Assembly (NCBI RefSeq): GCF_051903065.1
Contig: NZ_CP178438.1
Length of the DNA: 64,000 nt
From: Escherichia coli
GTDB lineage: Bacteria; Pseudomonadota; Gammaproteobacteria; Enterobacterales; Enterobacteriaceae
Reading direction: 5' to 3' (one strand)
Position 1 is the first letter of the stretch. Each line of letters begins with the position of its first letter. This document shows, piece by piece, positions 1 through 64,000 of this stretch. The position numbers and the translations under genes were made by a program. The notes beneath the pieces were generated by a model. It ran no database searches. It was not told where the DNA came from and saw only the letters and a list, made by a program, of their open reading frames with translations.

Positions 1-9691: not shown

Positions 9692-10849
9692 ATGAACAGA
9701 AGAAGAAAGCTGTTAATACCGTTGTTATTCTGCGGCGCGATGCTCACCGCCTGCGATGACAAATCGGCGGAAAACACCGCCGCCATGACGCCTGAGGTCG
9801 GTGTCGTCACACTCTCCCCTGGGTCGGTCAATGTGTTGAGCGAATTGCCCGGTAGAACCGTTCCTTATGAAGTTGCCGAGATACGTCCCCAGGTGGGCGG
9901 TATTATCATTAAACGCAACTTTATCGAAGGCGATAAAGTGAACCAGGGCGATTCGCTGTATCAGATTGATCCTGCACCTTTACAGGCCGAGCTAAACTCC
10001 GCCAAAGGCTCGCTGGCGAAAGCGCTCTCTACCGCCAGCAATGCCCGCATCACCTTTAACCGCCAGGCATCGTTGCTGAAGACCAACTACGTTAGCCGTC
10101 AGGATTACGACACCGCGCGCACCCAGTTGAATGAAGCAGAAGCCAATGTCACCGTCGCCAAAGCGGCTGTTGAACAGGCGACGATCAATCTGCAATACGC
10201 GAATGTCACCTCGCCGATTACGGGCGTCAGCGGGAAATCGTCGGTGACCGTCGGCGCACTCGTTACCGCTAATCAGGCAGATTCGCTGGTTACCGTACAA
10301 CGTCTGGACCCGATTTATGTCGATCTCACGCAGTCGGTGCAAGATTTCTTACGCATGAAAGAAGAGGTCGCCAGTGGGCAAATCAAACAGGTTCAGGGCA
10401 GTACGCCAGTACAGCTCAATCTGGAAAATGGTAAACGTTACAGCCAGACCGGCACGCTGAAATTCTCCGACCCGACGGTTGATGAAACCACGGGCTCCGT
10501 GACGTTACGGGCGATTTTCCCCAACCCAAATGGTGACTTGCTGCCTGGCATGTATGTCACGGCATTAGTGGATGAAGGTAGCCGCCAGAATGTATTACTG
10601 GTGCCGCAGGAAGGCGTCACCCACAACGCCCAGGGTAAAGCAACGGCGCTCATTCTGGATAAAGACGATGTCGTGCAGCTACGCGAAATTGAAGCCAGCA
10701 AAGCCATCGGCGACCAGTGGGTTGTCACCTCTGGCTTGCAGGCTGGCGATCGGGTGATCGTTTCCGGTTTGCAACGCATTCGTCCGGGTATCAAAGCACG
10801 AGCAATTTCCTCCAGCCAGGAAAACGCCAGCACCGAATCGAAACAATAA
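9692..10849 (+). CDS. mdtE: RND efflux periplasmic adaptor MdtE
   Basis: 385 aa; lipoprotein signal (LLFCGAMLTAC); membrane-fusion-protein family. Confidence 0.95.
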   Translation: MNRRRKLLIPLLFCGAMLTACDDKSAENTAAMTPEVGVVTLSPGSVNVLSELPGRTVPYEVAEIRPQVGGIIIKRNFIEGDKVNQGDSLYQIDPAPLQAELNSAKGSLAKALSTASNARITFNRQASLLKTNYVSRQDYDTARTQLNEAEANVTVAKAAVEQATINLQYANVTSPITGVSGKSSVTVGALVTANQADSLVTVQRLDPIYVDLTQSVQDFLRMKEEVASGQIKQVQGSTPVQLNLENGKRYSQTGTLKFSDPTVDETTGSVTLRAIFPNPNGDLLPGMYVTALVDEGSRQNVLLVPQEGVTHNAQGKATALILDKDDVVQLREIEASKAIGDQWVVTSGLQAGDRVIVSGLQRIRPGIKARAISSSQENASTESKQ

Positions 10850-10873
10850 CGTTGCAGGCTTAAGGGGACTTTC

Positions 10874-13800
10874 ATGGCTAACTATTTTATTGATCGCCCG
10901 GTTTTTGCTTGGGTACTTGCCATTATTATGATGCTTGCAGGTGGTCTGGCGATCATGAACTTACCGGTTGCGCAGTATCCGCAGATTGCGCCACCGACCA
11001 TTACCGTCAGCGCTACCTATCCGGGTGCCGATGCGCAAACGGTAGAAGACTCGGTCACTCAGGTGATTGAGCAAAATATGAATGGGCTTGATGGCCTGAT
11101 GTACATGTCTTCAACCAGTGATGCGGCGGGTAATGCCTCTATCACTCTGACCTTCGAGACTGGGACATCTCCTGATATCGCACAGGTTCAGGTGCAAAAT
11201 AAACTGCAACTCGCTATGCCTTCATTACCTGAAGCAGTGCAGCAGCAGGGGATTAGCGTCGATAAATCGAGCAGTAATATCCTGATGGTAGCGGCGTTTA
11301 TTTCTGATAACGGCAGCCTCAACCAGTACGATATCGCGGACTATGTAGCGTCTAGTATCAAAGACCCGCTAAGCCGTACCGCGGGCGTTGGTAGCGTACA
11401 GCTCTTTGGTTCCGAGTACGCCATGCGTATCTGGCTGGACCCGCAAAAACTCAATAAATATAACCTGGTACCTTCCGATGTTATTTCCCAGATTAAGGTG
11501 CAAAACAACCAGATTTCCGGTGGTCAACTGGGTGGCATGCCACAGGCGGCAGACCAGCAGCTAAACGCCTCGATCATTGTGCAGACGCGTCTGCAAACGC
11601 CGGAAGAATTTGGCAAAATCCTGTTGAAAGTTCAGCAAGATGGTTCGCAAGTGCTGCTGCGTGATGTCGCCCGCGTCGAACTTGGGGCGGAAGATTATTC
11701 CACCGTGGCGCGCTATAACGGCAAACCTGCTGCCGGGATCGCCATCAAACTGGCTACCGGAGCAAACGCCCTGGATACCTCGCGGGCAGTCAAAGAGGAG
11801 CTGAACCGCTTATCAGCCTATTTCCCCGCAAGTCTGAAGACGGTTTATCCTTACGACACCACGCCGTTTATCGAAATTTCTATTCAGGAAGTTTTCAAAA
11901 CACTGGTTGAGGCTATCATCCTCGTCTTCCTGGTCATGTATCTGTTTTTGCAGAATTTCCGTGCCACAATCATCCCGACGATTGCCGTACCGGTGGTTAT
12001 TCTCGGGACGTTTGCGATCTTGTCGGCGGTCGGTTTCACCATCAACACGTTAACTATGTTCGGGATGGTGCTGGCGATAGGGTTACTGGTGGATGACGCC
12101 ATCGTAGTGGTGGAGAACGTCGAGCGTGTCATTGCGGAAGATAAGCTACCGCCGAAGGAAGCGACGCATAAATCGATGGGGCAGATCCAACGTGCGCTGG
12201 TCGGTATTGCCGTTGTTCTTTCCGCAGTGTTTATGCCGATGGCCTTTATGAGCGGTGCAACCGGGGAGATCTACCGCCAGTTCTCCATCACGCTGATCTC
12301 CTCCATGCTGCTTTCAGTATTTGTGGCAATGAGCCTGACCCCTGCCCTGTGCGCCACCATTCTGAAAGCCGCGCCGGAAGGCGGTCATAAACCTAACGCC
12401 CTGTTCGCACGCTTCAACACGCTGTTTGAAAAATCAACTCAGCACTATACCGATAGCACCCGCTCGCTGTTGCGTTGTACCGGTCGCTACATGGTGGTCT
12501 ACCTGCTGATTTGCGCCGGGATGGCGGTGCTGTTCCTGCGCACGCCGACCTCTTTCTTACCAGAAGAGGATCAGGGGGTATTTATGACCACCGCGCAGTT
12601 ACCTTCCGGTGCCACCATGGTTAACACCACGAAAGTGCTGCAACAGGTGACGGATTATTATCTGACTAAAGAGAAAGATAATGTCCAGTCGGTGTTTACC
12701 GTTGGCGGCTTTGGCTTCAGCGGCCAGGGGCAAAACAACGGCCTGGCGTTTATCAGTCTCAAGCCGTGGTCTGAACGTGTCGGTGAGGAAAACTCGGTTA
12801 CCGCGATCATTCAGCGGGCAATGATTGCGCTAAGCAGTATCAATAAAGCCGTCGTCTTCCCGTTCAACTTACCCGCGGTGGCTGAACTGGGTACCGCGTC
12901 AGGTTTTGATATGGAACTGCTGGACAACGGTAACCTGGGGCACGAAAAACTAACCCAGGCACGAAACGAGCTGTTATCACTGGCAGCGCAATCACCGAAT
13001 CAGGTCACCGGGGTACGCCCGAACGGCCTGGAAGATACGCCGATGTTCAAAGTGAACGTCAACGCCGCGAAAGCTGAGGCAATGGGTGTGGCGCTGTCTG
13101 ATATCAACCAGACAATTTCCACCGCCTTCGGCAGCAGCTACGTGAACGACTTCCTCAACCAGGGGCGGGTGAAAAAAGTGTATGTCCAGGCAGGCACGCC
13201 GTTCCGTATGTTGCCGGATAACATCAATCAATGGTATGTACGCAACGCCTCTGGCACGATGGCACCGCTTTCTGCCTACTCGTCTACCGAATGGACCTAT
13301 GGTTCACCGCGACTGGAACGCTACAACGGCATCCCGTCAATGGAGATTTTAGGTGAAGCGGCGGCCGGGAAAAGTACCGGTGACGCAATGAAATTTATGG
13401 CAGACCTGGTCGCTAAACTTCCGGCAGGCGTCGGCTACTCATGGACCGGACTGTCGTATCAGGAAGCGTTATCCTCAAATCAGGCTCCCGCGCTATATGC
13501 CATTTCACTGGTCGTGGTGTTCCTCGCCCTCGCCGCACTTTATGAGAGCTGGTCAATTCCGTTCTCGGTGATGTTGGTTGTTCCGTTAGGCGTCGTTGGC
13601 GCATTACTGGCCACCGATCTGCGCGGCTTAAGTAATGACGTCTACTTCCAGGTTGGTTTGCTGACCACCATCGGGCTTTCCGCCAAGAACGCCATCCTGA
13701 TTGTCGAATTTGCCGTTGAGATGATGCAGAAAGAAGGGAAAACGCCGATAGAGGCAATCATCGAAGCGGCGCGGATGCGTTTACGCCCAATCCTGATGAC

Positions 13801-13987
13801 CTCTCTGGCCTTTATTCTCGGCGTGCTGCCGCTGGTTATCAGTCATGGTGCCGGTTCTGGCGCGCAAAACGCGGTAGGTACCGGCGTGATGGGCGGGATG
13901 TTTGCCGCAACAGTGCTGGCAATTTACTTTGTTCCGGTCTTTTTCGTTGTAGTGGAACATCTCTTTGCCCGCTTTAAAAAAGCGTAA
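10874..13987 (+). CDS. mdtF: RND efflux inner-membrane transporter MdtF (AcrB family)
   Basis: 1037 aa; AcrB-like N-terminus ([27 protein letters not shown]). Confidence 0.95.
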
Positions 13988-14002
13988 CGTGTAAATGAGA
14001 GT

Positions 14003-14040
14003 AAGGTTGAACGTGAAGGTTCAGCCTTACTCTTTCCTGC
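14003..14040. terminator. Stem-loop terminator between convergent mdtF and gadW
   Basis: Inverted repeat gtaaggttgaac...gttcagccttac immediately after the mdtF stop. Confidence 0.5.
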
Positions 14041-14349
14041 TAACCATTCACCACTCAACAACCAGCTAACCGTCAGGAATACCAGGCTTAGTACACAGCA
14101 CTGAAAGTAGAAACCACTCCAGCCATTCGTCATCAATTTGAACAGCACAATACTGACCCACATTCCCGTAATCGTATGAATTGTCAGCTTAATAATCCCA
14201 AACATGCCTAGTCTTTTCCTCCTGAAAATACCTATACCGCCTGGCAAACTGCGAAAGAGAACTAGCCGGTAGCCCGGCAGAAATCATCAGGGAAGAGTTT
14301 CACATGAAGCAGGTGTGAGATCCTGACCAATATTCAAATGCGAAATATG

Positions 14350-15078
14350 TCAGGAAAAGGTACCTGGCGAATGTTGCGCAAACTGATGTGGCGTTACACC
14401 ATAATATTGTCGAAATGTGTTTATAAAGTACGATGTACTGCTATAGCCACATTTTTCCGCAATAGTATGCAGAGGAATTTGACGTAACTCGAGTAATCGT
14501 CTGGCCATCGACATCCTGGAGGCGAGTAATATTTTACTGAAACAGGTATTTTCATCCTGCAACTTTTTTTTGATTAGACTCTCGCTGGTATACATTCTTT
14601 CCGCGATATCGCGCAGATACCAACGTTTAGCGATATCAAAGCTAATAAGGCGTTCAACTTTTCCTGAAACAGTACTGATGCTATTGAAAAGTAAGGGGAT
14701 CAGTTCTTTCTTATGAGAAAACATCGATAAACAGGAAAGATAGAGCATTTTGCTCAGTATCGGCGAATTTACCCCGGAGTCATTGAAACTATCAAAAATC
14801 GCCGTCACCAGCGGCATGGGGGGTGACTGGTTAATTAACAGACGGTCTTTGCTATGTAACCCTAAATTGCGTGGTAGCTGACGAATATTTTGTAAGTAAT
14901 GGCAAACTGTCAGCTCATCGATATCCAGCCGTCGCGTATCCGGTGAACAAAACGCAAAATCGTCTGCCAAATTTTTATCCAGCAGCAGGATACTCTCGTT
15001 ATGCAGCGATATTTTTTGCTGTTCATGATAAATATCGAATGAACGACGAATGAGGATCACCGAGCAGACATGAGTCAT
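14350..15078 (-). CDS. gadW: AraC-family acid-resistance regulator GadW
   Basis: 242 aa; AraC-type HTH C-terminus; paired with gadX. Confidence 0.9.
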   Translation of the reverse strand: MTHVCSVILIRRSFDIYHEQQKISLHNESILLLDKNLADDFAFCSPDTRRLDIDELTVCHYLQNIRQLPRNLGLHSKDRLLINQSPPMPLVTAIFDSFNDSGVNSPILSKMLYLSCLSMFSHKKELIPLLFNSISTVSGKVERLISFDIAKRWYLRDIAERMYTSESLIKKKLQDENTCFSKILLASRMSMARRLLELRQIPLHTIAEKCGYSSTSYFINTFRQYYGVTPHQFAQHSPGTFS

Positions 15079-15323
15079 GATTATCCCTTATATTTCATAC
15101 TGCGATTATTTCAATTTCAGTATACTAATGAAATGATGCCAGACTGTTTCTTAGCGCAAAAACTGCCAGATTTGGTAGGACCAAAATTTATCCACAAAGT
15201 AGTTTTGCATAACAGTTAATTGATAATAAGTAAATGCAACACGAATATATTTTCGCACAGCGTATAGCTTATGTTTATAAAAAAATGGCTGATCTTATTT
15301 CCAGTAAAAGTTATATTTAACTT

Positions 15324-15429
15324 ACTGAGAGCACAAAGTTTCCCGTGCCAACAGGGAGTGTTATAACGGTTTATTAGTCTGGAGACGGCAGACTATCCTC
15401 TTCCCGGTCCCCTATGCCGGGTTTTTTTT
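15324..15429 (+). ncRNA. gadY: GadY small RNA
   Basis: Sequence ACTGAGAGCACAAAGTTTCCCGTGCCAACAGGGAG...CCCGGTCCCCTATGCCGGGTTTTTTTT matches my recollection of GadY; intrinsic terminator at the 3' end; -10-like TATATT just upstream; opposite strand abutting the gadX stop. Confidence 0.75.
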
Positions 15430-15445
15430 ATGTCTGAGTAAAACT

Positions 15446-16270
15446 CTATAATCTTATTCCTTCCGCAGAACAGTCAGTGCCGTAAAAATTCCCTTGCGCA
15501 ACAATACTTGCCGCCGAGTCACGGTTCGACAATCTCTGCGCCGATCGCTCCTGATACTCTGTGGGCGTCATCCCATAATAATTTCGAAAGACGTAAATGA
15601 AATACGACACGCTGTGATATCCACAGGATACTGCAACTCGCTTAATTGAAAAACCATGTATAACAATAAGTTGCAAAGCACGTTTCATTCTACACTCAGT
15701 AAGCAACTGTGAATATGATGTCTCTTCTTCGCGCAATTTTTTCTTTAACAGACTTGGACTCATCAACAGCTCGCTGGCGATTCGGGCTAGTGTCCACTCA
15801 TGGGCGATATTATTATTGATAACCGTACAAACTCGTGTTCGCATGTTCGGTTGTAAAACGTTCAGAAGCAGCGGTATAAAGTGCTCATCCTCAAGAAAAA
15901 CAGATAACAACGCAAAGATTAATGCTCTTTTACGTAGCATTTCTGCATAGCGAAGATTCTTATTCTGCGATAGTTGCGCAACTTCCTGAAAAACAGGAAT
16001 ATCTCTGCTACAGTGATGAACGAGTAATGAAGAAACTTTTTTATGTGCATGAAGATTTAATGCCTCCTCCTTGAGCATCGGGAGAAATAATGAAAGCGTG
16101 TCCCTTGACACGAATACAAAATTTTCAACACACTTATCTACTCGAATTTGGCTTGCATCCGCAAAAACCAGGTCACCGCCATTAAAATAGCGATATTCAC
16201 CATTAACCATGGTGAGAATATATTTATGTCTTGCATACGCAATTAGACAATTCCCATGTAGTGATTGCAT
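15446..16270 (-). CDS. gadX: AraC-family acid-resistance regulator GadX
   Basis: 274 aa; AraC family; downstream of gadA. Confidence 0.9.
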   Translation of the reverse strand: MQSLHGNCLIAYARHKYILTMVNGEYRYFNGGDLVFADASQIRVDKCVENFVFVSRDTLSLFLPMLKEEALNLHAHKKVSSLLVHHCSRDIPVFQEVAQLSQNKNLRYAEMLRKRALIFALLSVFLEDEHFIPLLLNVLQPNMRTRVCTVINNNIAHEWTLARIASELLMSPSLLKKKLREEETSYSQLLTECRMKRALQLIVIHGFSIKRVAVSCGYHSVSYFIYVFRNYYGMTPTEYQERSAQRLSNRDSAASIVAQGNFYGTDCSAEGIRL

Positions 16271-16585
16271 AGTTGACTTAATATTACATAAACATATTAC
16301 TGTTTATTAATGTAGCACGCCGCCCTCTTAAGTCAAATTGATTGATAAATAAATTTAAACGAAGCGGGAGAACAGGATGATAATGTGTGATGTTCTACGG
16401 GCAGGATGACTGGATTTATAATACAAATACGTGTTTAAGAACGCAGGGAAATTAATAGTAAGCAAATAATCCCTTTTCGTGACATTAAAGGTAATCGCTA
16501 CATTTAATAAACATTCATATAACATATATCTTATCAACACGATGAATAGACAGCCAATATATTATTGCGATTAATAAGCAACCGA

Positions 16586-16626
16586 ATGCCCAGCTGTTTT
16601 TTTAAAGGCTGGGCATTCGGTTTTTA
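16586..16626 (-). terminator. Rho-independent terminator after gadA
   Basis: Hairpin aatgcccagc...gctgggcatt with a flanking T-run just past the gadA stop. Confidence 0.55.
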
Positions 16627-16639
16627 CAACGTTATGTTA

Positions 16640-18040
16640 TCAGGTGTGTTTAAAGCTGTTCTGCTGGGCAATACCCTGCAGTTTCGGGTGATCGCTGAGA
16701 TATTTCAGGGAGGCTTTGTAGTCTTCCAGCAACAGTTCAGCAAAGTCCATTTCGAAGCCGCGACGACACATAATGCGCATCACCACGATGTCGGTGGCTT
16801 CACCGCCGAGAGTGAAGGCCGGAACCTGCCAGCCGCGCAGACGCAGACGTTCAGAGAGGTCGTACAGGGTGTATCCCGGATCTTCACCATCTTTCAGTTT
16901 GAAGCAAACTGCCGGGATGCCTTCGTCCGGGCGACCCGTACAGATGAACTCATACGGCCCCAGTTTGGCGATTTCATCCGCCAGATAAGCGGCAACCTGG
17001 TAAGAGGCGTTCTGTACTTTGGTATAGCCTTCACGACCGAGGCGCAGGAATTCATAGTACTGTGCAATTACCTGACCCGCCGGGCGGGAGAAGTTGATGG
17101 CAAAAGTACCAATCTGACCCCCCAGGTAGTCAACGTTGAACACCAGTTCCTGCGGCAGCGCTTCTTCGTCACGCCAGATAACCCAGCCGCAGCCCAGCGG
17201 AGCCAGACCGAATTTATGGCCTGAAGCACTGATCGATTTCACACGCGGCAGGCGGAAGTCCCAGACGATATCCGGGGCGACGAACGGTGCCAGAAAGCCA
17301 CCGCTGGCGGCGTCGATGTGCATGTCGATGTCGATACCGGTGTCGGCCTGGAATTTATCCAGTGCATCGTGCAGCGGTTGCGGGAACTCATAGTTACCGG
17401 TGTAGGTCACGCCGAAAGTCGGCACCACGCCGATGGTGTTTTCGTCGCAGGCTTCAATCATGCGTTTCGGGTCCATAAACAACTGACCGGGGCGCATAGG
17501 GATCTCACGCAGCTCCACATCCCAGTAGCGGGCGAATTTATGCCAGCAGATTTGTACCGGACCGCACACCAGGTTTGGTTTATCCGTTGGTTTGCCTGCA
17601 GCTTCCATACGCTTGCGCCAACGCCATTTCATCGCCATCCCGCCGAGCATACAGGCCTCGGAAGAACCAATGGTGTTGGTGCCAACGGCCTGACCATTTT
17701 TCGGCGCAGGCGCATGCCACAGATCGGCAACCATATTTACGCAACGCAGGTCGATGGCTGCGGATTGCGGATATTCTTCTTTGTCGATCCAGTTTTTATT
17801 GATCGACAAATCCATCAATTTATGGACGTTTTCGTCGTCCCAGGTCTGGCAGAAAGTGGCCAGGTTCTGACGAGCGTTGCCATCAAGATATAATTCATCA
17901 TTGATAATCTGGAATGCGACATCATCGCGCATTTCGTGCAGCGGAAATCGTTTTGACTCCGCGATAGTAGAAATGGCCTTTGCGCCAAAACGTGAATCGA
18001 GTAGTTCTGAGCGGAAATCCGTTAACAGCTTCTGGTCCAT
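16640..18040 (-). CDS. gadA: Glutamate decarboxylase alpha (PLP-dependent)
   Basis: 466 aa from [19 protein letters not shown]; called gadA rather than gadB because of gadX linkage. Confidence 0.9.
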
Positions 18041-18119
18041 TTCGAACTCCTTAAATTTATTTGAAGGCAATAAAAAAGTAGGATTTATCCGCAATGGAAG
18101 CAAGGCATTACAGGCTTAA

Positions 18120-18139
18120 TTTAAATAACAAAATCCTAA
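18120..18139 (-). promoter_or_regulatory. GAD box (GadX/GadW/GadE binding site) upstream of gadA
   Basis: Reverse complement reads TTAGGATTTTGTTATTTAAA, the conserved 20-bp GAD box, about 90 bp upstream of the gadA ATG. Confidence 0.6.
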
Positions 18140-18250
18140 GCAGAAAAACGACTTTTTATAATATAAACATTTAACATGATAATATTAAAAACAGACTTTA
18201 TTATCATAATAAAAATCGCCCAAACATTCCTGTTCGGGCGATCAAATTAA

Positions 18251-19648
18251 TTATTGTTTATCCTGCATATACGGCGTGTACACCCCGTTCAGACTGTGCA
18301 GGAAAGCTACGATATCATCCACATCCTCCTGCGGCAGCTCTTTGCCTACCTGATAGCGCAACATCAGCTTCACCGCCCCGTCCAGCGTCGGCACGTCACC
18401 GCGATGGAAGTACGGTGCCGTTAAAGCAACGTTACGTAAACCGGGTACTTTCTGACGCAATTTATCACGCTCTTCTTTAGTAACATTCATACGACCAATA
18501 TCCGCCGCCGTAATTTCACCAAAGTTAAAGTCTTTTTTCAGCCCCAACGGTTCGAAGGAACGTCCGCCGAGAATAATACCACCATGACAAGTTGCACATT
18601 TATTATCTTTAAATAATTGATAGCCTTTTTTCTGTTGCGCCGTCAGCGCATTCTCATCTCCACGCAACCATTTATCAAATGGGGAATCCGGCGTAATTAA
18701 TGTTTTCTCAAATTCAGCAATGGCATCAGTAATATTTTCGCCACTGAAACCTTGCGGATAGACTTCGAGGAACTGCGCTTTAAGCCGCGGATCTTTTTCC
18801 AGCTTGGCAATAATTTCGTCCCAGGATTTTGACGCCATTTCAATCGGGTTCAACGGCGGTCCACCAGCCTGATCCTGCAATGTTGCCGCACGGCCATCCC
18901 AGAACTGCTCAACGTTAAATACTGAGTTAAATACCGTCGGCGCGTTAATCGGCCCAACTGCGCCACCAACACCAATTGATGTTTTTCTGCCATCGACGCC
19001 CCCCGCATTCAACGCATGGCAATGAGCGCATGAAATGGTGCTATCAGCCGATAAACGGGGATCGTGATACAGCGCAAAGCCCAACGCCACTTTTTGCGCA
19101 TCGGTAGGCAGTTTTTGCGGGATGGGCTGCACCGGTTCATTGCGATGCTCCGGAGCAGTATCATTGCTGGCGTAATATTCCGCGCGCTGTTTTGCAATCC
19201 AGGCCAGTATTTCCGCCCGCTCTTCATCACTCACCTTACCCGCCCAGTGAAGCGCGGTATAACGCGTTGGTGGCATAGTTTCATACTGCATCACCCATTC
19301 AATCTTATTCAGATCGCTTTGCGAAACGGGTTTATCAGCCAGCAGTGCCGCACGCACGGCCTCGAGGTTAAAAGATTTATATCCAAGCTTAATGTCGTAA
19401 TCCATCAACTGTTTCGCGCCAGGAATATAATAATAGGCGGGTAATTCTGCCGAAGGCGTGTGGCAATAGTCGCATCCTTTTTCGCGGAGAAAGCCTAAAA
19501 CCTTATTATTTTCACTGACAGCAGATGCCTGAACATCGGCCTGTTTACTGCGTTTATTATCGTGGTACCACACATAACCAGATAACCCTAAATAGCAAAT
19601 CGCGACGCCAGCCAGGCCGATCGCGGTAATACGTGAGACCATTTTCAT
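18251..19648 (-). CDS. yhjA: Cytochrome c peroxidase (di/tri-heme), YhjA/Ccp
   Basis: 465 aa; several CxxCH heme-binding motifs (CDYCH, CAHCH, CATCH); N-terminal membrane anchor. Confidence 0.9.
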   Translation of the reverse strand: MKMVSRITAIGLAGVAICYLGLSGYVWYHDNKRSKQADVQASAVSENNKVLGFLREKGCDYCHTPSAELPAYYYIPGAKQLMDYDIKLGYKSFNLEAVRAALLADKPVSQSDLNKIEWVMQYETMPPTRYTALHWAGKVSDEERAEILAWIAKQRAEYYASNDTAPEHRNEPVQPIPQKLPTDAQKVALGFALYHDPRLSADSTISCAHCHALNAGGVDGRKTSIGVGGAVGPINAPTVFNSVFNVEQFWDGRAATLQDQAGGPPLNPIEMASKSWDEIIAKLEKDPRLKAQFLEVYPQGFSGENITDAIAEFEKTLITPDSPFDKWLRGDENALTAQQKKGYQLFKDNKCATCHGGIILGGRSFEPLGLKKDFNFGEITAADIGRMNVTKEERDKLRQKVPGLRNVALTAPYFHRGDVPTLDGAVKLMLRYQVGKELPQEDVDDIVAFLHSLNGVYTPYMQDKQ

Positions 19649-19755
19649 TATTCTTCCCTCACGGTGGTGAGTTATTGTGACCCAGAAAATTTTCCAGAAT
19701 GCTGCAAACGTCTCTGCGAGACAAAGCCATCATAAAAAACAGGGAGATACGCTTT

Positions 19756-19769
19756 TTGATAGGAATCAA
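19756..19769. promoter_or_regulatory. FNR-box-like site TTGATaggaATCAA upstream of yhjA
   Basis: Perfect match to the FNR consensus TTGAT-N4-ATCAA about 110 bp upstream of the yhjA start. Confidence 0.55.
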
Positions 19770-20021
19770 TCAATTACATGAATATAAACTATCAATAAGA
19801 TAGCCTGTGCCTATTACCCAGATCAGGAATGGCATATCATGATTGCGGCGAGAGCAGGATTGAATGTTCTGAAAATGAAAAACAACACGAAATCTGTATT
19901 TTTATAAATTCCATTGATATTAGTGCGTTATATTTTTTGACAGGTTAATAAACGTGATCCACCGCACGCTTTGTCGCCCACCAGGCGGAGCGAATGACTA
20001 CCCTTAAAGAAAAGCCGATAA

Positions 20022-21701
<1,680 letters not shown>

Positions 21702-21704
21702 TAT

Positions 21705-21745
21705 TTTTACAGCCAGCCGCTAACTTCCTGCTGGCTGTAAAATTA
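21705..21745. terminator. Bidirectional stem-loop between treF and yhjB
   Basis: Inverted repeat acagccagc...gctggctgt between the two convergent stop codons. Confidence 0.5.
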
Positions 21746-21751
21746 TCCTCT

Positions 21752-22354
21752 TCAGGAGGAGATATTTAACATCATTGCCGCCTGGGTGCGATTTTTCACT
21801 TCCAGACGGCGATACAGGGATTCCAGATGCGCTTTTACCGTTCCGGTACTGATATTCAGCGCTCTGCCGATCTCCTTATTTGATTCGCCCGCCGCTAACA
21901 TGGTTAAAATCTCCCGCTGGCGGGCGCTTAACGATTTGAGATCTTTAATGTCCTTTTCCGGCGTCGTCCGCCAGTCTCCAGGCAGAAACATCATCCCCAT
22001 CGCCGCACTATTTACCGCCAACGCAAATGTCTCGACGGTTGAATCACGAGGCACAATGGCCAGCACATTAAAATGAATAACTTCCTGTAACCACCGTTTA
22101 TTGCAATCCGTCGCCGTGATTAACACCTTAACCTCAGGAAACTGCACCACGGTTTTTTGCAGTAACCAGTAGCAAAACTCACCATCCTGATCGCCATCGA
22201 GCATAACTAAGGCTTCAGGGTAACTTTCCAGCTTTTGCCATAACTCGTCTGCCTGACTGGCCCCCTGAATACTCACTCCTGGAATACGCTGCTGTAAACT
22301 GATTTTCATTCCATGAATAAATATTGACTGCCTGTCAAACATGACTATTTGCAT
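21752..22354 (-). CDS. yhjB: LuxR/FixJ-family response-regulator-like protein YhjB
   Basis: 200 aa; C-terminal LuxR-type HTH (EILTMLAAGESNKEIGRALNISTGTVKAH). Confidence 0.85.
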   Translation of the reverse strand: MQIVMFDRQSIFIHGMKISLQQRIPGVSIQGASQADELWQKLESYPEALVMLDGDQDGEFCYWLLQKTVVQFPEVKVLITATDCNKRWLQEVIHFNVLAIVPRDSTVETFALAVNSAAMGMMFLPGDWRTTPEKDIKDLKSLSARQREILTMLAAGESNKEIGRALNISTGTVKAHLESLYRRLEVKNRTQAAMMLNISS

Positions 22355-22518
22355 AACTGAATCTCCACCTGAATACGTTAAAAAGACTTAAGTAGTGGAA
22401 GGGTATTACCCGCGAGAAAAAATAAGAATTCGCCATTTGGCGGTGGCCATTCTACAGAGATGACGCGTAGAAAATAGTTACCGATATAAATAGTTACAGC
22501 TAAACGCCTGAAATTACA

Positions 22519-22527
22519 TGTCGAGGG
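22519..22527. repeat. Target-site duplication TGTCGAGGG (left flank of IS)
   Basis: Identical 9-mer directly flanks both ends of the IS (also at 23585-23593). Confidence 0.8.
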
Positions 22528-23584
22528 GGCTTTGTTGAATAAATCAGATTTCGGGTAAGTCTCCCCCGTAGCGGGTTGTGTTTTCAGGCAATACGCACGC
22601 TTTCAGGCATACCTGCTTTCGTCATTTTGTTCAGCGCTCGTACCAGGGCCATAGCCTCTGCAACCTGACCATCGTAGTCACGCAGTGTCAGTGAACCCCC
22701 GAACAGCTGTTTTACCCGGTACATCGCCGTTTCCGCTATCGAGCGACGGTTGTAATCTGTTGTCCATTTCCACCGCGCATTACTCCCGGTCATTCGCTGA
22801 TTAGCCACTGCACGGTTACGGTCTGCATATTCACCGGGCCAGTAACCCGCACCTTTTCGGGGAGGGATAAGCGCGCTGATTTTCTTACGCCGCAGTTCAT
22901 CGTGACATAGCCGGGTATCGTAAGCGCCATCGGCGGCGGCTGACCTGATTTTCCGGTGGGTTTGCCGGATTAACCCGGGGAAGGCCTCTGAGTCCGTAAC
23001 GTTGTTCAGCGACAGGTCAGCGCAGATGATTTCATGTGTTTTACTGTCAACGGCGAGATGCAGCTTACGCCAGATACGGCGGCGTTCCTGGCCATGCTTT
23101 TTGACTTTCCACTCGCCTTCACCGAAGACCTTCAGCCCGGTGGAATCAATTACCAGGTGTGCGATTTCACCCCGGGTGGGCGTTTTGAAACTGACATTAA
23201 CCGACTTTGCCCGCCTGCTGACACAGCTGTAATCCGGGCAGCGTAGCGGAACGTTCATCAGAGAAAAAATGGAATCAATAAAGCCCTGCGCAGCGCGCAG
23301 GGTCAGCCTGAATACGCGTTTAATGACCAGCACAGTCGTGATGGCAAGGTCAGAATAGCGCTGAGGTCTGCCTCGTGAAGAAGGTGTTGCTGACTCATAC
23401 CAGGCCTGAATAGCTTCATCATCCAGCCAGAAAGTTATGGAGCCACGGTTGATGAGGGCTTTATTGTAGGTGGGCCAGTTGGTGATTTTGAACTTTTGCT
23501 TTGCCACGGAACGGTCTGCGTTGTCGGGAAGATACGTGATCTGATCCTTCAACTCAGCAAAAGTTCGATTTATTCAACAAAGCC
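22528..23584 (-). mobile_element. IS903-group (IS5 family) insertion sequence, complete, 1057 bp
   Basis: Terminal 18-bp inverted repeats GGCTTTGTTGAATAAATC at both ends; single transposase ORF; 9-bp direct duplication of the target; length and IR match my recollection of IS903/IS102. Confidence 0.85.
22584..23507 (-). CDS. IS903-type DDE transposase
   Basis: 307 aa from a GTG start (VAKQKFKITNW...); the track's 322-aa version starts at an upstream TTG; exact start uncertain. Confidence 0.8.
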   Translation of the reverse strand: MAKQKFKITNWPTYNKALINRGSITFWLDDEAIQAWYESATPSSRGRPQRYSDLAITTVLVIKRVFRLTLRAAQGFIDSIFSLMNVPLRCPDYSCVSRRAKSVNVSFKTPTRGEIAHLVIDSTGLKVFGEGEWKVKKHGQERRRIWRKLHLAVDSKTHEIICADLSLNNVTDSEAFPGLIRQTHRKIRSAAADGAYDTRLCHDELRRKKISALIPPRKGAGYWPGEYADRNRAVANQRMTGSNARWKWTTDYNRRSIAETAMYRVKQLFGGSLTLRDYDGQVAEAMALVRALNKMTKAGMPESVRIA

Positions 23585-23593
23585 TGTCGAGGG
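23585..23593. repeat. Target-site duplication TGTCGAGGG (right flank of IS)
   Basis: Perfect copy of the 9-mer at 22519-22527. Confidence 0.8.
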
Positions 23594-23939
23594 CACTATT
23601 TAAAACAATTTTGAGGATTTCCTTATATTGGTGGTTAGTACGCATGCAATTAAAAATGAAATTCCGCGACCACAAGCCAAAATAACAAATGGCAATGAGA
23701 CAAAAATAAGCACAAATAGCCAATACGTCCTCTATTCACTTTAAAGGGAATCGCTGAAAAATACGCTCTGTTTAAGGGGATTTACCTTTCTCAGAAAGCT
23801 ATTCCGCCCTTTTCCTGCTGAGAAATCGCCACATTCGTCATGACAACATTGTGAAACCCGGCATTAGATGTTAGAAAAAACAATAAACAATGCGATATGC
23901 GCGTTACTGTTTCGCTGTGAACAACAATCGGTCAAAGAA

Positions 23940-24839
23940 ATGGATAAAATTCACGCAATGCAGTTGTTCATCAAAGTCGCGGAGCTGGAAAGTTTTTCCC
24001 GCGCAGCGGATTTCTTTGCTTTGCCAAAGGGAAGTGTTTCGCGCCAGATACAGGCACTGGAACATCAACTTGGCACCCAGCTTCTCCAGCGCACCACGCG
24101 ACGGGTCAAACTCACGCCAGAAGGCATGACCTATTATCAACGGGCAAAAGATGTGTTGAGTAATCTCAACGAACTGGACGGTCTGTTTCAACAGGATGCC
24201 ACCAGTATCAGCGGTAAATTACGCATCGACATCCCGCCAGGAATCGCGAAAAGCCTGTTACTGCCGCGCCTGTCGGAATTTCTCTATCTGCATCCGGGAA
24301 TTGAGCTGGAACTGAGTAGCCATGACCGTCCGGTAGATATTCTTCATGATGGTTTTGATTGCGTGATACGCACTGGCGCGTTACCGGAAGATGGCGTTAT
24401 CGCCCGTCCCCTCGGCAAACTGACCATGGTCAACTGTGCCAGTCCGCACTATCTGACGCGCTTTGGTTATCCGCAAAGCCCCGATGATCTGACTTCACAC
24501 GCAATAGTGCGTTATACACCGCACCTGGGTGTACATCCGTTAGGTTTTGAGGTTGCCAGCGTTAATGGCGTCCAGTGGTTTAAGTCTGGCGGCATGTTGA
24601 CGGTAAACAGTAGCGAAAACTATCTCGCCGCCGGTCTTGCCGGTCTGGGGATTATTCAGATCCCGCGCATTGCCGTGCGCGAAGCCCTGCGTGCCGGGCG
24701 GCTTATTGAAGTGTTGCCAGGCTACCGTGCCGAGCCGCTCTCCCTTTCGCTGGTTTATCCGCAGCGTCGGGAGCTTTCCCGGCGTGTAAACCTGTTTATG
24801 CAGTGGCTGGCTGGCGCAATGAAAGAGTACCTGGACTGA
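23940..24839 (+). CDS. yhjC: LysR-family transcriptional regulator YhjC
   Basis: About 299 aa from MDKIHAMQLFIKVAELESFSRAA (LysR HTH); the ORF's upstream extension is rejected. Confidence 0.85.
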   Translation: MDKIHAMQLFIKVAELESFSRAADFFALPKGSVSRQIQALEHQLGTQLLQRTTRRVKLTPEGMTYYQRAKDVLSNLNELDGLFQQDATSISGKLRIDIPPGIAKSLLLPRLSEFLYLHPGIELELSSHDRPVDILHDGFDCVIRTGALPEDGVIARPLGKLTMVNCASPHYLTRFGYPQSPDDLTSHAIVRYTPHLGVHPLGFEVASVNGVQWFKSGGMLTVNSSENYLAAGLAGLGIIQIPRIAVREALRAGRLIEVLPGYRAEPLSLSLVYPQRRELSRRVNLFMQWLAGAMKEYLD

Positions 24840-24887
24840 CCGACTATACTTTTTAAGAATGACCACGACAGAAGGACAAAAGAGCGG

Positions 24888-25901
24888 ATGACGCAGGAAA
24901 ACGAGATCAAACGTCCCACCCAGGATCTGGAGCACAAGCCGATTAAGCCGTTGGATAATAGCGAGAAAGGCGGCAAAGTTAGCCAGGCGCTGGAAACCGT
25001 CACCACCACTGCCGAAAAAGTCCAACGCCAACCGATTATTGCGCACCTTATTCGCGCGACAGAACGCTTTAACGATCGGCTGGGTAACCAGTTTGGTGCG
25101 GCTATCACCTATTTCTCATTTTTGTCGATGATCCCGATTTTGATGGTGTCGTTTGCCGCAGGGGGCTTTGTGCTGGCCTCCCATCCGATGTTGCTACAGG
25201 ATATCTTCGACAAAATTCTGCAAAACATCAGCGATCCGACGCTAGCCGCTACGTTGAAAAACACCATCAACACCGCCGTTCAGCAGCGTACGACTGTAGG
25301 GCTTGTCGGCCTGGCGGTGGCGCTTTATTCCGGCATCAACTGGATGGGTAACCTGCGTGAAGCGATTCGCGCCCAGTCGCGCGATGTCTGGGAACGCTCG
25401 CCGCAAGATCAGGAGAAGTTCTGGGTAAAATATCTGCGTGATTTTATTTCGCTGATTGGTTTGTTGATTGCGCTGATTGTGACGCTTTCGATCACCTCGG
25501 TTGCCGGTTCGGCGCAGCAAATGATTATTAGCGCCCTGCACCTGAACAGCATTGAGTGGCTGAAACCGACGTGGCGGTTGATTGGCCTGGCGATTTCCAT
25601 CTTCGCCAACTATCTGCTTTTCTTCTGGATCTTCTGGCGGTTGCCGCGCCACCGTCCGCGCAAAAAAGCCCTGATTCGCGGAACATTTCTGGCTGCTATT
25701 GGTTTTGAAGTGATTAAAATCGTGATGACCTACACCTTGCCATCGTTGATGAAATCCCCCTCTGGCGCAGCATTTGGTTCCGTGCTGGGGCTGATGGCAT
25801 TTTTCTACTTCTTCGCCCGTTTGACGCTGTTTTGCGCGGCGTGGATTGCCACCGCCGAATATAAAGACGACCCGCGAATGCCGGGGAAAACACAGCCTTA
25901 A
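24888..25901 (+). CDS. yhjD: Inner membrane protein YhjD (YihY/BrkB family)
   Basis: 337 aa; multi-pass membrane protein. Confidence 0.85.
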   Translation: MTQENEIKRPTQDLEHKPIKPLDNSEKGGKVSQALETVTTTAEKVQRQPIIAHLIRATERFNDRLGNQFGAAITYFSFLSMIPILMVSFAAGGFVLASHPMLLQDIFDKILQNISDPTLAATLKNTINTAVQQRTTVGLVGLAVALYSGINWMGNLREAIRAQSRDVWERSPQDQEKFWVKYLRDFISLIGLLIALIVTLSITSVAGSAQQMIISALHLNSIEWLKPTWRLIGLAISIFANYLLFFWIFWRLPRHRPRKKALIRGTFLAAIGFEVIKIVMTYTLPSLMKSPSGAAFGSVLGLMAFFYFFARLTLFCAAWIATAEYKDDPRMPGKTQP

Positions 25902-25923
25902 AACAGGCCGGGTGTAGTTCAAA

Positions 25924-26000
25924 ACGCCTTATCCGGCATACGAATTTATTCGGCCTGGCTCCCCGTAGGCCGAATAAGATGCGCCAGCATCGCATCCGGC
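25924..26000. repeat. REP/BIME element
   Basis: Palindromic GCCTTATCCGGC...GTAGGCCGAATAAGATGCGCC...GCATCCGGC units typical of E. coli REP sequences. Confidence 0.6.
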
Positions 26001-26312
26001 TATAATGCGCACATAACCTCTTGAAACTCTTTCCCAGAGCCCCTTCAGCCATCTATTCAGGAGCAAACAATTTCATGCCAACTCATAACCCCAGCATATA
26101 AATCCAGTTGGTAACTTTTATTTAACCTGAAACCAGTTTTATCCACCATTTATAAAATTATGTGAAGCATTTCATAGAAGAAAAATCACTGGCCTAAACA
26201 TTATCCCCTTTTTGCCTGGTTTTTGACCATTTCCGCGATTTGTTACACATTGAAATATCACTTTTGCTGTGCGTAATATGGCTATTCGTTAGCCAAAAAA
26301 TAAGAAAAGATT

Positions 26313-27635
26313 ATGCAAGCAACAGCCACAACACTCGACCACGAGCAAGAATACACGCCGATCAACTCGCGTAATAAAGTCCTTGTCGCCTCTCTCATTG
26401 GCACGGCCATTGAGTTCTTCGACTTTTACATTTACGCCACTGCGGCCGTTATTGTGTTTCCGCATATCTTCTTCCCGCAGGGCGATCCAACGGCAGCAAC
26501 GCTACAGTCGCTCGCCACCTTCGCCATCGCCTTCGTCGCGCGCCCCATTGGCTCTGCCGTTTTTGGTCATTTTGGCGATCGCGTTGGGCGTAAAGCGACG
26601 CTGGTCGCCTCGTTGCTAACGATGGGGATTTCGACCGTGGTGATTGGTCTGCTGCCGGGCTATGCCACGATTGGTATTTTCGCCCCGCTGCTGCTGGCGC
26701 TGGCTCGATTTGGTCAGGGTCTGGGCTTAGGCGGTGAATGGGGCGGCGCGGCGCTGCTGGCGACTGAAAACGCCCCACCGCGCAAACGTGCACTGTATGG
26801 CTCCTTCCCACAGCTGGGCGCACCGATTGGCTTCTTCTTTGCCAACGGCACTTTCTTGCTGCTTTCCTGGCTACTGACCGATGAGCAGTTTATGAGCTGG
26901 GGCTGGCGTGTGCCATTTATCTTCTCGGCGGTGCTGGTCATTATCGGCCTGTATGTTCGCGTGTCGCTGCATGAGTCGCCAGTGTTTGAGAAAGTCGCTA
27001 AAGCGAAAAAACAGGTGAAGATCCCGCTGGGTACGCTGCTGACCAAACATGTTCGCGTCACGGTGCTCGGTACCTTCATCATGCTGGCAACCTATACGCT
27101 GTTTTACATCATGACGGTCTACTCTATGACCTTCAGTACCGCCGCCGCGCCAGTTGGGCTTGGCCTGCCGCGTAACGAAGTGTTGTGGATGCTGATGATG
27201 GCAGTTATTGGTTTTGGCGTGATGGTGCCAGTCGCCGGATTACTGGCTGATGCCTTTGGTCGCCGTAAAAGCATGGTAATTATCACCACGCTGATCATCC
27301 TGTTCGCGCTGTTCGCCTTTAACCCGCTGCTCGGTTCTGGCAACCCGATTCTGGTTTTTGCCTTCCTGCTGCTGGGGTTAAGTCTGATGGGGCTGACCTT
27401 CGGGCCAATGGGTGCGCTGTTACCAGAGCTGTTTCCGACAGAAGTGCGTTACACCGGAGCATCGTTCTCTTACAACGTAGCGTCGATTCTCGGGGCTTCC
27501 GTTGCGCCATATATCGCAGCCTGGTTGCAGACTAACTACGGGCTAGGTGCGGTGGGGTTATATCTGGCGGCGATGGCTGGCTTGACGTTAATCGCCCTGC
27601 TGCTGACCCATGAGACGCGACATCAGTCGTTGTAA
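26313..27635 (+). CDS. yhjE: MFS transporter YhjE (metabolite:H+ symporter family)
   Basis: 440 aa; twelve-helix MFS-like hydropathy. Confidence 0.9.
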   Translation: MQATATTLDHEQEYTPINSRNKVLVASLIGTAIEFFDFYIYATAAVIVFPHIFFPQGDPTAATLQSLATFAIAFVARPIGSAVFGHFGDRVGRKATLVASLLTMGISTVVIGLLPGYATIGIFAPLLLALARFGQGLGLGGEWGGAALLATENAPPRKRALYGSFPQLGAPIGFFFANGTFLLLSWLLTDEQFMSWGWRVPFIFSAVLVIIGLYVRVSLHESPVFEKVAKAKKQVKIPLGTLLTKHVRVTVLGTFIMLATYTLFYIMTVYSMTFSTAAAPVGLGLPRNEVLWMLMMAVIGFGVMVPVAGLLADAFGRRKSMVIITTLIILFALFAFNPLLGSGNPILVFAFLLLGLSLMGLTFGPMGALLPELFPTEVRYTGASFSYNVASILGASVAPYIAAWLQTNYGLGAVGLYLAAMAGLTLIALLLTHETRHQSL

Positions 27636-27646
27636 TAAGAGTGAAA

Positions 27647-27746
27647 AGCCTGATGCGCTACGCTTATCAGGCCTGAATTTCCATACAATATATTGAATTC
27701 GCAAGGATTTGTAGGCCGGATAAGGCGTTCACGCCGCATCCGGCAT
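27647..27746. repeat. REP/BIME element
   Basis: GCCTGATGCGCTACGCTTATCAGGCC ... GTAGGCCGGATAAGGCGTTCACGCCGCATCCGGCA; followed by a further hairpin at about 27785-27812. Confidence 0.6.
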
Positions 27747-27816
27747 GAACAAAGCACACTTTGCCAACAATCTAAATCTGTTTAATTGCCGGATGTCAGA
27801 CATCCGGCAATTATCA

Positions 27817-29877
27817 TCACTTCTTCATCTGCGACAAAATCGTCCGACACTGATTAGCCTCCCCTTCGGAAGGTGAGATCAGCGCCAGTAACGCCGCCGC
27901 CGGTGTTACCAGCGTTGCCAGTGCCGCAGCAACAGCACCACGGGCAATCAACGGTCCGGCTTTCACTCCAGCCTGCGGATTTTTAAACGTCCCACGCACA
28001 TACAGCGGAGAACGCAGTGTGATAATCCGAATCCCTTTACTCTCCGGATCAATAGTCAAATCCAGCTGTTCCGAAGCAAAACTTGCCGTGCCGGTAACGT
28101 TAATCAACGCGTTCTCAGTATCGAAAGCAAAAATCTGCGGGCGTGCCACGCCGTTGGCAATATTCAGATTCGCCGCCGCGCAGTTCACCCGCACCTCATC
28201 GTCACCAAATATCGCACCGACAATGTAGTTGCCGACATTCAGCCCAACAATCTCCATCAGGTTGCGGCTCACCAGCCCGTCATTCATCAACAGTTTCAGG
28301 TTGCCGTTACTGTTGCCTAAAAGCGCCGCCACCGAGTTACCGCTACCGCGTAGTTCCGCGTCACCGTTCATTTCCCCCAGCGTCTTCTGCATCAGTTCCA
28401 CATCGGGCATCAGTTCTTTCAGTTTCAGTCGACGAGCCTGAATATCTGCCCGCCCCTGCATCGGCTTTTTATCGCCTTCCAGATGAATATTCGCCGCAAT
28501 GCTGCCGCCCGCCATGCCAAATTTCAGCGGTTGCAGGCGCAGGTCAGCATTTTTGAGGATGATATGAGTAGAAAGATCGCTAATCGGCAGGCTACTGCCA
28601 TGCTCAATGCGCCGCCCTTTGAAGCGAACATCGGCATCCATGACATCCCATTTATCGGTTTCGAAGCGGTCATAAGGCAGCACTTTGCCCGCAGGCTGAA
28701 CGCTTTTTTCGCCCTTCTTCTGTTCAGACCGTTTCGACTTTTCAGCCCCTTTCCCGGAGTCAACGCCAATCAACGGTCCCAGGTCCGCCAGCCGCAATTG
28801 CCGCGACTCAACATCACCTTCCAGTTTTGGTCGTGGCTTGCCGGTGGTGTAGATCAGAGAACCGTGGATATCGCTATCGCCAATGCGCCCATTAAAATCG
28901 CGATAATCAAAGACCGACGATTTTTCAGTGTCGATTTTCGCTACCAGCCGACCATCTGTTTCAAACGGCGGGGTATCGGGCAGCAGAACGCCCGTCAGTT
29001 CATAGAGATCACCCAGTGAATCGCCAGAAAATTTAAGCCGTAAATCGACACCGCCCATCTTCATTGGGTCATTCACGACGCCATCAAAAGCAACACGGGT
29101 ATTACCTGAACGGAAATCAGCCTGTACCGGAAACGGCGTCCCTTCGCCACGCAGCGCCAGCATACCGCCAATTTTCCCCTTACCCGTGAGCGGTTCACCG
29201 TTATAACGTCCCTGCGCCTTCAGGCCAAAAACGTAATCGCCCACCTTTTCTTTATCCGCTTTACCTTTCGATCCAGTAAATTCGCTGAACGGCAGCGGCT
29301 TGCCTAACGGATCGACAAAAATTTCCAGATCCGCTTTGCTTACTTTGTCATCAATGGCGATCCGCCCTTGATCGAACAGAATATTATCCAGCCGAAACGA
29401 CCACGCCAACGGCTTTGCATTCGCGTTTTTGTTGTCATCGTTGGCAAGATTAAACGTCCAGTTATTGTTCTTTTCAGAGAGGCGAATCAGGCGCGCGTCG
29501 GGCTTTTCGAGCTTGATCCACGGCAGCCAGACCGTTTTGGTCAGCAGCGCCAGCGGGGCCAGCGTTGCCTCTACGCGTGGCAAATGCACCATCGTGACTT
29601 CGGGAATATCCGGTGGATTGCCAAGAATGATGTCTTCCGCGTGTACATGGGGCCACGGCACCCAGCTGCGCCAGCCAGTTTCTTGTTTTTGCCGCTCCCA
29701 CACCACGCCCAGATCGCCACGGATAGCGAACGGACGATTCAACTCCGCAGAGACTTTCTGGTTGATGGTCGGTTTGAGTCGATTCCAGTCAAAAGTTGCA
29801 ATCAAAATGATCGCCACGACAATCAACAACAAGAAAGCCCCTGAAATCGCAGCGGTTATTTTGCCTGCCTTGCTCAT
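27817..29877 (-). CDS. yhjG: AsmA-family outer-membrane biogenesis protein YhjG
   Basis: About 686 aa from MSKAGKITAAISGAFLLLIVVAIILI (N-terminal anchor); ORF extends 5 codons further upstream. Confidence 0.85.
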   Translation of the reverse strand: MSKAGKITAAISGAFLLLIVVAIILIATFDWNRLKPTINQKVSAELNRPFAIRGDLGVVWERQKQETGWRSWVPWPHVHAEDIILGNPPDIPEVTMVHLPRVEATLAPLALLTKTVWLPWIKLEKPDARLIRLSEKNNNWTFNLANDDNKNANAKPLAWSFRLDNILFDQGRIAIDDKVSKADLEIFVDPLGKPLPFSEFTGSKGKADKEKVGDYVFGLKAQGRYNGEPLTGKGKIGGMLALRGEGTPFPVQADFRSGNTRVAFDGVVNDPMKMGGVDLRLKFSGDSLGDLYELTGVLLPDTPPFETDGRLVAKIDTEKSSVFDYRDFNGRIGDSDIHGSLIYTTGKPRPKLEGDVESRQLRLADLGPLIGVDSGKGAEKSKRSEQKKGEKSVQPAGKVLPYDRFETDKWDVMDADVRFKGRRIEHGSSLPISDLSTHIILKNADLRLQPLKFGMAGGSIAANIHLEGDKKPMQGRADIQARRLKLKELMPDVELMQKTLGEMNGDAELRGSGNSVAALLGNSNGNLKLLMNDGLVSRNLMEIVGLNVGNYIVGAIFGDDEVRVNCAAANLNIANGVARPQIFAFDTENALINVTGTASFASEQLDLTIDPESKGIRIITLRSPLYVRGTFKNPQAGVKAGPLIARGAVAAALATLVTPAAALLALISPSEGEANQCRTILSQMKK

Positions 29878-29946
29878 CGTTCGCTTCCTCATATTCTTCC
29901 TGTGCCAGTCCTAAAGATAGTCCAGCCAGGCGGAAAATGAGGCAGC

Positions 29947-30714
29947 TTATAGCGCCAGAACCGCCGTATTCAGCGTTTCTATCGGTGCCGGGCGTGAAAG
30001 AAACCAGCCTTGTGCGGCGAATGCGGGCGAGTTCTGAACATCACGCCACTCTTCCGGCGTTTCTACGCCCTCAACAATCACCCCGCGACAATAGCGATTC
30101 ATTAGATGTAAAAGCTGAGAAAAGAGTGTGCGGCCTTCCGGCGACTGACGCAGCATCACAAACAGTTCTCGCGCGATTTTGATGTAGTCATAACGCACTT
30201 CACTTAGTGCAGAGAAATTTGCCATCCCGGTACCAAAATCATCCAGCCACAGCGGGCCAAATTCACATATCGAGGCAAAGGTTGAATCTTTCGGCAGGCG
30301 GATGTGTTCCACCAGTTCGAAACGCAGCCAGGGAAGATCCTCAATCTGGCGCAGGATTTTTGGTTGCTGACGCAGGGCGATGAGCGTAGGGCCATCAATA
30401 TTGACCGATGCCAGCAGGCCGTGCTCTACAAAGAAGTCGGCTTTTTGCGCCAGCAAATCAATCTGCTCTTTCACAACCTCCATCCGATGGCTAACGGTGA
30501 TTTCAGTAAAATAGCGATCCGGCGGCAGGCGTTGCGAAGGGTTCAAGGGATGCGTGACCACCGTTAATAGCTCCACGGCCATTAACCGTCCGCATGTTTG
30601 ATAGATCGGCTGCCAGGTGTAAGCACGCTCACACTGCAACCAAAAACGCCGTTCCTGCAAGCTCTCGATGCTTGCTTCAGGGTTGCTTATTCGCTGGATA
30701 ACCTGCCTTATCAT
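29947..30714 (-). CDS. pdeH: c-di-GMP phosphodiesterase PdeH (EAL domain)
   Basis: 255 aa from MIRQVIQRISNPEASIESLQERRFW; EAL-domain features (AVELLTVV, DDFGTG). Confidence 0.9.
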   Translation of the reverse strand: MIRQVIQRISNPEASIESLQERRFWLQCERAYTWQPIYQTCGRLMAVELLTVVTHPLNPSQRLPPDRYFTEITVSHRMEVVKEQIDLLAQKADFFVEHGLLASVNIDGPTLIALRQQPKILRQIEDLPWLRFELVEHIRLPKDSTFASICEFGPLWLDDFGTGMANFSALSEVRYDYIKIARELFVMLRQSPEGRTLFSQLLHLMNRYCRGVIVEGVETPEEWRDVQNSPAFAAQGWFLSRPAPIETLNTAVLAL

Positions 30715-30762
30715 CAAAGATGTCCTGTGTTTAAAAGTGATGCTGCCCGGACTCAACAAAGA

Positions 30763-30789
30763 TTATCGGCGCGCAAGGGCAGAACTTTA
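30763..30789 (-). promoter_or_regulatory. Sigma-28 (FliA) class 3 flagellar promoter for pdeH
   Basis: Minus strand reads TAAAGTTC-N11-GCCGATAA, near-perfect to the FliA consensus TAAAGTTT-N11-GCCGATAA, about 50 bp upstream of pdeH. Confidence 0.65.
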
Positions 30790-30858
30790 CCGCCTGGCCG
30801 GGGTAAATTTCCCCTCTCCACAACGGAATCTTTCAGGAATACGTTCTGGCTCAAAAAA

Positions 30859-30880
30859 ATAATGGAACACTGTTTTAATA
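30859..30880. promoter_or_regulatory. Putative KdgR operator upstream of kdgK
   Basis: AATGGAACACTGTTTTAAT is an imperfect palindrome resembling KdgR half-sites (AATGAAACA / TGTTTCATT). Confidence 0.35.
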
Positions 30881-30945
30881 TGGTTGACCAGCAAACCACC
30901 ACAGCGCAAACTAACGCTAATTTTTTACAGATCAGGTTCACGACT

Positions 30946-31875
30946 ATGTCCAAAAAGATTGCCGTGATTGGCGAATGCATGATTGAGCTTTCCGAGAAAG
31001 GCGCGGACGTTAAGCGCGGTTTCGGCGGCGATACACTGAATACTTCCGTCTATATCGCCCGTCAGGTCGATCCTGCGGCATTAACTGTTCATTACGTAAC
31101 GGCGCTGGGAACGGACAGTTTTAGCCAGCAGATGCTGGACGCCTGGCACGGCGAGAACGTTGATACTTCCCTGACCCAACGGATGGAAAACCGTCTGCCG
31201 GGCCTTTACTACATTGAAACCGACAGCACCGGTGAACGTACGTTCTACTACTGGCGTAACGAAGCCGCTGCCAAATTCTGGCTGGAGAGCGAGCAGTCTG
31301 CGGCGATTTGTGCAGAGCTGGCGAATTTCGATTATCTCTACCTGAGCGGGATTAGCCTGGCGATCTTAAGCCCGACCAGCCGCGAAAAGCTGCTTTCCCT
31401 GCTGCGCGAATGCCGCGCCAACGGCGGAAAAGTGATTTTCGACAATAACTATCGTCCGCGCCTGTGGGCCAGCAAAGAAGAGACACAGCTGGTGTACCAA
31501 CAAATGCTGGAATGCACGGATATCGCCTTCCTGACGCTGGACGATGAAGACGCGCTGTGGGGTCAACAGCCGGTGGAAGACGTCATTGCGCGCACCCATA
31601 ACGCGGGCGTGAAAGAAGTGGTGGTGAAACGCGGGGCGGATTCTTGCCTGGTGTCCATTGCTGGCGAAGGGTTAGTGGATGTTCCGGCGGTGAAACTGCC
31701 GAAAGAAAAAGTGATCGATACCACCGCAGCTGGCGACTCTTTCAGTGCCGGTTATCTGGCGGTACGTTTGACGGGCGGCAGTGCGGAAAACGCAGCGAAA
31801 CGCGGGCACCTGACCGCAAGTACCGTTATTCAGTATCGCGGCGCGATTATCCCGCGTGAGGCGATGCCAGCGTAA
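30946..31875 (+). CDS. kdgK: 2-dehydro-3-deoxygluconokinase
   Basis: 309 aa from MSKKIAVIGECMIEL; PfkB-family sugar kinase; the track's upstream extension to 30598 is rejected. Confidence 0.9.
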   Translation: MSKKIAVIGECMIELSEKGADVKRGFGGDTLNTSVYIARQVDPAALTVHYVTALGTDSFSQQMLDAWHGENVDTSLTQRMENRLPGLYYIETDSTGERTFYYWRNEAAAKFWLESEQSAAICAELANFDYLYLSGISLAILSPTSREKLLSLLRECRANGGKVIFDNNYRPRLWASKEETQLVYQQMLECTDIAFLTLDDEDALWGQQPVEDVIARTHNAGVKEVVVKRGADSCLVSIAGEGLVDVPAVKLPKEKVIDTTAAGDSFSAGYLAVRLTGGSAENAAKRGHLTASTVIQYRGAIIPREAMPA

Positions 31876-31970
31876 ACGCAGCATATGCAAAAGGCTGGAT
31901 AAAGTGTTACCCCTCTATCCAGCTCATCCATAAATACCTGATGGTTGTGCTAACTCATCACCATCAGGCA

Positions 31971-33467
31971 TTACTGTGCAGGTGGAATATCCGTCACTTC
32001 AGGATGTACGTCATCCGTGGCGACAGAGGTGGTCGCAGCGGCGGTAGATGGGGCCATGATTTGATCCCAGGCCGCCTGCAACGCTTTCATGTTAAATTCC
32101 GGCTCGCCTTTCGGCTGCAGCAGTATTAACGCCATATCATTCGACAACTGCTGACGCAGATCCTGATTTAACATCTCCACAGTCAGGCTGTTAAGGAAAT
32201 CCTGCCGCAGTTTCTGATACTGCTCCGGCGCGATATCGACGACCTGATTTTGCAACGAACGCATCCGCTGACCCATCAGAATATCGGTATCAGCTCGTGC
32301 ATAGGCGGCAAACAGTTTCTGCAGCTCCAGTTTCTTTTGCGCCACTAACGCATTGAACTCTTCTTCCGGCAGACCTTTATCGCGAACCTTCGCCAGTTCA
32401 CGCGCCACCAGATTAAGGTTGCTGTTCAGCTTGTCGTTTGGTGATTCGATGTTGATGGCACACTGCGCACGCAGATACAGCACACGGCAGTCAAATCCAA
32501 GACCGATGTCTTTGCTATTACTGGCGCTTAACGCTTGCTGAACATGCCAGAACAGCGCCTCACGGGCCAGGTCCGCACGCCAGTAGCGCAGCAGTGCGGC
32601 TGATTCACGAATCGGCTGCCACGGCGTATCCCACATGATAGATAACCGGTCCTGACGCACCGCGTCAGTCATAATACTCACCGCTTCCGCACGCAGCGGG
32701 GAAAGCGTCGGCACCGGAGCCGGTGTTTCACGTTTGCCTTTCAGTTCGCCAAACGTTTTGTTGATTTGGTCGACGACCGAGCGCGCATCCACGTTTCCCA
32801 CCACCAGCAGCGTCATTGCATCCGGGGTGTACCATTTCTGATAGAAATCTTTAATTTTTTCCGCTTCAACGGGTTGTTTCAGCGGATCGGCAGGATCGTG
32901 ACCTAACAGGGTTGATCCTTTCAGACGATAACGCCACCAGCCCTCTTTAGTATCGGCAGGCCAGGTTGCCACCATGTCCTGACTTTGCAGCGCGTGGTTG
33001 ATGGTTTCTGGCGTGATAGTCAGTTTGCCAGTGGCATTTGCCAGATAAGAGAGCGCCTCTTTCAGCAAATCGTTACGGTTATTGGGCAAACTCAGATTAA
33101 ACAGCGTGGTGTCATAAGAGACAATTACCGGCGGCATCGGGCGTTTAGGGTCGATCCCCTGCTGCCACAATGAACGCGCCTGTGCTGCGTCAAGGCCACC
33201 GCTTTGCGTTAGCGCAATACGAGGGATGGCGTGACTGTAACCGCTCTGTTGTGTACTTTCGGCGAGCGAACCGGTATTAACCAGCAGGCGAATTTCAACA
33301 CGATCGCTGGGACGCTGGGGGGTGGTCAGCACTTGCCACTGTAAACCGTTGGAAAGCGTCCCCTGTTGCCATGCTGGATCAGGCTGGAGCGCATCTGCCT
33401 GCACATAGCCAGCAGTGGCCATCATCAGCAAACCGCCCGCTAAAAGTCGAATTTTTGTGCCCTGCAT
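31971..33467 (-). CDS. yhjJ: M16-family zinc-peptidase-like periplasmic protein YhjJ
   Basis: 498 aa with signal peptide (MQGTKIRLLAGGLLMMATAGYVQA). Confidence 0.9.
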   Translation of the reverse strand: MQGTKIRLLAGGLLMMATAGYVQADALQPDPAWQQGTLSNGLQWQVLTTPQRPSDRVEIRLLVNTGSLAESTQQSGYSHAIPRIALTQSGGLDAAQARSLWQQGIDPKRPMPPVIVSYDTTLFNLSLPNNRNDLLKEALSYLANATGKLTITPETINHALQSQDMVATWPADTKEGWWRYRLKGSTLLGHDPADPLKQPVEAEKIKDFYQKWYTPDAMTLLVVGNVDARSVVDQINKTFGELKGKRETPAPVPTLSPLRAEAVSIMTDAVRQDRLSIMWDTPWQPIRESAALLRYWRADLAREALFWHVQQALSASNSKDIGLGFDCRVLYLRAQCAINIESPNDKLNSNLNLVARELAKVRDKGLPEEEFNALVAQKKLELQKLFAAYARADTDILMGQRMRSLQNQVVDIAPEQYQKLRQDFLNSLTVEMLNQDLRQQLSNDMALILLQPKGEPEFNMKALQAAWDQIMAPSTAAATTSVATDDVHPEVTDIPPAQ

Positions 33468-33687
33468 GTGAACCCCTGATCAACTATCCTGGTAATAAAA
33501 AAACTGCCCGTTGTCGGTCAGTCTAAATGACGTTAAAAACACTTCGTGTTAGACCGCAAGAACATGAAAATGTCACGGAAGAAGTGAAATAAACCTGAAC
33601 TTACCCAGGTGGTAAGTTCAGGCACAGGGGTCAATTATGCGCAAACACCCGCACTCGGGGAAGGGAGTGCGGGCATAAGTGATGAGA

Positions 33688-35010
<1,323 letters not shown>

Positions 35011-35156
35011 TTATGGGGTACCTGCGGCCTTAAAATAACACCCAGACAACATCACAGAAATGTACCTGGATCATAATTGAAACAAAAAGGTTAAAAAGTT
35101 TGAGCTGGCTCGCACAAACCAGCACTTTTTAAAGTTTTGTAATCAGTTTGGGGTAG

Positions 35157-37145
35157 CTACTTTTCTTCCAGGTAACTCTCTTCGAAGATTTCAATAGGGA
35201 GTGGACGAGCAAAAAGGAAGCCCTGGGCAATACCAACGCCCGCTTTTGCCAGCCAGTCGCGTTGTGCTTCAGTCTCCACGCCTTCGGCAATCATTTGTAA
35301 GTTCAGGCTCTGCGCCAGCATGATAATTGCAGCAATCATGCTGCTATCTTCCGGCAAGCCTTCAACAAACATTTTGTCGATTTTCAGAACGTCGATTGGC
35401 AACGATTTCATATGCTGCAGCTGACGCAGCCCTGCGTAGCCCATGCCGAAATCATCCAGCGCCACCCGAACTCCGGCATTGCGCAGCGGACGGAGGATTG
35501 CCACCGCAGCATGAGGGTCGTCAATACGTCGGCTTTCTGTCACTTCCAGAATCAGTGTTCCCGGCTGAATGCGATAGCGGGTTAACAGTTCCAGCATATC
35601 CGCCACCATATTCGGGTGCATCAGTTGCAGCGCAGAGAGGTTTACCGACAAGGGCAGCATAATGCCGCGCTCTTGCCAGGCTGCAAGCAATCGACAGGAC
35701 TCTTCCAGCACCCAGTGACCGACGGTAACCATCAGCCCACAGCACTCAATGCGATCGATTAAGCCATCCGGCAGGTCCCAACTGCCATCCGGTTGCTGGA
35801 TACGCAGTAACACTTCCGCACTGACCAGTTTACCGCTGGTCATCTCGACCTGTGGCTGTAACCAAATAGCAAACTGATGATTTTCCAGTGCATTAAGGAT
35901 ATCGCTCTCTTCCGTCAACCGCTTCTGGGCAGCTTCCATCTGCTGCGGATCAAAGAACTGAATCTGATTCTTGCCTTTATGGCGAGCGGTAAATGCCGCA
36001 GAAATAGCGCGACTGTAAAGCTGTTCGGCGGTGAGATCGCCGTAGAACATCGCCACGCCAATGCTACAGTGCGGACGGAGTTGAATACGTTCAATCGACA
36101 GGCGCTCGCTCATGATAGTGAGCACTTGCTGACCTAAGGTGATTGCGTGCCACGGTTCCTGTACACCATTGGCAATGACAGCAAAGTCATAACCGCTAAT
36201 CTGCGCGAGGATCATACGTGGCGACAGTACCGATTTGAGTTTTTCCACCAGCGTCAGCAGCAGAATTTCTCGTTGCGCCTCTTGCAGCACACCCGCAGTA
36301 TCACGCAGGGTTTCACAGGTGATGATCATCAGCGCGGTGGTTTGTTTACGCGCGACAACCTGCTCCAGCATCTCCATCAGCAAGGCTTTGTTCGGCAAAT
36401 CCGACACCGGGAAGCGCATCGCATTTTCGTTCTGTTCTTCATAATGGCGCTGCAGCAATTGCTGGTTGAGGTTGTAACTGCGCACCAACATACCGATTTC
36501 ATCGTCCTGATGCAGACGCGGTAATGCCAGTTGGTGACCAACAAGCTCCTGGGCTGGGATGGCGTTAAGTTCGCGAGCAATATTGCGTAACGGATGCAAA
36601 ATCAGGCGGTTAATGCACCAGCTAATCGCCACCGTCAATATTAACGACAAAAGTAAGTAAATGGTCACTAACGTTGAGAGGGTGCTCATCACGAACTTAT
36701 ACATACGGAAGGAATCCGCCTGTAGCACCAGATAGGCAATTGGCTGCGGATTTGCCGGACGTTCGAGCGAGTAGACGCCCAGCGAGATTTGAACCGGTAG
36801 CTCAAACAGGCGAGTAACCATTACCGGCACCGGACGCTCTGGAATAAAACTTTTACGCAGCGCCTGGAACTGGTTAGGCAGCACTACATCGGCACGGCTG
36901 ACCACGCCTGCCGGTTTAATGCTGGCAAGAATAGCTTCCGCTTCGGGAATATCGCCTTTCAAAATGGCTGAAGATAAGGGTTCGCGGACAGAGCGAGCAA
37001 TGCTTTCCAGTTGCGTAGCCGTGTTATAGCGATTCTGCTGGACCAGATGGAACAGCAAAACGGTGCAAAAAATAAAAACGAACACCAGGACAACGGCTGC
37101 CACCATTGCCATCTGCTTGATTGTTAACGAGCGACTTACGCGCAA
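35157..37145 (-). CDS. pdeK: Membrane-anchored GGDEF-EAL protein PdeK
   Basis: 662-aa ORF with an N-terminal TM segment and a C-terminal EAL domain ([15 protein letters not shown]); exact start uncertain. Confidence 0.85.
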
Positions 37146-37226
37146 ATTGTCTCCCCCCGGAAATCCCAGATTGCCGCCCGAGTATACCCGATCGCAGCGG
37201 CATTAAGAGAGGCGCTATCTGAAAAC

Positions 37227-40200
37227 TTACCAGTCGGCGTAAGGTATCAGTGGCTGCGGCGGTAAATCCATGTCACCCTGCCATCCGGCGGCGGAATAAC
37301 GTACGTAGAGCAGGAAATGGCTGGGGGCGTAATCTTTCGCCTGCTGGATATCAATTGCCGTGCCGACAAACCAGTTGGAAGTAACACGTCGTTCAAGTAA
37401 TGCCCGCGCCGTATAGCCGAAGCCCTGGCTGCTGCCGCCATCGTTGGATTGCCGCGCAGCTTCTTCCTGCCAGTCGGTCGGGATCAGATTCATCAGCGGA
37501 TAACGCGGCATGGTTTTGGTGCGTGAATGCGACCACGAGCCAGACGCCCCCAGCTCCCACGACCAGTTTTCCGTGCGCTCCCGCCACATCACCGGTATGG
37601 CAAACGACAGGTATTCCTGCGGGCTGTAGTAACCGCCCTGACCGAGTGAGTAGCCACTCAGGTCTTTGTCGTAATGCCAGATCATGTTGTTCAGGCCGAT
37701 TGTGACGCGGCGATTGTTCTGGTTGATGACCTTATAGTAATAGCCCGTCATCCAGCGCACACGCCAGTTATCTTCGACATTTTTACCGGTTAACTGGTCG
37801 CCACTAAGCGATGCCCAGACGCCGTTTGCTTCACCTTTATCGTAGCTCAGGCTTAGCCCCACGCCGTCGGCACGCACGCCGCCCCATTTTTTCCCGGTAT
37901 TGCTCGGGGAGTCTTTTTGCCCACCAAAGGCCAGCAAAGAACTGGAGATGGGCCGACGGTGGGCGTTAACGGTGTAACCCAGCGGCCCGATATCATCGCT
38001 GTAACTGATGCCGCCGACCACATCCACCACGTTGAAGCCCATCGGCGTGGTGCCGATATCCCAGCTCCAGACGTCATTTCGCCAGCCGACCGCCACGCTG
38101 GCACCGGAATCCGACTGGCTGCGGTTGCCGCTACAGTCCTGTAATGTACAGGTGCCCCAGTTGTCATCCCATTTGCCATCGGCATTAGTGGAGAAACTGC
38201 CGACGTTCATATTGACGAAATCACTGCGAAAGAACATCCGCCCGTCAGAATACGGCGCATCCACCTGCAACATGGTAGTGTGCGCTTTCAGATCGGAGTA
38301 ACCACCGGTGCCGCTCGAACCCCAATAATCATGCTCGAGGGTGACGTTAAGATCCTGCTGGCGATAGAGGTCCGCCGCATCGCTGCGCACGCCGCGTTTC
38401 AGCCAGTCATCTTTCTCGTCGTTACGGGTCAGTCGGGTAAAGGTGTCGTTATCCTGCGGACGCGTCGTAGTCACACCGGATGCGACCATGGCGTCTTTGT
38501 AGGTTTCCAGCGCCTGCTTTGGATCGCCCGCCTGCGCTTCAAACTTCGCACCATCACGCAGTACCATCGCACTTTCCATCGACGGTGGCTGAGATTTTGC
38601 CTGCGGGATCACCTTATTAAACGTCTGCTGCGCCGCTGCGGTATCGCCAAGCTGCGCCTGCGCCAGCGCCACGCGCCGCTGTGTGTTCAGCGAGGCGTTA
38701 TCGGTGGCAGGCAGTTTCGCCAGCTGGCTACGTGCCGCCGATTTGTCACCAGCAGCAATATCCACTTCCGTCAGACCAAGAATGGCATCGGCGTTAGTTG
38801 GCTCCCGCGTCAGGACATTCTGATATGCAGCGCGGGCGGCGGTGTAATCACGTCGCTGCTGCGCCCAGTCAGCCAGCGTGAGGTCAATACGCGTGGAAGG
38901 TGGTTGCTGACGCAGCATCGCTTCCGCTTCAGCTTCTTTGCCGCTTTCTCGCAGGCGATTAGCGGTTTCCAGCACCTGATCGCTTTGCAGTCGATTAACC
39001 AGCTCCTGAATATTGCTGCTCCACTGCGCACGCGGCAGGCTGTTGATATGCGCCAGCGCCGCTCTGTCCTGGTCATGACCAGAGAGGTACAGCCCGTAAG
39101 CGTAAACCTGCTCCGGGTCGTTCGGCTTCTGCTGCGCCAGATTGCGCATTAACGTATCGGCCTGGCTGCGTTGTCCGGCCTGCCAGAGATCCTGCGAAAG
39201 TCGGTAAGTAATCCATACGCTGCCGGGGTCCAGCGCCAGTCGTTGCCGCTGAAGTGCTGCCGCCTGCGCCCATTTGCCCTGGTTTTCCAGTGCCTCTGCC
39301 TGCTGTGCCAGACGGTCGTTTTGCAGGCTGCGTTCGATATCATCAATGCTACGTCGCTGACTGGCAGAGAGCGAGGCGATAAACGCTTCAGCTTTTTCTG
39401 GCGATTGCTGGCGGTAAATATTTGCCAGCCCGCGCACGGCGTTAGTGTTGCCGCTGTCCATACGCAAGGTCTGCTGATAATAACGTTCGGCGGCGGGATA
39501 ATCTTTTCGCGCCATCGCCACATCGCCCAGCCCCAGCACTGCATAACTGTCGGTGTTATCGACATTACGCGCCTGCTGGAACAGGCGTTCTGCCCGGTCA
39601 GGATTATTGGCTTTCAGCGCAGCATCGCCCTGCTGGATTGCCAGCCAGTAACGGTTTACTTTCAGCAGACTGTTCCATTTGTCGTTGTTGCTGCTGTGCG
39701 GATCCAGTGCGAGGGCTTTTTCCAGATTCGCCACTGCATTGGCGCGATCGCCTTTCTGTGAATATGCCTGGCCCAGCGCCCCCAGAGCCTCACTGTCTTT
39801 CGGGTTCGCCCGCACTGCCTGTTGTAGTTCGGGAATGGCTTTACCCGCCATACCAGAGTCCACCGCCGCTAAACCTTGCGCACGAGCGCGGAAAGCAGGA
39901 TCGGCCAGCTGTTTTTGCTGTTCTGCCAGTTGCGATTGCGCAGCCGCCACGCTATCGCCATCACTAAAGATCGAAAGATATTTTTTCAGCGCCTGCACGC
40001 TGGCATCGCTGACGGGCATGTCTTTAATCTGCCCGTACCAGATTTTAGATGCCCCTTCGCGCCCGGCGTTCGATTTCGCCATCTGTTCCAGGACGGCAAA
40101 ACCTTCGTCACGGCGATCGCTACTAAACAGCAATAGCGCCAGATTGTTTTGCAGGCCCGTATTGCCCGGTGCATCCGCATTGATGCGTTTTAACTGATTA

Positions 40201-40700
40201 ATCGCTTCGCCACGGCGAGCCGGAATTTTCGCCACCGTACTCCAGTACTCGACAGCAATGTCACCTTCCGGCGGCGCACCGTTGAACAGCTTGTTGTAAC
40301 TCGCCACAGCTTCTTCCGCATGACCGGTAGTCGCCTGCAATCTTGCCTGTTGCAGTGCCTGACGACCATCTGGCGTGGAAAGTAGCATCGTAGTCCGCGA
40401 CGATTTATACGCATTTGAACTCGGCGCTAACTGCGACAGCCGATCGAGCTGTTTTTGCGCGCCATCAATATCGCCCTGACGTAACAAAGAACGGAAACGG
40501 GCGGCAACGACGTCCGGATTATTCGGATCAATAAGTTCCAGCCGATACAACGACTGTTGCACCAGGTCTTCACGATGGGTCGCTTCGCCTAACCGAACTT
40601 GCTCCAGCAACTGTTGCTGAGCGGTTGGTGCTGCCTCGACCATCGGCATGACGGCCAGACCGAGGGAAAGCGTGAATATGTTTAGTGTGAATTTGCGCAT
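37227..40700 (-). CDS. bcsC: Cellulose synthase outer-membrane subunit BcsC (TPR repeats plus beta-barrel)
   Basis: 1157 aa; signal peptide; long TPR-repeat region. Confidence 0.95.
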
Positions 40701-41788
40701 TCCTGGCCCCAGTCAGGTAATAACTCACCTTTTGTCGAGAAGCGGAAACGGTGTTGATCCCAGCCTTGTCCAAACAGGGTCAGCACATAGTTGTAATAGG
40801 CATCGCTGCCGGGAAAGTTATCGGCCACGCGCTGGCGCTGAACGGCCTGCGCATCGCGGTTTTGTAAAAAGGGCAGCATGGCGGCAGAAAAACCGACCGG
40901 TCCTTTACCCTGCGCTTTCGCCGTAGCCACATCCACTTTTTCCGGCGGATAACCGTTTTTCTCAGTGAATGTCGCCATCGGTTTAAACCGGTTGAGCATC
41001 CGCGCTTTCTGCGGATCGCTGTCAGGCATCATGCCTACCCACATGTAAACGCGGATAGCGTCGTAGCTGCTGATCAATGTTTTTTCGGCTTTTAGCTGCC
41101 AGCCTTTGTCTTTCTCATAGCGCACCCAGTCTGGCGAAAAGCCTTTCGGGGCGGTTTCCAGCAATAAACGTTGATTGGTTTCGCGCAGCGTAGTCCACGG
41201 CGCGCCAAAGCGGGTGAAATACTGCGCCAGCGTCGGCGGCAGGTAGCTGGGGTTAAAACGCCAGCTGTTATCCTCAGCAAAACCCACTTTGCCCGGTAAC
41301 AACATGGAACCCAGCCCAGGCACCGTCACCACTTCCTCCCGCGCGATACGTTTTAGCAACGCGCTGCCGATGTCGGTATAACGCTGCTCTTTCCACAAAC
41401 GCCCCGCCTCCAGCAACGACCAGGCCATCCAGACATCACCATCGGAGGCCGAATTGCTGTCCAGCACTTCCCACTTACTGTTCTCTTTCTTGCCCCACAG
41501 CCAGGCGGGCAAACGTTCTTTTAAAGAACCCTGAGCGAGATTGTTCTGCGTCCAGTCGAGAATATTATCGAAAGCTGCACGGTCGTTAGCCGCCAGGGCA
41601 AAGAACATACCGTAACTTTGCCCTTCGGAGGTGGTGATTTTGCGCGCGTCGCTGGGGTCGATGACGCGCCCTTCCTGACTGATGTAATCCTTTTTAAACT
41701 GCTCCCAGGCAGGCCAGGTACAGGCTGCCTGAACACTAAAGGCAGCCAACAGCAGCATCGTCACGAGTCCACTACGCAACACATTCAT
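40682..41788 (-). CDS. bcsZ: Endo-1,4-beta-glucanase BcsZ (GH8)
   Basis: About 368 aa from [22 protein letters not shown]; overlaps the bcsC start by 19 nt. Confidence 0.9.
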
Positions 41789-41794
41789 CTTCAA

Positions 41795-44134
41795 TTACTC
41801 GTTATCCGGGTTAAGACGACGACGGCTGATAATACGCAGCAAACGCCACAGTACCCAGGCCAGCAGCACGACGCTGATAGCCGCCAGCACCGCCAGCAGA
41901 ATCGGATGGTTTGCCAGCGCATACCACAAGCGCTCGAACCACGGCAGATGACCTACGTAATAAACGTCGCCAACACGTAGGCTGTTGATACCGGACTCGC
42001 GGATCACCGCGACCGAACCGAACATGGTGGCGCGTTTGCCGCTATCGTTCACCGCATCGTTAAGCATTTCATAACCGCGTGGGCTATCTGCCAGCAGCGC
42101 AATCACGCTGCGCTGGTCGTTATACGGCGACTGGAAGCCAATCACCGCCGCCATCGCACCGGAAGAGGTCAGCGTTGACTGGGTTTCTGCCGCGCGATCG
42201 CTCTCGTCCGGCACAATGCCGGGGAACGGGGTCTGGCGCATCGGTGTTTTCACCCAGCTTTCGGTCGCCTGCACCAATAGGTCGATCTGCTTATCGTCTT
42301 TCAGTTTGTCCGGGATACCACCGATGATCATGATGTCGGCATCTTTGCCCTGAATGGTGCTGCCATCATCGGTCACCGTCAGATTAATCGCCGGGAAGCC
42401 CGTCTGTGCGCCGATAAAACCAACAGTATTCAGCAACGTTTCCATCTGTGCTTCGTTAGGCGTTTTCGGCATCACGGTGATGGTTTGCGACAGATCCGCC
42501 ATCCGGCTGAACGGGAAGCCCGCGTTAGCAAAGGCGCGTAGATCCGGCATCGGGATGAAGTGGTAATACTTCGAGAAGTCGATGGTGGAATCGTCACCAA
42601 TCACCACATGATTCTGCACCGGCTGGAAGGTAATACAGTTATCCACCGAACCGCCCGGCATCGGGTTCATATACTCAAAGTCGAAGCGCAGCTGGTTGGT
42701 CGCGCCCAGTTTCAGCGCCGGAATAGAGACATCCGTTTTGCCATCCAGCAAACCTTGTAATACCGGAATCCGCAGCAGCAGGCGGTTCGCCTCCTGTTTA
42801 CTGCTCAGGTTGAAGGATTGCAGGAACTGGTTATTCAGGCTGATATCCATCCGCGAACTGTCTTTCACCGGCGGCATGGTGTAGCGGTAATTAATATCCA
42901 TATCAATGCCGGTACTGCGCATCAGGTAGAGATCCGGCGGCAGGTTTAGCGAAACGTTAATCGCTGCTGGCTCAAGACCGCTGGATTGTAACTGTTCTTC
43001 ATAGGTTTTCAGTTCACCAAAGGTGACCGGACGATCGGTACGTACCCAGTTCGGCGCATCGTACGGCTTACGTGGTAGCAGCGGTTTCACTTCATTCACT
43101 ACCACGCTTTCACCACGGAACAGAATGTTACCCTGAGCGATACCTTTCGCTGCCTGCAACAGGTCTTTGTCGTCACGACCAAACACCACCAGCAGTTTGA
43201 CGTAAGGATTCTGCGGATGGTTAATCATCTCAATCACCGGGGCTTTTACCGCCGGATGATCGCGCAGGAAGTCCGGCCGTTTGTCGTTGGTTGCAAAGAC
43301 AATGGCATTGCGATCCGGCAGTTGGTTATAGAGCACCGAGAAGTTCTGCCCACGCCAGCCAGAACGCGAACCAAACCACGAGGCGACAATGGCAGAGGCT
43401 TGTTGCAGCCCAACATCCGGCGCACCCGCAAAGACCATCGGCAAGGTGTTGGTGCGGTTATCACGCGGGTCAAAGAATGGCACCGGGAAGTGTGACAGGT
43501 CATTCTTCACATTCAGGGTCTGATAGGTCAGATCCAGTCCACTGCTCCGCCCAACATCCAGCCAAAGCGTGGTGCTGGCCGGGTTTTCGCACACGTCCTG
43601 ATAATGGCCGACAAACTCCAGCCGCACACGGTTGAAGTCGGTAATAAACAGTGGATTAATGGGCATTTGCGCCAGCGTTTTTTTACCCAACTGTTCTTTG
43701 GTCACTGGCAGCACGCCCATCAGCTCATCATTGAGATAAACCTTTAACTGCGACTGGACAGGCAGTAACGATGGCGATGGCGTGTATTCGAGGTTGAGCA
43801 TCGCCTTCGTCACCACTTCATCGCTGCGCATACCAAACTCAATGCTGCCGTTCGGGTTAATGCCACGTAGCACCATGCTGCCCGGCGGCGGCGCAATTTG
43901 CGCAAAGGTCAGCTTCACATCACGCGAAGGACCGTTCTGCGCCACGACTGGCGCATCAGCGCCCTGCACGCCCGGCATCACTTGCCCCACCTGCGGATTT
44001 TGTTCCGTCTGGGCGGCTACAGCTGGCTCAGCATTGATCAGTGGTTGCGTTGCTGGCGTCGCCTGCGTCATGAAAGAGGGGAACGCACTCATCCCCATAG
44101 CCACTGCACAAATCCAGAATAGTTTTCTTTTCAT
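41795..44134 (-). CDS. bcsB: Cellulose synthase periplasmic regulatory subunit BcsB
   Basis: About 779 aa from MKRKLFWICAVAMGMSAFPSF (signal peptide); C-terminal TM anchor. Confidence 0.9.
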   Translation of the reverse strand: MKRKLFWICAVAMGMSAFPSFMTQATPATQPLINAEPAVAAQTEQNPQVGQVMPGVQGADAPVVAQNGPSRDVKLTFAQIAPPPGSMVLRGINPNGSIEFGMRSDEVVTKAMLNLEYTPSPSLLPVQSQLKVYLNDELMGVLPVTKEQLGKKTLAQMPINPLFITDFNRVRLEFVGHYQDVCENPASTTLWLDVGRSSGLDLTYQTLNVKNDLSHFPVPFFDPRDNRTNTLPMVFAGAPDVGLQQASAIVASWFGSRSGWRGQNFSVLYNQLPDRNAIVFATNDKRPDFLRDHPAVKAPVIEMINHPQNPYVKLLVVFGRDDKDLLQAAKGIAQGNILFRGESVVVNEVKPLLPRKPYDAPNWVRTDRPVTFGELKTYEEQLQSSGLEPAAINVSLNLPPDLYLMRSTGIDMDINYRYTMPPVKDSSRMDISLNNQFLQSFNLSSKQEANRLLLRIPVLQGLLDGKTDVSIPALKLGATNQLRFDFEYMNPMPGGSVDNCITFQPVQNHVVIGDDSTIDFSKYYHFIPMPDLRAFANAGFPFSRMADLSQTITVMPKTPNEAQMETLLNTVGFIGAQTGFPAINLTVTDDGSTIQGKDADIMIIGGIPDKLKDDKQIDLLVQATESWVKTPMRQTPFPGIVPDESDRAAETQSTLTSSGAMAAVIGFQSPYNDQRSVIALLADSPRGYEMLNDAVNDSGKRATMFGSVAVIRESGINSLRVGDVYYVGHLPWFERLWYALANHPILLAVLAAISVVLLAWVLWRLLRIISRRRLNPDNE

Positions 44135-44144
44135 CGCGTTATCA

Positions 44145-46763
44145 TCATTGTTGAGCCAAAGCCTGATCCGATGGTTGTGCCGTTTCGCTCCGCTCCGGGC
44201 GGCGCGGAATAAACGATACAACCCAGGAAACCAGAGAAGTCAGCACACGGAATATGCCCTTCACCGAAGAAGGCGCAAACTCCGCCAGATGGCGGTAGCC
44301 ACGGAAGCCGAGCTTCAGAATATCCAGCAGACTTTCCAGCGGCTTATCTTCCGGATAGCTGTCCTGCCAGAGCGCCCATGTATCCGCACGGGCAAACGTA
44401 CACTGCACAAAATCGATATGTTGCTGGGTGGTGAGCGGCATTAATTTCAGCCCAACTTCATTACCCATCACGCGCGCCACCTGGGTCGGGAAAACGTATT
44501 CCTGCTGACCGCGTTTAAGCAACAGATTCACTTTCTGCCCTTCCAGAATCTGCGCCTGACCGTTGATCTTGATCCCCAAACCACCATCGGAGAAATCCTG
44601 AACGGTACACGAAAAGAGGTGACCATCTTCGCGGGCAATTGCCGCGGGCATCGTCATCTCCACGCGGTGCGATCGGCGTACCTGTTTGCTTTCTACCGAT
44701 ACCGCAACTGCGCCGCCAAGAACAATCAGGTTGTAGAATACCCACACCATACTGACGACCACGGTGAGCATCTCGGTTGGCGGGCCATAGAAGTAGCGCC
44801 AGATGCCTACCGCAACGCCCACCAGGTTGAGCAGGACAAGGAAGATGTAGGGCCGCGAGATCACCCAATCGACGTACTCTTCTTCCACCAGTCCACCTTT
44901 GGCGGTGACGTTAAATTTGCCTTTGTGCGGGTTAATCAGCGCCACCAGCGTCGGTGGTGCGATATACCACGCCAGCACCGTTTCGTAGATTTCACTCCAG
45001 AAAGAGTGGCGATATTTGCCCTGGATCTTGGAGTTGGTCAGGCTGGCATGGATCATATGCGGCAGCACGAATAGGGCGATCATCAACGCTGGCGCATAGA
45101 TGATGTAGGCATGAAGCAGCAGGAACGCCAGCGGCGCAGTCAGGAAGATCAGCCGTGGAATGCCCGACAAGAAGTGGAACATGGCGTTGACGTAACATAG
45201 CCGCTGAGCAAACTTCAGCCCTTTACCGGTGAGCGGGTTATCGAGACGGAAGATTTGTACCATCCCGCGCGCCCAGCGAATACGCTGACCGATATGCGCC
45301 GACAGACTTTCGGTCGCCAGCCCCGCCGCCTGCGGAATACGCATATACGCGGAGGTATAGCCACGACGGTGCAAACGCAGAGAAGTATGCGCATCTTCAG
45401 TCACGGTTTCGACAGCAATGCCGCCAATTTCATCCAGCGGCTTACGACGAATCACCGCACAGGAACCGCAGAAGAAAGTGGCGTCCCACATATCGTTGCC
45501 ATCCTGCACCAGACCATAGAACAGCGTGCCTTCGTTCGGCGTTTTACGAAAACGCCCCAGGTTGCGTTCAAACGGGTCCGGCGAGAAGAAGTGGTGTGGA
45601 GTCTGCATCATCGCCAGCTGTTTCTCTTTCAGGAACCAGCCCATGGTCATTTGCAGGAACGATCGCGTTGGTACGTGATCGCAGTCGAAAATCGACACGA
45701 ACTCGCCTTTGGCATATTTCAGCGCATTGTTGATGTTGCCCGCTTTCGCATGTTCATGAGTGGTACGGGCGATATATTTCACCCCCACGTTTTGCGCAAA
45801 CTGGCGAAACTCTTCCCTGCCGCCGTCATCGAGGATCCAGATGTTCAGCTTGTCTTTCGGCCAGTCGATACCCAGCGAGGCGTAAATGGTATTTTTCACC
45901 ACGTTGAGATCTTCGTTGTAAGTCGGGACAAAGATATCCACCGACGGCCACAGCGACATATCTTTCGGCAATGGCACCGGCTGACGATTCAGCGGCCATA
46001 CTACCTGGAAGTAGCCGAGCACCAGCACAATCCACGCGTACGTTTCAGCGAAGAGCAGAATAAGCCCGCACACCAGGCTGACCGGATCGTCCCAGTTCAG
46101 CGTAGAGGTGTAACGCCACCAGATATAACGGCAAGAAACGGTCAGCGACAGCACAATCAACATTAGCGCCGAGAAGCGCCCCGGCATCCGCCGTACGATC
46201 AGCGCTACCCCCCACAGCAGCATCAGGAAGATAAACTGCGCCAGCGGGTTAAACGGCTGAGTAACGCAGATTAACGCCAGAATCAGCGAGAAGGTGACGA
46301 TGATACCGAGGATCAACCGCCGCGCCCCGGCACTCAAATGACCGAGCTCTTTTTTCTCATCAAGATGCTGTGTTTTATGGCTAACGCGCTCAGGCAGCTC
46401 GTTCATCCATTGATGGTAACGTCCACGAATATTCTGCAGACCTGAAAATGCCCGCCTGCGCGGTTTCGGCGTTTCTTTGCGCGATGCACCGATCAGTAAC
46501 CAGCATGTTTGAATGAGATAACGGACCGGGTCCAGCGGACGCGGACGCGAGGCGTTGATATGCGGATACAGGTTTTTATGTTCTGCGCGAATACGCTGCC
46601 AGCGCGGGTGCTCCAGCGGAATAAAAATCCAGGCCAGGATCATCCAGAAACAGCCGAGCGTCGCGCTGAAAGCCGACGCACCGTGACGACGATAATCGCG
46701 ATAACGCCCGATAAGCCGCGCGTTGACCGGCGGGATAAGCAACCACCGGGTCAGGATACTCAT
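44145..46763 (-). CDS. bcsA: Cellulose synthase catalytic subunit BcsA (GT2 plus PilZ)
   Basis: 872 aa from MSILTRWLLIPPVNARLIGRY; GT2 motifs (DDG, DCD, QRIRWA) and a C-terminal PilZ region. Confidence 0.9.
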   Translation of the reverse strand: MSILTRWLLIPPVNARLIGRYRDYRRHGASAFSATLGCFWMILAWIFIPLEHPRWQRIRAEHKNLYPHINASRPRPLDPVRYLIQTCWLLIGASRKETPKPRRRAFSGLQNIRGRYHQWMNELPERVSHKTQHLDEKKELGHLSAGARRLILGIIVTFSLILALICVTQPFNPLAQFIFLMLLWGVALIVRRMPGRFSALMLIVLSLTVSCRYIWWRYTSTLNWDDPVSLVCGLILLFAETYAWIVLVLGYFQVVWPLNRQPVPLPKDMSLWPSVDIFVPTYNEDLNVVKNTIYASLGIDWPKDKLNIWILDDGGREEFRQFAQNVGVKYIARTTHEHAKAGNINNALKYAKGEFVSIFDCDHVPTRSFLQMTMGWFLKEKQLAMMQTPHHFFSPDPFERNLGRFRKTPNEGTLFYGLVQDGNDMWDATFFCGSCAVIRRKPLDEIGGIAVETVTEDAHTSLRLHRRGYTSAYMRIPQAAGLATESLSAHIGQRIRWARGMVQIFRLDNPLTGKGLKFAQRLCYVNAMFHFLSGIPRLIFLTAPLAFLLLHAYIIYAPALMIALFVLPHMIHASLTNSKIQGKYRHSFWSEIYETVLAWYIAPPTLVALINPHKGKFNVTAKGGLVEEEYVDWVISRPYIFLVLLNLVGVAVGIWRYFYGPPTEMLTVVVSMVWVFYNLIVLGGAVAVSVESKQVRRSHRVEMTMPAAIAREDGHLFSCTVQDFSDGGLGIKINGQAQILEGQKVNLLLKRGQQEYVFPTQVARVMGNEVGLKLMPLTTQQHIDFVQCTFARADTWALWQDSYPEDKPLESLLDILKLGFRGYRHLAEFAPSSVKGIFRVLTSLVSWVVSFIPRRPERSETAQPSDQALAQQ

Positions 46764-47512
46764 GATGCACTCCCGACTGGCGTTTTCAGCCCGGAATAGT
46801 TCAACAGGCACCAGTTCGCCAGCGTCAATATCTCTTCAGCCGCCAGCGCATCACTGCGATATTCACCTACTGGTTGCTTAGCCGCCAGGCATTCAGCCAT
46901 CGCTTCATCACGATGAATGAGCATCGGCAGTAATCGGCGCTGGCTTTGCAACCAAAGCTGGTAAATATCGTCCTGAACCTGACTGCCAATACGGAAGTCA
47001 TTAATCAAAATATGTGCGCCATCCGGCAGCGCTTGCTGATGCAGTCGGATATGGCAGTTGGCATCCACATTGACGATTGCCAGCGAGTGATCGCACAAAC
47101 TCAGCAGCTGGTGGGTTATCTGCGAGGCATCACGCGGTAAGTCGATTAAAATCCACTGGTAACGCCCGCTGGCTTTTAGTTGCTGTAAGCCGGAGCAAAT
47201 ATCGCTCAGCCGGGTTTGCCAGTGCTGTGGATTTTCTTGTTCTTCAATGGATAACTGACCAAAAGGCAGCAAATCGAGCTGCGAGGTGTAGCGCAACCCA
47301 GCGTCGCGCCAGTCCTGGCCATCCAGCATAGCTCTGGCCCAGCCCTGACGGTGGGTAAAATCAACATTAAATGACAGGCGCAACAAGTTGTCCGGGCAGG
47401 CATCGACCACCAGGACATTTTCTCCCAACATTTGTAATGACCAGGCTAATGCGGCGGTGATGGTTGTTGTCCCCACGCCTCCCCGCACCCCCTGCAATCC
47501 CAGTACGGCCAT
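46760..47512 (-). CDS. bcsQ: Cellulose biosynthesis ParA/MinD-like ATPase BcsQ (intact)
   Basis: 250 aa uninterrupted; P-loop GVRGGVGTTT; codon 7 is Gln. Confidence 0.9.
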   Translation of the reverse strand: MAVLGLQGVRGGVGTTTITAALAWSLQMLGENVLVVDACPDNLLRLSFNVDFTHRQGWARAMLDGQDWRDAGLRYTSQLDLLPFGQLSIEEQENPQHWQTRLSDICSGLQQLKASGRYQWILIDLPRDASQITHQLLSLCDHSLAIVNVDANCHIRLHQQALPDGAHILINDFRIGSQVQDDIYQLWLQSQRRLLPMLIHRDEAMAECLAAKQPVGEYRSDALAAEEILTLANWCLLNYSGLKTPVGSAS

Positions 47513-47523
47513 TCACCAATCCC

Positions 47524-47712
47524 CTACTTTTGTTGCGCAAACTCTGCCAGCAACGGCCAGCGTTTTAATGCCGCGGCCAACTGTTCGCGTTGGGAAATAT
47601 CGGCATAATCAATATCAGGCAGTGAAAATGCCTGCTTTAACGCCAAAATATCATTCTGGAAGATATAGCCTATCGCGGGATCAGGCAGAGTATCTGGTTC
47701 ATTGTTATTCAT
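47524..47712 (-). CDS. bcsR: Cellulose biosynthesis protein BcsR
   Basis: 62-aa ORF immediately upstream of bcsQ in the same operon. Confidence 0.8.
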   Translation of the reverse strand: MNNNEPDTLPDPAIGYIFQNDILALKQAFSLPDIDYADISQREQLAAALKRWPLLAEFAQQK

Positions 47713-47984
47713 TTTGCTTGATCCCTATGAAATAACCGTACCGTTCATGAGACAATTCTAATCGTGAGCATTTCGCCGGTTTATTGTTTACGGCGAGACG
47801 GGAATTTGCTCACTTTTTGACTTTCCGTTACGCAACAGAAAAAGTTAAAAACGAAAAGACTAAAATCACACGTCTTGTGACCTGCTAAATTGATTCACAT
47901 GCTAAATCTGATAAGTTTTAATTTCAATGGTAGGTTTATTTCTTAGCTTTCGCTAGTAAACTGATAATCAGACAAAATGGTGAC

Positions 47985-49556
47985 ATGAGGGACATTGTGG
48001 ACCCTGTATTCTCTATCGGTATCTCATCATTATGGGATGAGCTGCGACATATGCCAGCAGGCGGCGTCTGGTGGTTTAACGTCGATCGCCATGAAGATGC
48101 TATCAGTCTGGCGAATCAAACAATTGCATCCCAGGCTGAAACCGCACACGTCGCGGTCATTAGCATGGACAGCGATCCGGCGAAAATCTTTCAATTAGAT
48201 GATTCTCAAGGGCCGGAAAAAATAAAATTATTTTCAATGCTAAATCATGAAAAAGGTCTATACTATTTGGCCCGTGATTTGCAGTGTTCTATTGATCCCC
48301 ATAATTACCTTTTTATTCTTGTTTGCGCAAATAACGCATGGCAAAACATTCCTGCCGAGCGGCTGCGCTCATGGTTGGATAAAATGAATAAATGGAGCAG
48401 GTTAAACCATTGTTCGCTTTTGGTAATTAATCCCGGAAATAATAACGATAAACAATTTTCATTGTTGCTTGAGGAATACCGTTCACTTTTTGGTCTTGCC
48501 AGTTTGCGTTTTCAGGGCGACCAACATTTGCTGGATATTGCCTTCTGGTGCAACGAAAAAGGGGTCAGCGCCCGTCAGCAGCTTAGCGTTCAGCAACAAA
48601 ATGGTATCTGGACATTAGTTCAAAGCGAAGAGGCGGAGATCCAACCACGCAGCGACGAAAAACGCATTCTGAGTAATGTTGCTGTACTGGAAGGTGCGCC
48701 GCCGCTATCGGAACACTGGCAACTGTTCAACAATAACGAAGTCCTGTTCAATGAAGCCCGTACCGCTCAGGCGGCGACGGTGGTCTTTTCTTTACAGCAA
48801 AATGCGCAAATCGAGCCACTGGCCCGCAGCATTCATACTCTGCGTCGCCAGCGCGGTAGTGCGATGAAAATCCTCGTACGGGAAAATACCGCTAGCCTGC
48901 GCGCCACCGATGAACGTTTGTTATTGGCCTGCGGTGCAAATATGGTTATCCCGTGGAATGCGCCACTCTCCCGCTGTCTGACGATGATCGAAAGCGTGCA
49001 AGGGCAGAAGTTTAGTCGCTATGTGCCGGAAGATATCACTACCTTGCTGTCAATGACCCAGCCGCTCAAACTGCGTGGTTTCCAGAAGTGGGATGTGTTC
49101 TGTAATGCCGTCAACAACATGATGAATAACCCTCTTTTGCCTGCCCACGGTAAAGGTGTTCTGGTTGCCCTACGTCCGGTACCGGGTATCCGCGTTGAGC
49201 AAGCCCTGACGCTATGTCGCCCTAACCGTACCGGCGATATCATGACCATTGGCGGTAATCGGCTGGTGCTGTTTCTCTCATTCTGTCGGATTAACGATCT
49301 GGATACCGCGTTGAATCATATTTTCCCATTGCCTACTGGCGACATTTTCTCAAACCGTATGGTCTGGTTTGAAGATGATCAAATCAGTGCCGAGCTGGTG
49401 CAGATGCGCCTGCTTGCCCCAGAACAATGGGGCATGCCGCTGCCTTTAACACAAAGTTCTAAACCGGTCATCAATGCCGAGCACGATGGTCGCCACTGGC
49501 GACGAATACCAGAACCCATGCGACTGTTAGATGATGCTGTGGAGCGCTCATCATGA
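47985..49556 (+). CDS. bcsE: Cellulose biosynthesis c-di-GMP-binding protein BcsE
   Basis: 523 aa; divergent from bcsRQABZC. Confidence 0.9.
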
Positions 49557-49744
49557 TGACCATCAGCGATATCATTGAAATTATTGTCGTTTGCGCACTG
49601 ATATTTTTCCCGCTGGGCTATCTGGCGCGGCACTCTTTGCGACGCATTCGCGACACCTTACGTTTGTTCTTTGCTAAACCTCGTTATGTTAAACCGGCTG
49701 GGACGTTACGCCGCACGGAAAAAGCCAGGGCAACCAAAAAATGA
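49553..49744 (+). CDS. bcsF: Cellulose biosynthesis small membrane protein BcsF
   Basis: 63 aa with one TM helix; ATGA overlaps with bcsE and bcsG. Confidence 0.8.
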
Positions 49745-51420
49745 CTCAATTTACGCAAAATACCGCCATGCCTTCTTCCCTCTGGCAATACTGGCGCGGC
49801 CTTTCCGGCTGGAACTTCTATTTTCTGGTTAAGTTCGGCCTGTTGTGGGCGGGATATCTTAACTTCCATCCGCTCCTCAATTTGGTGTTTGCCGCGTTTC
49901 TGCTGATGCCCATTCCGCGCTACAGCCTGCATCGCTTGCGCCACTGGATTGCCCTGCCGATCGGCTTTGCTTTGTTCTGGCATGACACCTGGTTGCCTGG
50001 CCCGGAAAGCATAATGAGCCAGGGTTCGCAGGTGGCGGGGTTCAGTACCGATTATTTAATCGACCTTGTCACACGCTTTATTAACTGGCAGATGATTGGG
50101 GCCATTTTTGTTTTATTAGTGGCCTGGTTATTCCTGTCACAATGGATTCGCATTACCGTTTTTGTGGTTGCCATTCTGCTGTGGCTGAACGTACTTACCC
50201 TGGCGGGACCAAGTTTCTCCTTGTGGCCAGCCGGTCAACCGACGACCACTGTAACAACGACGGGTGGTAACGCAGCGGCAACCGTTGCGGCGACGGGTGG
50301 CGCACCGGTAGTGGGTGATATGCCCGCACAAACTGCACCGCCAACAACGGCGAACCTTAACGCCTGGCTGAATAATTTCTATAACGCGGAGGCGAAACGT
50401 AAATCGATCTTCCCGTCTTCGCTGCCCGCTGATGCTCAGCCATTTGAACTACTGGTGATTAATATTTGTTCGCTTTCCTGGTCGGATATTGAAGCCGCCG
50501 GGTTGATGTCGCATCCGCTGTGGTCGCATTTCGATATTGAGTTCAAGAACTTTAACTCCGCCACCTCCTACAGTGGCCCGGCGGCGATCCGTTTACTGCG
50601 TGCCAGCTGCGGGCAGACTTCGCACACTAATCTGTATCAACCGGCAAATAACGACTGCTATCTGTTTGATAACCTGTCGAAACTGGGCTTTACCCAGCAC
50701 CTGATGATGGGACATAACGGCCAGTTCGGCGGTTTTTTGAAAGAAGTTCGCGAAAATGGCGGCATGCAGAGCGAATTGATGGATCAAACAAATCTGCCGG
50801 TTATTTTGCTGGGCTTTGATGGTTCGCCGGTTTATGACGATACCGCCGTGCTTAACCGCTGGCTGGACGTTACCGAAAAAGATAAAAACAGCCGTAGTGC
50901 CACGTTCTACAACACGCTTCCACTGAATGACGGCAACCATTATCCGGGCGTCAGCAAAACAGCGGATTACAAAGCGCGGGCGCAGAAATTCTTTGATGAA
51001 CTGGACGCCTTCTTTACTGAACTGGAGAAATCGGGTCGTAAAGTGATGGTGGTCGTGGTGCCGGAACACGGTGGCGCGCTGAAGGGCGACAGAATGCAGG
51101 TATCTGGCCTACGTGATATCCCTAGCCCGTCTATCACCGACGTCCCCGTTGGGGTGAAATTCTTCGGCATGAAGGCACCACATCAGGGGGCACCGATTGT
51201 CATCGACCAACCGAGCAGCTTCCTGGCTATCTCCGATCTGGTGGTTCGCGTTCTTGATGGCAAGATTTTCACCGAAAACAATGTTGACTGGAAAAAACTC
51301 ACCAGTGGGTTGCCACAAACAGCACCGGTCTCCGAGAACTCAAATGCAGTAGTTATTCAATACCAGGATAAACCGTACGTTCGCCTGAACGGCGGCGACT
51401 GGGTGCCTTACCCGCAGTAA
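49741..51420 (+). CDS. bcsG: Cellulose phosphoethanolamine transferase BcsG
   Basis: 559 aa; N-terminal membrane domain, C-terminal sulfatase-like domain. Confidence 0.9.
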
Positions 51421-51425
51421 GCACG

Positions 51426-51456
51426 AAAAAGGCCGCAGAGTTTCACCTCTGCGGCC
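51426..51456 (-). terminator. Rho-independent terminator of ldr copy 1 (also ends bcsG region)
   Basis: Minus strand: GGCCGCAGAG-gtgaaa-CTCTGCGGCC followed by TTTTT. Confidence 0.6.
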
Positions 51457-51506
51457 TGATCCGGGCGCAAATTGCCATTACGGCAGCCTGACGCCCGCAT
51501 GACACG

Positions 51507-51614
51507 TTACTTCCGTTTGTTCAGCCAGTTCACGATCATACTGGCAAGAATGCCAGCAATGACCGGAGCCGCTAAATCATGCCAGAAGGCCATGCCCAGC
51601 TCTGCGAGCGTCAT
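51507..51614 (-). CDS. ldrD: Ldr-family type I toxin peptide, copy 1 (35 aa)
   Basis: MTLAELGMAFWHDLAAPVIAGILASMIVNWLNKRK; one hydrophobic helix with a basic C-terminus, as I recall for the E. coli Ldr toxin family. Confidence 0.8.
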   Translation of the reverse strand: MTLAELGMAFWHDLAAPVIAGILASMIVNWLNKRK

Positions 51615-51662
51615 ATAGCCGCCTGTGTTGTAATGACAACGTTTCGCGGCTATTCTTGTATT

Positions 51663-51728
51663 GTTTGGATGCAAGAATGGCCCCCGTGATGTTGTCAGGT
51701 GCATACCTGCAACGTGCGGGGGTTTTCT
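51663..51728 (+). ncRNA. rdlD: Rdl antisense RNA, copy 1 (approximate)
   Basis: Opposite strand about 50 nt upstream of the ldr ATG; sigma70-like promoter TTGTAA-17-TATTCT at 51628-51656; ends in hairpin CCCCCG...CGGGGG plus TTTT at 51723-51726. Boundaries inferred. Confidence 0.5.
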
Positions 51729-51908
51729 CTCTCCAGCAACCAATACCACCAGGGATTAAGCCCCCGCAACATTGCGCCTCACCGGAACCCTTCCGGCTTG
51801 CCGCTGATTCTACGACTGTTTTTCTGTTCCGGAATCCGTCACGTCTTCACTCTGTGCTGCGCATTCCGCAGAATATTATCCGCTTGCAACCGTTGCATTT
51901 TTCTTACG

Positions 51909-51939
51909 AAAAAGGCCGCAGAGTTTCACCCCTGCGGCC
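51909..51939 (-). terminator. Rho-independent terminator of ldr copy 2
   Basis: Same hairpin plus T-run as copy 1. Confidence 0.6.
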
Positions 51940-51989
51940 TGGTCCGGGCGCAAATTGCCATTACGGCAGCCTGACGCCCGCATGACACG

Positions 51990-52097
51990 TTACTTCCGCT
52001 TGTTCAGCCAGTTCACGATCATACTGGCAAGAATGTCATCAATGACCGGAGACGCTAAATCATGCCAGAAGGCCATGCCCAGCTCTGCGAGCGTCAT
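51990..52097 (-). CDS. Ldr-family toxin peptide, copy 2 (variant, 35 aa)
   Basis: MTLAELGMAFWHDLASPVIDDILASMIVNWLNKRK; differs from copies 1 and 3 at three residues (A to S, A to D, G to D) from four clustered nucleotide changes. Confidence 0.75.
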   Translation of the reverse strand: MTLAELGMAFWHDLASPVIDDILASMIVNWLNKRK

Positions 52098-52145
52098 ATA
52101 GCCGCCTGTGTTGTAATGACAACGTTTCGCGGCTATTCTTGTATT

Positions 52146-52211
52146 GTTTGGATGCAAGAATGGCCCCCGTGATGTTGTCAGGTGCATACCTGCAACGTGC
52201 GGGGGTTTTCT
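52146..52211 (+). ncRNA. Rdl antisense RNA, copy 2 (approximate)
   Basis: Same promoter and terminator-like hairpin as copy 1, shifted by one repeat unit. Confidence 0.45.
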
Positions 52212-52391
52212 CTCTCCAGCAACCAATGCCACCAGGGATTAAGCCCCCGCAACATTGCGCCTCACCGGAATCCTTCCGGCTTGACGCTGATTCTACGACT
52301 GTTTTTCTGTTCCGGAATCCGTCACGTCTTCACTCTGTGCTGCGCATTCCGCAGAATATTATCCGCTTGCAACCGTTGCATTTTTCTTACG

Positions 52392-52422
52392 AAAAAGGCC
52401 GCAGAGTTTCACCCCTGCGGCC
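52392..52422 (-). terminator. Rho-independent terminator of ldr copy 3
   Basis: Same hairpin plus T-run. Confidence 0.6.
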
Positions 52423-52472
52423 TGGTCCGGGCGCAAATTGCCATTACGGCAGCCTGACGCCCGCATGACACG

Positions 52473-52580
52473 TTACTTCCGCTTGTTCAGCCAGTTCACG
52501 ATCATACTGGCAAGAATACCAGCAATGACCGGAGCCGCTAAATCATGCCAGAAGGCCATGCCCAGCTCTGCGAGCGTCAT
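52473..52580 (-). CDS. Ldr-family toxin peptide, copy 3 (35 aa)
   Basis: Peptide identical to copy 1; the 5'-UTR region differs from copies 1 and 2. Confidence 0.8.
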   Translation of the reverse strand: MTLAELGMAFWHDLAAPVIAGILASMIVNWLNKRK

Positions 52581-52628
52581 ATAGCCGCCTGTGTTGTAAT
52601 GGCAACGTTTCGCGGCTATTCTTGAGTG

Positions 52629-52694
52629 GTCTAGGTTCAAGATTAGCCCCCGTGGTGTTGTCAGGTGCATACCTGCAACGTGCGGGGGTTTTCT
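52629..52694 (+). ncRNA. Rdl antisense RNA, copy 3 (approximate, divergent 5' part)
   Basis: Promoter and 3' hairpin conserved, but the first ~25 nt (gagtggtctaggttcaagattagccc) differ from copies 1 and 2 (gtattgtttggatgcaagaatggccc). Confidence 0.45.
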
Positions 52695-53055
52695 CTCTCC
52701 AGCAACCAATGCCACCAGGGTTAAAGCCCCCGCAACATTGCGCCTCACCGGAACCCTTCCGGCTTGCCGCTGATTTTACGATTGCTTTTTACTGTCAGCA
52801 CCCTGCAATCTTCCTCATTGCGTGATGCCTTCCAGCTTAATTTCTTAATTTGCAATAGTTGCAGTTCATATCCGGGCTGACTCCAGACTGGTAGTGAAAT
52901 GCGCAATTTTGTAGAATTGCGCCTCCTCGCGACCTCCCCAGTGAATCTGTTGCCTCATTTTTTACATACTGCGTATTCGACTTCTCCACCTGTTGCGCAA
53001 GAGAAACTGGGTTTATTCATTTTTGCGAGGCCGACTTCTTTCTGGACAGGACTTT

Positions 53056-54327
53056 ATGCAGCACAACACACTACCGAAACACGATCAGAAATTGCCGTTT
53101 ACACGCTACGACTTCGGCTGGGTTTTATTATGCATAGGCATGGCGATTGGTGCCGGAACCGTGCTGATGCCGGTACAAATTGGCTTGAAGGGAATTTGGG
53201 TATTTATTACCGCAGCGATCATTGCTTATCCTGCCACCTGGGTAGTGCAGGACATTTATTTAAAAACCCTTTCTGAAAGCGATTCCTGTAATGACTACAC
53301 CGATATTATCAGTCATTACCTGGGGAAGAACTGGGGAATTTTCCTCGGGGTTATCTACTTTTTGATGATTATCCACGGGATTTTTATCTACTCTCTCTCC
53401 GTGGTTTTCGACAGCGCCTCGTACCTGAAAACCTTCGGTTTAACCGATGCCGATCTTTCACAATCTCTACTTTATAAAGTCGCCATTTTCGCCGTACTGG
53501 TGGCGATTGCGTCTGGTGGTGAACGATTACTGTTTAAGATTTCTGGGCCAATGGTGGTGGTCAAAGTAGGGATTATTGTCGTGTTCGGTTTTGCGATGAT
53601 CCCGCACTGGAATTTCGCCAATATAACCGCCTTCCCGCAAGCCTCCGTCTTTTTCCGCGATGTCCTGCTTACCATTCCATTTTGCTTCTTTTCTGCGGTA
53701 TTTATTCAGGTACTTAACCCAATGAATATTGCCTATCGTAAACGGGAAGCAGATAAAGTACTGGCAACCCGGCTCGCGCTGCGTACCCACCGAATTAGTT
53801 ATATCACGCTCATCGCGGTGATACTGTTTTTTGCCTTTTCGTTTACCTTCTCAATTAGCCACGAAGAAGCCGTTTCTGCCTTTGAACAAAATATCTCGGC
53901 ACTGGCACTGGCCGCGCAGGTGATCCCTGGACATATCATTCATATCACCTCTACGGTGCTGAATATCTTTGCCGTACTGACCGCATTCTTTGGCATTTAT
54001 CTCGGTTTCCACGAGGCCATTAAAGGCATTATTCTCAATCTGTTAAGCCGAATTATTGATACCAAGAAAATTAACTCACGCATGCTGACTCTGGCGATCT
54101 GCGCTTTTATCGTCATTACGTTGACGATTTGGGTTTCGTTTCGTGTATCGGTGCTGGTGTTCTTTCAGTTGGGAAGCCCGTTATATGGCATTGTGTCGTG
54201 CCTCATTCCGTTTTTCCTGATCTATAAAGTCGCACAACTGGAAAAACTTCGCGGATTTAAAGCCTGGCTGATTCTGCTTTACGGCATTTTGCTATGCTTG
54301 TCGCCACTGTTGAAGCTGATTGAGTAA
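53056..54327 (+). CDS. yhjV: Amino-acid permease-like inner membrane transporter YhjV
   Basis: 423 aa from [34 protein letters not shown]; multi-pass membrane protein. Confidence 0.9.
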
Positions 54328-54356
54328 ACCGGAGCGCATGGCCCCGGTTTTGTGAG

Positions 54357-55361
54357 TTAACGCTGCGGATTTTCATCCTGATCAACAGCAAAACAAGCTA
54401 CCAGTTGACCGCCGTAGTCTTTTAGCTGCGGCTGCAACTGGGTGCAGGGGCCGAAGCGCCGACGACAGCGGGCGTTAAACGCGCAGCCCGGCGGTGGATT
54501 CAGCGGGCTTGGCAGTTCACCGGTGAGTTTGATGCGCTCGCGGCGATCGTCCGGATTCAGGCGCGGCGTCGCGGAAAGTAGCGCCTGAGTGTACGGATGG
54601 CGCGGGTTATTGAAGATTTGGTCTTTCGTTCCCTTCTCCACGCAGCGGCCCAGGTACATCACCATCACTTCATCAGCAATGTGCTCCACCACCGACAGGT
54701 CGTGGGAGATGAAGACATAAGAAAGCCCCAGTTCCTGCTGCAAATCCATCATCAGGTTGAGCACCTGTGCACGCACCGAGACGTCCAGCGCGGAGACCGG
54801 TTCATCGGCAATCACCACGTCCGGGTCGAGCATCAGACCACGGGCAATAGCGATACGCTGACGTTGTCCGCCGGAGAACATATGCGGATAGCGGTCATAG
54901 TGCTCGGTTTTCAGGCCGACTTTCGCCATCATCGACAGGGCTTTTTCCCGACGCTGTTCTTTGCTTAAGCTGGTGTTGATCAGCAGCGGCTCTTCAAGAA
55001 TTTGCCCGACTTTTTTACGCGGATTCAGCGAACCGTAAGGGTTCTGGAAGACAATCTGGATTTTCTGCCGACGCAGCTTCTGCGCCTGCGGATCGTGCTT
55101 AAGCAGATCCTGCCCCTGGTAATACAGCTCGCCACCGGTGGGCGTTTCGATCATCGTCAGCAACCGACCGAGGGTCGATTTACCGCAGCCGGATTCGCCC
55201 ACTACCGCCAGCGTTTTGCCACGTTCAAGGTTAAACGAAACGCCATCCAGCGCTTTAACCAGACGTTCCGGCGCGAACATGCCTTTCTTCACCGGATAAT
55301 GTTTTTTCAGGTCGATAGCCTGCAACAGAGGTTGTTGCGAGGTGGCCTCATGCGTACTCAT
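54357..55361 (-). CDS. dppF: Dipeptide ABC transporter ATP-binding protein DppF
   Basis: 334 aa; Walker [10 protein letters not shown] and ABC signature; overlaps dppD by 4 nt. Confidence 0.95.
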
Positions 55362-56341
55362 AGTGTCGGCCTCCCGGCATCATCAAGTGGGTAATGGCAT
55401 TTGGACTGACGCCCATCAGCGAGCATATTCAGCGCCGGTTCTTCAGCACGGCATTTGTCAGTGGCGTAGGGGCAGCGCGGATTAAGCAGACAGCCGTTCG
55501 GGCGATCATACTTGCCGGGAACGACGCCAGGTAACGACGCCAAACGTTCTTTGTCCTGAGCAAATTCCGGCAGCGCACGCAGCAATGCCTGAGTATACGG
55601 ATGACGCGGCGCATGGAAGATGGCGTGAGCATCGCCCGTTTCCACCACTTGACCGGCATACATCACAATGATTTTATGCGCAGCTTCCGCCACCAGCGCC
55701 AGGTCATGGGTAATTAACACCAGCGCCATGTTCTCTTTCTGCTGTAGCTCCAGCAGTAGTTCAATGATTTGCGCCTGAATGGTCACGTCCAGCGCAGTGG
55801 TTGGTTCATCGGCAATCAGCAGTTTTGGCCGACAGGCAATCGCCATGGCGATCATCACGCGCTGGCTCATGCCGCCGGAAAGCTGATGCGGGTAAACATC
55901 CAGACGCGATGCCGGATCGGGAATACCGACCTGATTCAGCAGGTCAATCGCCCGCTGACGGCGGGTACTTTTGTTGCCGCCCTGATGCACCTTAATCGCT
56001 TCCATAATCTGGAAACCCACGGTGTAGCACGGGTTAAGGCTGGTCATCGGGTCCTGGAAGATCATCGCCACTTCGGCACCCACCAGGTTGCGGCGCTCTT
56101 TTTCCGAGATACGCTGCAAATCCTGACCGTTAAACTCCAGCTTTTCCGCCATCACGCGGCCCGGATAATCAATCAGCCCCATAATCGCCAGCGAACTGAC
56201 CGACTTACCGGAGCCAGACTCACCCACAATCCCGACTACTTCGCCCTGTTTTACGCTGTAGCTGATGCGGTCTACGGCGCGGAACGGTGCGCTTTCGTCG
56301 CCGAAATGCACCGATAATTTATCTACATTTAATAACGCCAT
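55358..56341 (-). CDS. dppD: Dipeptide ABC transporter ATP-binding protein DppD
   Basis: 327 aa; Walker A GESGSGKS. Confidence 0.95.
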
Positions 56342-56351
56342 CTCGAACCTC

Positions 56352-57254
56352 TTACTGCTTCAGTTTGGGATCGAGCGCGTCACGCAGACCGTCACCCATC
56401 AGGTTAAATGCCAGCACCGTCAGCAGGATCGCCAGACCAGGGAAGGTCACGACCCACCAGGCGCTTTGCGCGAACTGCAACACGTCAGAGAGCATGGTGC
56501 CCCACTCTGGTGTTGGCGGCTGCGCCCCCATGCCGAGGAAACCAAGAGCAGCCATATCGAGAATGGCGTTAGAGAAACCGAGCGACGCCTGAACAATCAG
56601 AGGCGCAAGGCAGTTCGGGAAGATGTTAATAAACATCTGACGCATCGCCCCGGCACCTGCCACGCGAGACGCGGTAACGTAATCGCGGTTAACTTCCACC
56701 AGCACGGCGGCGCGGGTTAAGCGCACATAGTGCGGCAAGGCAACAAAGGTCAGCGCCAGCGCGGCGTTACCAATCGACGGGCCGAAAATCGCTACCAGCA
56801 CCAGTGCCAACAGCAGACTTGGCAGCGCCAGCATGATATCGACCACGCGCATGATGATGTTATCGACCAGGCCGCCAAAGTAACCGGCGATCAGGCCGAG
56901 AATAACGCCCATAATCAGCGATAACACCACCACCAGACAGCCAACCAGCAGCGATAAACGCGCGCCGTACATCAGCCGCGACAGCACATCACGGCCTACG
57001 TCATCGGTGCCCAGCAAGTGCGCCATGCTGCCGCCTTCCTGCCAGGCGGGCGGGGCAAGCAGCGCATCGCGGAATTGTTCCGCCGGGTTATAGGGAGCAA
57101 TCCAGTTGGCAAAGATCGCGATAAACAGCACGATGACGACATAAACCAGCCCGACAACCGCACCTTTGTTGCGTTTAAAATAGTGCCAGAACTCCTGTAA
57201 CGGGGTCATCGGCACCGGTGCGCTAATCACTTTATTTTCAGTAACCTGTGACAT
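56352..57254 (-). CDS. dppC: Dipeptide ABC transporter permease DppC
   Basis: 300-aa permease. Confidence 0.95.
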
Positions 57255-57263
57255 GATGTCCCC

Positions 57264-58283
57264 TTACTTCTTATGACGAATACGCGGGTTCACCACGCCA
57301 TACAGCAGATCGACCAGCAGGTTGACGAGGATAATCATCGTCGCCACCAGCAATACGCCGCCCTGCACCACCGGATAATCGCGCCGTTGCAGTGCGTCAA
57401 TCAACCAGCGCCCCAGACCGGGCCACGAGAAGATGGTTTCGGTCAGAATCGCCCCCGCCAGCAATGTTCCCACCTGGAGGCCGATAACGGTCACTACCGG
57501 CAGCATCGCGTTACGCAGCGCATGGACGATAATCACCCGCATGCGGGTCAACCCTTTGGCGCGCGCGGTGCGGATGTAATCTTCACCCAGCACTTCCAGC
57601 ATCGAGGAGCGTGTCATACGCACAATGACCGCCAGCGGAATAGTACCCAGCACAATGGCGGGCAAGATCATATGGGCGACGGCATCGATAAAGTTACCGT
57701 CTTCACCCCAGATGGCGGTGTCGATCAGCATAAAACCGGTTAACGGATTGGAATCATCGAGGAACACCATATCGCTCACGCGACCGGAGACGGGTGTCAG
57801 GTTCCAGTGCACCGAAACCAGCATGATCAGCATCATGCCCCACCAGAAGATAGGCATTGAATAACCTGTCAGCGCCAGGCCAACCGCTGTGTGATCGAAA
57901 ATGGAACCGCGTTTAACCGCGGCCAGCACACCAACCGGAATGCCGACCGCGGTCGCAAAAATCATCGCGCAGACGCCAAGTTCCAGCGTGGCCTGAAAGC
58001 GCGGCACGAACTCTTCCCATACCGGAATTCGGCTTTTCATCGAAATGCCTAAATCGCCGTGCATAACGCCCCAAATGTAATGGAGATACTGCTGCCACAT
58101 CGGTTTATCTAAGCCGAGTTCTGCCAGCAATTGCGCGTGACGCTCTGGGGAGATCCCACGTTCGCCCGCCATGATCATCACCGGATCGCCCGGGATCATG
58201 TGGACAAAGGCAAATGTGAGAAGGGTAATACCGATAAACGTGGGGATGACGAGTCCCAAACGTCGGAGAATAAACTGCAACAT
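57264..58283 (-). CDS. dppB: Dipeptide ABC transporter permease DppB
   Basis: 339 aa from MLQFILRRLGLVIPTFIGITLL; the ORF's 52-codon upstream extension is rejected. Confidence 0.9.
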   Translation of the reverse strand: MLQFILRRLGLVIPTFIGITLLTFAFVHMIPGDPVMIMAGERGISPERHAQLLAELGLDKPMWQQYLHYIWGVMHGDLGISMKSRIPVWEEFVPRFQATLELGVCAMIFATAVGIPVGVLAAVKRGSIFDHTAVGLALTGYSMPIFWWGMMLIMLVSVHWNLTPVSGRVSDMVFLDDSNPLTGFMLIDTAIWGEDGNFIDAVAHMILPAIVLGTIPLAVIVRMTRSSMLEVLGEDYIRTARAKGLTRMRVIIVHALRNAMLPVVTVIGLQVGTLLAGAILTETIFSWPGLGRWLIDALQRRDYPVVQGGVLLVATMIILVNLLVDLLYGVVNPRIRHKK

Positions 58284-58454
58284 AACCCGGATTCTCTGTA
58301 GTGACCCGCAGCCTGGAACTGCGTGTCTGTATTGCTCACAAATCAATTCCCGCCCGTGCCGGACAGGGAATGAAGTATTGCTGCCGGATGGCGCTGCACG
58401 CAGAGGCACAGCGTCACCGGGTATGCAGATTGTTGACAAAGAGCGCTTTGTTTA

Positions 58455-58565
58455 TGCCGGATGCGGCGTTAACGCCTTATCCGGCCTACAAAATCGTGCA
58501 AACTCAATACATTGCAGAATTTTCGTAGGCCTGATAAGCGGAGCGCATCAGGCAGTTTTGCCTTT
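58455..58565. repeat. REP/BIME element in the dppA-dppB intergenic region
   Basis: Two inverted REP units (TGCCGGATGCGGCGTTAACGCCTTATCCGGCCTAC ... GTAGGCCTGATAAGCGGAGCGCATCAGGCAG). Confidence 0.65.
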
Positions 58566-58590
58566 GCCATCAGTCTTGTATGGCTTTTAA

Positions 58591-60198
58591 TTATTCGATA
58601 GAGACGTTTTCGAAGTGATGTTTACCTAATGGATCAACCACATAGCCTTTAACTTCTTTGCGTACCGGTTCAAACACGGTGGAGTGAGCGATGATCAGTG
58701 CCGGAGCCTGATCGTGCATCACCACCTGTGCTTGTTTGTACAGTTCAACGCGCTTGTTGTGGTCGTCGGTAGCACGCGCCGGTTGAATCAGATCTTCAAA
58801 CGGTTTGTAGCACCATTTTGAGTAGTTGGAGCCTTGTTCAGAAGCGGCGCAGCTGAACAGGGTGGCGAAGAAGTTATCCGGATCCCCGTTGTCGCCAGTC
58901 CAGCCCATCATTACCGTCTGGTGCTCGCCATCTTTCGCACGCTTGAGGTACTCACCCCATTCGTAGGTGACAATTTTGGCCTGCACGCCGACTTTCGCCC
59001 AGTCTGCCTGAATCATCTCCGCCATGCGGCGAGCGTTCGGGTTATACGGACGTTGTACCGGCATTGCCCACAAGTCGATGGAGAAACCTTTTTCCAGACC
59101 CGCTTCTTTCAGCAAGGCTTTCGCTTTTTCAGGATCGTAGGTGTAGTCCTGAACGTCGTCGTTATAGCCCCACATGGTTGGCGGGATCAGGTTTTTCGCT
59201 GCCACGCCCGCGCCCTGATAAACCGCTTTGATGATCGCGTCTTTGTTCACCGCGTAGGTCAGAGCCTGGCGAACTTTCACATCATCGAGTGGTTTTTTCT
59301 GCACGTTATACGAGAGATAACCGACGTTCAGCCCCGGCATTTCCATCAGGTTGATGGATTTATCCTGCTTCATGCGAGCGATATCTGCCGGGTTCGGGTA
59401 CGGCATCACCTGGCATTCATTCTTCTGCAATTTCGCGTAACGCACGGAAGCATCAGGGGTAATAGAGAAAACCAGCGTATCGATCTGCGGTTTGGTGCCC
59501 CAGTAGCCATCAAACGCTTTGTAGCGGATACGGGAATCTTTTTGGTACTGCTGTAACTGGAACGGGCCGGTTCCGATTGGGTTGAGGTCCAGTTTTTCCG
59601 GTGTACCGGCTTTCATCATCGCATCAGCATATTCTTTTGACAGAATAGAGGCGAAGTCCATTGCCAGGTCAGCGAGGAACGGCGCTTCCGGGCGAGTCAG
59701 CACAAACTGAACGGTATTGTCGTCCACCTTTTTCACTTCGCTGATCAGCTCCGGCAAGCCCATGCCTTCGAAGTATTCGTAGCTGCCGCCAGAAACTTTA
59801 TGGTACGGGTTTTGCGCGTTTTTCTGACGATCGAACGAGAACACCACGTCATCGGCATTCATTTCGCGCGTCGGTTTGAATTCTTTATTGTCGTGCCACT
59901 TCACACCTTTACGCAGATGGAAGGTATAGGTTTTACCGTCTTCGCTGACTTCCCACTTTTCAGCGAGGCCCGGGATCACTTCAGTGGTGCCGATTTTAAA
60001 TTCAACCAGACGGTTATAAAGCGGGACGGAAGAGGCGTCATAGGTGGTGCCGGAGGTAAACAGCTGCGGGTTAAACCCTTCCGGAGATCCTTCTGAGCAA
60101 TAAACCAGAGTTTTAGCCTGAACACTTGCTGCGACGGTCATAGCCACCAGGCTGAGACCAAGCTTCAGCATCCCTGACTTTTTCAAGGAAATACGCAT
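58591..60198 (-). CDS. dppA: Periplasmic dipeptide-binding protein DppA
   Basis: 535 aa with signal peptide; SBP family 5. Confidence 0.95.
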   Translation of the reverse strand: MRISLKKSGMLKLGLSLVAMTVAASVQAKTLVYCSEGSPEGFNPQLFTSGTTYDASSVPLYNRLVEFKIGTTEVIPGLAEKWEVSEDGKTYTFHLRKGVKWHDNKEFKPTREMNADDVVFSFDRQKNAQNPYHKVSGGSYEYFEGMGLPELISEVKKVDDNTVQFVLTRPEAPFLADLAMDFASILSKEYADAMMKAGTPEKLDLNPIGTGPFQLQQYQKDSRIRYKAFDGYWGTKPQIDTLVFSITPDASVRYAKLQKNECQVMPYPNPADIARMKQDKSINLMEMPGLNVGYLSYNVQKKPLDDVKVRQALTYAVNKDAIIKAVYQGAGVAAKNLIPPTMWGYNDDVQDYTYDPEKAKALLKEAGLEKGFSIDLWAMPVQRPYNPNARRMAEMIQADWAKVGVQAKIVTYEWGEYLKRAKDGEHQTVMMGWTGDNGDPDNFFATLFSCAASEQGSNYSKWCYKPFEDLIQPARATDDHNKRVELYKQAQVVMHDQAPALIIAHSTVFEPVRKEVKGYVVDPLGKHHFENVSIE

Positions 60199-60765
60199 TA
60201 TTCTGCTCCAATTGTGATGTTTGTTGTTTTAACCCTTTGCAGTGGGTTGTCGCTGCCTGACCTTTTTTGTTTTTTACCCGGTCGGGTCAACGTTATGAGG
60301 TGGGGATGCCGTACTAATTAACATCAGTGTAACAGTGCGGATCCTCCATAAAATGCCCCTCGTGACCTACAATCTGTCAACAGAATGTGAAAACGTCAAT
60401 ACAGCCAACCGGGATTTACACCAACGGTGAGAATCCACAAACAAAGATTAAAAAAACTTCAAACAGCTATTTGCAGCAGAGAAATTTGTGCTACTCCAAC
60501 ATGACCAGAACAATCAGCTTAATATTTAGCAACATTTGGTGATTAAGTTTTATGCATTTAATGAAAAAAATCTGAGGAAAAGGTGGATATCTGAGCGATT
60601 AATACCATGAACGCTAAAACGCACAGCGGAAAATGCCAGCGCCAGCCATAAGTAACGCAAAAAAAGATTTAAGCAAATATAAAAAAAGACAATGGTTTCT
60701 GTCACAAATCCGTTAATGGATAGTGAGATATGGGGCGCAAATTTGGCAGGGAAATGTGTGGCGTG

Positions 60766-60853
60766 TAGGTCGAATAAGGCGTTCACGCCGCATCCGACAA
60801 TAAGTGCGGTGCCGTTGCCTGATGCGACGCTGACGCGTCTTATCAGGCCTACG
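60766..60853. repeat. REP/BIME element
   Basis: REP-like palindromes (CGAATAAGGCGTTCACGCCGCATCCGACA ... CGTCTTATCAGGCCTAC). Confidence 0.6.
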
Positions 60854-60907
60854 TCGAGTCGAACCTCCCGGCCCCCGGAGGTTCTCTTCCTCATGGGCTG
60901 CAGATGC

Positions 60908-60936
60908 AAAAAAGCCTGCTCGTTGAGCAGGCTTTT
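60908..60936 (-). terminator. Rho-independent terminator downstream of proK
   Basis: Perfect hairpin AAAAGCCTGCTCgttgaGCAGGCTTTT with flanking T-run just 3' of the tRNA. Confidence 0.7.
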
Positions 60937-60942
60937 CGAATT

Positions 60943-61019
<77 letters not shown>

Positions 61020-61110
61020 AATGCGGGGCGCATCTTACTGCGCAGATACGCCCTCGTCAATCCCTTAATAGCAAAATGCCTTTTGATCGGCGAGAAAGTC
61101 AGCAGGCCTC

Positions 61111-62802
61111 TTAGTTAGCCGCTGCCTCTTTTGTCTGCGGGATGTGACACCAGTTGTTGTTTTCGTTAATTCCACCATCCGGTGAAGTATAGCCAAGACA
61201 ACCCATGATGGTGTCGTACAGCTCTACGTGACGGCGTGGCACTTTCATGTCGGCTGCTTTTTTCAGCTGCGCAAACGCCTGCGCATTGACCGGATTTTCC
61301 AGATATTTATCTGACATCCAGACCATCATCGGTACGCGGAACTGCTCCGGCGGTGCCAGTTCACGCGGCGTGCCGTGCAGGTGCTCGCGTTCATTAATTG
61401 ACTCGCCGTGGTCAGCTGCGTAGAACACAATCGCTTTCTTATCGCGAACCTGATCAATCACACTGGAGATAAAGTGATCCACATAGGTCACCGAGTTGTC
61501 ATAGGAGTTGATCATCTGCGCTTTGGTACATCCGCTATCAACACCAATACATTCCGGCTTCCACTGCGCAAAGCTGCGCGGGTAACGCTGGGTGTAGTTA
61601 AAGTGCGAACCTTTGGTATGCAGAATGATTAGATGCTTACCATCCGGGTTGCGCCCCAGCGATTGCTGCATTTCGTCTACCAGCAACATATCATCTACCG
61701 GCTTGCCACGGTTACGTGGCTCCGCACCAATCTGTTCACGGTAAGCAATATTGTCCGCCATCGTATTGCTGTAGAACCACATTTCGCTCTGCATAGCGTA
61801 GAGGTCAGAACTGAATCCTAACTGCTTCAGTACCGCGAAAATGTTCTGTTCTTTTAATGTGCGCTGCGGATTATCTTCCGCGCCCCCCTGACGTACAAAC
61901 ATGCAACGCAGAGAGAGTTTGGTTGCGGTATCACAGGAGTAACCACGGAACGCCGCCAGATTTTTCTCCTGGGCCAGCTTCGGCGTGGTATTACGCTCAT
62001 AGCCGAAAATGCCCATATGGTCCCAACGCGTAGTTTCACCGATGATAAACACGACATAAGTGTCATTAACATTTTGCGGTGCCTGATAAGTGAATTTCTT
62101 CGCCGGGTTAAGCAATGAATTATTATCGGAAGATTCATCGACCCGCGCCCAGGCGTACAGCCCCAACGCAGAAAGCCAGTTTGATGGCAGATAAGAGTTC
62201 GCTACGACACCGCCATAACTCGGCAAATCAACGCCGGTCGCCCTCTCCACTTTCTTCTGCTGGATATCCAGCAAACGAATCGGTGCCCAAACCATAATTC
62301 CCGCCAGTACGACGACCGCCAGGCTGCGAATACGCTGCCCTGGGGTTCGCAGTTGTCGGAGCAAGGTGTAGCGACAGCGGTTATTCCAGATAAGGATAAG
62401 AGGCAATGCGCTAACGGCGATTAACCAGAGAATAAAGTTCAGACCAACAACTTCTTTTGACAGGTCGATATCGGTGGTCATGACGGAAGCGATGATGCCA
62501 TAACCAATGACCACATTAAGGAAGGTCATGTAATAGCTGGCACCTGCGGAAAAGAGCACAACCAGCGATGCCAGAATACGCCAGCTGCGGCGGCCAAACA
62601 GCGAAAGAAGACGTAGTAAAAAGAAGGTCACCAGTACGGTGGCGGCCAGTTCAACAACAGCAGAAATGCCTTTCCAGACGGTAAAATCGTGCGCATAGCT
62701 GCCGAAGCGGCGGTAAAAAACCGCGCCATTCATAAAAAGGCCAATATAGATTGCAAGCAAAAAGCTCAGCTTCTGCTGTGTAATCGATTTGATGTATCTC
62801 AT
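61111..62802 (-). CDS. eptB: Kdo2-lipid A phosphoethanolamine transferase EptB
   Basis: 563 aa from [23 protein letters not shown]-terminal TM domain plus sulfatase-like domain. Confidence 0.9.
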
Positions 62803-63056
62803 GCAAACAAACCCTGGACAAACAGGTGATAACACCCTGCTTAGCGGCTTTTCAGGCCCAGCAGGGGAAAAGTGCGGAGGTAGTCAGATAAGTAAAATCT
62901 ACACGCGCGAATAAGTAGACCACAGCAAAGGGAAAAAGTGTGGGGAAAGAGTGTGCATGAAGCACAAATTTACAAAAGTGCAAGTCCGGAATAGACCATT
63001 TTAACGGATTAACGACTATTCAGAGATAGGTTGGGCCAGGATGCTGGCCCAGTAAC

Positions 63057-63605
63057 TTACTCATAGGTGATGGAAAAATTGACAAGGGCATTCGCTGTGC
63101 CACCAGTGGCCTGAGTGTTGACGACCACATAACTCGCCTGGTAGTGAAGCGACGTGGTTTCGCCATCAATCGCCCATTCAATCGGCGTTCCGCTGGAGCC
63201 TTTGGGAACTTGCTGCGTTCCTTTATCGTCCTCTATCTTCAACGCAACACCCGTTGCGCCACCAGCCTCAAGGGCAAACATGGAATCATCATCGCTGTCC
63301 GACTGACTGTCCATCTCAACGGTCGCTTTGGATATCCCATCGCACTCTTTGAGTTCAATGGTGAAATCTTTCTTGCTCAACACCGTACCGACTGCCGCAG
63401 GTTTTTGCAGCGTCATTGTTCCCATATCGACTTCGAGATCGCTTTTTTCCATCTCGCAAGCTTTAGTGGTGATAGTGATGGAGAAATGAATATCCCCTGC
63501 CGGGCCAAGATCCGTCGCCGCATTCACCCCGCAGGCAAACAGACTCAAACTGGCGATGCCGCTATGCAGCAATAGTTTGAATTTCATGGCATCACTCCAT
63601 TTCAA
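63057..63605 (-). CDS. lpfE: Fimbrial minor subunit (LpfE-like)
   Basis: 182 aa with signal peptide (MKFKLLLHSGIASLSLFACGVNA); last gene of a fimbrial operon next to eptB; Lpf assignment is by locus position. Confidence 0.65.
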   Translation of the reverse strand: MKWSDAMKFKLLLHSGIASLSLFACGVNAATDLGPAGDIHFSITITTKACEMEKSDLEVDMGTMTLQKPAAVGTVLSKKDFTIELKECDGISKATVEMDSQSDSDDDSMFALEAGGATGVALKIEDDKGTQQVPKGSSGTPIEWAIDGETTSLHYQASYVVVNTQATGGTANALVNFSITYE

Positions 63606-64000
63606 GATATATGGTCGTTACGCCTTCAAACGTCCCGCCTTTAGGCGCTTTACCCGTCGTGCTAATCGGTAAAGCCAGCAGTCGAATCGCGGCATTGCGG
63701 TGAGTTTTAGAATCCAGGCTGCTCAAATTTAATAACGTGGTGCTGCTTGCATCATTCGGTACCAAAATTTTGCCGCTGGAATCTTTCACCAGTACGCCAA
63801 TATCGGGGTTGTCCATATCCACCGCTCGGGGATCGTCAGCATTGGTTGCCCCCTCAAGGCGCAACGAGACTTTGATACCATCCGAGATATTGTTGCAATC
63901 AAAGCCGAGGTTAATTTCTTGCTCTGTCGCACCTTCAGGCATTTGCCCTTGTCTGTTTTTAAACGCTGAGGAGGGGAATTCACCAAATGGCACATCCAGC
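63592..64000 (-). CDS. lpfD: Fimbrial subunit/adhesin (LpfD-like), 3' portion only
   Basis: C-terminal 133 aa visible; fimbrial-like beta-strand-rich sequence; stop overlaps the lpfE start; gene runs off the window. Confidence 0.55.
   Translation of the reverse strand, partial: LDVPFGEFPSSAFKNRQGQMPEGATEQEINLGFDCNNISDGIKVSLRLEGATNADDPRAVDMDNPDIGVLVKDSSGKILVPNDASSTTLLNLSSLDSKTHRNAAIRLLALPISTTGKAPKGGTFEGVTTIYLEME

What the first reader, a model, noticed from the sequence alone, without database searches (positions are those of the whole stretch)
52590..52700. Third ldr/rdl unit has a different Rdl 5' region and ldr leader
Promoter-like elements and the 3' hairpin are conserved in all three units, but the first ~25 nt of the predicted Rdl (antisense to the ldr leader) is replaced in copy 3. 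Each toxin mRNA may therefore be controlled mainly by its own cognate antisense RNA, with limited cross-talk.
Basis: partly seen in the sequence, partly recalled or inferred. Interest (0 to 1): 0.5.

Follow-up and report, generated by a model that had tools for sequence, protein, structure and literature searches.

The report
Variable recognition tail of Rdl antitoxin RNAs
This E. coli window holds three tandem copies of the known ldr/rdl toxin–antisense RNA module. Their antisense RNAs fall into two types that differ only in the short single-stranded 5' tail, which probably decides which toxin mRNA each RNA can silence; this is a common, sensible feature of a known system, not a new one.

Summary
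Between bcsG and yhjV lie three 483-bp LDR units. Each has a 35-codon ldr gene on the minus strand and an Rfam rdlD match on the plus strand. Units 1 and 2 encode identical Rdl RNAs. Unit 3 differs at 10 positions packed into 52625-52655, which is half of all differences in 396 nt (permutation p about 5e-5). "Replaced" overstates it: 7 of the first 27 Rdl nucleotides differ (+3, +5, +7, +9, +15, +17, +27), and 3 more lie just upstream of +1. Unit 3 is the K-12 rdlD-like copy; units 1 and 2 are the variant.

The patch falls on the unpaired 5' tail of Rdl and, on the other strand, on the loop of a covariation-supported hairpin in the ldr leader. Tail-limited pairing is predicted at -13.5 to -17.3 kcal/mol for cognate pairs and -3.0 to +1.9 for non-cognate pairs. 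The same patch is the divergence hotspot in 22 tandem arrays from several genera (0.24-0.29 differences per site against about 0.03 elsewhere).

Cognate specificity is therefore plausible but untested. There would be two specificity classes here, not three. This is an ordinary member of a known family, with a testable hypothesis that parallels Sib/Ibs and Orz/Zor.

The parts
51423..51905 (.). LDR unit 1 (ldr + rdl, tail type GUUUGGAUGC)
   Evidence: Direct repeat family with 483-nt spacing; alignment A1
51906..52388 (.). LDR unit 2. Its Rdl is identical to unit 1's; its Ldr carries A16S, A20D and G21D.
52389..52871 (.). LDR unit 3, next to yhjV; positional counterpart of K-12 ldrD/rdlD
51507..51614 (-). 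ldr ORF of unit 1: MTLAELGMAFWHDLAAPVIAGILASMIVNWLNKRK
   Evidence: 34 of 35 residues identical to K-12 LdrD
51990..52097 (-). ldr ORF of unit 2, variant ...DLASPVIDDILA...
   Evidence: its counterpart in strain 23CRST027 (99.7% identical locus) carries a separate protein accession
52473..52580 (-). ldr ORF of unit 3, identical in protein to unit 1
51663..51728 (+). Rdl RNA of unit 1
   Evidence: Rfam RF01813, 82.9 bits, model positions 1-66
52146..52211 (+). Rdl RNA of unit 2, identical to unit 1's
   Evidence: Rfam RF01813, 82.9 bits; sequence identity asserted
52629..52694 (+). Rdl RNA of unit 3 (K-12 rdlD-like)
   Evidence: Rfam RF01813, 89.2 bits; its start aligns with the RefSeq rdlD start at 3700136
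52625..52655 (.). Divergent patch. It covers Rdl -4 to +27 and ldr mRNA -45 to -75. The equivalent stretches are 51659-51689 in unit 1 and 52142-52172 in unit 2.
   Evidence: 10 differences in 31 nt, permutation p about 5e-5
52629..52644 (+). Unpaired 5' tail of Rdl (model positions 1-16), the proposed recognition element
   Evidence: Rfam consensus structure; minimum-energy folds and unpaired probabilities
52618..52644 (-). Hairpin in the ldr leader. Its 11-nt loop (13 nt in units 1 and 2) together with its 5' arm is the complement of the Rdl tail.
   Evidence: 84.6% of cells paired, 41 compensatory cells, 0 of 500 shuffles as high. One-sided intermediates are G·U only when read in the mRNA sense. 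Local fold -14.2 and -11.5 kcal/mol.
52594..52622 (+). rdl promoter-like elements: -35 TTGTAA at 52594-52599 and -10 TATTCT at 52617-52622. The same hexamers lie at 51628-51656 and 52111-52139.
   Evidence: 8 of 12 consensus matches, below the scan threshold
52584..52616 (-). Conserved hairpin predicted to sequester the ldr Shine-Dalgarno sequence (GCCGC pairing with GCGGC)
   Evidence: RNAalifold pairs 171-175 with 202-206 are kept in 61-64 of 64 sequences; also present in the minimum-energy folds
52721..52738 (-). Start of the ldrX-like leader ORF, cut short in unit 3 by TAA at codon 6. It is intact (25 codons) in units 1 and 2, at 51695-51772 and 52178-52255.
52773..52778 (-). Probable ldr -10 hexamer: TAAAAT in unit 3, TAGAAT in units 1 and 2 (51807-51812 and 52290-52295)
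   Evidence: Conserved CGTAG/AAT motif in all units, including K-12 A-D. The assignment is an inference.
52396..52423 (-). ldr terminator of unit 3; the same element lies at 51913-51940 and 51430-51457

Best explanation
[quoted passage not shown] Each Rdl is a 66-nt antisense RNA made of a single-stranded 5' tail of about 16 nt followed by a long terminator hairpin. The tail is complementary to the loop and 5' arm of a small conserved hairpin about 42-68 nt upstream of the ldr start codon. I propose that pairing starts between the Rdl tail and this loop, then spreads into the two long complementary hairpins, and that the resulting duplex blocks ldr translation and is cut by RNase III. Sense and antisense are copied from the same DNA, so any substitution in the patch changes both partners together and creates a new matched pair. 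The substitutions that separate unit 3 (GUCUAGGUUCAAGAUUA) from units 1 and 2 (GUUUGGAUGCAAGAAUG) would therefore make two specificity classes that recognise each other poorly: Rdl-1/2 serves ldr-1 and ldr-2, and Rdl-3 serves ldr-3. What is shown here: the anatomy, the clustering of differences, the conserved hairpin, the energy contrast, and the family-wide hotspot. What is inferred: that the tail starts the pairing, that mismatches there stop repression in vivo, and how binding upstream of the ribosome-binding site blocks translation.
For: Membership of the family is clear: Rfam rdlD matches at 82.9-89.2 bits over the full model, Ldr peptides 34 of 35 identical to K-12 LdrD, and the bcsG/yhjV context that holds ldrD/rdlD in K-12. 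The differences are clustered, 10 of 20-21 within 31 nt, p about 5e-5. The tail is unpaired in the Rfam consensus structure and in folds. The target hairpin in the ldr mRNA is supported by covariation: 41 compensatory cells, 0 of 500 shuffles reaching that, and slid controls at 20-49% paired against 84.6%. Tail-limited interaction energies with opening costs included are -14.4, -13.5 and -17.3 kcal/mol for cognate pairs, against -3.0, -0.3 and +1.9 for non-cognate pairs. Between units of one array, divergence in the patch is 0.24 per site in 10 E. coli arrays, against 0.018-0.033 elsewhere and 0.05 at ldr third codon positions. In 12 arrays from Escherichia, Klebsiella, Kluyvera, Atlantibacter and others it is 0.29 against 0.025-0.036. 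Only 3 of 52 within-array pairs share a tail. In K-12, RNase III products captured by p19 map to 3,698,166-3,698,199 (U00096.2). That corresponds to Rdl +8 to +41 if the offset to U00096.3 is 1,977 bp, a figure taken from my own knowledge; it indicates that the duplex forms in vivo across the tail-hairpin junction. Two precedents exist. Sib RNAs discriminate ibs targets through recognition domains that sit in variable regions, and about 100 nt of remaining complementarity is not enough for repression (PMC2943612). A 3-nt V1 region at the single-stranded 5' end of OrzO sets its specificity (PMC3919570).
Against: No experiment on Rdl cross-repression was found. Non-cognate pairs keep 59 of 66 complementary positions, including a perfect 39-nt run, and windows of 30 nt still give net -12 to -14 kcal/mol, so slow cross-pairing is possible. 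Rdl-1/2 can still form a 6-bp seed on ldr-3, two of its pairs being G·U. The minimum-energy and RNAalifold structures of the whole leader favour a different pairing of the UCUU arm with upstream GAGA, so the recognition hairpin may be only one of several conformers. Some arrays hold tails that differ by only 1-2 nt. Identical tails were not significantly rarer within arrays (1 of 30) than between arrays (39 of 405). Three of the ten differences lie upstream of Rdl +1 and cannot act through Rdl itself.
Confidence: 0.55

Rival explanations
1. Relaxed constraint. The patch is a loop or linker with no sequence requirement. It simply records the true age of the paralogues, while the rest of the unit is held constant by purifying selection on RNA structure or by gene conversion. 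Specificity would be a side effect at most.
For: The rest of the leader is extremely conserved across genera, more so than the ORF. A free loop would therefore stand out without any selection for diversity. Outside the patch all E. coli units are about equally similar whatever their tail type, at 4-10 differences, which fits homogenised or constrained flanks. Identical tails are not significantly rarer within arrays.
Against: Patch divergence (0.24-0.29 per site) is about five times that of ldr third codon positions (0.05). Variation is confined to particular positions (+3, +5, +7, +9, +15, +17), while G1, U2, G6 and CAAGA stay fixed. A small set of tail types recurs across genera. Even a neutral change here alters both RNAs, so a functional effect on cross-pairing follows either way.
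Confidence: 0.2
2. Full cross-talk. All Rdl RNAs repress all ldr mRNAs because the 49-nt hairpin part is almost identical, so the tail differences do not matter and the three units act as one dosage pool.
For: Non-cognate pairs share 59 of 66 complementary positions and a 39-nt perfect run. Windows of 30 nt give net -12 to -14 kcal/mol. The p19-captured duplex in K-12 lies mostly in the conserved part.
Against: Reaching that duplex means opening an Rdl hairpin that costs 22-25 kcal/mol, and the apical loop has only 4 nt, which is poor for loop-loop contact. In Sib/Ibs, about 100 nt of residual complementarity did not give repression.
Confidence: 0.15
3. A transcriptional effect. The patch spans -4 to +9 of the rdl promoter (the discriminator and initially transcribed region), so the substitutions mainly change the Rdl start site or its level, tuning the antitoxin dose per unit rather than target choice.
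For: Three of the ten differences lie upstream of +1, and four lie within +3 to +9. The -35 and -10 hexamers are conserved, so regulation would have to sit at this spot.
Against: Differences at +15, +17 and +27 lie outside that region. The compensatory pattern that preserves the ldr-mRNA hairpin points to constraint at the RNA level. This effect could also operate alongside specificity.
Confidence: 0.1

Closest known systems
E. coli K-12 ldrD/rdlD (LDR-D; Kawano et al. 2002; Rfam RF01813)
   Same: Same locus (bcsG-yhjV). The toxin is 34 of 35 identical. The layout is the same: Rdl lies antisense to ldr mRNA -114 to -49 and does not overlap the ribosome-binding site. Unit 3's Rdl differs from K-12 RdlD by 2 nt in the tail.
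   Different: There are three units here instead of one. Units 1 and 2 carry a tail type absent from K-12 (GUUUGGAUGCAAGAAUG). Unit 3 has a stop in the ldrX-like leader ORF. Arrays of 1-4 units at this site are common in other E. coli. Close relatives of both tail types (61-mers, at least 90% identical) are widespread: 3006 and 4216 of 5426 genomes.
Sib/Ibs family (Han et al. 2010, PMC2943612)
   Same: [quoted passage not shown] Discrimination of cognate targets has been shown by experiment.
   Different: Sib overlaps the whole ibs ORF and has two recognition domains, one a loop and one a junction. Rdl overlaps only the 5' UTR and has a single candidate element, its 5' tail. Specificity has not been tested for Rdl.
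OrzO/ZorO and OrzP/ZorP (Wen et al. 2014, PMC3919570)
   Same: Tandemly duplicated type I system. The single-stranded 5' end of the sRNA pairs with the toxin's 5' UTR, and a few nucleotides (V1) decide which paralogue is repressed.
   Different: Orz RNAs are encoded divergently and have only 18-19 nt of complementarity. Rdl is fully antisense over 66 nt.
hok/sok, and plasmid copy-number antisense RNAs (CopA/CopT, RNAI/RNAII)
   Same: An antisense RNA acts on a long, structured leader through a single-stranded tail or a loop. In the plasmid systems, point changes in recognition loops create new incompatibility specificities, because both partners change together (this is from my own knowledge). 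The ldrX leader-ORF model was proposed by analogy with mok/hok (PMC4147584).
   Different: The ldrX-like ORF ends 80 nt before the ldr AUG, and Rdl overlaps its 3' end rather than its start. The ORF is broken in unit 3, in K-12 ldrC and in several other units, so hok-style coupling is doubtful.

Membership tests
Ldr/Rdl type I toxin-antitoxin (LDR repeats) | 35-aa Ldr peptide with a transmembrane helix, a conserved Trp and a charged C-terminus | tested here: met
   All three ORFs encode MTLAELGMAFWHDLA..IVNWLNKRK, 34 of 35 identical to K-12 LdrD for units 1 and 3. RefSeq annotates the same ORFs as Ldr family toxins in a 99.7% identical strain.
Ldr/Rdl type I toxin-antitoxin (LDR repeats) | Rdl antisense RNA matching the rdlD covariance model | tested here: met
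   RF01813 at 82.9, 82.9 and 89.2 bits against a gathering score of 50, model positions 1-66
Ldr/Rdl type I toxin-antitoxin (LDR repeats) | Rdl encoded opposite the ldr 5' UTR, upstream of the ribosome-binding site | tested here: met
   Rdl at 52629-52694 against the ldr AUG at 52580 gives mRNA positions -114 to -49
Ldr/Rdl type I toxin-antitoxin (LDR repeats) | Ldr is toxic and Rdl neutralises it | not testable with these tools
   Shown for K-12 LdrD/RdlD according to PMC4147584; not tested for these copies
Cognate-specific multi-copy antisense antitoxins (Sib/Ibs type) | Paralogues differ mainly in the element that recognises the target | tested here: met
   10 of 20-21 differences lie in the tail/loop patch. 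The same hotspot appears in 22 arrays.
Cognate-specific multi-copy antisense antitoxins (Sib/Ibs type) | The variable element is exposed (single-stranded or in a loop) in both RNAs | tested here: met
   Rdl tail is unpaired. The mRNA loop belongs to a covariation-supported hairpin, though an alternative pairing exists.
Cognate-specific multi-copy antisense antitoxins (Sib/Ibs type) | Non-cognate antitoxin fails to repress | not testable with these tools
   Only in-silico energies are available
hok/sok-like leader-ORF coupling (ldrX model) | An intact leader ORF whose translation is blocked by the antisense RNA and is needed for toxin translation | tested here: inconclusive
   A conserved 25-codon ORF is intact in units 1 and 2, but has a stop at codon 6 in unit 3 and frameshifts in other units. 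Rdl overlaps its 3' end, not its start, and the ORF ends 80 nt before ldr.

The most novel reading that the evidence does not exclude
The Rdl 5' tail and its matching ldr-leader loop form a hypervariable specificity module that is kept diverse by selection across Enterobacteriaceae. Tandem LDR units would then be mutually independent toxin-antitoxin pairs, in the way plasmid incompatibility determinants are. A fresh duplication that shares a tail, as in units 1 and 2 here, would make one copy redundant and free its toxin to decay, which would fit the A16S/A20D/G21D variant of unit 2.
Probability: 0.4. Interest if true: 0.5.

Novelty: new member of a known kind. Interest (0 to 1): 0.33.

Why it matters
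Why chromosomes keep many near-identical type I toxin-antitoxin copies is an open question. If the Rdl tail sets specificity, each LDR unit is an independently controlled switch rather than extra dosage, and one point mutation can create a new matched pair. The three-unit array offers a natural test: two units share one antitoxin and one unit has its own. The practical consequence is modest. Rdl variants should be annotated by tail type, and K-12, with a single unit at this locus, is not representative of most E. coli.

Tried and rejected
1. The consensus promoter scan found no sigma-70 site at 9 of 12 matches or better. The rdl and ldr promoters were therefore assigned by hand from conserved hexamers and K-12 homology.

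2. Interaction energies without a length limit were uninformative about specificity, because every pair is favourable once the hairpins are opened. I replaced them with a tail-limited calculation.

3. My first guess at the register of the alternative GAGA/UCUU pairing was wrong (stem B). The RNAalifold version was tested instead.

4. The first folds of the window's Rdl RNAs were shifted by one nucleotide and were redone.

5. A YUNR U-turn motif in the target loop is present in unit 3 and K-12 D (CUAG) but absent in units 1 and 2 and in K-12 A, so I dropped it as a family feature (direct reading of the sequences).

6. Kawano 2012 (RNA Biol) and Kawano 2002 (DNA Res) could not be read. What I say about the mapped ends therefore rests on the RefSeq annotation, on Rfam and on secondary citations.

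7. I considered that Rdl binding frees the 3' arm to complete the hairpin that sequesters the Shine-Dalgarno sequence. I rejected this because that hairpin already forms in the free leader in the predicted folds.

8. The LDR matches reported on plasmids: the one I examined is a kdsA-ldr-chaA chromosomal segment carried on a 195-kb plasmid.

Full report
WHAT IS THERE.
The window is E. coli chromosome. bcsG ends at 51420 and yhjV begins near 53057. GadY and other E. coli sRNAs lie elsewhere in the window. Between the two genes are three direct repeats spaced 483 nt apart. Each holds a 35-codon ldr ORF on the minus strand (51507-51614, 51990-52097, 52473-52580) and a full-length match to Rfam RF01813 (rdlD antitoxin) on the plus strand. 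Those matches are at 51663-51728 and 52146-52211 (82.9 bits) and at 52629-52694 (89.2 bits), against a gathering score of 50.

K-12 has a single ldrD/rdlD unit at this site. Other complete E. coli genomes have one to four units, and only 3 records are at least 99% identical to this arrangement. RefSeq annotates the three ORFs as Ldr family toxins in a 99.7% identical strain.

CHECK OF THE OBSERVATION.
An in-register comparison shows 9 differences between units 1 and 2, none of them in Rdl. Unit 3 differs from units 1 and 2 at 20-21 positions in the 396 alignable nt. Ten of these lie in 52625-52655, and 20,000 permutations of the difference positions gave p of about 5e-5 for such a cluster.

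Relative to the Rdl 5' end (G52629, aligned to the RefSeq K-12 rdlD start and to model position 1 of Rfam), the differences are at -4, -3, -1, +3, +5, +7, +9, +15, +17 and +27. So 7 of the first 27 Rdl nucleotides differ, 6 of them in the first 17. The segment is heavily substituted rather than replaced.

The rdl promoter-like hexamers are identical in all units: TTGTAA, a 17-nt spacer, then TATTCT six nucleotides before +1. They match only 8 of 12 consensus positions and were not reported by the scan. The terminator hairpin is conserved.

Unit 3 is the K-12-like copy: GTCTAGGTTCAAGATTA here against GTCTAGAGTCAAGATTA in K-12. Units 1 and 2 carry GTTTGGATGCAAGAATG.

ANATOMY OF THE PATCH.
The Rfam consensus structure and the folds give Rdl an unpaired tail (positions 1-16) followed by a long terminator hairpin with a 4-nt apical loop. 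The lower-case (variable) tail positions of the Rfam consensus are 3, 5 and 7, which are three of the positions that differ here.

On the other strand, the ldr mRNA can form a small hairpin, UCUUGA-loop-UCAAGA, at 52618-52644. Its loop is 11 nt in unit 3 and 13 nt in units 1 and 2. The loop together with the 5' arm is the complement of the Rdl tail. The local folds are -14.2 and -11.5 kcal/mol.

To test this hairpin I collected 64 distinct leader sequences (from 65 full units). The units came from one scan of species-representative genomes with the 17-mer ACGTGCGGGGGTTTTCT followed by an nhmmer search of the loci. They derive from Escherichia, Citrobacter, Klebsiella, Kluyvera, Salmonella arizonae and diarizonae, Pseudocitrobacter and Atlantibacter.
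- The hairpin is paired in 84.6% of cells, against 20-49% for slid controls.
- It has 41 cells with compensatory double changes, and 0 of 500 shuffles reached that number.
- One-sided intermediates are G·U only when read in the mRNA sense. The constraint therefore acts on the ldr transcript.
- An alternative pairing of the UCUU arm with upstream GAGA is also well conserved but has fewer compensatory changes. RNAalifold and the minimum-energy folds prefer it. The hairpin may thus be one of two conformers.

PREDICTED PAIRING.
With windows up to 30 nt, every Rdl/leader combination is favourable: -24 to -28 kcal/mol for cognate pairs and -12 to -14 for non-cognate pairs. Reaching these duplexes needs 21-25 kcal/mol to open the Rdl hairpin.

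Restricting the interaction to the tail (nt 1-17), and including opening costs on both RNAs, gives a clear contrast:
- Cognate pairs: -14.4, -13.5 and -17.3 kcal/mol.
- Rdl-1/2 on ldr-3: -3.0 kcal/mol (a 6-bp seed with two G·U pairs).
- Rdl-3 on ldr-1 and ldr-2: -0.3 and +1.9 kcal/mol.

Discrimination is therefore large if, and only if, pairing must begin at the tail.

IS THIS A GENERAL FEATURE?
Across the cross-genus units, the 5' leader is more conserved than the toxin ORF. The patch (52626-52637) is a local peak of variability inside it. Columns 52678-52694 are invariant by construction, because they are the search pattern.

Tandem units within one genome nearly always carry different tails while the rest of the unit is almost identical.
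- In 10 E. coli arrays, divergence between units of an array is 0.24 per site in 52625-52645. It is 0.018-0.033 in the other segments and 0.05 at ldr third codon positions. Only one of 30 within-array pairs has identical tails, and that pair is units 1 and 2 of this window.
- In 12 arrays from other strains and genera, the figures are 0.29 against 0.025-0.036.
- Outside the patch, all E. coli units are about equally similar whatever their tail type.

Close relatives of both tail types are common in E. coli. 61-mers at least 90% identical to the unit-1/2 type occur in 3006 of 5426 genomes (exact in 14). Those matching the unit-3 type occur in 4216 genomes (exact in 367).

Related arrays read [GTTCAGG..][GTTTGGATGC..][GTCTAGGTTC..] (L066 and L072). 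The window's [GTTTGGATGC][GTTTGGATGC][GTCTAGGTTC] therefore looks like a recent re-duplication or conversion of the middle type.

Two caveats apply. The sampled arrays share ancestry. And identical tails are not significantly rarer within arrays than between them (1 of 30 against 39 of 405).

MECHANISM.
Established for K-12, from secondary sources: LdrD is toxic, and co-expressed RdlD prevents that toxicity. RdlD overlaps the 5' UTR, not the ribosome-binding site. A hok/sok-like model with a leader ORF, ldrX, has been proposed but not confirmed (PMC4147584; PMC2943612). RNase III products of the ldrD/rdlD duplex are captured by p19 at 3,698,166-3,698,199 of U00096.2. With the 1,977-bp offset to U00096.3, which I take from my own knowledge, this is Rdl +8 to +41.

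My reading, by inference: the tail contacts the leader loop, the duplex spreads into the hairpins, and translation is blocked. How it is blocked remains open.
- The ldr Shine-Dalgarno sequence is predicted to be locked in a conserved hairpin even without Rdl. Rdl probably prevents an activating step upstream.
- The conserved 25-codon ORF (MLRGL[Y/N]PWW[H/Y]WLLERENPRTLQVCT; mRNA -158 to -80) is the likely ldrX. It ends 80 nt before ldr, and Rdl overlaps its 3' end rather than its start. It is broken in unit 3 (TAA at codon 6), in K-12 ldrC and in several other units. Strict mok/hok-style coupling is therefore doubtful.

COMPARISON AND NOVELTY.
This is a member of the Ldr/Rdl family: every feature I could test was met. 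Specificity set by a short variable recognition element has been shown for Sib/Ibs and Orz/Zor. It is classical for plasmid antisense RNAs (my own knowledge). I found no paper testing it for Rdl, though the key Kawano papers could not be read.

The finding is therefore a sound and testable extension of a known principle to a known family, not a new kind of system.

VERDICT.
Interest is modest.

Noticed in passing
window 51990-52097 (- strand); nt 52036, 52039, 52052: The Ldr of unit 2 carries A16S, A20D and G21D, which places two Asp residues in the transmembrane helix and alters the PxxxG motif. It is probably an inactivated toxin, and it sits in the unit whose Rdl duplicates unit 1's. The counterpart ORF in the 99.7% identical locus of strain 23CRST027 has its own RefSeq protein accession.
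   Followed up: partly
window 52721-52738 (- strand); also 51695-51772 and 52178-52255: The conserved 25-codon leader ORF (likely ldrX) has a TAA at codon 6 in unit 3. Its run of five G (codons 3-4) is four G in K-12 ldrC and six G in some E. coli units. The +1 variants put the leader AUG in frame with ldr with no intervening stop.
   Followed up: partly
window 52581-52750, against 64 aligned units (A2): Across about eight genera, the non-coding ldr leader is more conserved than the toxin ORF. This suggests heavy constraint on RNA structure.
   Followed up: partly
window 52639-52644 against 52620-52625 or 52695-52702: In the ldr mRNA, the UCUUGA arm can pair either with the downstream UCAAGA (the hairpin that displays the Rdl target) or with the upstream GAGAG (an extension of the long hairpin). 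Both pairings are conserved, so a conformational switch is possible.
   Followed up: partly
loci L013, L019, L021, L034, L039, L049, L065 and the window: The same tail types (for example GTCTAGATGC, GTCTAGGTTC, GTTGAGGTTC) recur in Escherichia, Klebsiella, Citrobacter, Kluyvera and Pseudocitrobacter, while the flanks are genus-specific.
   Followed up: no
window 52773-52778 against 51807-51812 and 52290-52295: The probable ldr -10 hexamer is TAAAAT in unit 3 and TAGAAT in units 1 and 2. The sequence upstream of it is unrelated, because the repeat ends near 52785. The three ldr promoters may therefore differ in strength.
   Followed up: no
L074 (NZ_CP195449.1, 120638-124001): 27 LDR matches in the E. 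coli collection lie on plasmids. The one I examined is a chromosomal kdsA-ldr-chaA segment carried on a 195-kb plasmid, not a plasmid-borne LDR family.
   Followed up: partly
window 15321-15434, 9471-9542, 58490-58532, 60768-60849, 60946-61019: Other Rfam matches in the window are GadY, ES205, ES036, naRNA4 and a tRNA. This is ordinary E. coli content.
   Followed up: no

Follow-up and report, generated by a model that had tools for sequence, protein, structure and literature searches.

Gene content and organization of the locus

The window analyzed in this study, a stretch of 64,000 nucleotides of Escherichia coli DNA (contig NZ_CP178438.1), ends within a fimbrial gene cluster. Read along the minus strand, the 3' part of lpfD (63592 to 64000, where it runs off the window end) is followed by lpfE, which encodes a long polar fimbrial minor subunit (63057-63587), a GC-rich hairpin (63032-63051) located 5 nt past the lpfE stop codon, and an lpf-type-specific segment (62986-63031). 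The latter was delimited by folding and alignments and lies between the hairpin and a core spacer (62803-62985), a feature without strand assignment that is common to lpf-negative E. coli and defined by BLAST similarity to K-12. The core gene eptB (yhjW; 61111-62802, minus strand), recognized by its ORF and the Pfam domains Sulfatase and EptA_B_N, flanks the lpf segment. An initial sequence-only reading of this DNA had placed two co-oriented fimbrial genes directly upstream of eptB, and this is confirmed by their common location on the minus strand and the presence of a PF00419 domain in both of them.

Translation of the lpfE ORF from the ATG at 63587 gives 176 aa, with an N-terminus resembling a signal peptide and one pilin domain. 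It matches Pfam PF00419 ('Fimbrial') with E = 1.3e-20 and 74.6 bits (gathering threshold 25.6) and the NCBIfam LpfE equivalog NF011752 over its full length (1-176) with 293.2 bits (cutoff 169). The protein is by computed comparison 100% identical to WP_000669559.1 of ECNB21-M121, an accession that is also annotated in 23CRST031 and in O145:H28 RM13514. Among solved structures it is most closely related to 5n2b, FimI and FimA, with FimG and FimF coming next, and its sequence would fit the role of an adaptor as well as that of an assembly terminator.

The window covers the last 135 of the 351 codons of lpfD, corresponding to the C-terminal pilin domain of a two-domain tip adhesin, and the stop codon is located 4 nt ahead of the lpfE start. 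This part matches PF00419 with E = 1.2e-17 and 65.0 bits (gathering threshold 25.6), and the best NCBIfam match of the truncated ORF covers positions 225-359 of the LpfD model. A single substitution (D279 versus G279, base 63812) distinguishes it from the lpfD of the nearest genomes. The best match of the full-length LpfD of the nearest genome is the LpfD equivalog NF011753 with 330.8 bits; this score is below the equivalog cutoff (331 versus 412), which explains the mere RefSeq name 'fimbrial protein'. The same full-length protein aligns with E = 1e-66 to PDB entry 5AFO, which is labeled 'FIMBRIAE' in the PDB and which we take to be LpfD of the AIEC strain LF82.

The assembly route can be inferred from family membership. 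Sec would export the Lpf subunits, the chaperone LpfB would hold them by donor-strand complementation, and the usher LpfC would represent the polymerisation site, with LpfD at the tip. Lpf shares the chaperone-usher class with the type 1 fimbriae (fimAICDFGH): LpfD can be aligned with two-domain adhesins of the FimH type, and LpfE with the pilins FimI, FimA, FimG and FimF. However, Lpf has a single minor subunit after the adhesin and a different gene order, and all fim models are far under their cutoffs for the Lpf proteins.

Distribution and synteny of the lpf1 locus

The distribution of the locus was investigated by a megablast search in which positions 62803-64000 were compared with 5426 complete E. 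coli genomes. The first 183 bases of the query, either alone or together with more of it, are matched in 5345 of the 5426 genomes, while the type represented by the whole query occurs in 421 to 422 of them. A more sensitive search retrieved a divergent lpf cluster with about 67% identity at the same site in 78 more genomes, 77 of which carry the spacer of the MCJCHV-1/O127:H6 type. The lpf1 operon is located beside eptB in about 9% of the complete E. coli genomes. Only three of the 5426 genomes show an identity of at least 99% over the 12-kb flank; the nearest complete ones are 23CRST031 (5 mismatches in 12 kb) and ECNB21-M121 (99.9%).

According to the RefSeq annotation the gene order yhjX-lpfA1-lpfB-lpfC-lpfD-lpfE-eptB-proK-dppA is present in ECNB21-M121, EDL933 and 23CRST031; the annotated genomes used for this comparison are 98.8-100% identical to the stretch. 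K-12 lacks the lpf segment and harbors yhjX-eptB only. The expectation that K-12 has yhjX at this site proved correct, given that a K-12 derivative carries it immediately beside eptB. The further proposal that an Lpf type 1 operon ends between yhjX and eptB is supported by the synteny of the near-identical RefSeq genomes and by the score of the LpfE equivalog. The eptB side of the site is directly visible in the window, and genomes that are 99.9-100% identical over 12 kb show the yhjX side. A full-text search of the literature for long polar fimbriae in connection with either yhjX or yhjW returned no match.

Operons at the same site are also present in E. albertii and on a metagenome-assembled contig of Pseudocitrobacter. 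These two represent the real lpf loci among the eight that were recovered by scanning a genome collection with an LpfE alignment; the other six loci contain paralogous fimbrial subunits with 24-29% identity and were set aside. The peptide patterns of the scan were too specific to recover a Salmonella locus. Salmonella enterica lpfABCDE (Baumler and Heffron, 1995) is the founding member of the family. The NCBIfam equivalogs of LpfD and LpfE are the best models for the window proteins, with LpfD under its cutoff. The Salmonella operon exhibits the five-gene layout of lpf1 and adjoins yhjW (eptB) and proK, its neighborhood being given as 'lpfABCDE-yhjW-proK' (PMC2930847).

Allele type and integrity of the operon

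The window itself holds only the 3' part of lpfD and lpfE, and the sequence-only reading had suggested recovering the usher, chaperone and major subunit by extension of the window; all three are present in the near-identical genomes, outside the window. In the two nearest genomes lpfA1, lpfB and lpfC are intact, and an intact O145-like lpf1 operon is thus probable in the source genome as well, as judged for lpfA to lpfC from these near-identical relatives.

LpfA1 of the nearest genomes corresponds to WP_000758168.1 and is identical to LpfA1 of O145:H28 RM13514; the same LpfA1 accession is found in 23CRST031. Three residues differ from the LpfA1 of EDL933. The lpfA1-3 primer pair (PMC3417533) yields in silico a 244-bp product with 0 mismatches in EDL933, and the reverse primer shows four mismatches in both ECNB21-M121 and E105. 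The identity of LpfA1 and LpfE with the O145:H28 proteins thus indicates that this is not the O157 allele lpfA1-3. The allele lpfA1-5 has been found in 96% of the tested O145:NM/H28 strains (PMC8950694), and the locus is therefore probably lpfA1-5-like; lpfA is located beyond the window and was read from the nearest genomes. The intended comparison with the lpf allelic types has accordingly excluded lpfA1-3 on the basis of primer mismatches, and the assignment to lpfA1-5 follows the serotype association in the literature.

The closest described operons show different degrees of integrity. The lpf1 operon of O157:H7 EDL933 (lpfABCC'DE, O-island 141) shares the site, the gene order and the lpfE-eptB spacer including the hairpin, with 98.8% DNA identity over 62803-64000 and 98.9% identity of LpfE, but its lpfC contains an internal stop (lpfC/C') whereas the closest relatives of the window have an uninterrupted lpfC. 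The DNA of O145:H28 RM13514 is 99.5% identical over 62986-64000 and its LpfE is identical, but lpfB is split by IS600, in contrast to the intact lpfB of the genomes nearest to the window. The divergent lpf1 alleles (MCJCHV-1/O127:H6, lpfA1-1-like; strain 06-00048) have the same site and five-gene order, with identities to the window type of 53-57% for LpfE and about 52% for LpfD, and the published lpfA1-1 primers match this type in silico. The eptB leader of the MCJCHV-1 type also differs from that of the window type.

The junction with the core genome

The BLAST alignment with K-12 is identical at 279 of 283 positions up to 62985, where it stops, and it resumes only within the last codons of yhjX. 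Positions 62986-63031 can be aligned only weakly with the region that follows yhjX in K-12, and a second, AU-rich stem-loop is predicted by folding at about 62990-63021 within this lpf-type-specific segment. The GC content of the lpf segment is slightly reduced, with 47.4% compared to about 51% in the flanks. Direct repeats of at least 9 bp were not found at the two segment ends, mobility genes are absent from the segment of the nearest genomes, in which only lpf genes are annotated, and the proK tRNA is located beyond eptB rather than at the junction. A mobile-element insertion as origin of the segment was rejected because it has neither repeats nor mobility genes. The lpf segment represents a presence/absence and allelic polymorphism without mobile-element signatures. 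On the Pseudocitrobacter contig, the identity to this type is 88-97% for the Lpf proteins, compared with 76% for EptB and 89% for YhjX. This pattern points to homologous recombination, by which lpf alleles are exchanged at a conserved site, rather than to a mobile island.

The scan of positions 60100-64000 against Rfam (E <= 1) revealed nothing relevant in the lpfE-eptB spacer; a match to HOTAIR_2 with 18.8 bits (gathering score 60) is at chance level and was discarded. A sigma-70 promoter scan of 62700-63700 returned one weak match inside lpfE, which again corresponds to chance level (1.2 expected).

The eptB leader and promoter

The eptB gene encodes 563 aa from the ATG at 62802, as in RefSeq, and its product, the Kdo2-lipid A phosphoethanolamine transferase, is identical to WP_001269211.1. 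The spacer between lpfE and eptB had originally been given as 62836-63056 (220 bp) and is corrected here to 62803-63056 (254 bp); the earlier boundary reflects the longest eptB ORF, whose GTG start codon is at 62835.

The 5' leader of eptB (62803-62908, minus strand; about 106 nt) was delimited by motif positions. The Hfq-binding motif AU1 (AUUUUACUUAUCU) is located at 62898 to 62886 and corresponds exactly to K-12, whereas AU2 at 62873 to 62867 reads ACUUUUC versus ACUUUUU in K-12. Based on the published numbering of the K-12 leader, where AU1 comprises nt 11-23 and AU2 nt 36-42 (PMC6239178), transcription would start at about 62908.

Upstream of this start, the likely sigma-E promoter of eptB (62909-62942, minus strand) was identified as a conserved block with a consensus match. 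It consists of a -35-like CACACTT (62942 to 62936), a 16-nt spacer and a -10-like TCTAC within GGTCTACTTA (62921 to 62912), an arrangement (CACACTT-N16-TCTAC) that would fit the sigma-E consensus. The promoter block ACTTTT..CTGTGGTCTACTTA is retained in K-12, all E. coli lpf variants, E. albertii and Pseudocitrobacter, and the transcription of eptB has been reported to depend on RpoE (PMC4651636). The BLAST similarity to K-12 breaks off about 77 bp ahead of the predicted transcription start of eptB, and eptB has therefore kept both its own promoter, likely of the sigma-E type, and the leader regulated by MgrR/Hfq. Leader and likely promoter (62803 to about 62942) are untouched by the lpf segment.

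The hairpin downstream of lpfE and its counterparts

The GC-rich hairpin recognized in the sequence-only reading is real, but its position has to be shifted from 63029-63045 to 63032-63051. The DNA consists of TGGGCCAG, a 4-nt loop and CTGGCCCA, which form an 8-bp stem with 100% complementarity. The corresponding RNA, UGGGCCAG-CAUC-CUGGCCCA, has an energy of about -14 to -15 kcal/mol and is followed by ACCUAUCUCUG without a U-tract. The hairpin is invariant in the four compared sequences of this type, namely the window, EDL933, E105 and ECNB21-M121 (the latter over 62803-64000). Seven perfect 8-bp GC-rich hairpins are present in the 64-kb window compared to 1.4 +/- 1.2 in composition-preserving shuffles, i.e., they are about five times more common than in the shuffles, and the 70 nt after the lpfE stop fold with z = -3.1 relative to dinucleotide shuffles. 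The hairpin is more than a chance structure.

A U-rich tract was not found in the tail after the stem, which reads AACCUAUCUCUG. The presence of this sequence instead of a U-run documents that the hairpin is not a canonical intrinsic terminator. Its U-tail score ranges from 0.24 to 0.39, compared to 3.6-4.2 in the canonical counterparts. The d'Aubenton-Carafa-type formula was used with modern energy parameters; it is poorly calibrated under these settings, with a negative value even for the proK terminator of the window, and only its U-tail term was applied, in a comparative way. A consensus terminator scan of 62700-63700 found no terminator on either strand. However, the same scan missed the obvious terminator of the MCJCHV-1 type, where an A-tract and U-tract pair and lengthen the stem, and its zero result is therefore in itself weak evidence.

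The comparison with related loci allows us to retrace the likely origin of the structure. Its positional counterpart in the alignment is the yhjX terminator of K-12 (GGGCCAAUUAACUGGCCC-UUUUU), which is called by the same scan, has the same location with respect to the eptB promoter and a nearly identical stem (GGGCCA.../...TGGCCC). The K-12 terminator has a 6-nt loop and UUUUU directly after the stem, whereas the window hairpin has a 4-nt loop and is followed by AACCUAUCUCUG. In Pseudocitrobacter the counterpart is GGGCCAGCGUGCUGCCC-UUUUCUG. The MCJCHV-1 type contains after lpfE a different, canonical terminator with A-tract, hairpin and U-tract (AAAAAGAGGAG-AUUA-CUCCUCUUUUUU), and the hairpin of E. 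albertii is, as in the window, without a U-tract. The window type shows a 7-nt insertion, AACCTAT, exactly at the U-run of the others, in addition to T>C changes. In strains with lpf, a separate strong terminator follows yhjX and precedes the AT-rich region of the lpfA promoter.

Transcription between lpfE and eptB

The initial proposal that the hairpin terminates the fimbrial operon holds in part: the position is that of a terminator and the counterpart in K-12 is the yhjX terminator, but the U-tract is missing. Most likely the hairpin serves as a 3'-end-stabilising stem-loop and is at best a weak terminator. It would represent a remnant of, or the counterpart to, the terminator found after yhjX in K-12, from which the AACCTAT insertion and the T>C changes would have removed the U-tract in this lpf type, and it would act mainly by stabilising the 3' end of the lpf mRNA. 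Termination before eptB would then rest on Rho, acting at the C-rich and G-poor untranslated spacer; the C/G ratio of the spacer transcript ranges from 1.0 to 2.25 with a peak near 2 between 62996 and 62900. Transcription that passes the hairpin and escapes Rho would occasionally reach eptB.

A fully functional intrinsic terminator of the lpf transcript, with eptB being expressed from its own promoter only, is conceivable but doubtful. The strong perfect stem of about -14 to -15 kcal/mol, its distance of 5 nt from the stop codon, its invariance in four sequences and the equivalent position of canonical hairpin-plus-U-tract terminators in K-12, the MCJCHV-1 type and Pseudocitrobacter would all fit this explanation. 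However, the tail AACCUAUCUCUG with its low U-tail score (0.24-0.39 versus 3.6-4.2) and the consensus scan, which called no terminator on either strand of 62700-63700, argue against it. The hairpin of E. albertii without a U-tract also counts against it, thus indicating that a loss of the tract is tolerated.

The opposite scenario, a read-through that combines lpfABCDE-eptB(-proK) into one conditional transcription unit, is unlikely, even though the U-tract is absent, the genes are all co-oriented and the gap between lpfE and eptB is only 254 bp. In a study on Salmonella, lpfABCDE-yhjW-proK was regarded as a putative cistron (PMC2930847). However, 150 nt of untranslated, C-rich spacer represent a plausible Rho entry site, and eptB has its own conserved promoter. 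Moreover, H-NS and LEE-encoded regulators have been reported to keep the lpf operon under tight control (PMC5357955), and any read-through would therefore be small under most conditions. If it nevertheless occurred, fimbrial expression would be coupled to the phosphoethanolamine modification of LPS Kdo. A more specific version of this scenario appears quite improbable to us: in the O157/O145-type lpf1 the loss of the U-tract would let lpf transcription that is derepressed in the gut cross the eptB promoter region into eptB, thereby bypassing sigma-E and linking the fimbriae to the phosphoethanolamine decoration of LPS Kdo, whereas the MCJCHV-1/O127:H6 type with its canonical terminator would not do so. 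The point at issue, i.e., whether lpf transcription can pass a hairpin that lacks the U-tract and extend into eptB, is small and easily tested.

Identity and significance of the locus

The preferred explanation comprises the end of the lpf1 operon, the history of the locus, the hairpin as a terminator remnant and the O145:H28-like allele, and our high confidence applies to these elements jointly. The stretch accordingly represents, very probably, the promoter-distal end of the chromosomal lpf1 operon (lpfABCDE), a gamma-type chaperone-usher system between yhjX and eptB. Evidence against this classification would have been expected from the upstream genes or from a better match to another fimbrial family, but the nearest genomes harbor lpfB (chaperone) and lpfC (usher) upstream and the ORFs match Lpf. 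An origin of the two ORFs from a different fimbrial operon (e.g., lpf2/OI-154, Stg, Sfm or type 1) is so improbable that it is effectively refuted by RefSeq synteny and NCBIfam scores: PF00419 is common to all gamma-type pilins and LpfE also matches FimA, FimI, BcfF and other models, but all far below their cutoffs and with LpfE far above its own (293 versus 169), and the yhjX-eptB site, the RefSeq names lpfA1/B/C/E and the single copy of the region per genome are in conflict with such an origin.

The lpf1 locus (OI-141) is already known (PMC5357955). It is ordinary here and has been described before, with the absent U-tract as the sole slightly unexpected detail. Its occurrence in the present genome places Lpf1 in a rare, non-O157 background, which tells the annotator that an intact O145-like operon is probable. 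In EHEC, EPEC, AIEC and O104:H4, Lpf1 is established both as a colonisation factor and as a typing marker.

Possible exchange and probable decay of lpf1 operons

The arrangement yhjX-lpfABCDE-eptB is also found on a metagenome-assembled contig of Pseudocitrobacter sp. (CAJYVI010000071.1; L008:522-9622 in the coordinates of this retrieved locus). Its Lpf proteins share 88-97% identity with those of the window type, whereas the flanking EptB and YhjX reach only 76% and 89%, respectively, which suggests that lpf was recently exchanged between genera at one and the same position in the chromosome. This contig also carries an insertion of REP-like repeats that separates lpfE from the terminator. 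In lpf-positive strains the last codons of yhjX are unlike those of K-12 (400 vs. 402 aa), and downstream of the gene lies a strong terminator of its own, GGGGGAGGAAATCCTCCTTTTTT (L016:24336-24361 in a further retrieved locus). This part of the yhjX-lpfA1 interval is not covered by the window; after the terminator, the sequence upstream of lpfA is very rich in A and T.

The otherwise identical lpf1 operon of the O145:H28 outbreak strain RM13514 is probably non-functional, because a copy of IS600 interrupts its lpfB gene (L007:10773-12726). Within the window, base 63812 is a T instead of the C present in both nearest genomes (23CRST031 and ECNB21-M121), thereby changing residue 279 in the pilin domain of LpfD from G to D.

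REP-like sequences in the dpp-proK region

The nucleoid-associated RNA naRNA4 is derived from REP elements. A match to its Rfam family (RF02564) is located in the dppA-proK spacer at window 60768-60849 and exceeds the gathering score (72.3 vs. 59.5 bits); RefSeq annotates an ‘RtT sRNA’ in this spacer of K-12, but the nearest genomes lack any RNA annotation there. The gap between dppB and dppA (window ~58290-58590) comprises 307 bp in the window lineage compared to 150 bp in EDL933. It harbors a RefSeq-called ‘hypothetical protein’ of 75 aa (58301-58528, plus strand), whose translation resembles that of REP/BIME repeats and which is thus probably not a real gene.

Variation of the eptB leader

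AU2 is the more important Hfq-binding motif for the annealing of MgrR (PMC6239178). In the eptB leader of the window it reads ACUUUUC (62867-62873) in place of ACUUUUU in K-12, a variant shared with EDL933, E105 and 06-00048. A different leader is present in 77 complete E. coli genomes with a divergent lpfA1-1-like lpf, including one of O127:H6, and is exemplified by MCJCHV-1 (L004:6738-7000, the counterpart of window 62803-63056). This leader lacks both K-12 Hfq-binding motifs, AU1 and AU2, but the sigma-E-like promoter core of eptB is retained; the control of eptB by MgrR and Hfq may differ in this lineage.
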